64,000 nt of DNA from a candidate division FCPU426 bacterium (lineage in GTDB: Bacteria > Oederibacteriota > Muellerivitia > Muellerivitales > Muellerivitaceae): assembly GCA_963771075.1 (NCBI GenBank), contig CAVYSE010000004.1:1-64000 (forward strand). Reading direction: 5' to 3'. The notes beneath the pieces were generated by a model. That model worked only from the letters and a program-made list of their open reading frames with translations. It did no database searches and was not told the DNA's origin. A program made the position numbers and the translations under genes. How positions within the stretch are numbered: the first letter of the stretch is position 1; every line of letters begins with the position of its first letter. Below are positions 1 through 64,000 of this stretch, piece by piece.

Positions 1-205
1 GTTGGCGGCGGGGGTTTCCAACAATAAGTGATAGTGATTCTCCATCAAAACCCAGGCATGGCAATGCAAATAATATAACAACTTCAGCGAGTATTTTCAG
101 GAATAAACAACGATCTGAATCATCAAACACGATCTTCTCGTTCATTCCCTCGGGAAGTGACGTGATAAACAGCACCTTCATAATGGATTCTTTTTGCTCG
201 GGGCA
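1..205 (-). pseudogene. Y1 (IS200/RAYT-type) HUH transposase, 5' part, frameshifted; runs off the window edge
   Basis: Manual minus-strand translation gives three segments in shifted frames: ARAKRIHYEGAVYHVTSRGNER / IVFDDSDRCLFLKILAEVV / LHCHAWVLMENHYHLLLETPAAN. These match the YHVTSRGN and MxNHYH (HUH) motifs of RAYT-like transposases. Confidence 0.85.
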
Positions 206-297
206 TGGCGGAATCTTATCAAATACCGAATTGGTTTTAAGTGTTATGTGTTGGCCTGACCCTTATTACTTTCAGACTTCCCGAAAACCCATTCCGA

Positions 298-969
298 CTA
301 ATTTTTTAGCTTTAAGCGGTTCAGGTCTTTCGCCAGTAAATCCAAATCGGTCCGGTATTTCGGGTTGAATTTCACCGGTCCATAGACCGGAACGGCCAAA
401 AGCTTCCGCAGGACCAGGGCGTTCGACTTTTCCGACAGTTCTTTCCCCTTGTAGCCGTTCAATACCACGCCCAACACTTTGACCTCGCGCCTTTGAAGGG
501 CGTTCACCGTGAGCAGGGTGTGGTTGATCGTCCCCAGCCCCGCGCGGGCCACCACCAGCGTGGGCAATTTCCAGTTCACGATCCAGTCGATCGCGGAGAA
601 GTTACGGGTAATGGGCACCAAAACCCCGCCGATCCCCTCCACCACCACGCGGTCGTATTTCTTCAGGGCCTTATGAAAAGCCTTTTCGATCTTGGCGAGC
701 GGCACCGCGCCTTCTTTCCACGAGGCGGAAAAGGGGGCCAGGGGCTGTTTGAAATGGACGGGTACGATTTCGGGATAGGCGGAATCGGGCAATTTGGCGG
801 CTTTTTGCAGGAGCTTACCGTCTTCGCTGGGGTTACCGCCCGTCGCGACAGGCTTCAGGACCCCCACTTGGACGCCCCGGTTCACGAGCATCCGGGTGAT
901 GCCGGCGGCAATGAGGGTTTTACCGACTCCGGTATCGGTCCCACATACAAACATACCCATTTTAAACAT
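298..969 (-). CDS. bioD: Dethiobiotin synthetase (start may be ATG at 960)
   Basis: GTDTGVGKT P-loop, KPVATG, VVEGIGG, LGTINHTLLT motifs. Confidence 0.95.
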   Translation of the reverse strand: MFKMGMFVCGTDTGVGKTLIAAGITRMLVNRGVQVGVLKPVATGGNPSEDGKLLQKAAKLPDSAYPEIVPVHFKQPLAPFSASWKEGAVPLAKIEKAFHKALKKYDRVVVEGIGGVLVPITRNFSAIDWIVNWKLPTLVVARAGLGTINHTLLTVNALQRREVKVLGVVLNGYKGKELSEKSNALVLRKLLAVPVYGPVKFNPKYRTDLDLLAKDLNRLKLKN

Positions 970-984
970 TGGGGCTTACCAACT

Positions 985-1794
985 CTAATAAGCATTTTTT
1001 ACTAGTTGTTTTTCTTCGTATGAAAATTGCGTTCTTAGAAATTTGAAGAATTCGATCAATTCACCTTCTTTATAAACCTTCACACTAGGTCTAAGACGCG
1101 GCATGCTCTCAGCAAGATTTTTCCAATGTTTATCAAGTAGTACGATATCGGAATATGCGAGATTAACAACAGAATGAAAAAAATCAGTTACATCATTATC
1201 TTTAAACTGATCCTGTCTCGAAAATATGCTCTTAGCAGACCACTAAAAACAGCTCTGCAAAAACGCCTCTCCTCATAAGCTTTAATTATTATCTTTTTAT
1301 ACAATTCAAGAATAGTTTTACTCTTTGCAAATTCAACTCTCGATTCACTCAATAATGGTCTTTATTTCTCTTTGATTATCTTCCTTTTTTTTTAAATCTT
1401 CTCGATTTGCATTAACCAAATCTATAATTCGCGATAGCGTAAGTGGCCCACCATGAATTATCGGATAATACATTTTTAAAAAATCAATATCGACCCAGGG
1501 CGGAGAATTAGAAAAATTCGGATTCTCTTCATCTCGCATCACCGGCCCGGGACTCATTCTGGCCAAGGCCCACTGTTCACCAATTTCACTTAAAAATGAT
1601 TTTATTTCATCTAAAGAGCGCCCGTCGTCTTGACCAACAATGTCCAAGACATTTGCCCACGAAAATACAAGCGTTCCTTTACAACGGAAAAAACTTAAAA
1701 ATATGAACCTAAAATTATCTTCAGAAGAGATTCGTCTTAACGCCCAATGATCTAAGTGAATTGCTGGTTTTCTGATTTTTATATCAACATTCAA
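985..1794 (-). pseudogene. AT-rich, frameshifted PIN-like domain gene inserted between bioF and bioD
   Basis: ORF 1345..1794 starts IHLDHWAL. After frameshifts the reading resumes with FKDNDVTDFFHSVVNLAYSDIVLLDKHW and stops at 985. The acidic residue pattern is PIN-like and GC is far below the flanks. Confidence 0.55.
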
Positions 1795-1853
1795 AAGTCT
1801 TTTTGTTTAGTAACAATAATCATAAAGAATGTTCATAGAGTTAATTGCTAACA

Positions 1854-3008
1854 TTAAAGTTTCTTAAATGCATTGAATAACTTCCCGATATCCGCATCCG
1901 TATGCGCCCCGGAAACGGACAACCTCAAGCGGGCCGTGCCCTTGGGAACCGTGGGCGGGCGGATGGCCACCACAAGAACGCCTTCTTCCAGGAGTTTTTC
2001 GGACATCTTCAGCGCTTCCTCGTTTTCCCCCACGATAATGGGCATGATGGGCCCCGCGCCTCGGGGGATCTCATAACCCAAGGCCCTCAAACCCTCCCGT
2101 ACCTTCTTGGCGTTTTCCCAAAGCGTTTCGACCCTTTGGGGTTCCTGCTGTAAAACCTCCAGCGCCCCCAGGGAGGCCCCGCAAACGGCGGGTGCCAACC
2201 CGGTTGTATATATGAAGGTTCGGGCCCGGTTGACCAACGACTCGATGAACAATTTTGGCCCGCAAACAAACCCGCCCATGCTCCCCAGGGCCTTGCTGTA
2301 GGTACCAACGACCACTTGGGGGTGATGGAGCAGGGGAAAATGATGGGTAATGCCCTGCCCGGCGGGGCCCAAAACCCCGGTGCCGTGGGCGTCATCCACC
2401 AGGACCATGGCGTCATATTGGTTCGCCAGGTTCGTCACTTTCAAAAGGGGAACCAGGTCCCCATCCATGCTGAAAAGCGCGTCGGTGACCACCAGCCGGC
2501 GGCGGTATTTGCCCGCCCGGTCCAATTGTTTATGCAGGTCGATCAGATCCAAATGCTCGTAAACGATGAATTTGGCCTTGGAAGCCCGGCAGGCGTCGAT
2601 GAGGCTGGCGTGGTTCAAACGGTCGCACAAAACGGCGTCCTCATCCCCGACCAGTCCGGTCACGGCGGCCAGGTTGGCCATGTAGCCGGTCGGGAAGGCC
2701 AGGCAGGCCTCGGCGCCCTTGAACAGCGCGGTGATTTCTTCCAACTGCATGTGGATGGGGAAATGGCCCGACACCAGCCGGGACGCCTGGGCGGAAGCCC
2801 CGTAACGGACCAGGGCCCTTTGGGACCTTTCCAGGACCTTCGGATGGTCCGCCAGCCCCAGGTAGTTGTTGGTGCAAAAAAGGACGGAGTCTTTTCCGTT
2901 GATGGAGGCCTTCATGCCCCCCAGCGGTTCCACCACGCGCAGGCGCCGCCGGAGGCCCTGGGCGTCCAGTTCGTGGATTTCTTCGTGTAGTTCCTCAAGC
3001 CAACCCAA
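1854..3008 (-). CDS. bioF: 8-amino-7-oxononanoate synthase
   Basis: NNYLGLA, DRLNHASLID, FSMDGD, DDAHGTG, GTYSKALG (PLP lysine), IRPPTVP. Confidence 0.95.
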   Translation of the reverse strand: MGWLEELHEEIHELDAQGLRRRLRVVEPLGGMKASINGKDSVLFCTNNYLGLADHPKVLERSQRALVRYGASAQASRLVSGHFPIHMQLEEITALFKGAEACLAFPTGYMANLAAVTGLVGDEDAVLCDRLNHASLIDACRASKAKFIVYEHLDLIDLHKQLDRAGKYRRRLVVTDALFSMDGDLVPLLKVTNLANQYDAMVLVDDAHGTGVLGPAGQGITHHFPLLHHPQVVVGTYSKALGSMGGFVCGPKLFIESLVNRARTFIYTTGLAPAVCGASLGALEVLQQEPQRVETLWENAKKVREGLRALGYEIPRGAGPIMPIIVGENEEALKMSEKLLEEGVLVVAIRPPTVPKGTARLRLSVSGAHTDADIGKLFNAFKKL

Positions 3009-3081
3009 GAGATGCCTCAGTTATTCTTTGATCGAGTTTACGAATTTCCTTGTCCGTTCTGGCCCGCCCTGATTAAGTGAA

Positions 3082-3111
3082 GCTCAGCGAATGGGTCCCT
3101 GCCATGGCAAA
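3082..3111. repeat. Degenerate copy of the 30-bp 12-6-12 element
   Basis: GCTCAGCGAATG-GGTCCC-TGCCATGGCAAA: consensus spacer and a partial right arm, 17 bp from the hicA stop. Confidence 0.4.
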
Positions 3112-3128
3112 CAATATCGGAAAAAGTT

Positions 3129-3374
3129 CTAATTTCCGAATAATTTTAGGAGTACTTCCTGGCGGTCTAATTTGAGATGTTCAGCAACGTCCGAAAGTAT
3201 TGCTGACAATGTGCCGGTCCTGAGGGGGTTATGGGCGGGGATGGTAATGTGATGCTGGCCATTTTGGATCGTCGTCAACCGCATGTGGCTTCCGGTTTGG
3301 CGGGTGATTTCATAACCGAAAACTTTAAGTTCTTTGGCAAGGTCTTCTCCCGACAAGTTTCTCGGGAGCCTCAT
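3129..3374 (-). CDS. hicA: HicA-family mRNA interferase toxin
   Basis: 81 aa, RQTGSHMRL ... ITIPAH ... GTLSAIL. Confidence 0.9.
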   Translation of the reverse strand: MRLPRNLSGEDLAKELKVFGYEITRQTGSHMRLTTIQNGQHHITIPAHNPLRTGTLSAILSDVAEHLKLDRQEVLLKLFGN

Positions 3375-3577
3375 ACCGCGATGGTTTCCTCACGCACAAA
3401 ATGGAGCCGGATGACCTTAGGCATCTTATTTTCTTCAAAATGGCATTTAACCGCGTCACGAATCTGACCGTGAAGCTGGTCAAGGTTGTCGGCTTCGGTA
3501 AAAATGGATTCACCCAAAGCGCGGGCTATATAGCCCCCTTCCGGCGAATCTTCGATCATAAAAATCAACTCGTTCAT
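3371..3577 (-). CDS. hicB: Short HicB-like antitoxin
   Basis: 68 aa, EGGYIARALGESIFTEADNLDQL...IRDAV; ATGA overlap with hicA. Confidence 0.8.
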   Translation of the reverse strand: MNELIFMIEDSPEGGYIARALGESIFTEADNLDQLHGQIRDAVKCHFEENKMPKVIRLHFVREETIAV

Positions 3578-3670
3578 GACAACCTCCAGAAGGCATTATA
3601 TAAAAGGTATTGGCTTTAAACGACAACCCCATTTGGTCCATTTATTTAAGGGCATTTAAGCCGTTTTTCT

Positions 3671-3700
3671 TTGTCCACATAAGGTTCCCGCCTTGGACAA
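3671..3700. repeat. 30-bp 12-6-12 palindromic element
   Basis: TTGTCCACATAA-GGTTCC-CGCCTTGGACAA. Confidence 0.85.
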
Positions 3701-3805
3701 ACCGGGCCGGTCTCATTTTCCACTGGTTCCAAATGCTGGATCAGTCTTATGAATCACATCACTAAGACCAACTTGGTGCCTTGGTGGTAATGATTGGCGT
3801 TGTCT

Positions 3806-4988
3806 TTAGATCCTAGAAAATATCACCGCGCCTAATTGTCCCCCAAACCCATATGAAAGAGAAAGTGTGTGGTCCACCTTTTCTTTCACGCCCCCCTCGG
3901 GCACCAGCTTGATCCGGCATTCAGGGTCTTGGTGCCGCAGGCCCCGGTTGGGCGGCAGCTGCCCCTCGGCCAGGGCCATGACGCAAAGGACGGCTTCCAC
4001 GCTTCCCGCCGCGCCCAAGAGGTGCCCCGTCGAACCCTTGGTGGAACTCACCCAGGGCCGGTCCCCGAAGACCTCAAAGAGGGCCTTGGATTCCACCCGG
4101 TCGTTGAACCGGGTTCCGGTTCCGTGGGCGTTAATATAGCCGATATCCTGGGGGCGAAGGCCCGCCCTTTCCAGGGCCAGGCGGATCAGGTGGACGATCG
4201 TCTTACCCGTGGGGTCCACTTCCAAGGCCGCGTGGGCGTCCCCCACCAGGGCCCAGCCGCTGAGCCGCGCCAATGGCGTTCGCCTTTCTTTTTTTCGCCC
4301 TCCCCTCGTTTTCAACGATCAAGACCCCCGCGCCTTCGCCCATGATGAAACCGTCCCGCTGGGTGTCAAAGGGAGAGGGGCCATCGGCCTTCTCGCTCAT
4401 CAAACCCATCCGCTGGAACCCGGCATAAATGAGGGGGTGGATGGAGGATTCGGTGCTTCCCGCCACTACCGCGTCGCAATCCCCCGAAAGGATCATGCGG
4501 GCGGCCATGGCCAGGCTTCCGATTCCCGTGGAACAGGCGGAGGATACCGATAGGGCGGGCCCGGAAAAACCGAATTCCTGGGCGAGTAGACACCCCGCCG
4601 CGTGGGGGAAAAAGTCGGAAAGGAAATCCCAATCGACCTGGCTGGGATCCCCGGCCGCTTCCAGCAGGCTCCACAGGCCGCCCTTACTGGAGGAGAAGGT
4701 GGTGCCGATCTTTCCGGGCGCCACCCGAAAGAGGTTTCCCTGTTTCCAAGCCTCATAGGCGGCCACATAGCCCAATTGCAGGGACCGGTCGCGGGTCAGG
4801 AACCTTTGGGGTATCCAAACCTCCAGGGCCTGGGCCGCGCGGGGCCAAAAAAAGCCCTTCCACTCGGGGCCCTTGAGGAAGGTGTGGGCCCAATCCCCTG
4901 CCATGATCCTGGAAAAGGTCATGGGGGCATCCGCGCCCAGGGGGGTGACCATGCCATAGCCCGTGATAACCAGAGGGGTCATAGCCAT
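3806..4988 (-). pseudogene. fabF: FabF-like beta-ketoacyl-ACP synthase split by a single +1 frameshift near 4280-4295 (real or sequencing error)
   Basis: N-terminal ORF has SSACSTG (catalytic Cys), PFD..RDGFIMGEGAG. C-terminal ORF has INAHGTGT, STKGSTGHLLGAAG, SYGFGG. Confidence 0.85.
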
Positions 4989-5710
4989 CCCGGCAGGCGG
5001 GAATCCAAATTAAAGACCTGGCCCGATATGTTGCGCGTGGAGGCCAGCCAAAGGAAGAAGGAACAAACCTCGTCCAGGTCCGCGCTTTTGCCCAGCAGGT
5101 GACGGGAGAGGATGGCGGCTTCGGCCTCGGGTGTGAGGCCCTCGGCCAGCCTGGTCTTGTGGAATCCGGGGTTCACCACGTTCACCCGGATGTCGCGGGA
5201 GCCGTATTCTTGCGCCAGGCTCCGGGCCAGCCCCACCAGCCCCGCCTTGGCGGAGGTGTAGGCCGCCTGCCCGATATTGCCCGTCGAGGCAACGATGGAT
5301 GAAATGAAAATGATCTGCCCCCCTTCCTGCTTCATCAGGGGTTTCAAGAGGGTTTGGGAAAGGTGGAAGGCCCCCTTCAAGTGGACTTGCAGGGTTTCGT
5401 CCCATTGCGCTTCTTCGATGTTGAGGATGCGCGCGTTATGCGTGACCCCGGCGTTATGGATGGCGCATTCAATCGTTGTCCGGCGCCCCAAAACGTCTTG
5501 GACCCAGGCTTGGACTTCGGAGGCCCGGGCCACGTCGCAGCGGGTGATTTCGCAGGCGGGATTGATCTTCTTCAGGGTTTCCCTGGCATGGGAGGCCGAC
5601 GCCTCGTCCTGGTGGTAGCAGGCTTCGACCGCCCAGCCCTTTTGGGCGAAGGCCTGGGCCAAAGCGAAGCCGATGCCCCGCGTACCGCCGGTGATTAAGA
5701 TTGTAGGCAT
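4979..5710 (-). CDS. fabG: 3-oxoacyl-ACP reductase, SDR family (ORF track start 5716)
   Basis: TGGTRGIG, HNAG, SS, GNIGQAAYTSAK (YxxxK), NVVNPG. Confidence 0.85.
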   Translation of the reverse strand: MPTILITGGTRGIGFALAQAFAQKGWAVEACYHQDEASASHARETLKKINPACEITRCDVARASEVQAWVQDVLGRRTTIECAIHNAGVTHNARILNIEEAQWDETLQVHLKGAFHLSQTLLKPLMKQEGGQIIFISSIVASTGNIGQAAYTSAKAGLVGLARSLAQEYGSRDIRVNVVNPGFHKTRLAEGLTPEAEAAILSRHLLGKSADLDEVCSFFLWLASTRNISGQVFNLDSRLPGWL

Positions 5711-5736
5711 CTGCAATGGCTCCCCATTGTGGACAG
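5707..5736. repeat. 30-bp 12-6-12 element, left arm overlapping the fabG start
   Basis: GCATCTGCAATG-GCTCCC-CATTGTGGACAG. Confidence 0.7.
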
Positions 5737-5745
5737 ATTTTTCCG

Positions 5746-6090
5746 TTATTCTAATAAAACGATTTTGAGATTTTCTATTAACTTCACCTTATCCAATGGG
5801 CCTAACTCACCCAAGTGTGCCACAAAACGGCGATTATCAATCGCCCTAATTTGATCGACTAATATGTCGGAATCTTTTTTAAGGCCGTTTCCTTTTTTGG
5901 AAAGGTGAACTCGCAGGATATCAGCTCCAGGGATAATTTTGGTGGTGATGGGACAAATAATGGTACTGGGGTGTTGCCCGTCATTTAAAAGGTTGGTTTG
6001 GATAACAACAATCGGCCTGGTCTTGCCGGACTTGGTACCGAAACGCGGGCTTAGGTCTGCCAGGTACAGGTTGAATTTCCTGATCTTCAT
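5746..6090 (-). CDS. mazF: PemK/MazF-family endoribonuclease toxin
   Basis: LADLSPRFGTKSGKTRPIVVIQ, ICPITT, DQIRAIDNRR. Confidence 0.92.
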   Translation of the reverse strand: MKIRKFNLYLADLSPRFGTKSGKTRPIVVIQTNLLNDGQHPSTIICPITTKIIPGADILRVHLSKKGNGLKKDSDILVDQIRAIDNRRFVAHLGELGPLDKVKLIENLKIVLLE

Positions 6091-6326
6091 TCGATGGTTG
6101 CTTCCTCGAGTTTTTCCATCTCACTCAGGATGTCCATGGAGTTCTTGCGGGTGAGCAGGGATTCCTTCAGCAGCTTTTTCCTGAGCCCTTTTCGGCGGTT
6201 GAATTCATTGTAAAAACTCAGCGCCTCGTTGATATAGGCGTTTCGCGGCATCTGAAGTGCCTTGGTGATGGTTTCAACATCCTCGAAAATCTCACCTTTT
6301 ATTTTAAGCGACAGGACTTTGGTCAT
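6087..6326 (-). CDS. Ribbon-helix-helix antitoxin partner of MazF
   Basis: 79 aa, KVLSLKI...MPRNAYINEAL; ATGA overlap with the toxin. Confidence 0.8.
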   Translation of the reverse strand: MTKVLSLKIKGEIFEDVETITKALQMPRNAYINEALSFYNEFNRRKGLRKKLLKESLLTRKNSMDILSEMEKLEEATIE

Positions 6327-6339
6327 TTTTCAGCACCTC

Positions 6340-6370
6340 AAAAGGTATATACTTATAGTATATACCTTTT
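6340..6370. promoter_or_regulatory. Perfect palindrome, likely antitoxin operator
   Basis: AAAAGGTATATACT-TAT-AGTATATACCTTTT, 14 bp upstream of the antitoxin start. Confidence 0.75.
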
Positions 6371-6402
6371 TTGTTTGAAGGAGGAAATGATTGCTTAATG
6401 GT

Positions 6403-6432
6403 TTGTCCAAGACGGGACCTCGTCGTGGACAA
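6403..6432. repeat. 30-bp 12-6-12 element (most symmetric copy)
   Basis: TTGTCCAAGACG-GGACCT-CGTCGTGGACAA, arms 11/12 complementary. Confidence 0.9.
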
Positions 6433-6437
6433 GAATT

Positions 6438-6968
6438 TTATTTTTGGGGTTTGAACTGTATGGGTGGAATGGATTCGGTATTGGCGTCCAGGACCATCAG
6501 ACCACCGTTCGTATTCTTGGTGTCAGCGGGATAAAATCGGATCACCTTTAACGCCGTCATTTTAAATACATAATTGGTTTTCCCAGTCGAATCAATCCAT
6601 CTGAATTCGCCGGTGGCATTGGGCGAAGGGCCTTTGCCGGCCTGGTTTTTGGCCCAAAAAACGAAAGGTGGCGGAACATCCGAATCCAGAATGAAAGTCA
6701 TGTATCCGTTTGGATCGCTCCCCGGCTCTTGGACGTTCAACATCTTTCCCTGTTTTTTGAGGGTCATAAGCACAGAAAGGCTGATTCCCTTATAAGATTT
6801 GATCGGCACTTCAAAGGTTTGGCCATCCGGCGTGGATATGTGGAGATAATTTTTAGAAACCTTGCCGGCAGGTACGGGTGTTGGATCAGTCCCCGCCAAG
6901 GCAGTGCCAGAGAAAATCATAAAAAATCCGACACTCAAGCCTACGAAAAGCTTCAAATTATTTTTCAT
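6438..6968 (-). CDS. Secreted hypothetical protein
   Basis: Signal peptide MKNNLKLFVGLSVGFFMIFSGTALA; no family recognised. Confidence 0.7.
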   Translation of the reverse strand: MKNNLKLFVGLSVGFFMIFSGTALAGTDPTPVPAGKVSKNYLHISTPDGQTFEVPIKSYKGISLSVLMTLKKQGKMLNVQEPGSDPNGYMTFILDSDVPPPFVFWAKNQAGKGPSPNATGEFRWIDSTGKTNYVFKMTALKVIRFYPADTKNTNGGLMVLDANTESIPPIQFKPQK

Positions 6969-7034
6969 TTTCCGCCTCTTTCTCTGTTCACGATGGGCCA
7001 TTATTGTTGACAACCGAATTAGGAATTACCTGAG

Positions 7035-7451
7035 TCAATCCGGTATGGCAAGCGGCACTACTTGTCGGCCGTTTCTCCGATAAACTCTAAAATCACTATC
7101 CAGGGTTAAAACAATGGATTTAGGGTCCAACTCGGACATTTTAACGAGGCAGGCATCCGCCAAGGACATGGGCACGCTGGAATATCTAGTCATTAGGACC
7201 TCAACAGCGGTCAAGTGGGGTTCCAATCGAAAAGATAGGTCCAGTACACCGCGATCCAATAGACCAAACACCGCCTGGGCGCCACCTTTCATCCCACGCA
7301 CTAAAAAACAAGCTTCAGAAATAACCGGCTCGCAGGTCGCCAGCGGCGGATCAATGGATTCGAAAAGTTCGCGGGCCCAAGCGTGATAGTGATCTCGGCT
7401 GTTCAGGAGCGCGACAATGGGGCCCGTGTCAACAATGTAGTTTTGTTTCAT
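7035..7451 (-). CDS. vapC: VapC/PIN-domain toxin
   Basis: IVDTGPIVA, VISEA, SLADACLV, LTLDSDF. Confidence 0.92.
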   Translation of the reverse strand: MKQNYIVDTGPIVALLNSRDHYHAWARELFESIDPPLATCEPVISEACFLVRGMKGGAQAVFGLLDRGVLDLSFRLEPHLTAVEVLMTRYSSVPMSLADACLVKMSELDPKSIVLTLDSDFRVYRRNGRQVVPLAIPD

Positions 7452-7675
7452 TCACCATACCCGCGCATGTGCTTGGGCGCGGTGGCTAAATCGGAGGCAC
7501 CACGGAGTGCTCCTACCAATTCCCCCGCTAAATCAGCCGCGGAACGTTTACGCTGTCCGGCAAGACCGTTCAAAGCTTCCCTCAAAACGGCAGACCGGCT
7601 GATATGTCGCTTCCGGGCCAAGGTATCCAATTCCAGCTCCAGGGATTCAGGTATTTTAACGGTAATCGTCTTCAT
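7448..7675 (-). CDS. CopG/RHH antitoxin
   Basis: MKTITVKIPE...ISRSAVLREAL ... DLATAPKHMRGYGE; overlaps the vapC start. Confidence 0.85.
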   Translation of the reverse strand: MKTITVKIPESLELELDTLARKRHISRSAVLREALNGLAGQRKRSAADLAGELVGALRGASDLATAPKHMRGYGE

Positions 7676-7819
7676 GCGGTCCTCCAAAGGTAATACGGTT
7701 ATGTCATTATGGTAACACGATGTCTTTGGCCTCATCAAGAGGGAACATATTCCCCGTTTTGAAGCTTTGCACCGCGCTGTGGATTTGTAGGCTCACCCAC
7801 GTGGAAAGACTCTCTTACC

Positions 7820-7849
7820 TTGTTCACTCCGGGTCCCCGTCGTGGACTT
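7820..7849. repeat. 30-bp 12-6-12 element
   Basis: TTGTTCACTCCG-GGTCCC-CGTCGTGGACTT. Confidence 0.85.
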
Positions 7850-7852
7850 TGT

Positions 7853-8200
7853 TTAGTGGGCCTTTAAAACCCTACGTTGATCGAAAGGGTTGAAGCCGAA
7901 AGGCTTGCAAATCTTTAGGATGCTTCCAAACTTCGGGTCTCTATTTTTGGCGAGTACCCGATAGACACTCTCCCGAGGCATACCCGATTGTTTCGACAAC
8001 CATCCCACCCCACCATGGGCTTCCGCGACATCCCGGAGAGCAAGCTGGAAAACAGATCCGTTGCCGTCGTCTAAGCTTCGATCATAGGCTTCGCGCAAAT
8101 ATTCCCGAGCTTCTTTTGGATCGCTTAGTTTTGAAAGGAGGTAATCTTTAAAATCCCCTTCCGCTTGGTATTTCTTTTTCTTAATGGCTGTGTTTTTCAT
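7853..8200 (-). CDS. Addiction-module antidote (HigA-like HTH antitoxin)
   Basis: ALRDVAEAHGGVGWLSKQSGMPRESVYRVLAKNRDPKFGSI; GGGGG RBS before ATG 8200. Confidence 0.88.
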   Translation of the reverse strand: MKNTAIKKKKYQAEGDFKDYLLSKLSDPKEAREYLREAYDRSLDDGNGSVFQLALRDVAEAHGGVGWLSKQSGMPRESVYRVLAKNRDPKFGSILKICKPFGFNPFDQRRVLKAH

Positions 8201-8210
8201 GTTGCCCCCC

Positions 8211-8540
8211 TTATTCATTTCTCGCTTTGTGGTCTTCCATGTATTTACGTGCGGTTGCGATATCCCTGTCTTGACCCCTTTTTGTTCCTCCACTCAATAG
8301 CAAGACGATGAAACCCCTGGCCCAGGTGTAATAAACCCTATAACCTGGTCCCATGTTGATTTTGATTTCGTGAAGACCACCGCCTTTGTTCTCGCAATTA
8401 CTAAAGTTTCCTTCCCTAACTCGGCCGATGTAGGTGAGAACTGTAGCGCGCGGTCCCCGATCCAACGAATCCAACCATTCTCGAACAGGGTATTTGCCGT
8501 CCTTCGTCAGATAATCCTTCATGCCTTGAGGTTTATCCAT
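8211..8540 (-). CDS. RelE/HigB-family addiction-module killer toxin
   Basis: GKYPVREWLDSL, GNFSN, GLHEIKINMGPGYRVYY, LLLSGGTKRGQDRDI. Confidence 0.9.
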   Translation of the reverse strand: MDKPQGMKDYLTKDGKYPVREWLDSLDRGPRATVLTYIGRVREGNFSNCENKGGGLHEIKINMGPGYRVYYTWARGFIVLLLSGGTKRGQDRDIATARKYMEDHKARNE

Positions 8541-8548
8541 ACGTTAAA

Positions 8549-8566
8549 TGTAACACTTGTGTTACA
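8549..8566. promoter_or_regulatory. Palindromic operator upstream of the killer gene
   Basis: TGTAACAC-TT-GTGTTACA, 9 bp from the ATG. Confidence 0.7.
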
Positions 8567-8582
8567 ACCTTTCAATAGTTTA

Positions 8583-8612
8583 TTGTTCCTTATGGGTCCC
8601 CGTTGTGGACAA
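8583..8612. repeat. 30-bp 12-6-12 element
   Basis: TTGTTCCTTATG-GGTCCC-CGTTGTGGACAA. Confidence 0.85.
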
Positions 8613-8617
8613 CCTTT

Positions 8618-8932
8618 CTAGCTCGCCTTGCGGAAATCAAACGTTATACCCAAATGGGCTCCACAGGCAGCCGCAATTTTTCGAAGAAAACTTAAGGAGG
8701 GCACCGAACGATAGACACCACTTTCCACACTGGAGATGGCACTTTGCTTGGTTCCTATCCTTTTGGCCAAAGCCGCCTGGCTCAAACCCGCATGCTCCCG
8801 CGCTTTCTTAATTGCCGTGGCCATGTGGAATTTTTCTTCCTGCTGTTTAATCAAAATAGCGACCTTCGGATCTTTCTCAAGTTTCTTGAAAAAGTCTGAC
8901 GGGTCGTAATAGGGCTTACTCGCTTTTTTCAT
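8618..8932 (-). CDS. Xre/HTH antitoxin (HigA-type)
   Basis: AREHAGLSQAALAKRIGTKQSAISSVESG...PSLSFLRKIAAACG. Confidence 0.88.
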   Translation of the reverse strand: MKKASKPYYDPSDFFKKLEKDPKVAILIKQQEEKFHMATAIKKAREHAGLSQAALAKRIGTKQSAISSVESGVYRSVPSLSFLRKIAAACGAHLGITFDFRKAS

Positions 8933-8984
8933 GGTTCATAATCTCCTTCATCCGCTTTAGGGCGATATCCAAATCGTTGGCCAT
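8916..8984 (-). pseudogene. 22-aa remnant of a HigB/Gp49-like toxin
   Basis: MANDLDIALKRMKEIMNHEKSE resembles the terminal helix of such toxins and overlaps the antitoxin start as a toxin gene would. Confidence 0.6.
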
Positions 8985-9055
8985 GGAAACCAATTTAGTA
9001 ATTTTTTCAAAGATTGAACCATTTATGTACTTTCCCTTAATTGTACAGCTTCACC

Positions 9056-9085
9056 TTGTCAAAGACGGATACCCATCTTGGACAC
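9056..9085. repeat. 30-bp 12-6-12 element (rightmost copy)
   Basis: TTGTCAAAGACG-GATACC-CATCTTGGACAC. Confidence 0.8.
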
Positions 9086-9109
9086 CTTGATTCGAAACTT
9101 TCCTTCCGC

Positions 9110-9853
9110 CTATATCTGGATCTTGGAAAAAAGCCAGCTTCCCAACACGAGGAAAGCCGCACAAAAGAGCCCCAGCACCGCGAAGTCCGTTCCCATCCCA
9201 TAAAAGGATTCCCCGCCAAAGGAAGCGCGCAGGGCGTCCACCCCGTAGGCCAGGGGGTTCAGGGAAGCCGTGATCGTCAGGCCGGGGCCCGCCCCCTTCA
9301 GGGGAAAGATGGCGCCCGAAAAGAAGAACATGGGCATGACCAGGAAGTTCATCACGAGCGGGAAAGCCTGCATATCGTTCAACTGGGAAGCGAGGGCCGT
9401 CCCGAAGGCCGTGAAGTTGACGGCCACCAGGAACATGATGAGGAAGCTCAACGGAAGGGATTGGAGGTCGGGGCGGAACCCGAACAAACAGGAGAGGGCC
9501 AGCACGATCAGGCCCTGGAACATGGCCACCGTGGCGCCCCCCAGGGTGCGGCCCACCATGATGTTGAGCCGGGAAACGGGCGCCACCAGGGTTTCCTTGA
9601 GAAAGCCGAACTGGCGGTCCCAGATGATCTCGATCCCGGAAAAGACCGACGTGAACAGGACGGCCATGCAAACGACCCCCGGGGCCAGGAACTGCAGGTA
9701 GTTCCCCGATCCCGCCTTTTCGTAGATCTTCCCGAAACCGAAGCCAAAGGCGACCAGGAAGATCAGGGGCTGGCCGAGGGAGCCGATCATCCGGGGTTTG
9801 GAGCGGAAATAACGCTTCAACTGGCGCAGCCACATGATGTACAGGGTATCCAT
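9110..9853 (-). CDS. ABC-2 type exporter permease (DrrB-like)
   Basis: MDTLYIMWLRQLKRYFR, FLAPG, DRQFGFLKETLVAP, FFSGAIFP, NPLAYGVD; GGAGG RBS supports start 9853. Confidence 0.92.
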   Translation of the reverse strand: MDTLYIMWLRQLKRYFRSKPRMIGSLGQPLIFLVAFGFGFGKIYEKAGSGNYLQFLAPGVVCMAVLFTSVFSGIEIIWDRQFGFLKETLVAPVSRLNIMVGRTLGGATVAMFQGLIVLALSCLFGFRPDLQSLPLSFLIMFLVAVNFTAFGTALASQLNDMQAFPLVMNFLVMPMFFFSGAIFPLKGAGPGLTITASLNPLAYGVDALRASFGGESFYGMGTDFAVLGLFCAAFLVLGSWLFSKIQI

Positions 9854-9855
9854 CG

Positions 9856-10653
9856 TCAGCGCCTCCACATTTTTTTGGCGATCCGCATGTTGTCCGCGTC
9901 CGAGGCGTCCTCGTCCCGCAGGCCGTGGCCGGTCAACCGGATGAAGGCATCCTCCAGAGTACGAGCCTTGGCCTTTTTCTTGAGCGCGGCGGGGGTGCCC
10001 TGGGCCACGATCTTGCCATGGTCGATGATGGTCACCAGGTCCGCCACCCTTTCGGCCTCGTCCATATAGTGGGTGGTAAAAAAGACGGTGACCTTTTCCG
10101 CTCGGTTCAGGCCCAGGATATATTTCCAAATGTGATTGCGGGTCTGGGGGTCCAGTCCCACGGTGGGCTCGTCCAGGAAAAGGACCTTGGGGTGATGCAG
10201 GAGGCCCCGGGCGATCTCCAGGCGCCGTTTCATGCCGCCGGAGAATTGCTTCACCAGGTCGTTCCGCCGGTCCCAAAGCTCCACGATTCTCAGCAGTTCC
10301 TCGGTGCGCCTGCGCCGGAGGTCCGGCGGCACCTTGTACAGGACGCCGTGGAACTCCATGTTCTCCGCCGCGGTCAATTCGTCATCCAGGCTCGGGTCCT
10401 GGAAAACGATGCCGAAGCAACGTCGGACGCCCATTTGATCCTTGGCCGGGTCGTGCCCATCCAGGAGGATGCGGCCGCTGGTGGGGGAAAGCAGGGTCGT
10501 GAGCATTTTGATGGAAGTGGTTTTGCCCGCGCCGTTGGGGCCCAGGAAGCCGAAGATTTGGCCCCTTTGGGTGTTGAAGGAAATACCGTCGACCGCCGTG
10601 AATGCGCCGAATTTCTTGGTGAGGTTACTCACCTCAATGATGTTGTCGTTCAT
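9856..10653 (-). CDS. ABC exporter ATP-binding subunit (DrrA-like)
   Basis: GPNGAGKT, FSGGM, LFLDEPT, TTHY. Confidence 0.95.
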   Translation of the reverse strand: MNDNIIEVSNLTKKFGAFTAVDGISFNTQRGQIFGFLGPNGAGKTTSIKMLTTLLSPTSGRILLDGHDPAKDQMGVRRCFGIVFQDPSLDDELTAAENMEFHGVLYKVPPDLRRRRTEELLRIVELWDRRNDLVKQFSGGMKRRLEIARGLLHHPKVLFLDEPTVGLDPQTRNHIWKYILGLNRAEKVTVFFTTHYMDEAERVADLVTIIDHGKIVAQGTPAALKKKAKARTLEDAFIRLTGHGLRDEDASDADNMRIAKKMWRR

Positions 10654-10791
10654 GGCGACATTATTAGCTTAAAAAACGGGCGGGGCAAGAAGCGCTCGAA
10701 AAGGAAAGACAAAGGCCGAGTCCCCGCGAACAGGGCCGAAACCACTCGGACCCTGAATCCCCCGACGGATGATTCTTAACCGTTTAAACCC

Positions 10792-11322
10792 CTACTGAAT
10801 GTACAAAAGGGCGTTTAAAACCATCCAGGAGAGGGCCAACTGGGCGAGATACAGGAATTTCTTGATCCAGTTCGGGCTGAGAAAACAAAAGCGGATGCCG
10901 TTCTTGGTCAAAAAGAAAAGCAGGTTCGCCGCGACCATGGCCAGAAAAAAGTCGAAGAGGACGGGCGTTCCATCCATCATCTTCCAAAGCGTGATCTTCC
11001 GGGTCACCAGGTAAAAAATCATCAGCCCATTCACGATGATCCAATCGGCCCTTTCCCAATTAATGACCGCATCAATATTTTTACCCGCCAGGCTCCTGCG
11101 CGCGTGGACGCCCCCCAATAGGATGGGCGCCAAAAGGGACAGAAGGACCCATGGAATCTGAAACAGGTCCTGGATCAGTAGCGTTGTGAAGCTGGTTACG
11201 AAACCCAGGGCTTTCCCGAAGCCGTCCGAATCAAGCGTGCCATGCATAAAAAAAACGACCGCGAACAGCTCGACGAAAAGGATCGACGAGATGACGAAGA
11301 GATCGAGAATCCAACGTTTCAT
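10792..11322 (-). CDS. Integral membrane hypothetical protein
   Basis: Several hydrophobic segments; GGAGG RBS. Confidence 0.7.
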   Translation of the reverse strand: MKRWILDLFVISSILFVELFAVVFFMHGTLDSDGFGKALGFVTSFTTLLIQDLFQIPWVLLSLLAPILLGGVHARRSLAGKNIDAVINWERADWIIVNGLMIFYLVTRKITLWKMMDGTPVLFDFFLAMVAANLLFFLTKNGIRFCFLSPNWIKKFLYLAQLALSWMVLNALLYIQ

Positions 11323-11679
11323 GGCAACCTCCCAAATTCCCTACGAGCCTTGAATCAAACCTCAAAATACCACCGCGAGGCAGTCAAATGCATGGGACTC
11401 GGTGAAAAGCAAAGTTCGTTACCGCTACCCAGGCGATTAAAACCTAACCCTTGATCTTTTTATACAAGAAACACCGGCTCACGCCCTTGGGAAAAGGCTT
11501 CAAGACCCCAAAGGGCTTAAAAACATATTTTGGGTAGAACCGCAGGGCCTAGAGGCTAAGGGTGTCCCATAACCTGTCCCATTTTAATTGAAGAACCGTG
11601 AAAAGGATGTCGGTTCCACCGGCAGGTTGTCAGGGCACCCGCCCAGGCCGTAAAATTGATGGAACCCAGGAGACTTTCC

Positions 11680-11994
11680 ATGAAAGTTCACAACAACCAG
11701 AATAATCCCCTTCTCACCGCCCAGGCGATCGAGGAAGCCGCCGTGCGGGCGGCCCAGCGCAAGGAAGAGAACCTGGCACGAACCCGCGCGATGGACGAGA
11801 CCCTGGAACTGCAACAGAAAGTGGACGCGACCCAAGGCGATAAGGAACAACAAAAACACAAAAAGGATGGGGAACCCAAGGGATTCCGGGAGATTCTCTA
11901 CCGGAAGGACGGTTCGATTCAGATCGACGGCCCCACCTCAACGGACGTGCCCCCTCCGCCGCCCGGCCATAAAGGCATCGACCTCAAGATCTGA
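11680..11994 (+). CDS. Small hydrophilic hypothetical protein
   Basis: AGGAG RBS, coiled-coil-like middle, C-terminal GIDLKI. Confidence 0.65.
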   Translation: MKVHNNQNNPLLTAQAIEEAAVRAAQRKEENLARTRAMDETLELQQKVDATQGDKEQQKHKKDGEPKGFREILYRKDGSIQIDGPTSTDVPPPPPGHKGIDLKI

Positions 11995-12067
11995 CGATTG
12001 CCCCTTTTTCCAGCCGCCGCGAATAACCCGGCCCTCTTTTTGAAGCCTTGTCCCTGGGCGGCCCGGC

Positions 12068-13657
12068 CTACTTCAACAGCTCCACATCGTCGATCTTGAA
12101 GTCGAAATCCGAATCGGCCACGCCGGGCGTGTAGGTGATCTTGGTCACGTCGTTGAATTTCTTTTCCAATTGCTTGCCCCAGGAGGCCTGGTGAAAGCCG
12201 TCGAACGGCAGGGTGACCTGGGTCCAATCCGCCGGGGAAACAAAGTTGGCCTGGTAATCACAGTAGTCCGTCACCGCGGCCTTGGTCAAGGCGACCGTAT
12301 GGCTTTTTCCGTCGCCCCGGGTGTAGAACCGCAGGGCCTTATAGGCGGTCAGGTCGATGGGTTTGCCCGAGGCGTCCAACGCCAGGGCGAGCAAGGCCCA
12401 GGGCCAGGGCGCCTGCGCGGGGCCGATATGCCCTTTCATCCCGGCGCAATGGCCCGGGCTCTTGGGCGAACCGCCCGGCAGGGGAGCGAAGGGCATGGGC
12501 GATAGTTTGGTCACCCCGGCGGCGTCACATCCCGACCACCAGCCGGAACCGTAAGAGGGCGAGGCGGACTCGAAATCGTCGACCTTCAACACCGCCTGGT
12601 CCGGGGCCGCCACCACCGTCGAGCTGTCGATCACGGCCGCCGGGGGCTGGATCGGCGCGCGGGCCGCGGCCGCCGCGGGTTTCCAAAGGGCGTTCTCCAG
12701 GGTCAATTCCCCGGCGTCGAAGGAGATCTCATAGACCCCCGGCGGGTCGGCCTTCAGCGCCTGGCCGCCCTGGGCCACTTTCAAGCCCTCGCCCTCGATG
12801 TCCAGCTTCAACTTCACGCCCGCCGGGAACCGGGGGATCTTGTCCCACTTCACCACCGTCGTGGTGCCGACCCTCACGGGCTCCGCGGCCTCCAACACCT
12901 TCTGCGCTTTCCAGTAGGCGCCCACCTCCACGAAAGGCGCGATCCACAAGTCTTTCCGCTTCTTCACCAGGTAATCCAGGAAATCCAGGTAGGTCTTTTT
13001 CTTGATGGGCTGGTACCAGTTCGACCCCTCGATGGCGTGGATCATCAACACGGTCCATGCCCCGGCGGAAAGGTCCGTATCCACCCAGTTCTTGTAGGTC
13101 TCGCCGGCGTAGACGGTTTGGGTGGCCTGGCTGGGGATGTCGTACCAATCGGGGTTCATGTCCGGGGTCAGGTAATTATTATTTTGGCCCCCGCCTCGGG
13201 CGATGAAATCGTTCGCCGCGACCCATTTCTTGATCCCCGGCGATTCCTCCACGTAGGGGTAGGCGAAGGTGAGGACGGGTTGGCCGGTCAATTTTTCGAG
13301 GGCGGCCTTGGCGGATTCCACCTCGGTTCGCTCATCTGCGGGCGACAGTTCCGACGTATGCCGGTGGGTGACGGTATGGTTTCCGATCTCCTGGCCCGCC
13401 TGGAAGGCCTTTTTCCATTCGTCCAAGCGGTCCATCTTGCCCGTGATCAGGTAAAAGGTGCCCCGCAGGTTCCGCTTGTTCATCTCGGGGATTGCCAAGT
13501 CCAGGTGGATCGGGTCCCCGTCGTCATAGGTCAGGGAGAGGGCGGCCTTGTAGCCGTTCCAGGGCAGGATCTGGAAGGGAGCGTCCTTCGCGGCCAAGAA
13601 AGAAGCGGAAAGAAACAATCCCGCCAACAGGGTCAGGCGCTTGATGGAATTAGGCAT
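12068..13657 (-). CDS. Secreted CE4/NodB polysaccharide deacetylase with C-terminal CIA30/CBM11-like domain
   Basis: Signal peptide; LTYDDG, EIGNHTVTH, FAYPY, LMIH; C-terminal DLTAYKALRFYTRGDG...WTQVTLPF...FKIDDVEL. Confidence 0.88.
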   Translation of the reverse strand: MPNSIKRLTLLAGLFLSASFLAAKDAPFQILPWNGYKAALSLTYDDGDPIHLDLAIPEMNKRNLRGTFYLITGKMDRLDEWKKAFQAGQEIGNHTVTHRHTSELSPADERTEVESAKAALEKLTGQPVLTFAYPYVEESPGIKKWVAANDFIARGGGQNNNYLTPDMNPDWYDIPSQATQTVYAGETYKNWVDTDLSAGAWTVLMIHAIEGSNWYQPIKKKTYLDFLDYLVKKRKDLWIAPFVEVGAYWKAQKVLEAAEPVRVGTTTVVKWDKIPRFPAGVKLKLDIEGEGLKVAQGGQALKADPPGVYEISFDAGELTLENALWKPAAAAARAPIQPPAAVIDSSTVVAAPDQAVLKVDDFESASPSYGSGWWSGCDAAGVTKLSPMPFAPLPGGSPKSPGHCAGMKGHIGPAQAPWPWALLALALDASGKPIDLTAYKALRFYTRGDGKSHTVALTKAAVTDYCDYQANFVSPADWTQVTLPFDGFHQASWGKQLEKKFNDVTKITYTPGVADSDFDFKIDDVELLK

Positions 13658-13801
13658 GCGGCCCTCCTTAAAAAGAAATAGACTGCTTCACCCCTCGGGC
13701 ATCGGAAAAATCGCCTGGGTTGAAGCCCGAAACACCATAACCGGATACTCCCCTACCCCCCACTGGAACCAGCCAGCGGCATCTTTCGTACCTTGAACCG
13801 G

Positions 13802-15766
13802 TCAGTGCTCCGCTTGGAACGCCATGTAGGAATGGGGCTGGACGGTGACTTCGAAACGGGTCCGGGAGGGGCCCAATTCCGGCTCCCGATTCCAACGGTT
13901 TTCGTTAGGGTCCGACGTCGGAGTGGGTTGGGGTTGCAGGAGTTGACCCGTCGCCAGGTTCCGTAATTTCAGGTTTTCCCCCGCCACCGCCAGGGTGACC
14001 GTCGATTCCACCGGCCGGTAGGACTCCACCACAAAGGTGTTGTTGTCATAGGCGAAGAGGGCCACTTGGGCCGGGGAATCCATTTGCACCGGGAAGTCCT
14101 GCAGGAGGTACTTTTTGATGGCGTGGGTCACGCCCCGGGGCAGGTTGTACAGGTCGGAGATGTTCTCCGGGATGGTGATCACATAGAGAACGCCCTTGGA
14201 ATAGTGGTTCATCAGGATGATCGGGAACCCCTTATCGGAAGCCACCCCCCGTACGATGCCCCACATGTCGTTGGTGAAGAACCGGATTTCCGGGAAAAGG
14301 ATGGAGGGGTTGTCGCGCAGAGGGTCGTTGAGGCGGGTGCCGTTTCCCGCCCCGAACCCGTTGATGAAGTCGTGGATGGAAACGGTGCGGCCCGTGGCTT
14401 CCATCTCCGCGATATCCTTAAGCCCCTTGTCCTGCAGGGCGCGGACCAGCCCGGAAGTGATGAAGACGTTCTTGCCTGCGGCGAGTTGTTTCTTGATCTT
14501 CGAGACGATCTCGGGGTCGAACTTGGCGCTTTCGGTGAGGAGCACCCCGTCGGCCCCGGCCGGGAACTTGGGCGTCATTTCGATGGGGATGCCGATGTTT
14601 CCCAAATAGTTTTGCAGGAAGTCCTCGCCGGTGGACTGGTAGGGCTTGTAATTCATCAGGCCGATGGGTTTGCCCAGCCGGCCCAGCACCGGGTCGACCT
14701 GCTCCAAGGCATAGCCCGCGATCCGGCCCCAGCCGGGCCCCGCGGTCACGCCCGGGAGGGGTTGGTAGGACTTGAGCATCGCATCCCAGTTGAAGCTGGT
14801 GTCCAGGTTCTGCCAGGCCTCCCGGTCTCCCGGTTTCACGGGCCATTCGGCGGCCATCTCATACCAGTTGAAAAGGGTGATCTCGGGGGATTTGGCGAAG
14901 AGGGTATCCCACAACTGCTCCGGGTATCGGTCGGCGTATCGGGTGCTGTAGGTATCCACCCAGCCCCCCAGGTTCCCGCCGTCGGGGCGGATGTTGCTGA
15001 AGTAGCGGAAGATCTCGTAGCTCTCGTACTGTTGCAGAAGCTGGTCGGTGATCGTGGGGTCGCGCGTCTCGGTGCCGGTGTAGATGGCGTCGAAGGCGTG
15101 GGCTTCCTGGTCCAGGTCGTAGCCCAGGCCCTGGAAATGTTCGTACCAGTTGGGATACTTGATGATCATCTTGATCTTCGGGCGGATGGCCCGGGCGGGT
15201 TTCAGCACCAGGTTCCGGGCGGCCTTACGCATGGTGTCCAGGCGGTACTGGGTCCAGGAGCGCTTGCCCTTGGCGGCGATATCGAGGTCGGACTTGCTGG
15301 TGTAAAAGAAGAAATCGTCCAGGATGACGGTGTCGAAATGCCGGGCCGCGATCTGCACGGCCTTCTTGCATTCCGCCCGGTCCTCCGGCTTCTCAAAGTC
15401 GAAGGTGCCGAACTGGCCGCTCTTCCCTCCCCCGGCGGAAAGGGTCAGACCGCCGCAGACCGTAATGCCCCGGTCGGTGAAGAACTTGATGATCTTGTCC
15501 AGGGTGGCTTCGTCGGCGAAATTCCTGTCCCGGTAGACTTCCAGGTAGACCTTGTCGAACTTGACCCGGCTCGCGACCCGGTCGTATTCCTGTCGCAAGA
15601 CCTTCTCGTCGGCGAAACGCTGGGTGGCGTTGACCACGATATAGATGGCGGTGCGGAAATTCTTGTACTTCCCCGCCGGCTTGTCCCCTTCGGCGAAGGA
15701 ACCCATCGGGAATAGGAGAGTAAGGCACAAAATCGAAAATGCCACGACTGCGAACAACCGCTTCAT
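13802..15766 (-). CDS. Secreted conserved hypothetical protein, possibly glycoside-hydrolase-like
   Basis: Signal peptide; ILDDFFF, IIKYPNWYEH, YTGTETRD motifs; adjacent to the deacetylase. Confidence 0.6.
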   Translation of the reverse strand: MKRLFAVVAFSILCLTLLFPMGSFAEGDKPAGKYKNFRTAIYIVVNATQRFADEKVLRQEYDRVASRVKFDKVYLEVYRDRNFADEATLDKIIKFFTDRGITVCGGLTLSAGGGKSGQFGTFDFEKPEDRAECKKAVQIAARHFDTVILDDFFFYTSKSDLDIAAKGKRSWTQYRLDTMRKAARNLVLKPARAIRPKIKMIIKYPNWYEHFQGLGYDLDQEAHAFDAIYTGTETRDPTITDQLLQQYESYEIFRYFSNIRPDGGNLGGWVDTYSTRYADRYPEQLWDTLFAKSPEITLFNWYEMAAEWPVKPGDREAWQNLDTSFNWDAMLKSYQPLPGVTAGPGWGRIAGYALEQVDPVLGRLGKPIGLMNYKPYQSTGEDFLQNYLGNIGIPIEMTPKFPAGADGVLLTESAKFDPEIVSKIKKQLAAGKNVFITSGLVRALQDKGLKDIAEMEATGRTVSIHDFINGFGAGNGTRLNDPLRDNPSILFPEIRFFTNDMWGIVRGVASDKGFPIILMNHYSKGVLYVITIPENISDLYNLPRGVTHAIKKYLLQDFPVQMDSPAQVALFAYDNNTFVVESYRPVESTVTLAVAGENLKLRNLATGQLLQPQPTPTSDPNENRWNREPELGPSRTRFEVTVQPHSYMAFQAEH

Positions 15767-15821
15767 GGGAACCGCCTCCAGTATCATAAGTTTTTTCCGA
15801 TATTCGATTGGAATTGCCGGC

Positions 15822-16178
15822 TTAATCCGCGGGTCCCGCCATGCCTGATAACCAGGACATCAAGGCCATGCTTCCCAAGAAGACAAGAACGGTCGCGAGC
15901 AGGATGGGCAGCACCACCCAGAAGATAAAACCGATCCAAAGGGAATTTTTCCCGACCTTGCGGGTTTCCTTGGATTCCTGGTCATACAGAAGGATTCCGA
16001 TTAGGATTCCGGCCATCGGTATAAAAAGGGAAAAGAGGTACCAACCCCAGCGGTAGTCCCAGAAGGAAGGGCCGGCGGGTTGGGCGGACGCGACGGATTC
16101 CACAGGGGCCAGGTTGGGCGGGAGCGAAGCTGGGCGGGCTTTCGAAGCCGGACGGGCTTTTCGATGGGAGGGCGTCAT
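15822..16178 (-). CDS. Small membrane protein
   Basis: Two hydrophobic segments; coupled to the upstream gene (TAATG overlap). Confidence 0.65.
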   Translation of the reverse strand: MTPSHRKARPASKARPASLPPNLAPVESVASAQPAGPSFWDYRWGWYLFSLFIPMAGILIGILLYDQESKETRKVGKNSLWIGFIFWVVLPILLATVLVFLGSMALMSWLSGMAGPAD

Positions 16179-16723
16179 TAAAAGACCTTGAACAAAAGGG
16201 CAAGCACCCCTCCCAATACACCGAGCATGGCGGTGGGAAGGAGCACATAAACATAGGCCGAAACCCGGGAACAGGCCAGGATTTCCGCCGAGCCGACCAC
16301 CTCAAAATAAATAACCGCCAGGAGGCCCCACTTGCCGATGAGAAAGGCGAGCGCCAAGGCGGCCATGCCCCCGGTGGAGTAAAAAACCAATTTTTGCAGG
16401 TCGTCCAGGGAAAGTTGGGCTCCCAACAAATACCCTGTCAACCGGATAAAAGCCGCCCAAAGGTAGCCGCAAACCAGCACAGCGAAAGGCAAGGCGATGA
16501 GGAGAGCGACAGTCACGAAGGCCACGATGGAGAGGGTCCCTCCCGAGAGGGCTTCCTGCAGGCCCAGCAGGACCGCGACCAGGATCGAGGTCAGGGCCGC
16601 GAAGTTGGAAGCGGCCTGGGGTTTCGATTCTTGGGCGACCGAGGAAAAAAAGGGGCCCGGTTTGGTCCAAAGAAAAATGAGGTTTTGAAAATAATCCTTG
16701 ATCATGGGGGCCAAGTTTAACAC
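16178..16723 (-). CDS. Yip1-like membrane protein
   Basis: LWTKPGPFFSSV start motif followed by about five TM segments. Confidence 0.6.
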   Translation of the reverse strand: MLNLAPMIKDYFQNLIFLWTKPGPFFSSVAQESKPQAASNFAALTSILVAVLLGLQEALSGGTLSIVAFVTVALLIALPFAVLVCGYLWAAFIRLTGYLLGAQLSLDDLQKLVFYSTGGMAALALAFLIGKWGLLAVIYFEVVGSAEILACSRVSAYVYVLLPTAMLGVLGGVLALLFKVF

Positions 16724-16998
16724 AAAGCGGCTTTATTCAAGTGTCGAGAGGGGGATAAAAAACGTCACATCCATCACATGCCGACTCTACATTAACCACT
16801 TAGGGGAGGTTGGTATTGTCCCGTATCCTTTGGCCCAAAGGGCCAAAGGGGACAAAGCCGCTCAGACGCCAAGAAAAGCCCAACCCTCGGATAAAATCAA
16901 AACCTGAACCCAAAACCGATCGGTTGGTTTTAATAATTAATATTACTTTGCGGCCTGGCGTCTTCGCGTTGGCGGCGGGTGTTCCTGGTTTGGGCATT

Positions 16999-17406
16999 CT
17001 ATTCGTCGAGGCGCTCCAGGGCCTCGTCCCAGGCGTCGTCCAGGTCGTCCACGTCGCCCTCGTTGATGACTTCAATCAGGAGCTTCTTCAGGCGGGGCGC
17101 CAGGGCCTCGTCCATCTCGTTCTCCTCGAGGACTTCCTTCACCTCATCCAAGGTCAGGTTCTCGAGAAAATCCTCGGCTTCGGCTTGGAAGAGCTTCTTT
17201 CGGTCCTTGTCGGAGGTATCCGCACCTTCCTCCTTCTCGTCCTCATCCTCGTCTTCGTCCTCTTCCTCATCCTCGGCGTCATCCAGTCCTATGGTTTCTT
17301 CCTCGTCGTCTTCCTCTTCCTCGTCCTCTTCCTCGACATCGTCCTCTTCTTCCATGGACTCCTCGTCGTCATTCAAATCGTCCTCATGGCGGCGTTTGGG
17401 TGACAC
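16999..17406 (-). CDS. Extremely acidic small protein
   Basis: GAGGAGG RBS before GTG 17406; about half of the residues are Asp/Glu. Confidence 0.75.
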   Translation of the reverse strand: MSPKRRHEDDLNDDEESMEEEDDVEEEDEEEEDDEEETIGLDDAEDEEEDEDEDEDEKEEGADTSDKDRKKLFQAEAEDFLENLTLDEVKEVLEENEMDEALAPRLKKLLIEVINEGDVDDLDDAWDEALERLDE

Positions 17407-17500
17407 AAGATCCTCCTCGATCCTAAAAGGTTGCCCGAACCGTCCGGGCGTCTGGATGGGCCTCATGGTTACCCGTGAGGGCCATACCTGTCAAGGGCCG

Positions 17501-19267
17501 TCAGCCGCCTAATTCCCGGTGGCGGCGCAAATTATCCCAGATGTTACGGTCCACGATCTCAATACCCGTAAAGCGGGCCAAGGCCTGGGCTTCCCGGCTG
17601 GTGTCGCAGGTGACCAGCAATAACCCACGGTGGCAAAATTCCGATTTCATGATATGGCCCATCTCGCTCACCAATTCCTGGTCCACCCGTTCGGAGGCGG
17701 GAAATTGCTTGGCCATGACGCAGAATTTGCCGCCCGTCACCGGATGGGGGTGCTCCGCCACCGCGATGACCGCCCCTCCGGGAGCCCGGCGGATTTTTTC
17801 CACCTGGAAACCCATGCTTTTCAGGAACTGGTCCACTTCGTCCTGGAAAGCCAGGATGGACATCCCGCTCAGGTCCATCACCACGCCCTTCTCGTCCACG
17901 ATGCGGATGGTCCATCGGGTTTCATAGGGCGGGCCGTCCAAAAGCGCCTGCAGTTTCTTGCCGTCCACCAGGTCGACCGCCAGCTTGCGGGATATGTTGC
18001 GCGCCTCCTCGGTGTATTCCACCGTCACGAAATAGATGCCCCTCCGGCAATGTTCCTCGCGGGTCACCTCGTCCAATTCCCTCACCAGGTCCGCGTGCAC
18101 CTGGGAGCCGACGGGAAATTGGCGCGCCAGGATCATGTAGCTTCCGCCCAATACGGGGTGGGAGAAATCCGCCTGCACCTGCAGGGTGCCGCCCGGCACC
18201 TTCTTGACCCCCGTGGCCTCGAACCCCATCTTGCCCAGAAGGCTGACCACCATGGCCTGGAACTGGGCCAAGGGCATGTCGTTCAACTGGCGGTTTTTCA
18301 TGGTGTCGATGGGGACGATCTCGTCGAGGGGGGCGCTTTCCTTCGGTTTTTCCCACCCGTCGTCCTTTTTTTCCACCGGGGTCTCGTACCGCACGTTCAG
18401 CTTGGGGGCGTTTTCCCTCAGGCGTTCCAGGATGCGGGCGGTCTTGCTCTCGCCGTCGGGGATGGCCTCCACTTCCATGCCGTCGTTGTAGCGGAAATCA
18501 AAGGAGGAGAGGATCTTAAAGGGGCTTAACTTTTTCCGATCCAGCTGGACGAAGACTTCCCGGGTGGCCTTGACGCTCAAAACCGGGCCATCGTAGAACT
18601 TGGCCTTTCCGCTGATGAATTGCATCATTCCGTCCACGATGACCGCGGGAATGTTCTCCGAAAGGGTGAAGACCAGGTCGATGACGTCGGCCGTATCGGC
18701 CAGGACCTTCTCGCGGAAAAGCTTGAAATTGCCGTCCACGTCGCCGCCCAACTCGGTGTTGAACCGCTTGGCAAAAAACCTGATCCGCGGGACGGTGTCG
18801 ATGACGTGGACCGTCTTGATCTCCAGCCCGGGAATCTTTTCCGCGGCGAAATAGCGGAACACCTCGTCGAAATTGCCCATGGCCCCCTTGCGCAAATAGT
18901 TGCGCTTTTCGTCCATCCGCTGTTTGATTCGGCGCGCGTCCCACTCCACCTTTTTCTTTTTTTCCTCGGCCCGGGTGGCGAACCGGATGAAGAGACCCAC
19001 AAAAACAAGGGTTGCCAACAACCCGACGATCGTCCCTTCGGCGGGATTGGCCTGGGCGTAGTTCCAGAAATTGGTGAAAAAAGTGCGGATGATGCCGATG
19101 GCGAACCCGTTGAAGATCAGGACCAAAAAGAACAGGATCATAATGGAAACGACGAATCCGCCGATTTTGGCTTCCTCCTCCGTATGGCCCTGCTTCACGA
19201 GCATTTGTTTGATATGCCGGGCGCCGGGAAGCCGCAAGAGCCGTTCTTGGAACTCTTCGAATTTCAT
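17501..19267 (-). CDS. Membrane-anchored protein with two Mrr-like restriction-endonuclease-fold domains (catalytic motifs degenerate)
   Basis: Two N-terminal TM segments; two repeats of F..V..LL..MGF.....GG....HP..GG.......GI..T..EA......I..VD. Confidence 0.75.
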   Translation of the reverse strand: MKFEEFQERLLRLPGARHIKQMLVKQGHTEEEAKIGGFVVSIMILFFLVLIFNGFAIGIIRTFFTNFWNYAQANPAEGTIVGLLATLVFVGLFIRFATRAEEKKKKVEWDARRIKQRMDEKRNYLRKGAMGNFDEVFRYFAAEKIPGLEIKTVHVIDTVPRIRFFAKRFNTELGGDVDGNFKLFREKVLADTADVIDLVFTLSENIPAVIVDGMMQFISGKAKFYDGPVLSVKATREVFVQLDRKKLSPFKILSSFDFRYNDGMEVEAIPDGESKTARILERLRENAPKLNVRYETPVEKKDDGWEKPKESAPLDEIVPIDTMKNRQLNDMPLAQFQAMVVSLLGKMGFEATGVKKVPGGTLQVQADFSHPVLGGSYMILARQFPVGSQVHADLVRELDEVTREEHCRRGIYFVTVEYTEEARNISRKLAVDLVDGKKLQALLDGPPYETRWTIRIVDEKGVVMDLSGMSILAFQDEVDQFLKSMGFQVEKIRRAPGGAVIAVAEHPHPVTGGKFCVMAKQFPASERVDQELVSEMGHIMKSEFCHRGLLLVTCDTSREAQALARFTGIEIVDRNIWDNLRRHRELGG

Positions 19268-19339
19268 CGGTTCATCAACCTCGCGAGGATTGGAAAGGAT
19301 TCGGGTTCATGTTAAAGTCGCCGACCATAGGAGGCAAGC

Positions 19340-20017
19340 ATGGATTTTGTGAAGCGGCTGGAAAAGATCATGGAAAAACTCCGAGGTCCGGGCGGGTGCC
19401 CTTGGGACCGCCGTCAGACCCATAAAAGCCTGAAACCTTACCTGTTGGAAGAAGCTCACGAAGCCCTGGAAGCCATCGATAACGGCGACCCGGAACACCT
19501 CCGGGAGGAACTGGGCGATCTTCTCTTACAGGTGGTATTTCACGCGCAATTGGCGAAAGAGAAAAACCGTTTTAACTTCCAGCAAGTGGCGAAAACCATC
19601 GGCGACAAGTTGGTGCGCCGGCACCCCCATGTGTTCGGCAAGTCCAGCCGCAAGATCAACGACATCAACCGCAAGTGGGAGGAATTAAAACGGCTGGAAA
19701 AGCCAAACCGCCAATCGGCCCTGGACGGCCTGCCCCATTCCCTTCCCGCACTTTTGCGGGCCCAGCGGATGCATGAAAAAATCGCCAAAAACACCCCCTC
19801 CCCGGACGACCGGGCCTCCCGGGAGCTCCATCAGGCCTGGAAGAACCTGCAAAAGGGGTTGAAGGGGTCGAAGCTCATGAAGGAAAAGGCGGCCGGGGAG
19901 TTCCTGCTGAAATTCGCCCAATTCTCGCAGGCCGAAGGCATCCACGCCGAGATGGCCTTGATCCGAGCAACCGCGAATTACGAAAAACACTTTAGGAAAA
20001 CCGAGAAAATAAAATAA
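19340..20017 (+). CDS. mazG: MazG-family nucleoside triphosphate pyrophosphohydrolase
   Basis: GCPWDRRQT, LEEAHE, EELGDLLLQVVFH, RRHPHVF; second domain degenerate. Confidence 0.93.
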   Translation: MDFVKRLEKIMEKLRGPGGCPWDRRQTHKSLKPYLLEEAHEALEAIDNGDPEHLREELGDLLLQVVFHAQLAKEKNRFNFQQVAKTIGDKLVRRHPHVFGKSSRKINDINRKWEELKRLEKPNRQSALDGLPHSLPALLRAQRMHEKIAKNTPSPDDRASRELHQAWKNLQKGLKGSKLMKEKAAGEFLLKFAQFSQAEGIHAEMALIRATANYEKHFRKTEKIK

Positions 20018-20025
20018 AGAGATTT

Positions 20026-20050
20026 ACCACAGAGGCACGGAGACACGGAG
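20026..20050. repeat. Short extragenic REP-like unit
   Basis: ACCACAGAGGCACGGAGACACGGAG just after the mazG stop; related to the units at 3772-3788 and 37792-37911. Confidence 0.5.
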
Positions 20051-20158
20051 AAATATTCATTTCTGATACGGCCGAATTCAAAAATTCAATTTTAAAAGTA
20101 CGACTCAATTCATATCGGATTTAAACCAAAACCAGTTTTCCGCTTTGATAACCCACCT

Positions 20159-20824
20159 TTATTGTTTCGCTTTAAACACATTCATGTCCGGAAGGGCCAG
20201 GGCGGTCAAGGTCCCCCCGTAAACGCAACCCGTGTCCAAATTGATCCGGTCTTTGGTCAGGTCCAACTGTTCCATGGGGGTGTGCCCATGGATCACCAAT
20301 TTGGGGGTGGGCCGGGGGTCCTGCAGGAACTTCCGGCGGATCCATAATAGGTCATCCTGTTCCTGGGCGCTTAAGGGGTTGTCGAGGTTGACGCCCGCGT
20401 GGCAGAAAAAATAATCCGGCGTCTCGTAGGTCAGGGGCAGGGAGTTCAAAAACTCAGCATGGGAGGGAGGAATGTGGGACTGTAGCACCATATGGGCCCC
20501 CTCGCCCCTCACCTCATCCATTTTCTGCGGCGGCACGTAGGATTGCAGGGTCTGCAAACCGCCGTTCAAGAGCCAGTTGGAAGCCGTCATGGAATTGGGC
20601 GTGCCCAGCCATTCCAACAGCATTTGCTCGTGGTTTCCCCTCAAGAAATGCCATTGGGGGGTTTGTTTCTCCAGGATAAAATCCAGGACGCCCTTGCTGT
20701 CGGGACCGCGGTCGATGTAATCCCCCAGGAAAACCACCTCGTCCTCCGGGGTCAGGGGCAATTGGGCGAACAGGTCCTTCAAGGCTTTCAAACAACCATG
20801 GATGTCGCCAATGGCGTAGATCAT
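20159..20824 (-). CDS. Calcineurin-like metallophosphoesterase (Ser/Thr protein phosphatase, PrpA/ApaH-like)
   Basis: GDIHG, GDYIDRG, RGNHE, HAG, HGHTP, LDTGC; ATGA overlap with the MFS gene. Confidence 0.93.
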   Translation of the reverse strand: MIYAIGDIHGCLKALKDLFAQLPLTPEDEVVFLGDYIDRGPDSKGVLDFILEKQTPQWHFLRGNHEQMLLEWLGTPNSMTASNWLLNGGLQTLQSYVPPQKMDEVRGEGAHMVLQSHIPPSHAEFLNSLPLTYETPDYFFCHAGVNLDNPLSAQEQDDLLWIRRKFLQDPRPTPKLVIHGHTPMEQLDLTKDRINLDTGCVYGGTLTALALPDMNVFKAKQ

Positions 20825-22107
20825 CGTTTCTCCGTTCCAACTACAAGTTTTTTCCGTTTTCCCTCCGGGGGAAAGGAAAAGTAATAGCATCCCCATTGCG
20901 ACAAGCCCAGCAGGACCAACGCGATCCTCAATCCCGCATCTCCCTTGGAGAGCCCGTACCAAAAGAGACAAAGTCCCATCAGGCGGCCCGCCACCAATGG
21001 TAACTCACGAAGCGTCAGGTATTCCAGCTTCCGCTCCTGGGATTTGTGCGCTTTCTCGATCACATTGAACGAAATCGCGCTAAACCCGATGAGGAACCAG
21101 GTCGATCCGATCGAGAATAGGATCCCAAACAACAGGAGGGGTATGGGCCCCAAGCTGACCGCCAAAACCAGGGTCGAAACCGCGATGAGGATGGAGGAAT
21201 AGCCCATACCGCCCCGGCGGTCCTGGTAGGCGTCCCACCGGGAAATGACATAGGCCGTCACCACGGCCAAAAAGGTGGAAAGGGTGTTGAAATTGCCCAC
21301 GGCCAGTTCGTTGTTCCAGGCTTTGTAAACGAAAAGACTGGTCACAAACCAGAAGACCCCGCTGCGGATTCCCGAAAAAAACCAAGCGGTCAGGAGGAAT
21401 TTGTAATCCTTTCCCCAAGGCAGACGCAAAACCTTCCGGACATTGAAATCCTTCGTCTCATGGGGAACCTTCAACCGGAAACTTTGCGCGATGAGGCCCA
21501 GGTAGATCAGGAGGGTAAAGCCGAAAATGAGGTAATAGCCCAAAAGGGAGCCGTTGGAAGGGGCCGGGCCCGTATTGAAGGAAGCGATGACCCAGCCCGC
21601 GAGCATGGGGGCGGGGATCTTGAGGATGGAGCTTAAAAGGACATAGAGGGAGAAGAAATAGTCGCGGTCCTTCGCGTCGGTAAGGTCCAGCGTAAGCGCG
21701 TGTTGACCCAGGTAATAAAAACCGATGGCCAACCCGCTCAAAACCCCCAATTCCAGGGAATAATGAGGCGCCGTTTCCCGCAGGAAAAGCACGGCCAGGA
21801 GCAGGAGCCCGTAAAAAAGGAAACCCAACTGGTAGGAAAGGCGGTGCCCGAAGCGGGGCGAAAGAGCCCCACCGACCCAAAAACCGATGGGTATAAAAAT
21901 GAACTGGACCAGGTTGAAGGGGACGATGACATTCCAGTCCTGGTGCTGGCGGAAAAGGAAAACATTGATGAAGGCATAGGAAAGGGCAAAGGTGAAATCG
22001 TAAAGGGCGATCATCCAAATGAGGGTCTTGGCGTTATCGGGCAACTGTTTCCGGACGCCGAGGAACCGCGCCAGGAATTTATATATATATGAAAAGAACA
22101 GATCCAC
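20821..22107 (-). CDS. MFS transporter
   Basis: 428 aa with about 12 hydrophobic segments. Confidence 0.8.
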   Translation of the reverse strand: MDLFFSYIYKFLARFLGVRKQLPDNAKTLIWMIALYDFTFALSYAFINVFLFRQHQDWNVIVPFNLVQFIFIPIGFWVGGALSPRFGHRLSYQLGFLFYGLLLLAVLFLRETAPHYSLELGVLSGLAIGFYYLGQHALTLDLTDAKDRDYFFSLYVLLSSILKIPAPMLAGWVIASFNTGPAPSNGSLLGYYLIFGFTLLIYLGLIAQSFRLKVPHETKDFNVRKVLRLPWGKDYKFLLTAWFFSGIRSGVFWFVTSLFVYKAWNNELAVGNFNTLSTFLAVVTAYVISRWDAYQDRRGGMGYSSILIAVSTLVLAVSLGPIPLLLFGILFSIGSTWFLIGFSAISFNVIEKAHKSQERKLEYLTLRELPLVAGRLMGLCLFWYGLSKGDAGLRIALVLLGLSQWGCYYFSFPPEGKRKKLVVGTEKR

Positions 22108-22126
22108 AGTTTCCCTTGCCGATAAT

Positions 22127-22156
22127 AAAAAAAGGGCGGGCTCATTCGGCCCGCCC
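22127..22156 (-). terminator. Rho-independent terminator after the AsmA gene
   Basis: GGGCGGGC/GCCCGCCC stem followed by a T run on the minus strand. Confidence 0.75.
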
Positions 22157-22173
22157 CGGAAATAACCTTCCGA

Positions 22174-24477
22174 TCAGTGGCCGAACAAACCCTTGACCGC
22201 GTTGCCGATGTTCCCGCCGTTTTGTTGGATGACCTGCTGGGCGGCCTGGCCCAGGATCTGCCCCGCGTGTTTCTTCACGTTGTTGACCAGCCGATCCGGC
22301 ATCCATTGGTAATGGTTTTCGGAAGCGACCCCCGTGAACTTAAAGTCCGCCGGAATATTCCCCCCATCATCCGCGGCCCAATCCAGGCTGAACTTGTCCC
22401 GGTATGGCGCCGGGATTTGGCCCTTGATGGCGTCCGAATTGACGTAATCCTTATGCAAATCACATTCGATGGTCATGTCCGGTGTATAGGCGCCGTCGGC
22501 GTTGATGCCGCCCTTGATGCGCATGGCCCCCACCTTTTCGGAGGTATTGGCGGTATAGGAAAAAACCTTGTTCTTCATGCCCAAGATGCCGTCGATCTTA
22601 TCGAATTGGATCTCGTCGCTCGGGTCCTTCACGGCGCTGTTGATCGCCTTGATGGCGGACAGACCCTTGACCTTGGCGTTGACGAGACTATAGTTCCCCG
22701 CGCCGACCTGGCTGGCCATCATCAGATCGCCGGAAACGCCCCTCCCTAAACCGGCGTAGGCGAAATTCATGGTCCCGTATAATTTATCCTTGTAGGCTGA
22801 ATAATCTTTCTTGGCGACATAGGCGTCGATGCTGGCGTCGATGGTCTTTTGCGCGTTGACTCCCGTCAGCCTCAAGGCGTAGGTGTAGCTGGGGATTGCC
22901 CCCAGGTTGACCGTCACACCCGCCAGGCCCGTCCCGTCGAAGGATTGGAAGCTGGCCGAGGGGATTCGGACGGAGTTTCCCGTCAAGTAAATGACGCTGT
23001 TCAATTTCTCCAGGTAGGGTTCGTTCGGCAGGGTGATGGAAATGTCCTTCAAGGCAACCTGGCCGTTATAGGTGAAGGGCGTGGCCTTGCCCTTGGATTC
23101 GGCAAAGGCCACGTTCAGGGCGATATTTCCCCCGAAGGCGACCTTTTTTAGGCGCGGCACCATATCCGAAAGGCCTTTCAAGGGAAGGTCTTTCGATTTC
23201 ACCTGGCAGCTCCATGGCCCCGAATTGGGATAGTGGAAAGACCCGTCCACTTCCCAATCTTGGTAAATCATGCTGAAGGAAGGAACATCATAGGCATTCG
23301 CGGACATCACGCTTTTAAAATTCACCTTACAGGTTGTCTTGGCGGTCTTGGCGAACACATCCTGGTATTGAATGACAAGGTCGGAAGCGTCGGCCGTTCC
23401 GGCCAGTTCCAATCCCGCCTTCTTGCTTCCGCCCAGGTGGAAGTTCACCAGGGCCGGCCCGGTAAGCGTCAAGCCCGGAGGCATGGCGGAAAGATTGCGG
23501 GGCACGAGCCCTGAGAACTTCAGCATATCCAGGCTGGCTTCCCCATCCATGTTGGGGGTGAGGTTGCCCGTCATGTCGAGGGCGTCGCCGGAGAGCTTGA
23601 AACCCAGGTCATTGACGCTTCCCTTGAGGTCCAATTCCTTGATGCTTTGGCTCGAAAGGAAGTAACGATAGGAGCCGTTCATGGAAAACTGATAGGTAAA
23701 CTTGTTGTAGTCAAATGGCGTGCTAAGGGTAAATTGAGTCTTCCCGCCTTCCAGGGATATGTTCTTAATATGGAAGTTAAAATCCCTCAAGTTGTACTTT
23801 TGAACGGGGGCGGCCGTTTCGTCCAGGTACACCATTTTCCCATGGATAATGTTTAAACCGTCGATCGTCACATTCAGGGATTTCTTGGCGGCGGGAGCCG
23901 ACATCGGAGTATCCGCCCAAGCCTCTCCGATCAAGGAAAAACCTGAAGCCTCCCGGGGACTGGGGGCGGTCCAAAGGGTCGCGTGTTTCTTTCCCTTTTT
24001 GGGTTTGGCTTTCGACTTCGCCTTCGGAGCCGGCGCGGCCGCCGGGGCGGGAGCGGTGGTCGACTCCTGCGCGCCCGACATGTCGCTGAAATTAAAGCTG
24101 TTCAATCCCCTGCGTTCCACGAGGATCTCCGGCTGGTTCAGCTGGATTTCCTTGAGGGAAACCTGGCCCCAAAAGAGGGGCCAAAGGTGATAAGAAATGG
24201 AGATGTCCTTGGCGTTGACCAGGGCTTGGCTGGCCCATCCGGCCCGGTTGGAGATGACCAAATCCTTGATGTCGAACCCGCTCAACACGTTGAAATGGAT
24301 GTCCCCCACGCTGACCTTGTGGTGGATGGCCGCTGAGAGTTTTTCCGTGACCATGGATTTCATCTTGGCCGGCGGCAAAAGGATGGGGATGGCGATGGCC
24401 GCGACGATCAATAACAGGATGAACAGGGCCAACAGGATCCCGCCGCCGACCAGCAGGAATTTAAACAGTTTTTTCAT
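22174..24477 (-). CDS. AsmA-family protein
   Basis: N-terminal TM anchor, ISYHLWPLFWGQVSLKEIQLNQPEILVER...NFSD, beta-rich body. Confidence 0.85.
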   Translation of the reverse strand: MKKLFKFLLVGGGILLALFILLLIVAAIAIPILLPPAKMKSMVTEKLSAAIHHKVSVGDIHFNVLSGFDIKDLVISNRAGWASQALVNAKDISISYHLWPLFWGQVSLKEIQLNQPEILVERRGLNSFNFSDMSGAQESTTAPAPAAAPAPKAKSKAKPKKGKKHATLWTAPSPREASGFSLIGEAWADTPMSAPAAKKSLNVTIDGLNIIHGKMVYLDETAAPVQKYNLRDFNFHIKNISLEGGKTQFTLSTPFDYNKFTYQFSMNGSYRYFLSSQSIKELDLKGSVNDLGFKLSGDALDMTGNLTPNMDGEASLDMLKFSGLVPRNLSAMPPGLTLTGPALVNFHLGGSKKAGLELAGTADASDLVIQYQDVFAKTAKTTCKVNFKSVMSANAYDVPSFSMIYQDWEVDGSFHYPNSGPWSCQVKSKDLPLKGLSDMVPRLKKVAFGGNIALNVAFAESKGKATPFTYNGQVALKDISITLPNEPYLEKLNSVIYLTGNSVRIPSASFQSFDGTGLAGVTVNLGAIPSYTYALRLTGVNAQKTIDASIDAYVAKKDYSAYKDKLYGTMNFAYAGLGRGVSGDLMMASQVGAGNYSLVNAKVKGLSAIKAINSAVKDPSDEIQFDKIDGILGMKNKVFSYTANTSEKVGAMRIKGGINADGAYTPDMTIECDLHKDYVNSDAIKGQIPAPYRDKFSLDWAADDGGNIPADFKFTGVASENHYQWMPDRLVNNVKKHAGQILGQAAQQVIQQNGGNIGNAVKGLFGH

Positions 24478-24561
24478 GGCACCCTCTTTACTCGTTGGAA
24501 TGGCCCATTATTTTAGCCGGAATTGTTCCAATTGAAAGGGACGGGAAGATGACAGGAGGAT

Positions 24562-24592
24562 AAAAAAAAGCGGGAATCCATAAGATTCCCGC
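24562..24592 (-). terminator. Rho-independent terminator after recA
   Basis: GCGGGAATC/GATTCCCGC stem plus T8. Confidence 0.8.
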
Positions 24593-24637
24593 CTCGTTTC
24601 ACGCCGCAAAACCGCTTTTTATCCCCAATTGTTTGAA

Positions 24638-25747
24638 TTATTTTTTCAGCGCGACCTTCGCCTTTTCGGTCGGGACAAAAGCGCTTTCCCTTTTCGGTTC
24701 CACCTTGGCTTCCTTGGGCTTTTCCGCTTCCTTCTTGGCCTCGGCGGGCGCCGGGGGAGGCAGAAGGCCCGTCTTTTCCTTGATCTTCTTCTCGATGTCC
24801 TTCGCCACCTCGGGGTGGTCCTTCAGGAACTGCTTGGCGGCGTCCCGTCCCTGGCCCATCTTGTTTTCGCCGTAGGAAAGCCAGGTTCCGCTCTTGTCCA
24901 CGATTTCCTTCTCAACCCCCACGTCCAAAAGCGAACCCTCCTTGGAGATCCCCTCCCCGAAGATGATGTCGAAAAGGCCTTCCTTGAAAGGCTGGGCGGT
25001 TTTGTTCTTGACCACCTTGACCTTGACGCGGTTCCCGATGTTCTGGTCCCCGACCTTGATGGACTCGGTGCGACGCACTTCCAAGCGCATGGAGGCGTAG
25101 AATTTGAGCGCCCGGCCGCCGGGAGTGGTCTCCGGGTTGCCGAACATGACCCCGATTTTTTCGCGGATCTGGTTGATGAAAATGGCGCTGGTATGCGATT
25201 TGGAAAGCAGGGCGGTCAGTTTGCGCAGGGCTTGGCTCATCAAGCGCGCCTGGAGCCCCACATGGGCGTCGCCCATTTCTCCCTCCAACTCGGCGCGGGG
25301 CGCGAGGGCCGCCACCGAGTCGACGACCAGGACGTCAATGGCGCCGGAACGGATGAGGGTATCGGCGATCTGCAGGGCCTCTTCCGCCGAATCCGGCTGG
25401 GAGATCAGGAGTTCATCCACATTCACGCCCAGTTTGCGGGCGTAAACCGGGTCCATGGCGTGCTCGGCGTCGATAAAAACGGCCGTTCCACCGGCCTTTT
25501 GGGCCTCGGCGACAATATGAAGAGTGAGGGTTGTTTTACCGGAGGATTCGGGCCCATAAACCTCGATAATGCGGCCCCGGGGCACCCCCCCGATGCCGGT
25601 GGCGATATCCACCGAGATGGCGCCCGTGGAGATGGCTTTGACGTCCTGAACCTTGACCTCACCAAAGCGCATGATGGCGCCCTTTCCGTGGTCCTTTTCG
25701 ATCTGCAGAATCGCCATATCCAGCGCTTTGTTCTTTTCGGTTGCCAT
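24638..25747 (-). CDS. recA: Recombinase A
   Basis: [53 protein letters not shown] before ATG 25747. Confidence 0.99.
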
Positions 25748-25783
25748 TGCCCGCTCCTTGTCGTTTGTTTCTTGGTTTTTCAT

Positions 25784-25835
25784 ATCCTAGGGGCGGGTTG
25801 TGGCCGCGTCAAGAAAAAAGTATACACTCGTATAC
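25784..25835 (-). promoter_or_regulatory. recA sigma70 promoter with adjacent palindrome
   Basis: TTGACG-N17-TAGGAT (25812..25784) and GTATAC-N4-GTATAC (25820..25835). Confidence 0.7.
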
Positions 25836-25874
25836 CTTTGCCAACAGCTCACAATTCCAGGAAAAAAGGGGGTA

Positions 25875-26630
25875 TTACAGGAACAACCGGGGATCGGACA
25901 CGCCAAGATTTTCCTTGGAGAAGAATGGCTCGCCTGTTTGGACGCCGATCATGGCGCCGAAATAACGGTTGGTGACGTTGATGTTTTCCAGCGCGCGGCT
26001 CCCGGGCTTCTTGATGAACTGGCTCTCGTAACAGGCCACCGCCTTCAACTTGGTCTCATGGTGTTTGGATGTATCCACGATAAAGGAAGGCTGGACGTTG
26101 GGCCGAAGGTGAGAGCAGAGGTGGTAATAAAGTTTCGGAGGGTACCAGGGATCACCCTTCATATCGGTCTTCACCAGCTTGGCCCAAAACCGCGCGGCCT
26201 GCACCAGCTCGCTCGCGCCCCAGTGGTCGGGATGGGCATCCACCCAATAGGGGGCGAAAAGAATGGCGGGGCGGAATCGGCGGATGACCTGGGCCACGGC
26301 CCTTCGGGCGGGCAGGGTATCTTTGAGTTCTCGGTTCTTGAGGGAAAGGATAAGGTAATCATAAAGGCCCAGAAGATGGGCTGCCTTCTCCGCCTCTTTC
26401 AAACGCAGTTTGTGGTTTCCGTAAGGGGTGGGTTCCCCGTCGGTCAGGTGGCAGACCGCCACCTTGGCGCCTTTTTCCCTCAAGGCTAACAGGGTTCCGC
26501 CCATGGCGATCTCAACATCATCGGGGTGCGCCCCAAAAGCCAAAACGTCCACCCCTGCGTCTTGGGAAGAAGCGCCGCCAGGAGCGACCGTTTCAAAAAG
26601 CTGGAGGTGTTTACTTTTTTTAGGCGGCAT
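25875..26630 (-). CDS. bshB1: PIG-L family deacetylase (BshB1-like)
   Basis: GAHPDDVE, LTDGE, HPDH. Confidence 0.75.
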   Translation of the reverse strand: MPPKKSKHLQLFETVAPGGASSQDAGVDVLAFGAHPDDVEIAMGGTLLALREKGAKVAVCHLTDGEPTPYGNHKLRLKEAEKAAHLLGLYDYLILSLKNRELKDTLPARRAVAQVIRRFRPAILFAPYWVDAHPDHWGASELVQAARFWAKLVKTDMKGDPWYPPKLYYHLCSHLRPNVQPSFIVDTSKHHETKLKAVACYESQFIKKPGSRALENINVTNRYFGAMIGVQTGEPFFSKENLGVSDPRLFL

Positions 26631-26693
26631 GGCTCAGTGAATCCTTAGGATTAGAAGGAGGCTGGAGTAGGCTCGAAACTGGGAAGAGAAACG

Positions 26694-26720
26694 AAAAAGA
26701 CCCCGCTTGAGCGGGGCCTT
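26694..26720 (-). terminator. Terminator after the cold-shock gene
   Basis: CCCCGC/GCGGGG stem plus T run. Confidence 0.65.
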
Positions 26721-26734
26721 CGGTTGGTGTCGGC

Positions 26735-26941
26735 TCAGCCGCCGGCCTTCATGACATTGGCGGCCTGTTTGCCCTTGGCGCCTTGAACGATCTCAAAGGT
26801 GACTTCCTGGCCCGCCGTGAGGGTCTTGAAACCGTCCCCTTGGATGGCGGAAAAATGAACGAACAGATCCTCCCCGCCCTCCTGTTCGATGAATCCATAA
26901 CCCTTACCGGCATTGAACCATTTCACGCGTCCCGTTGGCAT
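26735..26941 (-). CDS. Cold-shock protein (CspA family)
   Basis: [30 protein letters not shown]; 68 aa. Confidence 0.97.
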
Positions 26942-27199
26942 CTTTCCGACCCTTCCTTTTCCGCATCGGTGATCCCCTGCCCGCCCATTCGATCCCGCCA
27001 GGCCCATTCGAATCGAAGGGTGCCAGGTGGAGATTGTCTCCGGCGGTTGAGCCCATCGCTACTGATGCTTTCAACGATGGAATTTCAGTTTATAGAAAAG
27101 ACCCTTTATTTTCAATCGGTATAAAGCAAAGGTGGATTTTGTCGGGACAAATTTATTTCGGGAAAAGTCGATAAAAAGTAGAAGCGAACTCGGAGGGGA

Positions 27200-28219
27200 T
27201 CAATGCCAGCCCATGAGTCCAAAAAACCATTCGCAAATGGCGGCCATCAGGGCCGAGGCGGGGATGGTGAGGACCCAGGCCCAGACGATGCGCCCCGCCA
27301 CTCCCCATTTCACGGATGAAAACTTGGTGGTGCTTCCAACCCCCACAATGGCTCCCGTGATGGTATGGGTGGTGGAAACGGGAATGCCCAGGCTGGTCGC
27401 GAAGAGGATCGAGATGGCCCCCGCGCCCTGCGCGCAAAAACCCCCTACCGGCTTCAATTTCGTGATCTTTTGGCCCATGGTCTTGATGATGCGCCAGCCC
27501 CCCGACATGGTGCCCACCCCCATGGCCGCGTAACAGGCGATGATGATCCACCAGGCGATCTCCTGGCTCCCGGAGCGGTAGGCCCACTCGGGGTGGTTCC
27601 CGGCCACAAGCAGGGCCACGATGACGCCCATGGTCTTTTGGGAATCATTGGCACCATGGCTCAGGCTTTGGGCCGCGGCCGTGAAATACTGGCCGATGCG
27701 GAAAATGCCGTCCACCGACGAGGGGGTGAACCGGTAGAACAAATTCAGGACGATCACCATCAGGACGTACCCCAGGATGAGCCCCAGAATGGGTGAAACG
27801 AATATGAATAGGATCGTCTTCTGGAAACCCGAAAGGATCAGCACCTTCCAGCCGCCGTAAACCACCGCGGCCCCGCCGAAACCCCCGATCAGGGCGTGGG
27901 AGGAACTGCTGGGAATTCCGAAATACCAGGTGATGAGGTTCCAGATAATTGCCCCAATGAGGGCCGAGAGAATGACGAAGAGGGTGATCCCGGAAGGATC
28001 CACCATGCCCTTCCCCACGGTCTTGGCCACGTTGGTGCCCACCAGGAAGGCGGCCACGAAGTTGAAGAAGGCCGACCAGATCACTGCTTTTCCGGGCGTT
28101 AGGACCCGCGTAGAAACGACGGTGGCGATGGAATTGGCCGCGTCATGGAAACCGTTTAAAAAGTCGAAGGAAACGGCCACGAAGATGATCAAGCCGATGA
28201 GAAGGGTTTCGTTTTGCAT
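27200..28219 (-). CDS. pit: PiT-family inorganic phosphate transporter
   Basis: NGFHDAANSIAT, PSSSSHALIG, HGANDSQK, PVSTTH. Confidence 0.95.
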   Translation of the reverse strand: MQNETLLIGLIIFVAVSFDFLNGFHDAANSIATVVSTRVLTPGKAVIWSAFFNFVAAFLVGTNVAKTVGKGMVDPSGITLFVILSALIGAIIWNLITWYFGIPSSSSHALIGGFGGAAVVYGGWKVLILSGFQKTILFIFVSPILGLILGYVLMVIVLNLFYRFTPSSVDGIFRIGQYFTAAAQSLSHGANDSQKTMGVIVALLVAGNHPEWAYRSGSQEIAWWIIIACYAAMGVGTMSGGWRIIKTMGQKITKLKPVGGFCAQGAGAISILFATSLGIPVSTTHTITGAIVGVGSTTKFSSVKWGVAGRIVWAWVLTIPASALMAAICEWFFGLMGWH

Positions 28220-28260
28220 TCGGGAAAGACTCTTTCGCCCTGTTGATTTCGGTTCCGCCC

Positions 28261-28893
28261 TTAGGCGTTCTCCAGCACCACACCCTCGATGATATTGGCC
28301 ACATCCTCGCAACGGTCGATCGCGGTCTCCACGCCCTCATAGATTTCCTTCCAAACCAGGACCTTGACCGCGTCCTTTTCCTCCTGGAAAAGCTTGGCCA
28401 CGGCCGCGTCCCGCACCGTGTCGCCATCGTTCTCCAATTTGTTGATCTCGATGCAGGCGTCCATGATGATCTTGGCGTTCTTCAGGTTCTTCAGTTCGCT
28501 CACGGCCTTTTGGAGCTCCAGCGTGGAACGATGGAGAAGCTTGGCCAATTCGATCAGGTCGGGCGGGATCTCGGTGACCCCATAGAGGATCAAACGCCGC
28601 GCGGCGCCGTCGATGTAGTCGATCACATCGTCCATGTTGGAAATGAGCTGGTGGATCTGGTCGCGGTCGATGGGCGTGATAAAAGTCTTGTGGAGCATTT
28701 CGAGGGTGTGATGGGTGATTTCGTCGGCGCGGTGCTCGGTTTCCTTCAAACGGCGGGCCTTGACCGGGACACTCTCGAAATGCTCGAGCATATCCACCAA
28801 AATGGCCGAACCTTCCACCAACGTCTCAGCATGACGGTTAAAAATATCGAAAAAACCGAATTCTTTGGGTATCAGGAAGCCGAACATGCCCAC
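28261..28893 (-). CDS. DUF47 / PhoU-like Pit accessory protein
   Basis: EHRADEI, TFITPIDR, LENDGD, DRCEDVA; directly upstream of pit. Confidence 0.92.
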   Translation of the reverse strand: MGMFGFLIPKEFGFFDIFNRHAETLVEGSAILVDMLEHFESVPVKARRLKETEHRADEITHHTLEMLHKTFITPIDRDQIHQLISNMDDVIDYIDGAARRLILYGVTEIPPDLIELAKLLHRSTLELQKAVSELKNLKNAKIIMDACIEINKLENDGDTVRDAAVAKLFQEEKDAVKVLVWKEIYEGVETAIDRCEDVANIIEGVVLENA

Positions 28894-29067
28894 CCCCGGT
28901 ATGTAAAATCCTTGTGAACGGGGAGGAGAATGCCATAGTTCTCCGATTTAGTTCAACTTCGAAAATCTTGACCGCTCAGAAACCAATGTTTCGCAGTTTT
29001 GTCTCGCTCTATATGACGTTTCGTTTCATACATTGCCATACGCTATCCGATTGTGATTCTTGCGGCC

Positions 29068-29101
29068 AAAAAAAAAGCTCCGGCCGGTGGGCCGAAGCTT
29101 T
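29068..29101 (-). terminator. Terminator after phoU
   Basis: AAGCTCCGGCC/GGCCGAAGCTT stem plus T9. Confidence 0.7.
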
Positions 29102-29133
29102 AGGTTTTGAGGGGTCTCACAACAGTCGCGGGG

Positions 29134-29790
29134 TCATCCCCGCCGGTGGCGGATATCCTTGCCGTCGACCATGTAGATCACGTCCTCGGAAATGTTGGTT
29201 GCGTGGTCAGCGATGCGCTCCAGGTAGCGGGAAACCAGGATCAGGTCGAGCGCCCGCTTGATGTTGGCCCGGTCGTCGAGCATGTAACTGATCAACTCCC
29301 GGATGAGCTGGTCGTTCAGGCTGTCCACCTCATCGTCCCTCTCGCAAACCTTCTTGGCCATCGCCGAATCGCGGTTGACCAAGGAGTCCAGCGAGTTTTT
29401 GAGCATCTCCTGCGTGATGTTGGCCAGCCGGGGGATGTCGATCAGGGGTTTCAGCGGGGCCACCTCGTTCAGGGTCAGGGCCCTTTCGCAGATGTTGACC
29501 GCCAGGTCCCCCATGCGCTCCAGGTCCGAGTTGATCTTCATGGTACTGGTGATGAACCGCATGTCGCCCGCCATGGGCTGGTGCAGGGCCAGCAGCCGGT
29601 GGCACACCTCGTCCACCTCGATCTCCAGGTCGTTGATATCCCGGTCGCTTTGGATGACCCGGCGGGAAAGCTTGCTATCCCGGTCCACGAGCGACTTGAT
29701 GGCCAGCCGGATGGACTCCTCCACCTTGCTCCCCATCAACAAAATCTTTTCCTTCAGGCCCGACAATTCCTCGTCGAAAGAGATCTGCAT
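29134..29790 (-). CDS. phoU: Phosphate signalling protein PhoU
   Basis: QPMAGDMR, DLERMGDLAVNI, DDEVD, LERIADHATNI. Confidence 0.97.
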   Translation of the reverse strand: MQISFDEELSGLKEKILLMGSKVEESIRLAIKSLVDRDSKLSRRVIQSDRDINDLEIEVDEVCHRLLALHQPMAGDMRFITSTMKINSDLERMGDLAVNICERALTLNEVAPLKPLIDIPRLANITQEMLKNSLDSLVNRDSAMAKKVCERDDEVDSLNDQLIRELISYMLDDRANIKRALDLILVSRYLERIADHATNISEDVIYMVDGKDIRHRRG

Positions 29791-29807
29791 TAATTCCCCC
29801 TAAAAAA

Positions 29808-29910
29808 ATCAGCGATTAGCTATTAGAGATTGGCTGTTAGGAAAATAACAACCATTAACCTTAAGATTTTTTCTTTAGCGAATAGCTAAAAGCCAATGGC
29901 TAATGGCTGT
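29808..29910. repeat. Inverted arrays of heptamer repeats
   Basis: CGATTAG CTATTAG AGATTGG CTGTTAG ... GCGAATA GCTAAAA GCCAATG GCTAATG. Confidence 0.7.
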
Positions 29911-29914
29911 TTTC

Positions 29915-30685
29915 TCAGCCGAAACGGCCGGTGATGTAATCTTCCGTCAGCTTGTTGGAAGGGTTGGTGAAGACCTTCTCGGTGTTATCGTATTCGATCA
30001 GCTTGCCGTTGAGCATAAAAGCCGTCTTTTGCGACACCCGCGCCGCCTGCTGCATGTTGTGGGTGACGATGATGATGGTGTAGTTCTGCCGGAGCTCGTG
30101 GATCAACTCCTCGATCTTCGAGGTGGAAATGGGGTCCAGGGCCGAGCATGGCTCGTCCATCAACAGGACTTCCAGGTCGATGGCCAGCGCCCGCGCGATG
30201 CAAAGGCGTTGCTGCTGCCCGCCCGAGAGGGCCGCGCCCGGCTTGTTCAGATTGTCCTTCACCTCGTCCCAGAGGGCCGCCTTGCGGAGACTCTGCTCCA
30301 CCTTCTGCTCCAAGGTCTTGTGGTCCCGGATGCCGCTGTTCAGGCGCAATCCGATCACGACATTCTCGTAGATGGAAAGGGTAGGAAAGGGAGTGGGCTT
30401 TTGGAACACCATCCCCACCCGGCGCCTGACCGCCACCGGGTCCATCTTGGTCGAAAAGATGCTCTGGCCTTCCAGGGTGATATCTCCGCCGAAACGGGAA
30501 CCGGGAACGGTCTCGTGCATCCGGTTGAAACAGCGGATCAGGGTGGATTTGCCGCATCCCGAGGGTCCGATGATGGCCGTCACTTCCCTTTCCCGGATCT
30601 CCATGTTTACAGTATAAAGGGCCTGCTTGTCCCCGAACCATGCGCATACGTCCTTCGCCTGCATCTTGACGGACGCGTTCGACAT
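29915..30685 (-). CDS. pstB: Phosphate ABC transporter ATPase
   Basis: [44 protein letters not shown]. Confidence 0.98.
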
Positions 30686-30858
30686 TCACGTTTTCCTGGG
30701 CCACCTCGATTTTTTTCATGTCGATCTTGGTCTCTTCCGTTTTTTTCGTTTCGTTGGTCTTTTCCATTATATTCTCCATCGTCTTTTCCCCCCTTAACTC
30801 CCTGCGTCCCCCCGGAAACCTGTTGGTTTGGAGCCAACCCGATTTCCTGAAACCGAAG

Positions 30859-31749
30859 CTATCTCAATAACTGCCTGGGATTCTTGAAAAACATCTTCGC
30901 CGCCAGGTTGATCGTCAACACCAAAATCAGCAGCGCCAGAGCCCCGCTCCAGGCCTGGTCATGCCAGTCTTGGAAAGGCGAAATCGCGTAGGTAAAGACC
31001 TGCACCGTTAGGGACGCCGTCGGCTCATTAATCCCTTTCGCCCAAAATTGGTTGTTGAAGGAAGTAAAGAGCAGGGGCGCCGTCTCCCCCGCGATGCGGG
31101 CAATCGATAAAAGCACCCCGGTCAAGATCCCGTTCTTGGCCGTGCGGATCACGATAGACAGGATGGTGCGCCATTGCGGCACCCCCAACGCCCAAGACGC
31201 CTCCCGGATGCTGTGGGGCACCAGCTTGACCAGTTCCTCCGTCGTGCGGGAAACGATGGGGATCATCATGAAGCCCAAGGCCACCCCTCCGGCCAGGGCC
31301 GAGAAGTGGTGGGTGGTCTTGACGATCAGGGTGTAGGCCACGATACCTGTCACGATGGAGGGCACCCCGGACAGGACGTCCGCAGTGAAACGGACCCACC
31401 AGGCGAACAGGTTTTTCTTCCCATATTCGGACAGGTAGACTCCCGCGAAGATCCCGATGGGAAGACCCACCAGGGAGGCGATGGCGATCAAGGTCATGGT
31501 TCCCAGGATGGCGTTCCCCATCCCGCCCCCGTCCACACCCACCGGCGTGGGCAAGTGGGTCAGGAACACCCAGTCCAGCCTCTTGAAACCCTGGAGCAGC
31601 ACATAAAGCAACAGGCTGACCAGGGGGATCATGGCCAGGAAAGAAGCCGCCCCGCACAAAAATACCATCAGCCGGTCCACGAAGTGCCTGCGCGCGTTGA
31701 AGTCGAACATGGGTCCCCTTACCTTTGGTACTTGGAGGTCGTCATCCAC
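30859..31749 (-). CDS. pstA: Phosphate ABC transporter permease (start may be 31710)
   Basis: GVPSIVTG, REASWALG, ARIAGETAPL. Confidence 0.97.
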   Translation of the reverse strand: MDDDLQVPKVRGPMFDFNARRHFVDRLMVFLCGAASFLAMIPLVSLLLYVLLQGFKRLDWVFLTHLPTPVGVDGGGMGNAILGTMTLIAIASLVGLPIGIFAGVYLSEYGKKNLFAWWVRFTADVLSGVPSIVTGIVAYTLIVKTTHHFSALAGGVALGFMMIPIVSRTTEELVKLVPHSIREASWALGVPQWRTILSIVIRTAKNGILTGVLLSIARIAGETAPLLFTSFNNQFWAKGINEPTASLTVQVFTYAISPFQDWHDQAWSGALALLILVLTINLAAKMFFKNPRQLLR

Positions 31750-32879
31750 ACCAGCAGGTTGGCGATGACGTTGAGTATGAAAGTGATCACCATGAGCAAT
31801 AGGCCGATCTCGGCCAGGGCCGCGATATGGACGTCGCTCACCGCCTCGGAAAACTCGTTGGCGATCACGCTCGCCATGCTATGCGAGGCCGCCAAAAGGT
31901 TGGTCGAGACCTGGGGGTTGTTCCCGATGACCATGGTCACGGCCATGGTTTCCCCCAAAGCCCGGCCCAGGGCCAGCATCAGGGCGCCCAAAATGCCCAC
32001 CTTGGAGGGTTTCAACACCGACAGCTGGATGGTTTCCCAATTGGTGGCCCCCAGCGCCTTGGCGGATTCCCGCTGGCTGTTGGGAACCGACTCGAAAACT
32101 TCCCGGCTGATGGCCGTGATCGTCGGAAGGATCATGATCGATAGAATGACGCCGGCGGTGAACAGGGATAATCCCGTCGAAGGTCCCTGGAACAGGGGAT
32201 ATTTGTTCAGGAAGGACTGAAAGGGGCCCCAGAGCCCGCAGCCCACCAATAAGCTCAGGAGCCCGAAAACTATATTTTCGGCCTGGGTGAAATGCCTCTG
32301 GGTCCGGGTAAGGCCGAGGGATTTCATGACCATAAAAAAAACAATGGCTCCCGTGAGGGAAGCGAGGGTCACCAAAATCGGGTTACCGACCTTGATGAGG
32401 AAAGGGTCCACATGCACCCGCATGAAGGGCGCCAAGAGGAAGATGCCCCACAGGCCATAGACTACGCTGGGAATGGCCGCCAGGATCTCGACCACGAAGG
32501 CCACCGGGTCCCTCATCTTCATGGGGGCTAGTTCGGTCAGGAAAAGCGAGATCCCCAACCCCAAGGGGGTCGCGATTAAGAGGGCAATCAGGGAAGAAAC
32601 CAGCGTGCCATACACAAAGGGAACGCAGCCAAAGAGGTTCTTGACCGGGTCCCAGTCGCTGCTGGTTAAAAAGGACCAACCCGAGACCTTCATGGAAGGC
32701 TCGGCGGCGATGAACAAGGTGACGGCAGTCATGACCGCCAAGGCGAGGATCAGGAAAGCCATGAAGGCCGTGAAGCCGCGGAACAATCGGTCGGCCAGGC
32801 CGGATAAGGGTAGAGAAGCAGAAAACGAGAAGGCCTTGGGGGCCTTCCCGTCCACCGCCATTTCGGTTGTACTGTTCAA
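31719..32879 (-). CDS. pstC: Phosphate ABC transporter permease with an internal two-TM insertion
   Basis: LAAIPSVVYGLWG, ALGATNWE, GRALGETMAV, IANEF. Confidence 0.97.
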   Translation of the reverse strand: MNSTTEMAVDGKAPKAFSFSASLPLSGLADRLFRGFTAFMAFLILALAVMTAVTLFIAAEPSMKVSGWSFLTSSDWDPVKNLFGCVPFVYGTLVSSLIALLIATPLGLGISLFLTELAPMKMRDPVAFVVEILAAIPSVVYGLWGIFLLAPFMRVHVDPFLIKVGNPILVTLASLTGAIVFFMVMKSLGLTRTQRHFTQAENIVFGLLSLLVGCGLWGPFQSFLNKYPLFQGPSTGLSLFTAGVILSIMILPTITAISREVFESVPNSQRESAKALGATNWETIQLSVLKPSKVGILGALMLALGRALGETMAVTMVIGNNPQVSTNLLAASHSMASVIANEFSEAVSDVHIAALAEIGLLLMVITFILNVIANLLVWMTTSKYQR

Positions 32880-32892
32880 TTCATATCCTAAA

Positions 32893-33915
32893 TTAAAACT
32901 TTACTTCGTCGATCTGCGCCTGCACCTTATCCACCAGGGAAGCGGGCAGAGGCGCGTAGTACAGGTCCGCGGCCATGCTTTCCCCATTGGCTAAATACCA
33001 CTTCAGGAAATCCGTCACGGCCTTACCGGTGCCGTTATCGCTGTAGTTCTTGTAGACCAACAGCCAGGTGAACCCGCAAATGGGATAGGCCTTCTCGCCG
33101 GGCGCGTTTGTAATCATCATTCGGAAATCCTTCGGCATGCGCTTCAAGGCCCCGTCCGCGGCGGCGGTGGTCGATTCCAGGGTCGGTTCCACGAACTGGC
33201 CCGCCTTGTTCTTCAATACCGCGTAGGGAAGCTTGTTCTTGACCGCGTAGGCCAATTCCACATAGCCGATGCAGCCGGGAATCTGCTGGATCAATCCCGC
33301 CACGCCCTCGTTGCCTTTGCCCCCGTTACCCACCGGCCATTTCACCGAGGTGCCGAAACCCACGTTGCCGGCCCACTGGGTGCTGACCTTAGTCAGGTAA
33401 TTGGTGAAGATATTGGAAGTGCCGCTACCATCAGAACGGTGAGCCACCGTGATATTCTGGTCGGGCAGGGTCACGCCGGGGTTCAAGTCGGCGATGGCCT
33501 TGTCGTTCCAATTCTTGATGGTGCCGTAGAAGATGCCTTCCAAGGTATCCGCGTCCAGTTTGAGCTTGTCCACGCCCGTCAGGTTGTAGGCAACCGCCAC
33601 AGCGCCCGCCACCGTCGGGAAGTGCAACACTCCCGGCTTGACTTTGGAAATCTGGTCGTCCGTCATGGGGGCGTCCGAGGCCCCGAAATCCACGGTCCCG
33701 GCGGTCAACTGCTGGATGCCTCCGCCCGAGCCTATGGATTGGTAGTTGATGGCCACGCCGGCCGACTTGTTGTACTCGTAAAACCACTTCGAGTAGATGG
33801 GATAGGGGAAGGTCGCGCCTGCTCCGTTGAGCGACGCACCGGCCCTTGCGAGGGTGGCTCCCGCCATCACAACGGCGGCTAACGCACCGATCAAAATCTT
33901 ACTTGAGTTTTTCAT
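32893..33915 (-). CDS. pstS: Phosphate-binding protein
   Basis: GAGATFP, YQSIGSGGG, DFGASD, RSDGSGT, GKGNEGV. Confidence 0.98.
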   Translation of the reverse strand: MKNSSKILIGALAAVVMAGATLARAGASLNGAGATFPYPIYSKWFYEYNKSAGVAINYQSIGSGGGIQQLTAGTVDFGASDAPMTDDQISKVKPGVLHFPTVAGAVAVAYNLTGVDKLKLDADTLEGIFYGTIKNWNDKAIADLNPGVTLPDQNITVAHRSDGSGTSNIFTNYLTKVSTQWAGNVGFGTSVKWPVGNGGKGNEGVAGLIQQIPGCIGYVELAYAVKNKLPYAVLKNKAGQFVEPTLESTTAAADGALKRMPKDFRMMITNAPGEKAYPICGFTWLLVYKNYSDNGTGKAVTDFLKWYLANGESMAADLYYAPLPASLVDKVQAQIDEVKF

Positions 33916-34124
33916 AAAAACCTCGTTTCCGTTCTGAATTGTATTCATCGTCTGAATTGCCGGACGTTACTTGCTTGTTAATTAAAGTTGGGTTACCCCT
34001 GCCCTTTTAATAGCATTGACTTATAAGGAAAGGGGGTGGGGGCCAATCCGGTTCCCTGACTACCGGACGGCCCCCAAGAAACGCTTACCACGTCATGAAA
34101 TGATTCCCCGAATCACTTCAAGAC

Positions 34125-35576
34125 TTAGAAACGATACCAAGTGCTTAAGGCTAAACGAGTATCCTGCCCGTAAGGGGTAAAAGCTGGAGAAGCGAGGGAA
34201 ACATAGGTGGTTGTCGCCAAGTCCACCTCAAAGGCCAGGCGCACGTTATCCGTGATGTCCTGCATCACGTTGCCAAACATGTTGGCATCGTCGTCATAAA
34301 TACTGTTGGCCGACTGGCCGTTCAAAGCGAACGACCCAATGTTGTCCGAAAACACCTCGCCGTAGCCGAAAGTGAAGAAGGTCCCGACGCTCTTCGGCAA
34401 ATGAATCTGGATTTGGGCGTTGTAAGACACGGTATCGATCAAACCATACAGGTTCCCTGTACCCGCTCCACCGGTGTTGTATTGTCCAATGATTCCGGTG
34501 TCGGCCAGGGCAATGCCGCTTGGCAACGTATAGCCGGTCACACCGCCGCTGAAGCTGTTGAGCTCGTCGGCAATGCCGTTTCCATAGGTCCATTCGCAGG
34601 AAGCCGTAACGGTCGGGTCGTCCTTGTCGGTCGCTGGGACGATGGGAATCATGGCATCCACGGCGATACCCTTGCCCTGAAGGAAGGAGTTGTCCCCTTC
34701 CGATTCTGTGTGGCCGCTTTGGTTCAAGTTTCCAAGGTTATAGGTGCGGAAGGTCCCGGAAATACCGATGCTGAGGGGAACCTTATGCGAGGCTCCGGTT
34801 GCGTATGAAAATTCACCTTCCCAATTGTTCATTACGAAACGGATACCCGCATCCACGTTGGGGTAGCTCGAAATGGATTGTTCCGGACGCTCCGCGTCCA
34901 CCGCGATCTGGATCTGGGCGCCGCTGCTGTCCCCAATCGTCTTCATCACGCCTAAGCGGGGAGTCCTCTCATAAACGGTACCCATGATCGGCTGGGGTTG
35001 GACGGAAGCCAAAACATAGTCCATGTTCCATCCAAAGAGGGTCCAATATTGGCCCGCCATGATGTCCCATCCATCATTCTGCAAGTCCAAATAGCAATGG
35101 CGGATACGGAAAGTGGGCGCCACATACAAGTTGGCTTCCGCCGAGTTCGCTGCCCCCAAGAAGTCACCTTCCAGATAGCCCTTGGTCGCCCAGCCGCCCA
35201 CGGTCGTCTTGGCTAAAAAATCAATCCGGCTGTTTCGGACAGATTCTTGCAGTTGCGGCGTATAGGCCGCATTGCTGGAGGCCCCTGCTCCCTGGCGGGG
35301 CAACCCAGTGTTGGGAAGGTATTCATTCTTCCCCGTGACCTCGGAATCCCAGGTAAAGTCTGTTTCCTCGAACCCATGGATCTCGATATCCATCGACTGT
35401 TTTTTCTCGACTGTCGCGATGCGGTTCGTCAAAGTCCCGATCGCCGAGTTCATATCTTCCTGAAGCGCGGACGTCGAATCATCCGAACCCATTTCCTCTT
35501 CCGCGGATGCGGGAGCGGTCAGGACCGCCAGCATTCCAGTCAAGAAAAGTACTAATAACATCCAAGACCGTTTCAT
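34125..35576 (-). CDS. Outer-membrane porin-like protein upstream of pstS
   Basis: Signal peptide, short coiled coil, RNSRIDF, LEGDF, RIRHCY, AGQYW, C-terminal WYRF. Confidence 0.8.
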   Translation of the reverse strand: MKRSWMLLVLFLTGMLAVLTAPASAEEEMGSDDSTSALQEDMNSAIGTLTNRIATVEKKQSMDIEIHGFEETDFTWDSEVTGKNEYLPNTGLPRQGAGASSNAAYTPQLQESVRNSRIDFLAKTTVGGWATKGYLEGDFLGAANSAEANLYVAPTFRIRHCYLDLQNDGWDIMAGQYWTLFGWNMDYVLASVQPQPIMGTVYERTPRLGVMKTIGDSSGAQIQIAVDAERPEQSISSYPNVDAGIRFVMNNWEGEFSYATGASHKVPLSIGISGTFRTYNLGNLNQSGHTESEGDNSFLQGKGIAVDAMIPIVPATDKDDPTVTASCEWTYGNGIADELNSFSGGVTGYTLPSGIALADTGIIGQYNTGGAGTGNLYGLIDTVSYNAQIQIHLPKSVGTFFTFGYGEVFSDNIGSFALNGQSANSIYDDDANMFGNVMQDITDNVRLAFEVDLATTTYVSLASPAFTPYGQDTRLALSTWYRF

Positions 35577-35700
35577 ATCTTCTCCTCTGTTTTTATTTTT
35601 TCCCGTGACCGGGTGCTGCGTTTGCCTTGTGTGTTGAAGCGCGTAAAAAATAGCCAAACCCGGTTCCGGAAAATTTCGTGGAGACTCTATAGATGGGGGC

Positions 35701-35737
35701 GTTACGTAACGTCACAACAATGTTAAATCCGAGTTAA
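35701..35737 (-). promoter_or_regulatory. Putative Pho boxes
   Basis: GTTAC/GTCAC/GTTAA/GTTAA at 35701, 35711, 35722, 35733 (10-11 bp period); a similar pair at 33966/33977 before pstS. Confidence 0.65.
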
Positions 35738-35882
35738 CTTTGAAAATTTCGTAATGTTGGTGGAAATAAAAGAGTATTAAAGTGGTTTCCTACATACGGA
35801 TAACTCATTAAAAATAACTTTGAACTATATTTTTGATAGCAAAGCGGCCATTAAAATTTTAAAACATTCAAGGAGTTTAAAA

Positions 35883-36392
35883 ATGAAAAGATACATCTTG
35901 GTGATGGCATTCCTCGCCGGAACTGGGGTTGCCTGTGCCGGTAATGACGCCTTGTCCCATTCCAGCCCGGCGCCCCTGGGGGAAAGGCTGGCCCTCTATC
36001 TACAAGGAATGATGACCATCGAATCCGCCATTTGGGAACAAAACCATCCCGCCGGCATGGATTACCGCGAGGGAGTCCACATGGCGGTCAACTATGAGCC
36101 CGCCGAAAAATTGATTGGCGTCTCGGTGGTGGGGACCCAGGACGACCTCAAATACGTCCAGGGCCTTCTGGAAAAGGTCCAAAAAGCACTGCTTTCCTTC
36201 AATAAAAAGATAGAAAACGATTATGGCGTCGAATTATCCGAACAGGATTTTTCCTTCGCTTATCTCAATGTCAAAACCGGAAGAATCATGATGCGTTTGA
36301 AAAGCGGGCAGGGGGTGGACCTGGGACCAACGCCGACCCCCGAACCGGCGCCTACCCATCCAAACGAAGTGGACATGACCCCGAAACTATAA
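35883..36392 (+). CDS. Secreted hypothetical protein
   Basis: AGGAG RBS, signal peptide, Pro-rich tail. Confidence 0.7.
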   Translation: MKRYILVMAFLAGTGVACAGNDALSHSSPAPLGERLALYLQGMMTIESAIWEQNHPAGMDYREGVHMAVNYEPAEKLIGVSVVGTQDDLKYVQGLLEKVQKALLSFNKKIENDYGVELSEQDFSFAYLNVKTGRIMMRLKSGQGVDLGPTPTPEPAPTHPNEVDMTPKL

Positions 36393-36505
36393 GAAGGATG
36401 AGCTGTTAAATGTCGGTCTGATACCCATTTTAATTTGTGACCTGGGCCAACGAGAAATGGATTTTGGTATAAATCGGTGTTAGGCCGGTAAAAGGGGTCT
36501 CTACT

Positions 36506-37930
36506 TTACTTCAGCGCGTCCGACGTCCCCCCGTTCAACAGATACCGGCTGGCCACGGCCGACCAAAGGCTTGTTTTGGCCTCGGCCATCTCCACTTCCA
36601 TATCGACCCGGTCCTTGAGGGCCTGCTGGAAATTCGACAGGGGCCCCAGGAAAGCCAGGTAACGCTCCTTGGACACGGTCTCGGCCTTTTCGACGTTTTG
36701 TCTTTCACTGTCCAAAATTTTAAGTTCCTCCCGGGACCTTTCAATCTCGTCGGTGAACTTGATGTTCAAGTCATCCAGCGCCAGTTGGTCCGCCCCGGCT
36801 TCGGCGCTCCGGGCCTCCGCCTCGGCGTGGGCAGCCTTTTCTTCGGCATCGATCCGGAACCCCTCGAACAAGGGCAGGCTGATCCCCACGAATAGCGAAT
36901 AATCCTGGGAGGATACCAGCCGGGTATCGCTCAGGTAGCCCGCGCTTCCCGCCACTTCCAAAACAGGCAGATTCTCCGCGGAATACTGGGAGGCTTTCTC
37001 CTCCGCCGATTGGGTCTCAAACCTCGCCCTCATGACCAGCGGGCTAAACCCGAGGGTTTCCAGCTTCGGGCCGTAATCCGCCGGCAAGCCGGAAGGGGGG
37101 GGGCAGGAGACGGAAACGGGTTCCATTCCCGTTAAAAGGGCCAGCCGCCGAATACCAGCCTGGTATTGGCGATCGAAATCCCCCGCCCGCAAGGCGGCAT
37201 CGGACAATTGGTCCTCGATGAGGAGCCCCTGGTCCTCTGAATACTGCCCGTTCCTCACGAACCGCCTGACCGTGGCGAGTATCCCCGCCAGTTCGTCCGC
37301 CAGCCTTTTCCAGGCGTCGCGGTCCCCCTTGAGGCGCACGGCTTCCAGGTAGGCGTTGAGGGTCTGCTGATCCACCAGCGCCGTTTGGAACTTGGTCCCT
37401 TCCAGGCTGGCGTCGGCCTCGTAATGGGCCGCGGAGGATTGGTGCCAGACGGACAGGTCCAGCAGGTCCCACTTGGCGTAGGCGCTGGCGGCCGGTCCCT
37501 GACGGTAGGGCGAGGCCACCATCCCGGGAAAGCTGTCCAGTCCCGAGGTGCCGAAGCCCGAGGAGGACCCGGGAAACCCGGTGGAATCCACCGCGTCCAG
37601 GCCTACCGTGGGGAAAAAACCCGAATCGGCGGCCCTTGAAAATTCCTTCGCCTCCCTTTCCCTGGCCAGGAAAGCCTTCAGGGAAGGACTGTTTTTCTCG
37701 GCCTGTTGGAGCGCCTGGCCCAAGGTCAGGTCCGTGGCTTGAGCCTGCGCCGAACCAACAAACAAGAAAAACCCAAAAACGAAAAAACTCATTCCACCGC
37801 GAAGACGCGAAGAAAATCCAAGGGAAACGCTTGGAAAGAGAATGGGCAGGAAATTTAAACCAAGATTGGAGGCTTTGCCTTCCTTCGTGCCTTCGCGTCT
37901 TCGGGGTGAAAACTTTCTTGTGTCTTTCAT
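36506..37930 (-). CDS. TolC-family outer membrane efflux protein
   Basis: LTLGQALQQAEKNSPSL, FFPTVGL, LPVLEV, GISLPLFEG; ATGA overlap with the RND stop. Confidence 0.9.
   Translation of the reverse strand: MKDTRKFSPRRREGTKEGKASNLGLNFLPILFPSVSLGFSSRLRGGMSFFVFGFFLFVGSAQAQATDLTLGQALQQAEKNSPSLKAFLAREREAKEFSRAADSGFFPTVGLDAVDSTGFPGSSSGFGTSGLDSFPGMVASPYRQGPAASAYAKWDLLDLSVWHQSSAAHYEADASLEGTKFQTALVDQQTLNAYLEAVRLKGDRDAWKRLADELAGILATVRRFVRNGQYSEDQGLLIEDQLSDAALRAGDFDRQYQAGIRRLALLTGMEPVSVSCPPPSGLPADYGPKLETLGFSPLVMRARFETQSAEEKASQYSAENLPVLEVAGSAGYLSDTRLVSSQDYSLFVGISLPLFEGFRIDAEEKAAHAEAEARSAEAGADQLALDDLNIKFTDEIERSREELKILDSERQNVEKAETVSKERYLAFLGPLSNFQQALKDRVDMEVEMAEAKTSLWSAVASRYLLNGGTSDALK
37792..37911. repeat. 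120-bp palindromic element in frame within the TolC signal region
   Basis: TTCCACCGCGAAGACGCGAAG ... CTTCGCGTCTTCGGGGTGAAA (19/21 complementary). Confidence 0.8.
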
Positions 37931-40900
37931 TTCGCGGCCTCCTCGTAATAGGCGCTATGGGGATCGATTGGATCAAGTGAAGCCGTATGGGTCGGCTTGT
38001 CCTTGTGCACGATGGCGTAAATGACCGGCATGATAAGGAGCGTGGTTACCGTGGACCCCATCAGGCCCCCAATGACGGCCCGGGCCAAAGGGGCCGTCTG
38101 CTGGCCACTGTCGCTCAAGCCTAAGGCCATGGGGATCATGCCCACGATCATGGCGATGGCGGTCATCAGGACGGGCCGCAAACGGCTTTGGGCCCCATAC
38201 ACCGCCGATTCCCAGGAATGCTGCCCCGACCGCCGGGTCAGGTCAGCAAAAGTCACCAACAATATGGAATTGGCCACCGACACCCCTACGGCCATGATGG
38301 TGCCCATGAAGGATTCGATGTTCAGTGTCGAACCGCTCAAATAAAGGACCACCAGGGCCCCCGACAGCACCGCCGGCACGTTGGAAATGACGATAGAAGC
38401 AATGGGAAAAGACTCGAAGCTTCCCGCCAGGAGCAGCAGGATGACCACGATGGCGAATCCCAGGCCCGCCACCAGGCCATCGGTCATATCGGTCAGGGTC
38501 TTGACCTGTCCCCGGACCCGGACCTGCACGCCCTTGGGCAGGTTTTGATGGATGGGCTTGAGGATTTCGTCCACCTTCTCGGCGGCGTGTCCCAGGTCCA
38601 GACCCTGCAGGTTGGCCTGAACCGAGGCCATGCGGGCCAGATTATACCGGTCGTATTCGGCCACTTCCGTCCCCGGTTCCACATCAGCAAAGGCCGATAA
38701 CGGCAGGGCGCCCGTATTGACCGGGATGGGAACCCTTTTCAGATCCTCGATGGACTTGATGTCGTCAGAAGGCACCTCCACCTGCACCTGGTAGTTCACC
38801 CCATCCTTGGGGTCCTCCCAATAGTTGGGCAGGGTAAACCGGCTGGAGGAGGTCACCGGCACCAGAGCCCGCCCGACGTCGGTGACATGGACGCCCCGCA
38901 AGCCCGCCTTTTTGCGGTCCACCTCCACGTTGAGGGTGGGATAATCCAGCGGCTGGCCGTATTGCAGGTCCCGGATGGCCGGCAAGGTTCCGAGTGCCTG
39001 CTTGACCTGGGCCGCCACCGCGCGGTCCTTTTCCAGGTTCTGGCCGTTCACGTCCACATCGATTTGGGTAGGCGCCCCGGCGCTCATAACTTTATCAATA
39101 AGGCCGCTGGCTTCGAAGGTCACTTGCACGTCCGGCAGCTCCTTCCGGAAAACCGATCTTAATTTTTCCTTGAGTTTCGAGGTGTTGATCCCGGATTCCT
39201 TCTTGAAGGCCACCTGCAAAACTGCCTCCTGGGGACCGGAGGTCCAGAGAAAGATGGTGTTGATGGCGTACTGGGTGGGCTGGGTACCCACGTAGCCCAG
39301 AGAGGTGTCCACGCTTCCCTCCCCGGCGGTCTGTTTGATCAGGTCCAGGACCTTCAGCAATATCCGCTCGGTCTTGTCGATGTGGGTTCCCACGGGGGCG
39401 CGCACACGCATCTGGAGCTCGTGGCTTTCCACCTTGGGGAAGATTTCCCGGCCGATATGGCTTCCCACCACGGCGATGACCAACAGCGCCGCCAGGGCGT
39501 AGCCGGCCTGGAAAAGAACTCGGCGCTTGTAAATAAACTCCAAGAGGATGCTGTGGGCCCTTTTCATCTTGTCCAGGAAGGTTACGCCGGTGCGGGAGTG
39601 GTCCTGGCCCTTTTTCAAAATCCAGGTAGCCATCACGGGAACAAGGGTCATGGAGAAGAAAAAGGCCCAAATAATGGAAAAACCCACCGAGAGGGTCAGG
39701 GGCACGAAGAGGGCCTTGGACATGCCCCCCATGAAAAAGGCCGGGATGAACACCGCCAAAATGCAGAGCATGGTCAGGAAGGCAGGGTTGAAGATTTCGC
39801 TTGTGCCGTTGATGGCGGCGGTGGCCAGCTTTTCCCCCTTCGCCAGCCGCACGTGGATGTTCTCGATGGTGATGGTGCTCTCATCCACCAAAATACCGAT
39901 GGCTAGGGCCAGGCCCCCCAGGGTCATGATGTTGATGGATTGGCCCGCGATGTTCAGGCTCAGGATGGCGCCCATCAGGGCCAGGGGGATGTTGATGATG
40001 ACGATGAGGGCGCTGCGCCAATCGCCCAGGAAAAGCAGGACCATCAGGCCCGTCAAGAGTGCACCCGTAATGCCCTCCAAGGACAGGGACTTGATCGAAT
40101 CCTTGACCACCCCCGACTGGTCGAACTGGTAGCTCACCTTGATGTCGTCGGGAAGGACGTCCTGGAACAGGTGCATGTTGTCCTTGATCTCGTTCACCAC
40201 GGTCAGGGTCGACGCATCCGAACGCTTGATGACTGGCAGGTAGATGGTGCGGTGCCCGTCCAAGAGGGCGTAACCGACCTGGATGTCGGTTGAATCCTTC
40301 ACCACACCGATATCGCCCACGAAAACCGTGGGATAGGTCCCCAGGCGGATGGGTACCTTCATCAGGTCTTCGATATTTTCCACGATCGAATTCATGGGTA
40401 CGGCGAGGTACTGGTCCCCGATGCGGATCTTTCCCGAAGGCTCGATCTGGTTGGCCTTGGCCAGGGCCTCGACCACGTCCTCGGGGGATAGGTTGTACTG
40501 TTGCAGTTTCTTCGGGTCCACTTCGATCACGATGGCGCGGGGGCTGGAGCCGAAGGAATCGGAAACCAAGAGACCCGGCAGGGTGGCCACCAGGGGCCGG
40601 ACGTAGTTGAGGGCGTAGTCTTCGATTTCACCCAGGCCCCGCGTCGGGCTGGAGAACACCAGGTCCCCCACCGGCAAGTTGCCGCTGTCGAAACGCAGGA
40701 TGAGGGGCGGCAGGGTGCCCGGCGGCATGTTCTTGAGGGCCCGAGTGGAGCGGGACACCACCTCGCCCATGGCCGCGGACATGTCGGTGTCGGGGTGGAA
40801 CTGGAGCTTCAACAGCGTCACTTCCCCGATGCTTTTGGACTCGATATGCTCGATCCCGTTCACGTAGGAAAACTGCTTCTCGAAGTTGTATGCGATAAAG

Positions 40901-41139
40901 CTTTCCATCTGCCTCGGGTCCATGCCCCCGTAGGGCTCCACGACATAGATGCTGGGGGTGCCCAGGTTGGGAAAAATATCGAATTTCATGTGGAATAGGC
41001 TGTTCACCGCCCCCAAAGCCACCGCGATGGAAAGCACGACCATGGTGATGGGGCGCCGCATGGCCCACTGGACCAACCCTACGCGAAAGACCTGCAGGGT
41101 CAAGCTTTTATTCGTTTTAATCCGGCTGATTGGGCTCAT
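37927..41139 (-). CDS. RND efflux permease (AcrB/CusA superfamily)
   Basis: DIFP, NIMTLGGLALAIGILVDES, VANSILL, RLRPVLMT, PLARAVIGG. Confidence 0.96.
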   Translation of the reverse strand: MSPISRIKTNKSLTLQVFRVGLVQWAMRRPITMVVLSIAVALGAVNSLFHMKFDIFPNLGTPSIYVVEPYGGMDPRQMESFIAYNFEKQFSYVNGIEHIESKSIGEVTLLKLQFHPDTDMSAAMGEVVSRSTRALKNMPPGTLPPLILRFDSGNLPVGDLVFSSPTRGLGEIEDYALNYVRPLVATLPGLLVSDSFGSSPRAIVIEVDPKKLQQYNLSPEDVVEALAKANQIEPSGKIRIGDQYLAVPMNSIVENIEDLMKVPIRLGTYPTVFVGDIGVVKDSTDIQVGYALLDGHRTIYLPVIKRSDASTLTVVNEIKDNMHLFQDVLPDDIKVSYQFDQSGVVKDSIKSLSLEGITGALLTGLMVLLFLGDWRSALIVIINIPLALMGAILSLNIAGQSINIMTLGGLALAIGILVDESTITIENIHVRLAKGEKLATAAINGTSEIFNPAFLTMLCILAVFIPAFFMGGMSKALFVPLTLSVGFSIIWAFFFSMTLVPVMATWILKKGQDHSRTGVTFLDKMKRAHSILLEFIYKRRVLFQAGYALAALLVIAVVGSHIGREIFPKVESHELQMRVRAPVGTHIDKTERILLKVLDLIKQTAGEGSVDTSLGYVGTQPTQYAINTIFLWTSGPQEAVLQVAFKKESGINTSKLKEKLRSVFRKELPDVQVTFEASGLIDKVMSAGAPTQIDVDVNGQNLEKDRAVAAQVKQALGTLPAIRDLQYGQPLDYPTLNVEVDRKKAGLRGVHVTDVGRALVPVTSSSRFTLPNYWEDPKDGVNYQVQVEVPSDDIKSIEDLKRVPIPVNTGALPLSAFADVEPGTEVAEYDRYNLARMASVQANLQGLDLGHAAEKVDEILKPIHQNLPKGVQVRVRGQVKTLTDMTDGLVAGLGFAIVVILLLLAGSFESFPIASIVISNVPAVLSGALVVLYLSGSTLNIESFMGTIMAVGVSVANSILLVTFADLTRRSGQHSWESAVYGAQSRLRPVLMTAIAMIVGMIPMALGLSDSGQQTAPLARAVIGGLMGSTVTTLLIMPVIYAIVHKDKPTHTASLDPIDPHSAYYEEAAK

Positions 41140-41166
41140 TGGTTTTCCTCTAAGGGGCGATGAAGT

Positions 41167-41691
41167 TCAAGCATGCGAGGGGGTTCCAGGCCTCGACCGG
41201 AAGGAAGCGACCGTCAGGGTGTCGGTCTTGGGACGCTCGTTCAGGCCCCTCGACTGGTCGGACCCCGCGAGGGCGGAATCGAAAATTTTCTGAAAGATTT
41301 CAGCTGTTTCGGGGTTCCCGAGAGCGTTTTGTATCTTTTTATGGAGCGCCCAAACCGTCCCATAGGAATGAAGGCCCAGCCGGGCCTTCAATTCCAGGAT
41401 GGACATGGGCCTCTCCCGGTGCGTTATCCAGTAAATGGCCTTAAACCAGATCGACAAGGGAACATGGGAATTCTCGAAAAGCGTCCCTGTCCTCAACCGG
41501 GTTTGGTGCAGGCATTTTTCGCAGGTCCGGACTTCGGGACGGGAATCATGGACATAGAACTCCCGCCCGCCACAATGGGGGCATTGGACCGGATGATCTA
41601 AGCCTTTCAGGCTCCAGGCCCATTCCCGGGCCCGGTCTTCATCAAGGATTTCGTTGAATTTCTTATGGGTCTTCAATTGTTCGAGGTTCAT
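41167..41691 (-). CDS. IS1595-type zinc-ribbon/HTH domain without DDE catalytic domain
   Basis: CPHCG...CEKC, TGTLFENSHVPLSIWFKAIY, LGLHSYGTVWALHKKIQNAL, then an unrelated tail. Confidence 0.8.
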   Translation of the reverse strand: MNLEQLKTHKKFNEILDEDRAREWAWSLKGLDHPVQCPHCGGREFYVHDSRPEVRTCEKCLHQTRLRTGTLFENSHVPLSIWFKAIYWITHRERPMSILELKARLGLHSYGTVWALHKKIQNALGNPETAEIFQKIFDSALAGSDQSRGLNERPKTDTLTVASFRSRPGTPSHA

Positions 41692-41779
41692 CGTGAATCT
41701 CCTGGGGGTTCGCGCCCGAAGGCACGGGATAGCGGGGACGCAATGCGGCCCGGCGTAAAAACCTGTCAGGAAATTGGGT

Positions 41780-42103
41780 TTAAATGCGGAGATTAAGGGG
41801 GAGAGGCTTGAAAGAATCCGGGCAGTTCGCCAGCACAGTAGGGCGAGGAATGGGAAAACTGTCCCCGTTCAAATGCCGGAAAAAAGCCGCTGTAGCGGAC
41901 AAGACAACGCGAACCTTTTCGTTTTGGCTGAAGGAACACCGGGTAAATCCCGAGTCCTTATGGCAAGTAGGGGCCATCATCCTCGCCTGGGTGGAGGAGA
42001 AACCCAGGTGGGAGCCCGAGAGTGAGGGTATACCCCGATTCATGGCATTGGGCGCGAAAGAAAATGTCAGCATGGCGAAAATCAACAGCAACCGGCTCGG
42101 CAT
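41780..42103 (-). CDS. Small secreted leader-like protein ending PLNLRI
   Basis: Signal-like N-terminus, CH/C residues, upstream of the RND locus. Confidence 0.5.
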   Translation of the reverse strand: MPSRLLLIFAMLTFSFAPNAMNRGIPSLSGSHLGFSSTQARMMAPTCHKDSGFTRCSFSQNEKVRVVLSATAAFFRHLNGDSFPIPRPTVLANCPDSFKPLPLNLRI

Positions 42104-42387
42104 TCTCAGGAATCCCATTCCCAAACAATTGGTTTTTTGATGAATAGTCGATTTCACGCTCGTTATCCTTGTGAACCTTCAAAAATTAATTATGTGAACG
42201 TGTCCATTAAAATACAAGCTGGGTCATAAATTTTATCCGGATGAAACATGAAGGTTCCGCGGTTTCCCATAGAGTTAATGGACACGGTTTGAAGGCGGAG
42301 CCCAAAACATACCAGGGGTTCTTCCATTCGTTTCCCTTCTTGACGTTAATAAAGACCCCCCTTCCCCATCCCGAATTAGGAGGAACC

Positions 42388-43113
42388 ATGTTCAAACTTT
42401 TCTTTTTAATAGCCGCCTTAGCGGGTTCGGCCTGGGCCATTCCCATCTCCTCCCATTCCCAAACAGCGGCCGTCCCAACGCCCTCTCCCTGGCCCTGGGG
42501 CACCGCCCTGTCCGAGTTTCGAACCGTTCAGAAATCCAGGGGCACTTTCACGATTGAACCCTTGCACGCCCGAGCCCTGGATTATCTCCTCATGGAATTC
42601 CACGAGGTGGGCCGGAACGACCCTTCCCGTGCGCCCAAGTTCTCGGTCCAAGTCGCGCCGGGGGACCCGGCCCTCTACGTCTTTTACGGCGGAAAACTCT
42701 GCGCGGTTTCCAAACCCGTCAAGCTGCCGGATTTCGGGAATGTCCGGAAAGCCCTGGAATCCAAGTTAACCCCTTCCCCCAGGATCCAATACGCCGACCC
42801 CCGGGGCTTTGAGGGGGACCACGGTTCCATGCGGGTCTTCTTTCATTACACCCCCTTTTCGCCCAATCCCGGCACTTCCCTTTACCTCGTGGAGGTTACG
42901 GGCTACTACGACGATGACCTCTATTACGGGGAAAAGCAATTCGACCTCCTGGAGGCGGAAGAGGGCGAAAGGCTTGCGGGGTTCCTGGTCTGGGTCTCGG
43001 GAGATTACCTCCAGGGCGGGAACGCCTATTCCGATTGGCTGGAAATCCGAAAGAACCCCCTATCCCAAGGGAATGTCCCCTTGAGGTGGTTCAAGGCCGG
43101 GATCGGGCCTTGA
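42388..43113 (+). CDS. Secreted hypothetical protein
   Basis: AGGAGG RBS, signal peptide MFKLFFLIAALAGSAWA. Confidence 0.75.
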   Translation: MFKLFFLIAALAGSAWAIPISSHSQTAAVPTPSPWPWGTALSEFRTVQKSRGTFTIEPLHARALDYLLMEFHEVGRNDPSRAPKFSVQVAPGDPALYVFYGGKLCAVSKPVKLPDFGNVRKALESKLTPSPRIQYADPRGFEGDHGSMRVFFHYTPFSPNPGTSLYLVEVTGYYDDDLYYGEKQFDLLEAEEGERLAGFLVWVSGDYLQGGNAYSDWLEIRKNPLSQGNVPLRWFKAGIGP

Positions 43114-43135
43114 CCGGCCGGTTCCAGGGCACGGA

Positions 43136-44176
43136 TCACTTCCCACCGGAGTTGATCCATTCCATGAACATTTGCTGGGCCGTCTGGTTTTTTCCTTTGA
43201 TCCAATCATCGCAATCATCGCAGGCAACCGGCTCGTGGCCCATCCGCGTCAATAGGTCCCGGTACTTCCCCATCTTCTCCTTCAGGCCCAGGCGGCGGCT
43301 CAGGCTGTAACAATCCGCCAGGGCGCAAAAATCACCGGGATGGTCCCGGTGGTAGGAATCGAAAAAGTCCAGGTCCTGCGGTGATTCGGCCCGAGTGGGA
43401 TGGACTGGGTCATAGCAAGCGACCCGGTCCAGGAAACCGTTGGCGTCCGCCTGGAACGCCTTGCCGTCCCACCCATACCGACGTACGTAATAAATCTGGA
43501 ACTCCTCCCCGGTTTTGATTAGGGCCCTCTGGTAAATGCCGATGAAGGCCTTGCCGGTGGCCCTCAGGACGATCGGGCAAAACCCCGATCCGCGTACCGC
43601 AGGTGCTTTTTCGAACCTGCCGTGCCCGGGTAGTCCCGAGAAAAGATAGACGTTGGCGATTTGGGTCACGCCCTCGGCGCTGTAAACCACCAATTGGTCC
43701 CGGCCATTCCCGATCAAGTCGGCGCCCTCGAAACCCTCGTATTTGTCCCCTTCGACCAAAACGACCTGTTCCAGTTTCCAATCGCCGCCATCCAAGTGGA
43801 AATAAGCGAACCCCGCCCCCGCATCCTTCACCAACTGCCGTCCGGCGTTGTAAAGCAGGCCCACGTCCTGGTACCCGGCCAATCCAATGATGACATCCGT
43901 TCCCGGTGTCTTTGAGAATGCGTGGTAGGCGTCCCCCTCGATGTTCCAGAAAACCCCCTTCTTCCCGGGGTACTTCTCCCGCATGACGTCGTTGATTTCC
44001 TCCAACCGTATCTGGCCGAACGCGATCAATTCGCTGGCCGTCTCATCCACCGCGAAAAGGGGAAGGACTGGCAACAACAGGAATAACAACCCGAGCATTA
44101 TTTTCACGAATAAACCCCCGCTCCCGCAAGCGGGGCAGGGATAAGTATCGCCGCCGAATTTCAAAGTCCAGGCCAT
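43136..44176 (-). CDS. Secreted hypothetical protein (start may be 44098)
   Basis: Signal-like LLFLLLPVLPLFA, DLIGNGRDQL motif, Cys-rich C-terminus. Confidence 0.7.
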   Translation of the reverse strand: MAWTLKFGGDTYPCPACGSGGLFVKIMLGLLFLLLPVLPLFAVDETASELIAFGQIRLEEINDVMREKYPGKKGVFWNIEGDAYHAFSKTPGTDVIIGLAGYQDVGLLYNAGRQLVKDAGAGFAYFHLDGGDWKLEQVVLVEGDKYEGFEGADLIGNGRDQLVVYSAEGVTQIANVYLFSGLPGHGRFEKAPAVRGSGFCPIVLRATGKAFIGIYQRALIKTGEEFQIYYVRRYGWDGKAFQADANGFLDRVACYDPVHPTRAESPQDLDFFDSYHRDHPGDFCALADCYSLSRRLGLKEKMGKYRDLLTRMGHEPVACDDCDDWIKGKNQTAQQMFMEWINSGGK

Positions 44177-44346
44177 TTCCTGGTCCTTTCCTCGTTCAGG
44201 TTTCCATTGAACCTTTTATGGGCCAACCATTGCTGGCAGGGCACCGGGTTTCTCTTTCACTCGTTTTGTTCCCGTCGGGGAAACTGGGGAGCCGGGGGGC
44301 GGCCCGCGTCCGATTCCCCCCGGCCGAACCAGGCCGCCGGGCGGTC

Positions 44347-44604
44347 CTAGACGGGAAGACCCGTCACTAAACTGTGGAGGGTCCGCAAGGCCCGATAGGC
44401 ATCCTCCCCTTCCGCCGATATTTCCAGGTCGTGGTCCCCGGACTCCAGCAGGGTGACCATTTCAGGAAGGCTCTTGGGGTTTACTTCGACCTTTCCATTG
44501 CAAATCCTTATCCTGGCCTTGAACTGGGCGGCTGTCCGGCTGAGATCCATCAAGGTACGAAATTGAAGCGGGGAAGCGTGTGGCACTTCTAATTTAAGCA
44601 GCAT
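44347..44604 (-). CDS. HPr-family paralogue with Gln in place of His15 (Crh-like)
   Basis: PLQFRT vs GLHARP; VNPKSL (Ser46); ISAEGEDA..AL; GGAGG RBS. Confidence 0.85.
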   Translation of the reverse strand: MLLKLEVPHASPLQFRTLMDLSRTAAQFKARIRICNGKVEVNPKSLPEMVTLLESGDHDLEISAEGEDAYRALRTLHSLVTGLPV

Positions 44605-44723
44605 CGCTATGTCCTCCGTGGTGAAAAACTTGTTGAAGTGGGCTTGTTTCTTTACTGAAAGCGGATCGGCGGTCCGCAAAAGAGACACATTGGGGGATCA
44701 AAAGCCGCGGTGGGGGAATGATC

Positions 44724-45083
44724 TCAAATTCTTAAGGGAACGGTATAACTCAGGGGAAATGAAGCCAACCGACAGGCAAATAGGATGGGTTCATTCATGA
44801 AACTCACACCCATCTCTCGTTTCCAGGATTGGAGGTATTTCGAATAAACTAAATGAGGCTTATGAGGTTTTGAATCCGCTTCCTGGAATTGGGAGTCCAA
44901 TTGGCGTATCAGGGTTCTTGCCTGATGCCGGCCTGGACTGTTGGCGGCATAGATGGTTCCGGAGTAAAAACCCTGGTTATGAACGCACAAGCTGAGAAGC
45001 GGCCGACACACGAAAAGGGTAAGAACAGCCGCCATCAGGCTGATCAACGATATCCTCCGCAACAGGTCCATTAGTACCAGCAT
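44724..45083 (-). CDS. Small secreted leader-like protein ending VPLRI
   Basis: GGGGAGG RBS, hydrophobic N-terminus. Confidence 0.5.
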   Translation of the reverse strand: MLVLMDLLRRISLISLMAAVLTLFVCRPLLSLCVHNQGFYSGTIYAANSPGRHQARTLIRQLDSQFQEADSKPHKPHLVYSKYLQSWKREMGVSFMNEPILFACRLASFPLSYTVPLRI

Positions 45084-45116
45084 GGATTTCCTCCCCGTCT
45101 CAAAAAACGGTCCGCC

Positions 45117-46583
45117 TTAGGCATTCTTCCCCTCCCGAGGCAGTCCATCCCGGTTGAAAAACGCCAAAGACCCGTCCTTATGGATCAACTCGATCCTCAG
45201 GGTGCCGGTCCCGGAATCCTTGAATTGGACGCCGATGACGCTCGAATCCAGGTACACCGGCTTGGCGGGGCTAGCCGAATTCCCCGTGTCATAGAGGAAG
45301 GCGTCGCCATCCTCCGTAACCTTGACCAGTCGGTTGCCATCCGGGCTCTGGAATTTCAACATCCCATTCGGGCTGGTTCCCTCCTGGGTGGCCTGGGCAG
45401 GGGCTTGCGCGCTTTCCGATTCATCGGAACCACTCCCATTATCCGCTACGGGTTGTTGTTGGGGGGTGCAACCGTAATCTGCGGGCGTCTGGGGGGGCGT
45501 GCTGTTATCGGCGGGCGCCTGGTCAAACCCTTTATCCGAACCTCCGGGGGGGGCCGCTTCAGCGGTGCCGTCCCCATTGTCTTCGGCCGGGACGTAATTG
45601 CCGTTTTCATATATATAGACCGTGTTATTCACGGGATCGGCCCAGTTCCAATAGCCGTCGTTCCAATAGCACCAGTTGGTGGTCCAGGGATCCTGCCACC
45701 ACCAGTTATCGGCGTAATACTGCGCCCAGAAGAAGCCCGCGCCGCAGCCCCAGCCGTACCAGTTGCATCCCCAGCCGTCGCAATAATGGCAATAGGGGTT
45801 GCCGTTCCAATTGTGCCAGTAGGCTTGGTTTCGTCCGAACTCGTTACGGTTGAAACCGTTCACCCCGTTCATGAACCCCCTGTTCCCCGCAAAGGAGGCC
45901 ATACGACCCGTGACCACTTTCGAACCCATGTCACGGGAGGAAACGGACCGTCCCGGCATGCCATGACTGGCAAGGGCCCCCGTGGATAGGGCGGGAGCAG
46001 AGTGCTGGAAGGACGCGGGGAGTGATGCCCTATTTCCGACCTGGGCCCCAGCGGTCCCTAATCCCCTTGGGTTCCCCGCCGTTTGGGAAGTGGAGGCATG
46101 GTTGAAGTGATGCAGGCCATTGGACGCACCATAGGACCCGTATGAGGCCCGGAGGTTGCCGTATGATGATCCCGGATGGTTGAAATGGTGTAGCGCGGGA
46201 ACCGACCGGTTATTCCCATAAGCGCCTTGGGCGCGGTTCGAATTCCATCCCGGCGTGTAAGACCTTCCGTTTCCCCGGGGATTTCCATAGGAACGGCGGT
46301 TAAAGGATCGGGCACTACCCCCCCGGTAAACCCGGGAAGCACCGCCCCAACCTCCTGCGCCCCTGGAAAACGTGCTTGAACCTCCGCCGCTCCATCCCCT
46401 TCCACCGTTGAAGCCACTCCCGGCCCGACCACCGCTGGAATGATCACCACCGCCGTTCGAACCTCCGCTCCATCCGCCTGAACCGCCACCGCTGTAACCG
46501 CCGCCTCCGCCACCCCGGAAAGCCAAAGTCATGGCCACCGGCAAGAGGAAAAACAAAAAACCTAGAATCTGTTTGCTTTTCAT
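45117..46583 (-). CDS. Secreted Gly-rich low-complexity protein with a Trp/Tyr/Cys-rich segment
   Basis: Signal peptide, GG/RG-rich region, W-rich stretch, small globular C-terminus. Confidence 0.75.
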   Translation of the reverse strand: MKSKQILGFLFFLLPVAMTLAFRGGGGGGYSGGGSGGWSGGSNGGGDHSSGGRAGSGFNGGRGWSGGGSSTFSRGAGGWGGASRVYRGGSARSFNRRSYGNPRGNGRSYTPGWNSNRAQGAYGNNRSVPALHHFNHPGSSYGNLRASYGSYGASNGLHHFNHASTSQTAGNPRGLGTAGAQVGNRASLPASFQHSAPALSTGALASHGMPGRSVSSRDMGSKVVTGRMASFAGNRGFMNGVNGFNRNEFGRNQAYWHNWNGNPYCHYCDGWGCNWYGWGCGAGFFWAQYYADNWWWQDPWTTNWCYWNDGYWNWADPVNNTVYIYENGNYVPAEDNGDGTAEAAPPGGSDKGFDQAPADNSTPPQTPADYGCTPQQQPVADNGSGSDESESAQAPAQATQEGTSPNGMLKFQSPDGNRLVKVTEDGDAFLYDTGNSASPAKPVYLDSSVIGVQFKDSGTGTLRIELIHKDGSLAFFNRDGLPREGKNA

Positions 46584-46888
46584 TTCGCACCATCCCGCCG
46601 GAAAGGCCAAGGGATTCTTCCCGGCTCCTAGTGTTTAGACGCACCAGGGGCACTCCCGAGTTCAATTTATTTTATTCAGATGGATATGGAAAGACGCGAG
46701 GAGTGAGGCTCATGATGTTGTTAAAGATTTCTCAAAGGAAACCCTTGTTTCCCGCCACCCGGATTCATAAAAAACTATCTCCAACATGCATGTGAAAGCT
46801 TCCCAAAGCTTCCCCAATCATGATTTTAACCATGGAAACAACGGGTTGGGTTCAATGACTTCGGTCAAAGGGTGGCAACCGGAATCAA

Positions 46889-48301
46889 CTATTTGAGCGC
46901 CGCGTCCAGTTCCGTTTGGCTTGAGACCGTCCGTAGGTCGTTGATCTTTTTCCAATCGTCCGGCTTTATGCTTTCCTGTGCCGAAACGGGGTAAAACCTG
47001 GCGAATTTCGATCTCGCGTTTTCATCCTTGTCAATCTTGTCCGTCAAGGCTGTCAGCGTTTCCACGTTGTAGCCCTTGAACCCGTAAGCGTCATCAAAGT
47101 CGTATTCCAGCCCCCATTGCCCGCCCTGGACACCCTTCGCGGTGGTGAGATTTTTCAGGTAATAGGTTTCCTCATCCTTCATTTCGCCGGTTACTGGGTC
47201 ATATTTCATCACCTGGAACCCCGGATTGTTGAACCGGATGGGGCTGACCGCGGGGCAGATATGGGTGATCAGGAATGGCTTCCCATCCTTTTTCATCAGC
47301 TTGAAATCGTCCATGTGGGTGTGCCCCGCGAAGATAAAATCCACCGTATCGGCATAATCCCTCATCAATTGACAGAAGGCCTCTTCGTTTTCCGTTCCCC
47401 AGAAAAACTTCCCCGGTTTCTTGCCGTCGGCCTTGGCGAGTGCCTTGAGGGTCCCGAACACGTCCGTTTGGGGCGGAATGTGCATGATCAACTGGACCTT
47501 CAACTTATTCGACTTCGCCTCCTCCAACCGCCCCTTCAGCCAGGCCAGCTCTTCTCCCCCCGCCACGTCATTGGGCTCGGAATGGCAGGAATCGTTGGAG
47601 TATCGGTTGGACCAGTAGATGTCGTTGATGACGATGAACCGGGTATCCTCCAGGGTAGGATGCGGCAGTTCGTAGTATCCCGCCTGGGCCATGGTCTCCA
47701 TGGCTTCCGGATGGCCCTTCAGGACATTCCATTCTTCTGCAATATCCTTGAGGAAGGGGGTTCGGGTGGCCATCATATAGTCGCCGCACTCGGAGTCGTT
47801 GTTGCCCAAGGAAAAATAGACCGGCGTGCCACCCAGGTACTTCTGGACCTCGCGCGACACGAAAATCTCGGTCTTGGTCACAAAATCCTCGTAAGTCTTC
47901 TCGTCCTTCCCGCCCAGGGGCTCGAATAGGTCCCTCGACTCATGGACCAGGTAATCGCCGGTCACCACCGCGAAATCATAAGGGCCCCTCCTTTGGACAC
48001 TCATCAGGGTCGAAACGAGCAAGGGATAATTGGTGTCTTTTCCGGGAGCGGATAAAGCCGTTTGGGGGACGGACTCAAAAACGCCCTCCCATTGTTCCAC
48101 CGGTTGAGCGATGAGTTGTTTGACCAAGGCCGGGTCTGCGAAGGGATCAAGATGAATGTCGGAAAGGAGAAGAATCTTTCCTGACCTCGGGTTATCCTTG
48201 TCCTCCGGCCCCTCCGTCAGTTCCTTGGTCCAGCCCCTACCCATCCAACCGAGCCCCAACATCAAGGACAGGCCAATGTACAGAAATTTAGTTTTGCTCA
48301 T
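46889..48301 (-). CDS. Secreted acid-sphingomyelinase-like metallophosphoesterase
   Basis: SDIHLDP, TGDYLVH, LGNND, MHIPP, AGHTHMD, PAVSP, NNPGF. Confidence 0.88.
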   Translation of the reverse strand: MSKTKFLYIGLSLMLGLGWMGRGWTKELTEGPEDKDNPRSGKILLLSDIHLDPFADPALVKQLIAQPVEQWEGVFESVPQTALSAPGKDTNYPLLVSTLMSVQRRGPYDFAVVTGDYLVHESRDLFEPLGGKDEKTYEDFVTKTEIFVSREVQKYLGGTPVYFSLGNNDSECGDYMMATRTPFLKDIAEEWNVLKGHPEAMETMAQAGYYELPHPTLEDTRFIVINDIYWSNRYSNDSCHSEPNDVAGGEELAWLKGRLEEAKSNKLKVQLIMHIPPQTDVFGTLKALAKADGKKPGKFFWGTENEEAFCQLMRDYADTVDFIFAGHTHMDDFKLMKKDGKPFLITHICPAVSPIRFNNPGFQVMKYDPVTGEMKDEETYYLKNLTTAKGVQGGQWGLEYDFDDAYGFKGYNVETLTALTDKIDKDENARSKFARFYPVSAQESIKPDDWKKINDLRTVSSQTELDAALK

Positions 48302-48680
48302 GATCCGTTCCTTATTCACATGATTTTCCGGACTGCCTATCCCCTCAAGCCGCGCCCATAGACTTCAGTCACACAGGGGAGGAGGAGACTATCATTTCCC
48401 CGGGGCTGGGGATGACATTCCAGCAGCTGTTTCACTTTCACGGTAGCTTCCATTTTTCGGGATCGCTCAGGGCGGATAAGAATGCCAGAAACCGGCGAGT
48501 CATGTTTTTCTCTTGTGTTAAAACCCCGGAGCCCCCTCAGTGGTCCCATATTACGGTCAGTCATGATCAATCATGTTAAGGCTCAGTAAAATTACCACCG
48601 GAACCGCTGCTGGGAACCTATTGATAACACGAGGGGAACAATCTGGGAGCTCACCTTATTTGACGAAGCGCCATGACTGC

Positions 48681-49550
48681 TCAGGGAGGCGGGGGGATCT
48701 CATCCGGGGTGGGATTGGGAGTGGCGGTGGGGGTCCATGTGGGCAAGGGTTTTAAAACCGGTTTGGCCCCGTAATTCTTGTTCACGGATACGGAAAAACT
48801 TTTACTGGTAAAGGGTACGCCTCCCTTGTTCATCTCGTTCCCCGCTTCCACCGCGTAAAGCCACCAGGAAGGCTGGATATAACCTCTCTTTTGGGAATCA
48901 TCCAGGAATTGCTTGATGTCGAGGTTTTCGATGGAATCCGTTCTATCCTTTGCCAGATAGGCAACGTATTTCCTCGTGCCATTCCCCTCGGGCACGTCCC
49001 ATTTCCATACCTCCCAACCCATCCCGTCGATGGTGGCCGGGCCCTGGTCATATTGCCAGCCGTGGGTATCGCGGTAGTCGAGCCAGATCATCACCTCGGC
49101 GCCCTTGGGAAACCCATCGGAACCGCAACTGTGGTCCTGGCAAAGCCAAATGTCATAGGCCGCGTCCCAGGCGCCGGTATTTGTGGGTTCGAATGACCAA
49201 CTGGTCATCACGCATTTCAAGGAGTTCAGGGGCGCGGGAAGCTCGGTGGTGGGGCTGCTTTGTCCCCAGGCGCTTCCAAAAACAACCGATGGATAGGATG
49301 CGATCGAGTAGCCGCAATCATGGTCGCCCTGGGTGACGGTGAAGGAGCCCGTCTGGTCGTCAATGTCCATGCATTGGGTTCCCGGGCATTTCTCCTGGTT
49401 CCAGTAATCGGTTTGAACGATATATTTTCCCACAGTTACTGCCTGGTAACGCTCACAGGTGGAGACGGTTTCCGCCATACCTCTGGGGGTCACCAGTCCA
49501 CAAGCCAACCAAAGAATTCCCCAAAACCGCGCTTTATATATAGAAGGCAT
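48681..49550 (-). CDS. GH12 endoglucanase/xyloglucanase
   Basis: SYPS, WDAAYDIW, AEVMIWL (nucleophile), VEAGNE (acid/base); Pro/Thr tail. Confidence 0.9.
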   Translation of the reverse strand: MPSIYKARFWGILWLACGLVTPRGMAETVSTCERYQAVTVGKYIVQTDYWNQEKCPGTQCMDIDDQTGSFTVTQGDHDCGYSIASYPSVVFGSAWGQSSPTTELPAPLNSLKCVMTSWSFEPTNTGAWDAAYDIWLCQDHSCGSDGFPKGAEVMIWLDYRDTHGWQYDQGPATIDGMGWEVWKWDVPEGNGTRKYVAYLAKDRTDSIENLDIKQFLDDSQKRGYIQPSWWLYAVEAGNEMNKGGVPFTSKSFSVSVNKNYGAKPVLKPLPTWTPTATPNPTPDEIPPPP

Positions 49551-49836
49551 ACCTAAAAGATGGTGAAAGCTTGGATGTTCCCGAGTGAAATATTTCACGC
49601 TGATCCTTTTACCCAAATTAAACGTTCAAACCTTCCCAGATTAGACGTCCTTCGACCAAAAGTGTCGTACTGAAGCTGTTATAACCTCATCTTGCCTAAT
49701 ATAAGCCTGTATGGGGCAATCTAACCAATCTCGTTTTCAGGGATTTTTCTTTTCTTAAAAAAATTCGTGAAACCATTCCTGCGTCTTGAGGAATCCATTG
49801 ACAGGCATTAAAACGCCCGCCCAAAATGCACAACAT

Positions 49837-50280
49837 ATGACATACACCGAACGCTCGATCGATGTCGCCGGTTTAAACATGACCGTGGATCCGCAGGCGG
49901 AATACCTCCGTGTCGCTTTCGGGGGGATCTTTTCCGTTTCCCAGGCCGGCCCGGTTTCCGCCCACGTCCTCGAACTCACCCAAGAATATCAGGCAAAAAG
50001 GGTCTTGATCGATTTTCGGGAAATCACGGGCGACCCCACCACCATGGAACGCTTCACCCTCTCCAGCGTTTTCGCCGCGAAATATATCCTCTACCGGAGC
50101 ACGAACAAGATACCCGCGACACTCTTCGCCGTCCTGGGAAACCATCCCTTCGTCGACAAGCAAAAATTCGAGGAGCACGTGGCCGTCAACCGGGGCGTAC
50201 CCATCCGGATTTTCGTCGATTTTCACCAGGCGTTGAAATGGCTCGGGGTTGACCCAACCCGTGAAAATCCCGTTCCCTAA
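49837..50280 (+). CDS. Hypothetical protein, STAS/SpoIIAA-like
   Basis: RVLIDFRE, FEEHVAVNRG, IFVDFHQALKWL. Confidence 0.65.
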   Translation: MTYTERSIDVAGLNMTVDPQAEYLRVAFGGIFSVSQAGPVSAHVLELTQEYQAKRVLIDFREITGDPTTMERFTLSSVFAAKYILYRSTNKIPATLFAVLGNHPFVDKQKFEEHVAVNRGVPIRIFVDFHQALKWLGVDPTRENPVP

Positions 50281-50322
50281 AAGGGTCCGCCCGCCGGAAA
50301 CCCTCGTGGCCTAAAGGACATT

Positions 50323-51129
50323 TTAATTCTGACGAGTCGTCTCTTCATTGATGACCGGTTCATCCACCGTTTGGCCCCAATCGCTCTGCTGGTCGACCCT
50401 GAACAGAATCCACTGCCGGACGCCTATCCGCTGGAAGGTCCAATATTCCCTGAAAGTTTGAAACCTGAGTCCATCACGCGACGTTAAGGGTTTTGTGCTA
50501 TCGTCGTTATTGAAATATCGGCCCTTGTCGTCAGTGAAATAATCAACCGCGCCCGCGTCAATGCAGGCGGCGAATTTATCCCTGTCCCTGTTCAAATAGT
50601 TCTCGATCTCAACAATCGAAATATTTTGAACCTTCAAGTTCTCCATGTAATCCTTTTGCCCCATTTTCTGGTAGAACTTGATGTCGCTCTCCCACTTGGC
50701 ATAAATTTCAGGAGCCAGGAGCGCCTTCAACTTGGGCAGGTCCTGGACGCACCAGGCTTCTTGGATCTTCATGAAGGATTTCTCGGCCATAGCCTTCAGG
50801 TGCTTTTCATCCCACTCGGAGTCCAAGGGGGCAAGCTCCTTCAAGACCTCTTCGACTTTTTCCGATTTTTTCTGGGTTTTCCAGTTCCCATACCAATACA
50901 GCAGGCCGGAAAAGGCGATCAAACCGGTGATTTCTAGAAAGATTAAAGGGTAGTCCTTCGCGGGTATGGGTGGTTGGCCTCCACCCGCCAAGCCATGACC
51001 GCCTCCACCACCGCCCCCTCCTCCACCGCCTCCACCGCCGCCACCCCGCGCGAAAGCGTCCAAAAGGGACATAACCCACAGGAACAGGACGGTCCAAAAG
51101 TATTTCAAATTCAGGTTAGACATAAACAA
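50323..51129 (-). CDS. Tim44-like domain protein
   Basis: ARGGGG after the signal peptide, TM segment, FMKIQEAW, FREYWTF. Confidence 0.85.
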   Translation of the reverse strand: MFMSNLNLKYFWTVLFLWVMSLLDAFARGGGGGGGGGGGGGGGGHGLAGGGQPPIPAKDYPLIFLEITGLIAFSGLLYWYGNWKTQKKSEKVEEVLKELAPLDSEWDEKHLKAMAEKSFMKIQEAWCVQDLPKLKALLAPEIYAKWESDIKFYQKMGQKDYMENLKVQNISIVEIENYLNRDRDKFAACIDAGAVDYFTDDKGRYFNNDDSTKPLTSRDGLRFQTFREYWTFQRIGVRQWILFRVDQQSDWGQTVDEPVINEETTRQN

Positions 51130-51161
51130 ACCTCAACAAAAGCGTCCCATCGGTGGAAAGA

Positions 51162-52040
51162 TCACTTTGTTTCAGACCAGCGGACCAATTGCAGGCCGTA
51201 ATCTTTAGTAATATCCAATTGGTAAACCTTGCCGGTGTCCTCGTTGACCCGGAACAAACCATAATCGGCATCCCAAAAATAGACCGGGTTGAGGTTCTTG
51301 TCGAATTTATAAAGCCGATACCGCATTTCATGACACCGCGGATCATTGGGCGGCATGCCCGGAAAAGCCGGCTTCCCATAATAAAGAAACAAGTTCCCGT
51401 TTTTGTCCATGGTTTCGATGTCCACCCAATGGTAGCCCTCATAATCAACCTGGGTCGAATGGGCCTGATCGGGGGTGGTGAACACCGTTGAAGCTTCGGT
51501 GCCGTTTTTGACGTAATGCTTTTGGATGGAATCCAATGCGCCCGGGGAGAGGGGCCGGGAAAAATTATGATAAGTTTTCCCAGTCTGTATGTTGAAAAGA
51601 ACCCCATCCCTTAAACGCGGCGTTTCCAGATAATCGTCAAAATTCAAGTCATGGGCATGGGCTCCATCGGTATCACAGGTGAAACCCCTGTATCCGACAT
51701 AAAAAAGGATCTTCCCCTGGCGGGCGAAGAAGTTCCATCTTTTGTTGTACTTTCGGTTCCAGGTAACTTCCCTGATCTTTCCCCCTTTCGAATTGAAAAC
51801 CTTCAGGATCGATGTCCTGTCCAAGAAATAGACATTCTCATTTTCATCCACATCGAACCTTAAATATCCCTCGTCTAAATCCATGAAGTTGACAGGCCCT
51901 CGGCGCATGCGGACGCTCAGGTCCTTGGAATTGAACCGGCAAACCACTTCCTTTTGGTATTGTTCCTGCCCAAAGGATTGGACGGGAACCAGCGCGTAAA
52001 AAGCGATGACCGCGGGGAGAAGGAATAAACTCCGGTTCAT
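51162..52040 (-). CDS. Secreted hypothetical protein (beta-propeller-like)
   Basis: Signal peptide; FDVDENENVYFLD, MDKNGNLF repeats. Confidence 0.65.
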   Translation of the reverse strand: MNRSLFLLPAVIAFYALVPVQSFGQEQYQKEVVCRFNSKDLSVRMRRGPVNFMDLDEGYLRFDVDENENVYFLDRTSILKVFNSKGGKIREVTWNRKYNKRWNFFARQGKILFYVGYRGFTCDTDGAHAHDLNFDDYLETPRLRDGVLFNIQTGKTYHNFSRPLSPGALDSIQKHYVKNGTEASTVFTTPDQAHSTQVDYEGYHWVDIETMDKNGNLFLYYGKPAFPGMPPNDPRCHEMRYRLYKFDKNLNPVYFWDADYGLFRVNEDTGKVYQLDITKDYGLQLVRWSETK

Positions 52041-52087
52041 TTTGTTCAATTGGATCTCCCTGTCATGACGGACCGATACCCTGCGGC

Positions 52088-52597
52088 TCATCCCAACGCC
52101 TTCTCATAAAGGCGGACTCGCCATTCCTTCCAAGGTTGGGTCCCTGCCTTTTGGAAGCCGTGGGATTCATAAAAGGAACATAATTTCGGGTTGTCATCCA
52201 TGCAGTCAAGCCGCACGAACTTCTTCCCGCCGAACCGCGCCTTTTTCTCGATATCAGCAAGGATCCCCGCTCCAAGTCCTCGGCCGATATAATCCGGGTC
52301 TACTCCCATCGTATGGACCCAATAGGCCAGTTCGTCCTTCCTCAAGTGATGCCAAAAGGCGTCATCGTCCTGGACAACATACATCCCAATCAAGGCCCCG
52401 CCATGAAGAACCTTGTAAACCTTGCCTTCCCTGAACCTTTTCTCAAGGATGGGGCGGCCCTTTTCCCCCAGGAAATCCCTCCATTGGGTGAGGCCCTTCC
52501 CTTTCAACCAAAGGGCAATGCGCCTCAACAGCGCGAGCAAATCATTCATGTCCGAGGTTTGTGCCGGTAAATAGTCCAAGCCTTCCATATTATTCAT
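52088..52597 (-). CDS. GNAT acetyltransferase
   Basis: VDPDYIGRGLG, RLDC...N..L..FYESHGF. Confidence 0.9.
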   Translation of the reverse strand: MNNMEGLDYLPAQTSDMNDLLALLRRIALWLKGKGLTQWRDFLGEKGRPILEKRFREGKVYKVLHGGALIGMYVVQDDDAFWHHLRKDELAYWVHTMGVDPDYIGRGLGAGILADIEKKARFGGKKFVRLDCMDDNPKLCSFYESHGFQKAGTQPWKEWRVRLYEKALG

Positions 52598-52692
52598 ACC
52601 GTTCCAATATTAAACCTGTCTGGAAGGTCCCCATCATTAACGGGGCCAGTGGTATTAAATACTAAACTTCTATAAAGACAGATTCACTCGAT

Positions 52693-52992
52693 CTACTTTT
52701 TCTCTGCCCTCGGCGTTTTACGCCGGTCCTTGGTGAACAAGACCCACTTGTCGCCCGCCTTGCGGAACAAGTCCTTGCTCTTCTCGTCCCAATAAAGCCC
52801 CTTGCCCAGGGGTTTCAGGTTCGTGGGCTGTTCCTCTTCCTTCTTGCGGCGATCCTTCCCCACGAAACGGTTCATGCGTCGGCGGTCATGCAGGACCACC
52901 GTGTACTTGTCTCCCAGTTTTTTCAAGATGATCTTTTTCACCGGGTCAAAATAGTAATTTCCTGTCAGTTGGGTGTAGTTTGCCTCAGACAT
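52693..52992 (-). CDS. Small basic protein with internal duplication and DRR motifs
   Basis: GAGGAGG RBS; two homologous 33-aa units. Confidence 0.75.
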   Translation of the reverse strand: MSEANYTQLTGNYYFDPVKKIILKKLGDKYTVVLHDRRRMNRFVGKDRRKKEEEQPTNLKPLGKGLYWDEKSKDLFRKAGDKWVLFTKDRRKTPRAEKK

Positions 52993-53053
52993 GTTTTCCT
53001 CCTCTTCTCAACTTATCGTTTATTGTTCCTTACTTATCCACTTCCTCAATCGG

Positions 53054-53668
53054 TCAAACCAGCGTGAGAACCATTCGATTAACTTTTTCCTTCCCCTTCT
53101 TCCAAACCCAGGCAGGCTCGCTTTTCTCCGGCCCCGTCGCGAAGGCGTGCAGGAAGGGCGTCCATTGCCGGTTATCCTGCAGGGCTAGGGTCAAACCCGG
53201 AGCCTTTATTTTCAACCGTTTCCCATCCAGTGCCAGGCACGGCCCCAGGCTTAAACCCGCCGACTTCCCTTCCCAGATTTTATTCTGGGGCCGGGGCTCC
53301 ACGGGGATCACGCCCTTTTCCTTCCCCGAGTTATAAACGCATCCCGCCCATTCCCCGTAGGGCAGGTTCAAGACCTGACGGACATGGATGACCTTCACAT
53401 CTTCCAGGGGGATCAATACCGCCCGCACTTCCATCCCCTTCCCTACTACTTTCAGCGTCACCCTCAACCCGATAGAACCACGTTTGAGTTTCACCCGGCC
53501 TTGGAATTTCCGAGCCTGCGTGGCCTTCGCAGTGTTCTTGGCCCAGCCTTCGGTGAAGATCTCGGGGGTGATCACCCCGACTGTCACCCGGCCGTATGAA
53601 AGAACGACATTTCCCCCTCCCCCCACCCGGGCTTTCAGGCCGGGAGCTTTGAGGATTTTGGGTTTCAA
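53054..53668 (-). CDS. Basic hypothetical protein
   Basis: 204-aa ORF overlapping the upstream stop. Confidence 0.55.
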   Translation of the reverse strand: MKPKILKAPGLKARVGGGGNVVLSYGRVTVGVITPEIFTEGWAKNTAKATQARKFQGRVKLKRGSIGLRVTLKVVGKGMEVRAVLIPLEDVKVIHVRQVLNLPYGEWAGCVYNSGKEKGVIPVEPRPQNKIWEGKSAGLSLGPCLALDGKRLKIKAPGLTLALQDNRQWTPFLHAFATGPEKSEPAWVWKKGKEKVNRMVLTLV

Positions 53669-54006
53669 TGGGTTTTCCTTATTTTGCGCTTGGAAGATGG
53701 GGTTTGTTGCAATCGGCTAGCCCTCCGGTTCCAGGCCCAACTGAAGGTGCTTATCACGAAGAGAAATGCGATGGGGTATAAAAGACAGATGTCCCCCCAA
53801 AAGTTGGGCCACCAAATCCTTCGGCAGAAGATGATGACCAGGCAGGCGAAGATTACGGCCCACAGGCTCGCGCCATACACCGCCAATTTGAGGGAAAGCC
53901 GGTAAGTGAAGCGCTCCTTGGGCTTGGGGCGCCAGTTTAAAAAGGGCCACCATCCCCAGTCCGCGTCGGAAAGCCAATTGATGAAATCCGCCACTCGATC
54001 GATCAT
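53665..54006 (-). CDS. Small Trp-rich membrane protein
   Basis: DWGWWPFL.. motif, two TM segments. Confidence 0.65.
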   Translation of the reverse strand: MIDRVADFINWLSDADWGWWPFLNWRPKPKERFTYRLSLKLAVYGASLWAVIFACLVIIFCRRIWWPNFWGDICLLYPIAFLFVISTFSWAWNRRASRLQQTPSSKRKIRKTH

Positions 54007-54279
54007 CGGTCTTCCTTTGCCCGGGAACCTTTAAGGATGAAACCACCCGCGACAGATCAAATATAGCACGAGTGGGGAGTCGGAGGTTATCGTGTCCCCG
54101 TGTAAAATAAGTTTGTAACATCTGAAAAAGTCGGCTTACGCCGCCTTATTCAGCAAGCCTTATAAGTAACCCCACGATTTCCTGCGGAAATCTTTGGGGT
54201 CGAGACCTCTGATTGTCGCTTTATTGGAGTTTTTCAGAGGTCTCAGTTTGTAACACAAGCCTAATCTGGAGAAATTCTC

Positions 54280-55035
54280 ATGTTCATGTACCGGACTCGC
54301 TTTAAGAAAGAAATCCTTGCCGAGTTTCTGCCTCCTTACCGCCCCAATCGGGCCGGGCGGGTGATCCTTCTATTCGACGGGGTGCCGGGGATGCCCTCCA
54401 AGCAAAGCCAGGCCGAGTTCCTTTCGCGCAAGGGTTTCTGGGTCATTCATCCCCGCTACCGGGGAACCTGGGAAAGCGGGGGGAAATTCTTGAGGGATTC
54501 CCCCGAAAGGGACCTACGGGACATCCTCGATGAGCTTCCCAAGGGCCTGCGGGAGGTAACCTACGGGAAGCGGTTTCCCCTCCAAGCGAAGGAGATCTTC
54601 GTGATGGGCGCCAGTTTCGGCGGGGCCTTGGCCATCCTCTCAACGCTCGAAGCCCGGGTCAAAAGGGCCGTGGCCTTCTGCCCCGTGGTGGATTGGCGGG
54701 TCTCGAACCGGGCCGAGCGGAAGGAAACTTCCAACCCCATTTACCCCGCCTATATAAAAGAAGCTTTCGGAGAGGGCTACCGGTTAAAAGCGAAGGATTG
54801 GGCCAAACTGCGAACCGGGCGCTTCTACAACCCCGCCCACCGTATCCGGGAGATCGATCCCTCCAAGGTCCTGCTTTTCCACGCCCAGGATGACCCCGTG
54901 ATTCCCTGGAAATCGGTCGCGTCTTTCGCCGATCAAACCGGTTCCAAACTGTTCCTTTTCAAGCGTGGAGGCCATTTGCCCATGGGCCGCACGGCCCAAA
55001 AGCACTGGGGGAAGATCCGATTATTCTTAAAGTGA
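54280..55035 (+). CDS. Alpha/beta hydrolase (S9-like)
   Basis: YRGTWES, GASFGG, HAQDDPVI, GGH. Confidence 0.88.
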   Translation: MFMYRTRFKKEILAEFLPPYRPNRAGRVILLFDGVPGMPSKQSQAEFLSRKGFWVIHPRYRGTWESGGKFLRDSPERDLRDILDELPKGLREVTYGKRFPLQAKEIFVMGASFGGALAILSTLEARVKRAVAFCPVVDWRVSNRAERKETSNPIYPAYIKEAFGEGYRLKAKDWAKLRTGRFYNPAHRIREIDPSKVLLFHAQDDPVIPWKSVASFADQTGSKLFLFKRGGHLPMGRTAQKHWGKIRLFLK

Positions 55036-55149
55036 AAAGCTGAGTCCTGTTCCCATCCCCCCTTTGCCTTTGGATTGGTTGCCCTACCGGTCAACTTCTG
55101 TGTCACAACCATTCTATTGACCTTTGATTTGGCGGTATCATGGGATCCT

Positions 55150-56631
55150 ATGAAATTTCGATTATCCAAGGCCCTTTGGCTCGGCCTTTTCCTGGCCGGG
55201 TTTCCCCTCAGGCCAATCCCGGCGGCGGCCCAGGCCCTTTGCGGGTCTGTCGCCAATGAAACCTTGAGTTGGTCCACCCTGGCTCCCATGTCCAGCAACA
55301 ACACCTACATGGGCTCCGCCGTCATCGACAATGTCATTTATGCGGTGGGCGGTACGGGTGCCAGCCAGTTACTTTCTTATAACCCTTCCACGAATAGCTG
55401 GTCCACTTTACTCACCTTGCCGGAAATTGCTTATGGCCCCGCGGCCGGAGCCATTAATGGAATTCTTTATTTCACCGGGGTACCCCCCGGTTCCGTCATA
55501 CCGACCCCCGATGGTCTTTATGCTTACAACCCAGCGACGAATTCCTTGACCAGCCTGGCGAATTTGTCCGTTCCCACCGAGTACGCAGCCGCGGCGGTCA
55601 TCAACAACATTTTCTATGTGGCCGGCGGTGATGGCGGCGGGTACAACAACTTGCAGGCTTATAACCCCGCCACCAATAGTTGGTCCACCCTGGCTCCCAT
55701 GCCCACGGGCATCATGAACGGGGGCGCGGCCGCCATTGATGGCCTCATGTATGTCGTGGGCGGCGCGACAACCGGCGGATCCGTTTCCAGCCTGCTTCAG
55801 GTTTACAATCCCGCCACCAATAGTTGGTCCATCCTTGCCTCGATGCCCGTGAACCTGGAAAGCTTTTCGGTCGTGACCATCAACGGAATTCTTTACGTCC
55901 TGGGCGGAGAAGAAGCTCCTAGCACACCGGTGAATACAGTGGAAGCTTATGACCCATCCTCCAATACTTGGACGACACTGACCGCTTCCATGCCCACCGC
56001 CAGATATGGTTTAACCGGGGATGTGGTCGGCAACGTTATTTATGAGATCGGCGGCTGGGGGAATACATTTCCATTTTCTCTCAGCGTGAATGAAGCCGCC
56101 GAATTCGTTTGCCCTCCCACCGCCACACCCACCTTCACCCCCACTTTGACCCCGACTTCGACTTTCACTCCCTCGCCGACGGCAACGCCTACCTTTACCC
56201 AGACGATGACTCAAACTCCAACGGCCACCCTCACCCCCACCGTGACCCTCACGCCGACTATCACCAACACCCCCACGCTCACTTCGACACCGACCAACAC
56301 CACCACCCCGACCGCCACCTTCACCCCCACCGCGACCTATATCCCCGACTTCCTGGCCATTCCCCAGAACCTCTTCAAGCCCGCCCAGGGGCCGCTCGTG
56401 ATGCAGTTATCCGTCCCCTATTCCGCGGGCACCGTGAGCTTGAACGTCTACAACACCGCCGGGGAATTCATCAAATCACTTGTGAAACTGAACCTCACCC
56501 AGCCCACCCAGATGGCCGTCACCTGGGACGGCACCAACCAGGAGGGGGACGCCTGCGCCAGCGGGGTCTATCTCTTTTATTTGAACGAGCCACTTGAGCG
56601 CAAATCCGCCCGGGTCCTGCTGATCCATTAG
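55150..56631 (+). CDS. Secreted Kelch beta-propeller + Thr/Pro linker + FlgD-Ig-like domain
   Basis: Six YxxGG...YNP.TNSW repeats; TPT linker; VYNTAGE...WDGTN..G...ASGVYLF. Confidence 0.9.
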   Translation: MKFRLSKALWLGLFLAGFPLRPIPAAAQALCGSVANETLSWSTLAPMSSNNTYMGSAVIDNVIYAVGGTGASQLLSYNPSTNSWSTLLTLPEIAYGPAAGAINGILYFTGVPPGSVIPTPDGLYAYNPATNSLTSLANLSVPTEYAAAAVINNIFYVAGGDGGGYNNLQAYNPATNSWSTLAPMPTGIMNGGAAAIDGLMYVVGGATTGGSVSSLLQVYNPATNSWSILASMPVNLESFSVVTINGILYVLGGEEAPSTPVNTVEAYDPSSNTWTTLTASMPTARYGLTGDVVGNVIYEIGGWGNTFPFSLSVNEAAEFVCPPTATPTFTPTLTPTSTFTPSPTATPTFTQTMTQTPTATLTPTVTLTPTITNTPTLTSTPTNTTTPTATFTPTATYIPDFLAIPQNLFKPAQGPLVMQLSVPYSAGTVSLNVYNTAGEFIKSLVKLNLTQPTQMAVTWDGTNQEGDACASGVYLFYLNEPLERKSARVLLIH

Positions 56632-56713
56632 CGAGGGTCCGCCCGGTCGGGCCAAGGTGGTTTTAATCCGGTAGGGTTCCTTTTAGCCCAATACGGGCGG
56701 TAAGATATCGCCA

Positions 56714-58114
56714 ATGTTCCGCTCTTTATTCCAGCCCGCTTGTTTCTGCCTCTTCCTTCTGGGGTTTTTCCTCAGGCCAATCCCGGCTGTGGCCCAGCCC
56801 CTCTGCGGGTCCGTCGCCTATCAATCCTTCACCTGGACCGACATGGCCACTATTCCCGGGAGTGTGAACTGGGCCCGTTCCGACGTTATCAACAATATGA
56901 TCTATGTGGCGGGAGGGGGTACCCCGCCCATTGATTTGTATTCCTACGATACCACGATCAATACCTGGATCAGACTGGCCGACATGCCCGTCGGTGTGAG
57001 CGGGGCCGCGGTCGGGGCGGTCAATGGAATTTTATACGTGGCCGGAGGAGCTTCTGGCGGCGCTACCACCAACGGCCTACAGGCTTATAACCCCGTGACC
57101 AACAGCTGGGCCACCCTGGCTCCCATGCCTAACAAAACCAATGTTCCCGCCTCGGCGGTCTTGAACAATATTTTTTACGTGATCGGCGGCCAAGGCTTCG
57201 AAACCACGCTCGACGCCTATAACACGACCACGAACAGCTGGTCCACCCTGGCTCCCATGCCCGTGGGCTACAGTGACAGCGGCGCGGCGGTCATCAACAA
57301 CTTGATCTATGTCGTGGGTGGGATGTTAGCCACCAGCGTTATCTCTCCCGGTCTGCAAGTTTACGACCCCTCAGCGAACACCTGGTCCGCCCTGGCTCCC
57401 CCCCTGCTCAGTCTGGAAGGTTTTTCCGTCGTGACCATCAATGGGATCCTGTACGTGCTCGGCGGCTACAATGACTCCACCCTCTTTTCCGGCGCGGTGG
57501 AAGCTTACGACCCCTCCGCCAACAGCTGGACGATCTTAAGCAATTCCCTGAACCCGGCCAGAGTGGGTTTGACCGGGGACGTGGTCAACAACGTGATCTA
57601 TGAGATAGGCGGGTTTAACGGAGTGGTGAGTACTTCAGAGTTGAACCAGGCGTCCAACGCCGTTTGTAACCCGACGCCCACGCCCTCGCCCACGGTAACG
57701 CCCACCGCGACCCTCACTCCCACCGTGACCCTCACGCCGACTATCACCAACACCCCCACCCTCACTTCGTCCCCGACCAACACCACCACCCCGACCTCCA
57801 CCTTCACCCCCACCGCGACCTACATCCCCGACTTCCTGGCCATTCCCCAGAACCTCTTCAAGCCCGCCCAGGGGCCGCTCGTGATGCAGTTATCCGTCCC
57901 CTATTCCGCGGGCACCGTGAGCTTGAACGTCTACAACACCGCCGGGGAATTCATCAAATCACTTGTGAAACTGAACCTCACCCAGCCCACCCAGATGGCC
58001 GTCACCTGGGACGGCACCAACCAGGAGGGGGACGCCTGCGCCAGCGGGGTCTATCTCTTTTATTTGAACGAGCCACTGGAGCGCAAATCCGCACGGGTCC
58101 TGCTGATCCATTAG
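56714..58114 (+). CDS. Paralogous Kelch + linker + FlgD-Ig-like protein
   Basis: Same architecture; C-terminal domain identical in protein sequence to the preceding gene. Confidence 0.9.
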   Translation: MFRSLFQPACFCLFLLGFFLRPIPAVAQPLCGSVAYQSFTWTDMATIPGSVNWARSDVINNMIYVAGGGTPPIDLYSYDTTINTWIRLADMPVGVSGAAVGAVNGILYVAGGASGGATTNGLQAYNPVTNSWATLAPMPNKTNVPASAVLNNIFYVIGGQGFETTLDAYNTTTNSWSTLAPMPVGYSDSGAAVINNLIYVVGGMLATSVISPGLQVYDPSANTWSALAPPLLSLEGFSVVTINGILYVLGGYNDSTLFSGAVEAYDPSANSWTILSNSLNPARVGLTGDVVNNVIYEIGGFNGVVSTSELNQASNAVCNPTPTPSPTVTPTATLTPTVTLTPTITNTPTLTSSPTNTTTPTSTFTPTATYIPDFLAIPQNLFKPAQGPLVMQLSVPYSAGTVSLNVYNTAGEFIKSLVKLNLTQPTQMAVTWDGTNQEGDACASGVYLFYLNEPLERKSARVLLIH

Positions 58115-58166
58115 CGGCGGCCCGCCCGTTCGGGCCAAAGAGCTATTTGCGGTATGATTAGGGCGT

Positions 58167-60773
58167 ATGTTTCAAACCTTATCTAAATCACTCATCCTTC
58201 TTTTGGTCCTGGGTTTATTCCTCAGGGCTGACCCGGCTTTATCTCAAATAACCTGCGGCTCGGTCGCGGACCAGCAACTCAATTGGACTGAAATGGCCCC
58301 CCTGCCAGTGGAGACCAGTTGGGCCGGTTCCGCCGTCCTCAACGGCTTGATCTATGTGGCGGGGGGAGTCAGCCCCGTCAATTTCCCAGCCACCGACACC
58401 CTTTTCGGCTACGATCCCACCGCGAACACCTGGACGACCCTCGCCAACCTCCCCGACAATTTATACGGGCCCGCGGTGGGCGCGGTGAACGGCACCCTTT
58501 ACGTGGCCGGAGGCCTCAACTCGGCCGGGACGACCGTCAATAGCCTTTATGCCTACAACCCCGGCACCAATACCTGGTCCACCCTTCCCAACATGCCAAC
58601 TGCCACTTATGACGCAGGATCGGCCGTCATCAACGGCATCTTTTACGTGGCAGGGGGATACGACGGCGCCAGCACAGAAACCTTGCAGGCCTTTGATCCC
58701 GCCACCAATAGCTGGGCCACCCTGGCCCCAGGTCCCGCGGGGATGGTATTTGGGGATGTGTCCGTCATCAATGGCCTGCTTTATAACTTGGGGAGCCCGG
58801 ATATCTATGATCCCACCACCAATACCTGGTCCGTTCAAACTTCCCATGGATTCGTATTAACTGGGGACGGTCGTTCTCTGTTGAACGTAAACGGAATTCT
58901 TTACGCGATAGGAGGGGGCTGGGGATCCTACGGAATATTTGCTTTCGACCCCTCGTCCAACACCTGGACCACGCTGACTAACACCCTGCCTACGAACAGA
59001 TTGGGTTTAACCGGGGATGTGGTCAACGGCGTGATTTACGAAATCGGGGGAACCGGCCCCGGAACAAGCTTTTCAGCCCTCAACGAGGCCGCTACGATCA
59101 CTTGTCTTCTGACTCCCACGCCCTCGTCCACGGCCACCCTCACTTCGACCGGCACCGCCACCCTCACCCCCACCCCCACGGTCACCAGCACTCCCATGGC
59201 CCCTCTCTGCGGGTCCGTCGCCAGCGAAACCCTGAACTGGTCGTCCATGGCGCCCATTCCCATCACCTCCATGTTTTCAGGATCCGACGCCATCAACAAC
59301 GTCATTTACCTCGTGGGGAACTCGTTACCTCTCACGAACGCAGCTTATTCCTATAACACCTCCACGAACACTTGGGCCCCGATCGCCAGCCTGCCGGGCA
59401 ATCTCTTCGGCGCGACCGTCAATGCCATCGGCGGCATTCTCTACGTGGCCGGCGGAACCAATGGAGCCTGGATCACCAATCAAGTTTTAATATATAACCC
59501 CGCCACCAATTCCTGGGCCTACAACGGTTTCCTGGCCACATCGACCCAGAACGCGGCTTCGGCCGTGATCGGCAACACCCTTTATGTGGCCGGGGGATTT
59601 GACGGTGTGGACAATACCACCTTGCAGGCCTTTAACGTATCATCGGGCCTCTGGAACATCCTGGCGCCCTTGCCGGTTGGAGTCGCCGAGGAGGGTGCCG
59701 TCGCCCTCAATGGGCTGTTGTACCTGGCGGGGGGCGATACTAGCACCGGAGTGGTTCAAAACACGCTCCAGGTTTACAACCCGGCTACCAACTCTTGGAG
59801 CACCCTGGCCCCCATGCCGGTTGGGGTTCGTGGCTTATCGCTCGTGACGGTCAGCGGCATCCTTTATGCCATCGGCGGGTTAACGTCCTCTTCAGGGTCG
59901 ATCAACACCGTGCAAGCCTACGACCCCAGCACCAATAGCTGGACGATCCTGAGCAACAGCCTTTCTGTCGTGGATTGGGGATTAACCGGGTCCGTCGTCA
60001 ACAACGTGATCTATATGATGGGAGGGTTCTCATCCAGCGACAACTACGCCGCCACCATCCTTTGCGTCACCTCCACGCCCACCTATTCCCCGACCGTCAC
60101 CCAGACTTTCACGGTTTCCTCCACCCCCACCGGTACACCGACCGGTAGCCCAACGCTCACCGCCTCGGGCACCTCCTCTCCCTCGGCGACCTCCACCCCG
60201 ACGCCGACCCCAACCTTCACCCTCACGGCCACGAATACGGCCACGCCCACATTCACTTCGACCATCACCCCAACCCCGACTTTCACGCCATCCCCGACGG
60301 CGACTGTTACCCCGACCGCGACCCAAACCTTTACCCCATCTTTCACGGCCACTTTCAGCCCTACACCCACCCCAACTTCGACCCTGACCCTCACCCCCAC
60401 GATCACCCCGACCCCCACTTTCACTTCCACTCGAACGATTACCGCCTCTCCCACCCCGACCTTTTCCCCGACCGCGACCTATATCCCCGACGTCATGTAT
60501 ATTCCCGTGAATGTCTTCAAACCCACCCAGGGACCCCTGACGATCTCCCTTTCCATTCCCATTTCCACGGGTAATGTGACCCTCAACGTCTACAACACCG
60601 CCGGGGAAAGCGTGAAACAGCTCTTGAACCGATATGTCGACGGACCCGCCCATATTTTCGTGAACTGGGACGGCACCAACCAGGAAGGCGACCGGTGCGC
60701 CAGCGGGGTCTATCTCTTTTACCTGACGGAGTCTCTGGAGCGAAAAAGGGCCAAGGTGGTTTTGATCCGATAA
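58167..60773 (+). CDS. Double-Kelch + long linker + FlgD-Ig-like protein
   Basis: Two CGSVA-initiated Kelch modules and a long Thr/Pro linker. Confidence 0.9.
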   Translation: MFQTLSKSLILLLVLGLFLRADPALSQITCGSVADQQLNWTEMAPLPVETSWAGSAVLNGLIYVAGGVSPVNFPATDTLFGYDPTANTWTTLANLPDNLYGPAVGAVNGTLYVAGGLNSAGTTVNSLYAYNPGTNTWSTLPNMPTATYDAGSAVINGIFYVAGGYDGASTETLQAFDPATNSWATLAPGPAGMVFGDVSVINGLLYNLGSPDIYDPTTNTWSVQTSHGFVLTGDGRSLLNVNGILYAIGGGWGSYGIFAFDPSSNTWTTLTNTLPTNRLGLTGDVVNGVIYEIGGTGPGTSFSALNEAATITCLLTPTPSSTATLTSTGTATLTPTPTVTSTPMAPLCGSVASETLNWSSMAPIPITSMFSGSDAINNVIYLVGNSLPLTNAAYSYNTSTNTWAPIASLPGNLFGATVNAIGGILYVAGGTNGAWITNQVLIYNPATNSWAYNGFLATSTQNAASAVIGNTLYVAGGFDGVDNTTLQAFNVSSGLWNILAPLPVGVAEEGAVALNGLLYLAGGDTSTGVVQNTLQVYNPATNSWSTLAPMPVGVRGLSLVTVSGILYAIGGLTSSSGSINTVQAYDPSTNSWTILSNSLSVVDWGLTGSVVNNVIYMMGGFSSSDNYAATILCVTSTPTYSPTVTQTFTVSSTPTGTPTGSPTLTASGTSSPSATSTPTPTPTFTLTATNTATPTFTSTITPTPTFTPSPTATVTPTATQTFTPSFTATFSPTPTPTSTLTLTPTITPTPTFTSTRTITASPTPTFSPTATYIPDVMYIPVNVFKPTQGPLTISLSIPISTGNVTLNVYNTAGESVKQLLNRYVDGPAHIFVNWDGTNQEGDRCASGVYLFYLTESLERKRAKVVLIR

Positions 60774-60812
60774 TACTTTCCAGGCACGGCCCTCATTTGA
60801 GAGAATTCACCC

Positions 60813-61559
60813 ATGATCCCTTCCCCGCATAGCTGGTTCAATCCCGCCTCCCTTCTATTAACAACCGCCTTTTTCCTATGCCTCCTATTCGCGCTCGCGG
60901 GGGCGAAGCCCCTGATCAAACAAAATTGGTTCAAGCCCATTTTCTATTTCGGGATCCTTTTGACCCTGGCCACGTGGTACGTCTCCGCCAGGCAATTCCA
61001 GGAAAAGGAAGACATGATCGCCGCCAACAAGCTATTGCGGGCCAACCTGGACCATCAATCGAGGGATTTGGAAAAAACGCGCGGGGACCTGAACCGCCTG
61101 TTGGCCTTGGGGCTTCCCCCCAAAAAAGAAACTCCCATTCCCACCCCCCAACCCGGCTTCCAGCCGCCCGAATTAACCCCCCTGGAAGTAGCCATTAACC
61201 ATCTGAACCAGGACATTGCCTGGGGAAACCGGGTATTGGAAGAATGCTCCAACGGGCGCCTTTCCTACCCCGCCTATTTGAGGGAACGGGAAGATTGGCT
61301 GGGGGACGTTCGCAACTTCCTTCGTAACAATCCCCTGTTTCAATCGAAAGACCGATGGAAGACCTGGTACGGTTACGGGGACGCGAGGGGGGAAGGCTTC
61401 GAGGTCCGGGACGTGGATTGGCAAAGGAGGAAACCCTGCCCGCCGGAAGCGCCCGCGGACCGAAGGGAAGATTACACGGATATCCAACGAAGACTGGACA
61501 ACCTGGGATTTTACAAGAACGCGCTGATGACCGCGGGGGTCACCAACAGCGAAAATTGA
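60813..61559 (+). CDS. Membrane-anchored hypothetical protein
   Basis: Two N-terminal TM segments, coiled coil, Pro-rich hinge. Confidence 0.65.
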   Translation: MIPSPHSWFNPASLLLTTAFFLCLLFALAGAKPLIKQNWFKPIFYFGILLTLATWYVSARQFQEKEDMIAANKLLRANLDHQSRDLEKTRGDLNRLLALGLPPKKETPIPTPQPGFQPPELTPLEVAINHLNQDIAWGNRVLEECSNGRLSYPAYLREREDWLGDVRNFLRNNPLFQSKDRWKTWYGYGDARGEGFEVRDVDWQRRKPCPPEAPADRREDYTDIQRRLDNLGFYKNALMTAGVTNSEN

Positions 61560-61586
61560 GCCTTTCGGCCCAACCGGGGACCGACT

Positions 61587-62069
61587 TTATTTCTTGATGT
61601 CTTTTTTGGCGGGGTCTTCGACGGGCTTCGGGGGCTCCGCGCCGCGCATGGCTTTCGCCTTCAAGATGCGCTCGAAGAGGTGGAGATATTCCCTCTTCAG
61701 GTCGACGGGGGTGAAATTGCGGTAGTTGGATTCGTTGTACTTCTCACCCAAGTATTCCTTGCTCTGGCGGATGAAGGTCAGGATGGTCCCGACCGTCTCA
61801 TCGGTGGCCTGGTTGTTGGCCGACTCGATGGTGACGCGCTGGAGGACGCCTTCCCGGTAACGGCCCACCTGGTCCTCGGAGGGGTTCACGATCCCCGAGA
61901 TCTTGCCGGTGAAATTCTCAATGAAGAAAAGCACATCCACATCCTTGCCGTAAAGCTCCGTAATGGTGGAAATGGATGAGGAATCGGAACGGGTTTGGAT
62001 TTCCTTCCCGCATTGGCTGCAAAACCTGCTTTTAGGGTCGTTTTTGTACCCGCATTGGGTGCAATTCAT
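61587..62069 (-). CDS. Zinc-ribbon domain protein
   Basis: CTQCG...FCSQCG N-terminus. Confidence 0.75.
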   Translation of the reverse strand: MNCTQCGYKNDPKSRFCSQCGKEIQTRSDSSSISTITELYGKDVDVLFFIENFTGKISGIVNPSEDQVGRYREGVLQRVTIESANNQATDETVGTILTFIRQSKEYLGEKYNESNYRNFTPVDLKREYLHLFERILKAKAMRGAEPPKPVEDPAKKDIKK

Positions 62070-62359
62070 TCGTTGTTTCTCCAAAAGAAAGTGGGCCTAA
62101 CTATACCATGCCCAACGGGAGAGGCAAGGCATGCAAACGGTTTTTTTCTAATGTTTACCGATGTTTCTAACGGCCGCCGCCGTGGAATCTGAACCCAATT
62201 TTGACCGGGGTCTTGAAATTTTCTTTCACTTTCCTCTTCGGGATAAGGGGGGGTAACCCCGAGGGGGGCATACCCGTCGTTTAACCTTTAAATTATGCCC
62301 TATAATTTGTTCTATTTTTTTATTGCAAAAAGATTCCGAAGCTTTTAATTTTTAAACCC

Positions 62360-62530
62360 ATGGCGACGCGTAAAGGCCCTCACCCGTTGGAATCAGGCCA
62401 GGCGCTGGTGGAATACCTGATCCTGGTCGCGGCCGTTTCCGCGGGTATGCTGGGGGTGTCTTTTTTGTTCTCGCACCAGGTCCAGCGATATCTAAGCTAT
62501 GTCTACGACCTTTTATCGAAGCCATTTTGA
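62360..62530 (+). CDS. Flp-type pilin-like protein (56 aa, below the ORF-track cut-off)
   Basis: MATRKGPHPLESG-QALVEYLILVAAVS...: prepilin G/xxxxEY motif. Confidence 0.8.
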   Translation: MATRKGPHPLESGQALVEYLILVAAVSAGMLGVSFLFSHQVQRYLSYVYDLLSKPF

Positions 62531-62547
62531 ACATTTAACCGGGAGGT

Positions 62548-62769
62548 ATGGAAATGAGGAATTTAAGGAAAAACCAATCAGGGCAGGGAATGACCGAATA
62601 TATCCTGATCATCGCCTTGATCGCCGTTGCGGTTATCGCCGCCGTCAAGATTTTCGGGGGCTCGCTGACGAGCGGTTTTAACAACGCCTCCGGGGCCATC
62701 GGCACCGCGACCGGAACCAGTTCCGCCCAAGGCGCCGCCGCAGCCGCAGGGGCCGTTGCAGGCCATTAA
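62548..62769 (+). CDS. flp: Flp family type IVb pilin
   Basis: SG-QGMTEYILIIALIAVAVI. Confidence 0.92.
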   Translation: MEMRNLRKNQSGQGMTEYILIIALIAVAVIAAVKIFGGSLTSGFNNASGAIGTATGTSSAQGAAAAAGAVAGH

Positions 62770-62774
62770 GAAAA

Positions 62775-63329
62775 GTGGCCAGCCCCGTTTCTCATCGGGG
62801 ACAATCGCTTTCGGAGTTTTCACTAATTGTTCCCGTTTTATTTTTGCTCTTCTTCGCCTTAATCCAGGTGACTTATACAGCTTTTGCGGCCTTTTCAGTT
62901 CAGAGAGCCGCTTTTGCCATTGCACGCGAAGCAGCCGCTTCGAGCGATCCCAATTCTTATAATCCCTATTTTCAATTGGCTTATTGCCTCTCACCCTTAA
63001 GCCAAATCAGCCCGACCACAATGGCAACCGTTTTATCAACACGATGTGGCATTACTTACAACAGCGACACGGACGATTACGTCCAGGTTAGCGTGACCTA
63101 TCCAATGCCCATCTGGATTCCTTTGGCCGGGAAAATATTCGGCCAGCCTTTTCAAGTATCATCAGCCCTTCGTTCCCCAATGGAAAGTACATTGGAATTT
63201 GTTTTCGAATCCCTGGGTAAACCCAAACCCGACTTCTCGTTCAAACAGTTTTCTTTCCCCCATGTGCAAATGCTCACCTTCAAAGCCGAAGCTTTATGCG
63301 AAAATTCCGTCGGATACCAAAAGGAATAA
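62775..63329 (+). CDS. TadE-like pseudopilin
   Basis: RG-QSLSEFSLIVPVLFLL...AA..AR. Confidence 0.85.
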   Translation: MASPVSHRGQSLSEFSLIVPVLFLLFFALIQVTYTAFAAFSVQRAAFAIAREAAASSDPNSYNPYFQLAYCLSPLSQISPTTMATVLSTRCGITYNSDTDDYVQVSVTYPMPIWIPLAGKIFGQPFQVSSALRSPMESTLEFVFESLGKPKPDFSFKQFSFPHVQMLTFKAEALCENSVGYQKE

Positions 63330-63330
63330 T

Positions 63331-64000
63331 GTGCGACGTTTACAACGTTGGTCCACCACTCCCACCGGTCAGGTTTTGGTCGCAACCGTGTTTTTTTGCT
63401 TTATTTTCGCAGCTCTATTTATCGGGGTTTATAAATCGGGACTTCTGTATAACTCCAAGGGACGGGCAGTCCGAGCCACCGATTTGACCAGTCTTTCAGG
63501 CGGGGCCGTTTATGCCAATGGAATGCAATTGGTCCGGTTGACCAATGTCCTCTTGACGGGTTTTCTTGCAATCGATCTTTTAATTTTACTTGGTTCCATG
63601 GAGTTGACCGGAGGTTTGGCCAATTTCGTCTTACCCAAAATGCCTTTAACAAAGTTCGCGCAAACGGTTCAAAAAATACTTTTCGGAGTCGGTCTTCCAA
63701 CCGGGGCCTATCCCTTCATGATCTTCATGGAAGCCAATCAATGTTCCAGAGATAACCAACTTACGAATAATTGGCCGGGTTTGACTTCCTGGGCCGTTCC
63801 AATTCCTCCCTCTCCTATCTTCCTATTTAACTTTGAAGGCTCCCTCACCCAAGCGTTTATTCCCAATATGGCCCTGAAATTCAGAACCCTTGATTATTTT
63901 GTTTTCAAATTACCCAAGGATGAGAAACCATCCCGGTATTACTACCGTGAAAAAAAAACCGGGATAATCCACTACTACAATGCCGATGAAGTGGTAGATG
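63331..64000 (+). CDS. TadG-like pilus assembly protein, truncated by the window end
   Basis: Open frame from GTG 63331: TG-QVLVATVFFCFIFAALF...RATDLTSLSGG. Confidence 0.65.
   Translation, partial: MRRLQRWSTTPTGQVLVATVFFCFIFAALFIGVYKSGLLYNSKGRAVRATDLTSLSGGAVYANGMQLVRLTNVLLTGFLAIDLLILLGSMELTGGLANFVLPKMPLTKFAQTVQKILFGVGLPTGAYPFMIFMEANQCSRDNQLTNNWPGLTSWAVPIPPSPIFLFNFEGSLTQAFIPNMALKFRTLDYFVFKLPKDEKPSRYYYREKKTGIIHYYNADEVVD

Follow-up and report, generated by a model that had tools for sequence, protein, structure and literature searches.

Gene content of the array

The window, which means here the whole stretch of 64,000 nucleotides that was analysed, carries near its left end a row of small gene units separated by copies of a 30-bp palindrome. 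Six copies, at 3671, 5707, 6403, 7820, 8583 and 9056, were listed in an earlier sequence-only reading, and all of them are present with their central letters as written there, scoring 23-39 bits with a matrix trained on the host genome. No further copy above 16 bits was found in positions 9086-64000, as had also been stated, and the next array lies 8 kb past the window end (C4:72331-74004). The host is an uncultured bacterium of soil or bog; its genome is designated G000, and the comparison set consists of 32 genomes of its order.

At the left edge hicA (PF07927) and a hicB-like gene (3129..3577, minus strand) are inserted between the native fabF and bioF, and this pair had no match in the bioF loci of 11 relatives. 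A degenerate copy proposed at 3082..3111 (plus strand), 17 bp from the hicA stop, is retained only as a candidate decayed remnant: it scores -13.7 bits with one of 12 arm pairs, and the 16 nt at its centre align to a long-form site with no better than E = 0.12. Positions 3050-3111 were also considered as a decayed 67-bp long-form site and rejected, the match not being significant. The site at 3671..3700 (plus strand, 25 bits) has a decayed core, TT. It is followed by fabG-fabF (3806..5710, minus strand), formerly taken for a cassette; these genes belong to the native fabG-fabF-bioF-bioD operon cluster of the host, fabF adjoining bioF-bioD in nine of 11 relatives' loci with fabG also present in eight of those nine. 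In the assembly fabF is frameshifted near 4275, where a contig from another run has one base fewer. The site at 5707..5736 (plus strand) is a hybrid end site (left arm 0.3, core 3.8, right arm 18.6 bits), in which TC and the right arm are intact and the left arm is replaced by the start region of fabG; on the gene strand its core resembles a ribosome-binding site, 12 nt ahead of the fabG ATG. Relatives showed no empty target site, whether between fabF and bioF or ahead of fabG (best score 4 bits).

The remaining units all lie on the minus strand and the sites on the plus strand. A mazEF-like cassette (5746..6326; PemK/MazF, PF02452) is followed by a site of 39 bits with the decayed core AC (6403..6432) and by a cassette taken from the list of open reading frames (6438..6968), whose gene begins, judged by eye, like a signal peptide and could be assigned to no family. 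A seventh site, overlooked before, stands at 6984..7013 (15.5 bits, left arm intact, core CC) and separates this secreted-type gene from the vapBC-like cassette (7035..7675; PIN and RHH domains), with which it had been grouped; at the matching point a relative (G014, locus L249) has a full site. Two sites with the intact core TC, at 7820..7849 (39 bits) and 8583..8612 (38 bits), enclose a RelE/Gp49 toxin with an HI1420-type antitoxin (7853..8540); no other single cassette of the window has a TC core at both ends. The last unit, an HTH_3 antitoxin-like gene preceded by a short stub as putative toxin (8618..9055), ends at a site with the decayed core TA (9056..9085, 26 bits). Toxin-antitoxin (TA) and cargo families were assigned by Pfam and NCBIfam profile matches, which bear out the earlier calls for HicA, PemK/MazF, PIN with RHH, Gp49 with HI1420 and HTH; the hicB-like, mazE-like and secreted-type frames matched no Pfam or NCBIfam family.

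All six listed sites score best on the plus strand, which agrees with the common orientation claimed for them; at 6403 and at 9056, whose TA core is symmetric, the orientation comes from the arms. Antisense stop codons were said to lie 3-24 bp away, and this holds for five of the six: 9 bp for mazF, 5 for the secreted-type gene, 3 for the HI1420-type antitoxin, 5 for the HTH gene and 24 for an ABC-2 permease at site 9056; the fabF stop is 105 bp from 3671. Four of the seven window sites have lost TC and are probably locked. The array has no enzyme of its own and would be an old satellite.

Structure and copy number of the 30-bp site

The site consensus is approximately TTGTCCACGATGGG-TC-CCCGTCGTGGACAA. 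The host genome contains 105 copies, 94 of them in 16 arrays, and three block-shuffled genomes gave no match above 16 bits; within the order, the site is present in 29 of 32 genomes. It had been described as a 12-6-12 element of the tyrosine-recombinase type. The GG and CC of the supposed spacer are, however, complementary, so that the geometry is 14-2-14, and the core is TC in 90/98 strong copies, the set on which such counts are based. Positions 13-14 are dispensable: 48 sites keep TC with a letter other than G there, any core made of A and T only occurs in eight, and hybrid half-sites have lost positions 13-14 and retained TC. Geometry and core fit serine and not tyrosine recombinases, and the enzyme found beside the sites is a serine recombinase; the earlier tyrosine-type reading is not supported.

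In the host genome neighbouring sites are co-oriented in 75 of 78 pairs and inverted in three, and the largest open reading frame is antisense to the site in 65 of 72 intervals. Frames end within 60 bp of 68/98 sites on the gene strand and of 19/98 on the opposite one. The arms vary independently: positions 11 and 20 are paired in 37/94 copies, matching the expectation for independent arms. Among 28 inspected sites 16 have a foreign left half, and in six of these an open reading frame starts 6-12 nt past the core, as against 0/12 of the others. On the right side the crossover limit has been narrowed no further than to before position 20. The integron-type motif GTTRRRY occurs within 12 bp of only 5/98 sites. 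Viral contigs gave no exact match to the site pattern, and all 138 plasmid records lay below 60% identity (best 32%).

Group II introns and one IS110-family element are located at site edges. The family has ten matches, and two copies of one element stand directly after a right arm; since other IS110-family targets are unlike the site, these elements are read as passengers. For this reason the right flank common to C5:86948 and C9:3203 was dropped as crossover evidence, and left flanks shared through intron copies were dropped likewise.

Transfer of cassettes between genomes

Cassettes are transferred and reordered as single units. Those of the window recur from site to site in other genera at 89-92% identity, compared with 65-71% for core genes, and with different neighbours. 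The vapBC-like cassette has 89% nucleotide identity to G014, the homology beginning within the right arm of 6984, and the RelE/Gp49-HI1420 cassette is shared with the same genome at 92%, over a stretch that begins in the core region of 7820 and ends at site 8583. The mazEF-like pair has 14 homologous loci, with sites on both sides in seven, on one side in four and on neither in three, and none of 210 flank comparisons was shared. Another cassette is present in two arrays of the host genome (88%). Homologues of the HTH gene had no site nearby in six loci, and three of four RelE-type loci were without trace of a site.

The sequence-only reading had expected strain differences to break at the elements. 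Two contigs from other samples cease to match at or beside site 5707 (in runs X2 and X4 matching stops at 5725 and begins at 5738), and one stops 13 bp before 6403, the unmatched letters being unseen in each case. No excision joint or circle was seen in the four runs searched, which were represented by contigs only and at low depth.

The palindrome might be thought an operator or terminator common to accessory genes, as it is intergenic and near gene ends. Nevertheless, a T-rich tail follows only 2/98 sites on the gene strand and 4/98 on the other, the Rfam scan of 2800-9400 gave no match, cargo is unrelated from cassette to cassette, homology between genomes begins and ends at sites, and hybrid half-sites retain the centre; a regulatory role of this kind is very improbable. 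A REP-like or selfish repeat that settles after accessory stop codons, draws in group II introns and IS110 elements and forms its boundaries through homologous recombination deserves slightly more attention, yet it too appears quite improbable. About 100 copies per genome close to stop codons and the insertions at site edges agree with it, and so do 20 Y1 transposase matches, three of them about 1.5 kb or less from a site. The available portion of PMC3733652 describes GTAG/CGTC REPs as extragenic palindromes of 20-40 bp, present in many copies near gene 3' ends, and the TGTC end of the site is similar to the tag, CGTC/TGTC, that marks one REP superfamily. In that portion, however, the tag is unpaired and CGTC elements are mostly head-to-head dimers, whereas in the present sites TGTC is base-paired to the opposite end in 71-86/94 copies per position and the sites are co-oriented singletons of strict polarity that bound transferred cassettes. 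Compensatory changes between arms are absent in 94 copies and site length is fixed; GTAG stands beside 6/98 sites, none of the 20 Y1 genes is flanked by sites, and the sites have a conserved link to a single recombinase clade. Copies are co-oriented and lie at accessory genes, not in random orientation after housekeeping genes, the pattern that the sequence-only reading had named as speaking against its proposal. Its central claim is supported: the array belongs to a site-specific cassette system that had not been characterised, is distinct from attC, dif and REP, and depends here on a recombinase in trans.

The short serine recombinase

The host genome has one PF00239 match, which is its only intact resolvase-family gene and encodes a short large serine recombinase of 277 aa (C8:80002-80835). 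The gene stands directly before another array, with a site 14 bp past its stop, and the protein consists of the catalytic and recombinase domains only (PF00239 and PF07508), zinc ribbon and coiled coil being absent. Within the order, each of the five intact short genes has a site after it; four of these sites are intact, at 8-34 bp, and the fifth is split by a group II intron. This adjacency spans five genera, a metagenome locus (L040) has a short recombinase gene likewise associated with a site, and 3' remnants of the gene occur at sites in G021, G046, G008 and G002. Three 5'-truncated copies end at a site, where the left arm is the same while right arm and cassette differ. The gene is oriented against the polarity of the cassettes, and three long loci (G004, G020, G024) have no site upstream of it. 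Full-length relatives had no site nearby in 125 loci (1.09 Mb), a control drawn mostly from lineages without a known site, nor in six loci of close full-length relatives inside the order.

The short form has 19 relatives (275-283 aa, 68-96% identity, no PF13408), which make up one clade in a quick tree (SH-aLRT 100). This clade derives from full-length large serine recombinases, and its proteins end just ahead of the zinc-ribbon cysteines of their full-length kin. Sequence and fold matches in the PDB are to large serine recombinases; the predicted structure is of modest quality (pLDDT 67, pTM 0.44) and served for family assignment only. The YxRVSS motif and the DR and R residues are invariant in 20/20 proteins. 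Purifying selection acts on the clade: dN/dS is 0.07-0.16 in seven of ten pairs, those that were computable. The recombinase domain is far more variable than the catalytic one (pN up to 0.35 versus 0.03-0.09), though the site is constant.

It is also conceivable, though unlikely, that the cassette system is real but driven by another mover, either a tyrosine recombinase of the host or some protein not recognised as such. The short enzyme would then be a passenger, or would serve as resolvase to a mobile element that simply has a site at its end. Its gene neighbours are indeed mobile-element genes (ArdC, DUF2958, HTH, RadC), and an intact copy is absent from 27 of 32 genomes, including the site-rich G002, G003, G018, G041, G008 and G021; in G003 (99% complete), G018 and G041 no remnant was found either. 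In an excerpt of PMC3783163, truncation of LI integrase to residues 1-264 weakens its binding about 25-fold. Against another mover stand the site 8-34 bp from the recombinase in five genera and the 2-bp-core pattern of the hybrids. A co-occurring tyrosine recombinase, which the sequence-only reading had proposed to look for, was sought; all eight that were found lie more than 26 kb from any site of at least 16 bits, three of them on contigs without such a site, and IntI passed its cut-off in none of five genomes. A dif-like motif gave one match, which has three mismatches and is unrelated to the arrays.

Proposed mechanism

It is proposed, with a probability of about 70%, that the 30-bp palindrome serves a cassette system as its double-stranded recombination site and that the shortened large serine recombinase drives this system, being the likely mover of the cassettes and acting in trans on the window array. 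A recombinase dimer would bind both 14-bp arms and two sites would come together, with cleavage and rejoining at the TC/GA dinucleotide in the centre. The excerpt of PMC3783163 describes contacts of the recombinase domain and linker of LI integrase with the half-site out to position 14, which fits arms of 14 bp. Polarity would be set by the asymmetric core, so that co-oriented sites would release a cassette as a one-site circle made of right arm, gene and next left arm. Such a circle may integrate at another site or at a chromosomal sequence that matches half of one, in many cases a ribosome-binding site. As zinc ribbon and coiled coil are absent, attP/attB directionality would be lacking and one symmetric site would serve for all steps. 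According to the same excerpt, LI integrase without its coiled coil carries out intramolecular resolution, while intermolecular integration was not seen, and reinsertion by the short enzyme alone is therefore not obvious. The TA pairs have probably been kept because losing them does harm.

A wider proposal has about even odds: the enzyme, its directionality domains lost, would be a symmetric and bidirectional shuffler residing on a mobile element and seeding dozens of arrays per genome by way of the 30-bp site. New cassettes and arrays would arise via recombination with ribosome-binding sites, whose GGAG mimics the core, and the whole would be a third bacterial cassette platform, separate in origin from integrons and dif modules.

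Comparison with known systems

The system works like an integron, but by its features it is neither an integron nor a pdif module nor a REP family. Integrons and CALINs, as described in the accessible part of PMC9024848, share with it a recombinase that adjoins the first site and cassettes of one unit each, all in the same orientation, in which the gene precedes its site. Further common features are many satellite arrays without an enzyme, a cargo rich in TA pairs and largely unknown, and group II introns and IS110-family elements at sites. In contrast to integrons, the enzyme is a serine recombinase and not the tyrosine recombinase IntI (the profile TIGR02249 passed its cut-off in no genome of the five, host included), the site is a fixed 30-bp element without hairpin covariation and not a folded single-stranded attC, and there is one site type. 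Here the cassettes point towards the recombinase gene, so that the integron layout, with a cassette promoter at the recombinase end, is inapplicable.

To pdif modules and XerCD, as presented in the section of PMC13141974 available, the likeness lies in short sites (28 versus 30 bp) around one gene or TA pair and in modules shuffled between replicons. The pdif sites described there have distinct XerC and XerD arms, a 6-bp spacer that has to match and inverted alternation, whereas the arms here are symmetric around a 2-bp core and direct repeats prevail. With large serine recombinases (LI/A118, TP901-1, SPbeta, Bxb1, phiC31; CcrA/B, XisF) the short enzyme shares the Resolvase and Recombinase domains and the system a central crossover dinucleotide. 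It differs from them in lacking zinc ribbon and coiled coil, in serving arrays of small cassettes, and in a symmetric 30-bp site of about 100 copies in place of one attP/attB pair of 40-50 bp.

Significance

No published account of this cassette system was found in the literature searched. Integrons are the textbook platform of gene capture and are based on an unusual single-strand chemistry; to our knowledge, the origin of their cassettes is still open. If the integron plan has been realised a second time with a serine recombinase and an ordinary double-stranded site, this would be a case of convergent invention, and tools that search for attC would miss such arrays. The enzyme would be a naturally occurring large serine recombinase that works in the absence of domains considered essential for tight binding and for integration, and, as one small enzyme and one 30-bp site are involved, the system is testable in E. 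coli. The arrays flag TA pairs as well as many genes without a family. The findings also suggest cassette birth via capture at ribosome-binding sites which, if true, would be a concrete route for cassette genesis.

The 30-bp site

The six strong elements that the sequence-only reading had placed at 3671, 5707, 6403, 7820, 8583 and 9056 of the window are present, with the central hexamers it described. Its 12-6-12 geometry requires correction: the outer two letters on either side of the supposed spacer are complementary, and the site is therefore 14-2-14. A scoring matrix trained on the six elements and then iterated on the genome until it converged recovers 98 strong copies in the source genome, with TC as the core in 90 of them. 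The matrix scores 105 copies at 16 bits or more and finds no such copy in any of three block-shuffled genomes; 16 clusters, each with 2-15 sites, take in 94 of the 105. The candidate element at 3082 (-13.7 bits by the matrix; centre match E = 0.12) is not demonstrable as a site. The site occurs in 29/32 genomes of the order (control matches 0) and in 0/15 genomes from other orders of the phylum.

Neighbouring sites are co-oriented in 75/78 pairs genome-wide, and in 65/72 intervals the largest ORF runs antisense to the site. On the gene strand, 68/98 sites have an ORF end no more than 60 bp away, versus 19/98 on the other strand. Such a palindrome could be taken for a REP-like repeat, which is improbable, as it fails the REP tests in the available text of PMC3733652. 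An operator or terminator is still less probable. Positions 11 and 20 pair in 37/94 copies, which is the chance expectation, and none of 18 double changes at these positions restores a pair, so the arms vary independently, which is evidence against a hairpin.

Other elements sit within sites or at their edges. In 13 sites of the source genome (C3:148658, 149257, 347197; C5:98257, 102533, 104268; C11:133944; C20:37138; C26:73626, 130145, 134324, 135890, 136817) the same 33-bp insert stands immediately to the right of the core and lengthens the site to a 67-bp long form; it has 9-bp terminal inverted repeats and is accompanied by a 4-bp duplication. A larger parent element was not found, nor was the insert seen in the relatives' loci examined. 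A group II intron with a 529-aa RT is present in ten full, near-identical copies (contigs C2, C3, C4 at 74692-76675, C5, C6, C9, C21), which start at a site edge, at either arm; in G020 another intron interrupts the site next to the recombinase gene. Both copies of an IS110-family element with subterminal inverted repeats (C5:85584-86976, C9:1839-3231) lie directly after a right arm.

Cargo and host operon

Toxin-antitoxin cargo between the window sites was confirmed by domain search. The intervals contain hicA beside a hicB-like gene, a pair resembling mazEF, a gene of unknown family, the PIN/RHH and RelE-type/HI1420 pairs, and an HTH gene. Names such as hicB, mazE, vapB and higBA, given to partners that lack a family match, follow position and are putative. 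The vapBC pair and the secreted gene, formerly read as one unit, are separate because a decayed seventh copy at 6984 lies between them; a relative has a full site at the matching point. Nor is fabG-fabF a cassette: fabF adjoins bioF-bioD in 9 of 11 relatives' loci, fabG also in 8, and no site was found at the fabG/fabF/bioF-bioD junctions of these 11 loci. The pair is native. This leaves 5707 to 9085, from fabG to the ABC permease, as the array proper, and makes hicBA with site 3671 an insertion of its own into the host operon.

Upstream of bioF, the congeneric genome G001 has different genes together with four weak sites. Between bioF and bioD, G001 (locus L022, 3854-4568; a PIN-type pair, judged by eye) and the window (975-1850) hold different accessory genes, with detectable sites absent from both. 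The junctions of the biotin cluster are insertion hot spots. In this assembly fabF is frameshifted (window 4203-4315), and the AT-rich gene that separates bioF from bioD is interrupted (1188-1794); contigs of other sequencing runs show indels at 4275 and 1347-1386, and both defects may be assembly errors. Window 1-2316 overlaps the end of another contig (C21:77260-79590) at 98% identity.

Outside the window, toxin-antitoxin families occupy 21/76 intervals, by hand count of a Pfam scan of 131 proteins (130 of the 143 listed ORFs and one intron ORF); the remaining intervals hold acetyltransferases, a phosphotransferase, and RibD-like and many unassigned proteins. Three cassettes are duplicated in inverted orientation at a contig end (C26:136147-144686; 92-100% identity), as an assembly artefact or a real inversion.

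Movement of cassettes and the crossover point

Cassettes travel as whole units. The window and G014, of another genus, have the RelE-type cassette (7820-8583) in common at 92% identity, the homology extending from the core region of the left site to the right site; vapBC is shared at 89%, beginning in the right arm of 6984. By comparison, identity between the core genes of these two genomes is 65-71%. Among 14 loci homologous to the mazEF cassette, sites stand on both sides in 7, on one side in 4 and on neither in 3, and the flanks share sequence in 0/210 comparisons. A BrnTA cassette occurs in two arrays of the source genome (88% identity). Against this, homologues of the HTH gene are site-less in 6/6 loci and those of the RelE-type pair in 3/4. 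Contigs from other samples contained no excision joint. As judged from the matched segments, one contig of run X2 (record 12) follows the window up to 5725 (site position 19), one of run X4 (record 26) does so from 5738 onward, just past site 5707, and another of run X2 (record 13) ends its match at 6390, 13 bp short of site 6403.

In the order as a whole, 48 sites have a letter other than G at positions 13-14 while TC and the right arm are retained, against 8 with any A/T-only core, 5 being TT. A foreign left half is found in 16/28 inspected sites, which places the junction at 14/15. GGAGG stands on the gene strand in 37 of the 48, and an ORF starts 6-12 nt after the core in 6/16 hybrids versus 0/12 others; site 5707 has the same layout toward fabG. 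From these sequences we infer that cassettes probably integrate at ribosome-binding sites. On its right side the exchange can be placed no more closely than before position 20.

The short serine recombinase

The single resolvase-family match in the source genome is an ORF of 277 aa (C8:80002-80835) that combines a Resolvase with a Recombinase domain; 14 bp after its stop lies the first site of an array. Its neighbours are the mobile-element genes ArdC, DUF2958, HTH and RadC, which suggests that recombinase and array ride on a mobile element spreading the platform. Upstream ORFs similar to those of this region (C8:76000-92000) occur in G024. Three 5'-truncated copies elsewhere in the genome likewise end at a site; they share with the intact gene an identical divergent left arm, while right arms and cassettes differ, which places the exchange before position 20.

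All five intact short genes in the 32 genomes are followed by a site, four at 8-34 bp and one split by a group II intron. One metagenome locus shows the same arrangement, and another breaks off 22 bp past the stop, within left-arm-like sequence; 3' remnants of the gene adjoin sites in G021, G046, G008 and G002. Near full-length relatives no site was found (0/125; 0/6 for close ones within the order). The short form is natural: 19 database relatives measure 275-283 aa (68-96% identity, the next dropping to 58%), short forms group in a single clade that lies within the full-length enzymes (SH-aLRT 100; quick tree, 56 rows), dN/dS is 0.07-0.16 in 7/10 pairs (the other 3 saturated), catalytic motifs are invariant, and the protein ends immediately ahead of the zinc-ribbon cysteines of full-length enzymes. 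The gene runs against cassette polarity and has no upstream site in G004, G020 or G024, and is thus unlike cargo. In LI integrase, according to the accessible part of PMC3783163, half-site contacts made by the recombinase domain and linker reach position 14, and a further 9-bp motif is covered by the zinc domain. A protein with nothing beyond the recombinase domain would need about 30 bp, which agrees with the observed site.

A tyrosine recombinase, as proposed earlier, was not found within 26 kb of any site, and IntI gave no match above cut-off. A need for a cofactor, or another enzyme moving the cassettes, is a lesser but real possibility: the intact gene is absent from 27/32 genomes, and G003, G018 and G041 yielded no remnant. 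LI integrase truncated likewise binds about 25-fold more weakly, and its coiled-coil deletion loses integration between molecules, yet is an unregulated resolvase (PMC3783163, same part).

A probable cassette system with satellites

The system works like an integron with CALIN-like satellites as outlined in the consulted part of PMC9024848, whereas IntI and attC are missing here, as the view that the site is not attC had held. With dif modules, as far as the available text of PMC13141974 describes them, it shares scale, while arm identity, spacer and orientation differ. The literature searched, at abstract level and with few subscription journals, held no description of serine-recombinase cassette arrays.

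The reading preferred here, at a probability of roughly 70%, is that the short recombinase moves the cassettes. From serine-recombinase biochemistry, it would cut at TC/GA, excise cassettes between direct sites as circles and reinsert them, with polarity kept by the asymmetric core. TC is retained in the window only at 5707, 7820 and 8583, and the window array would be an enzyme-less satellite.
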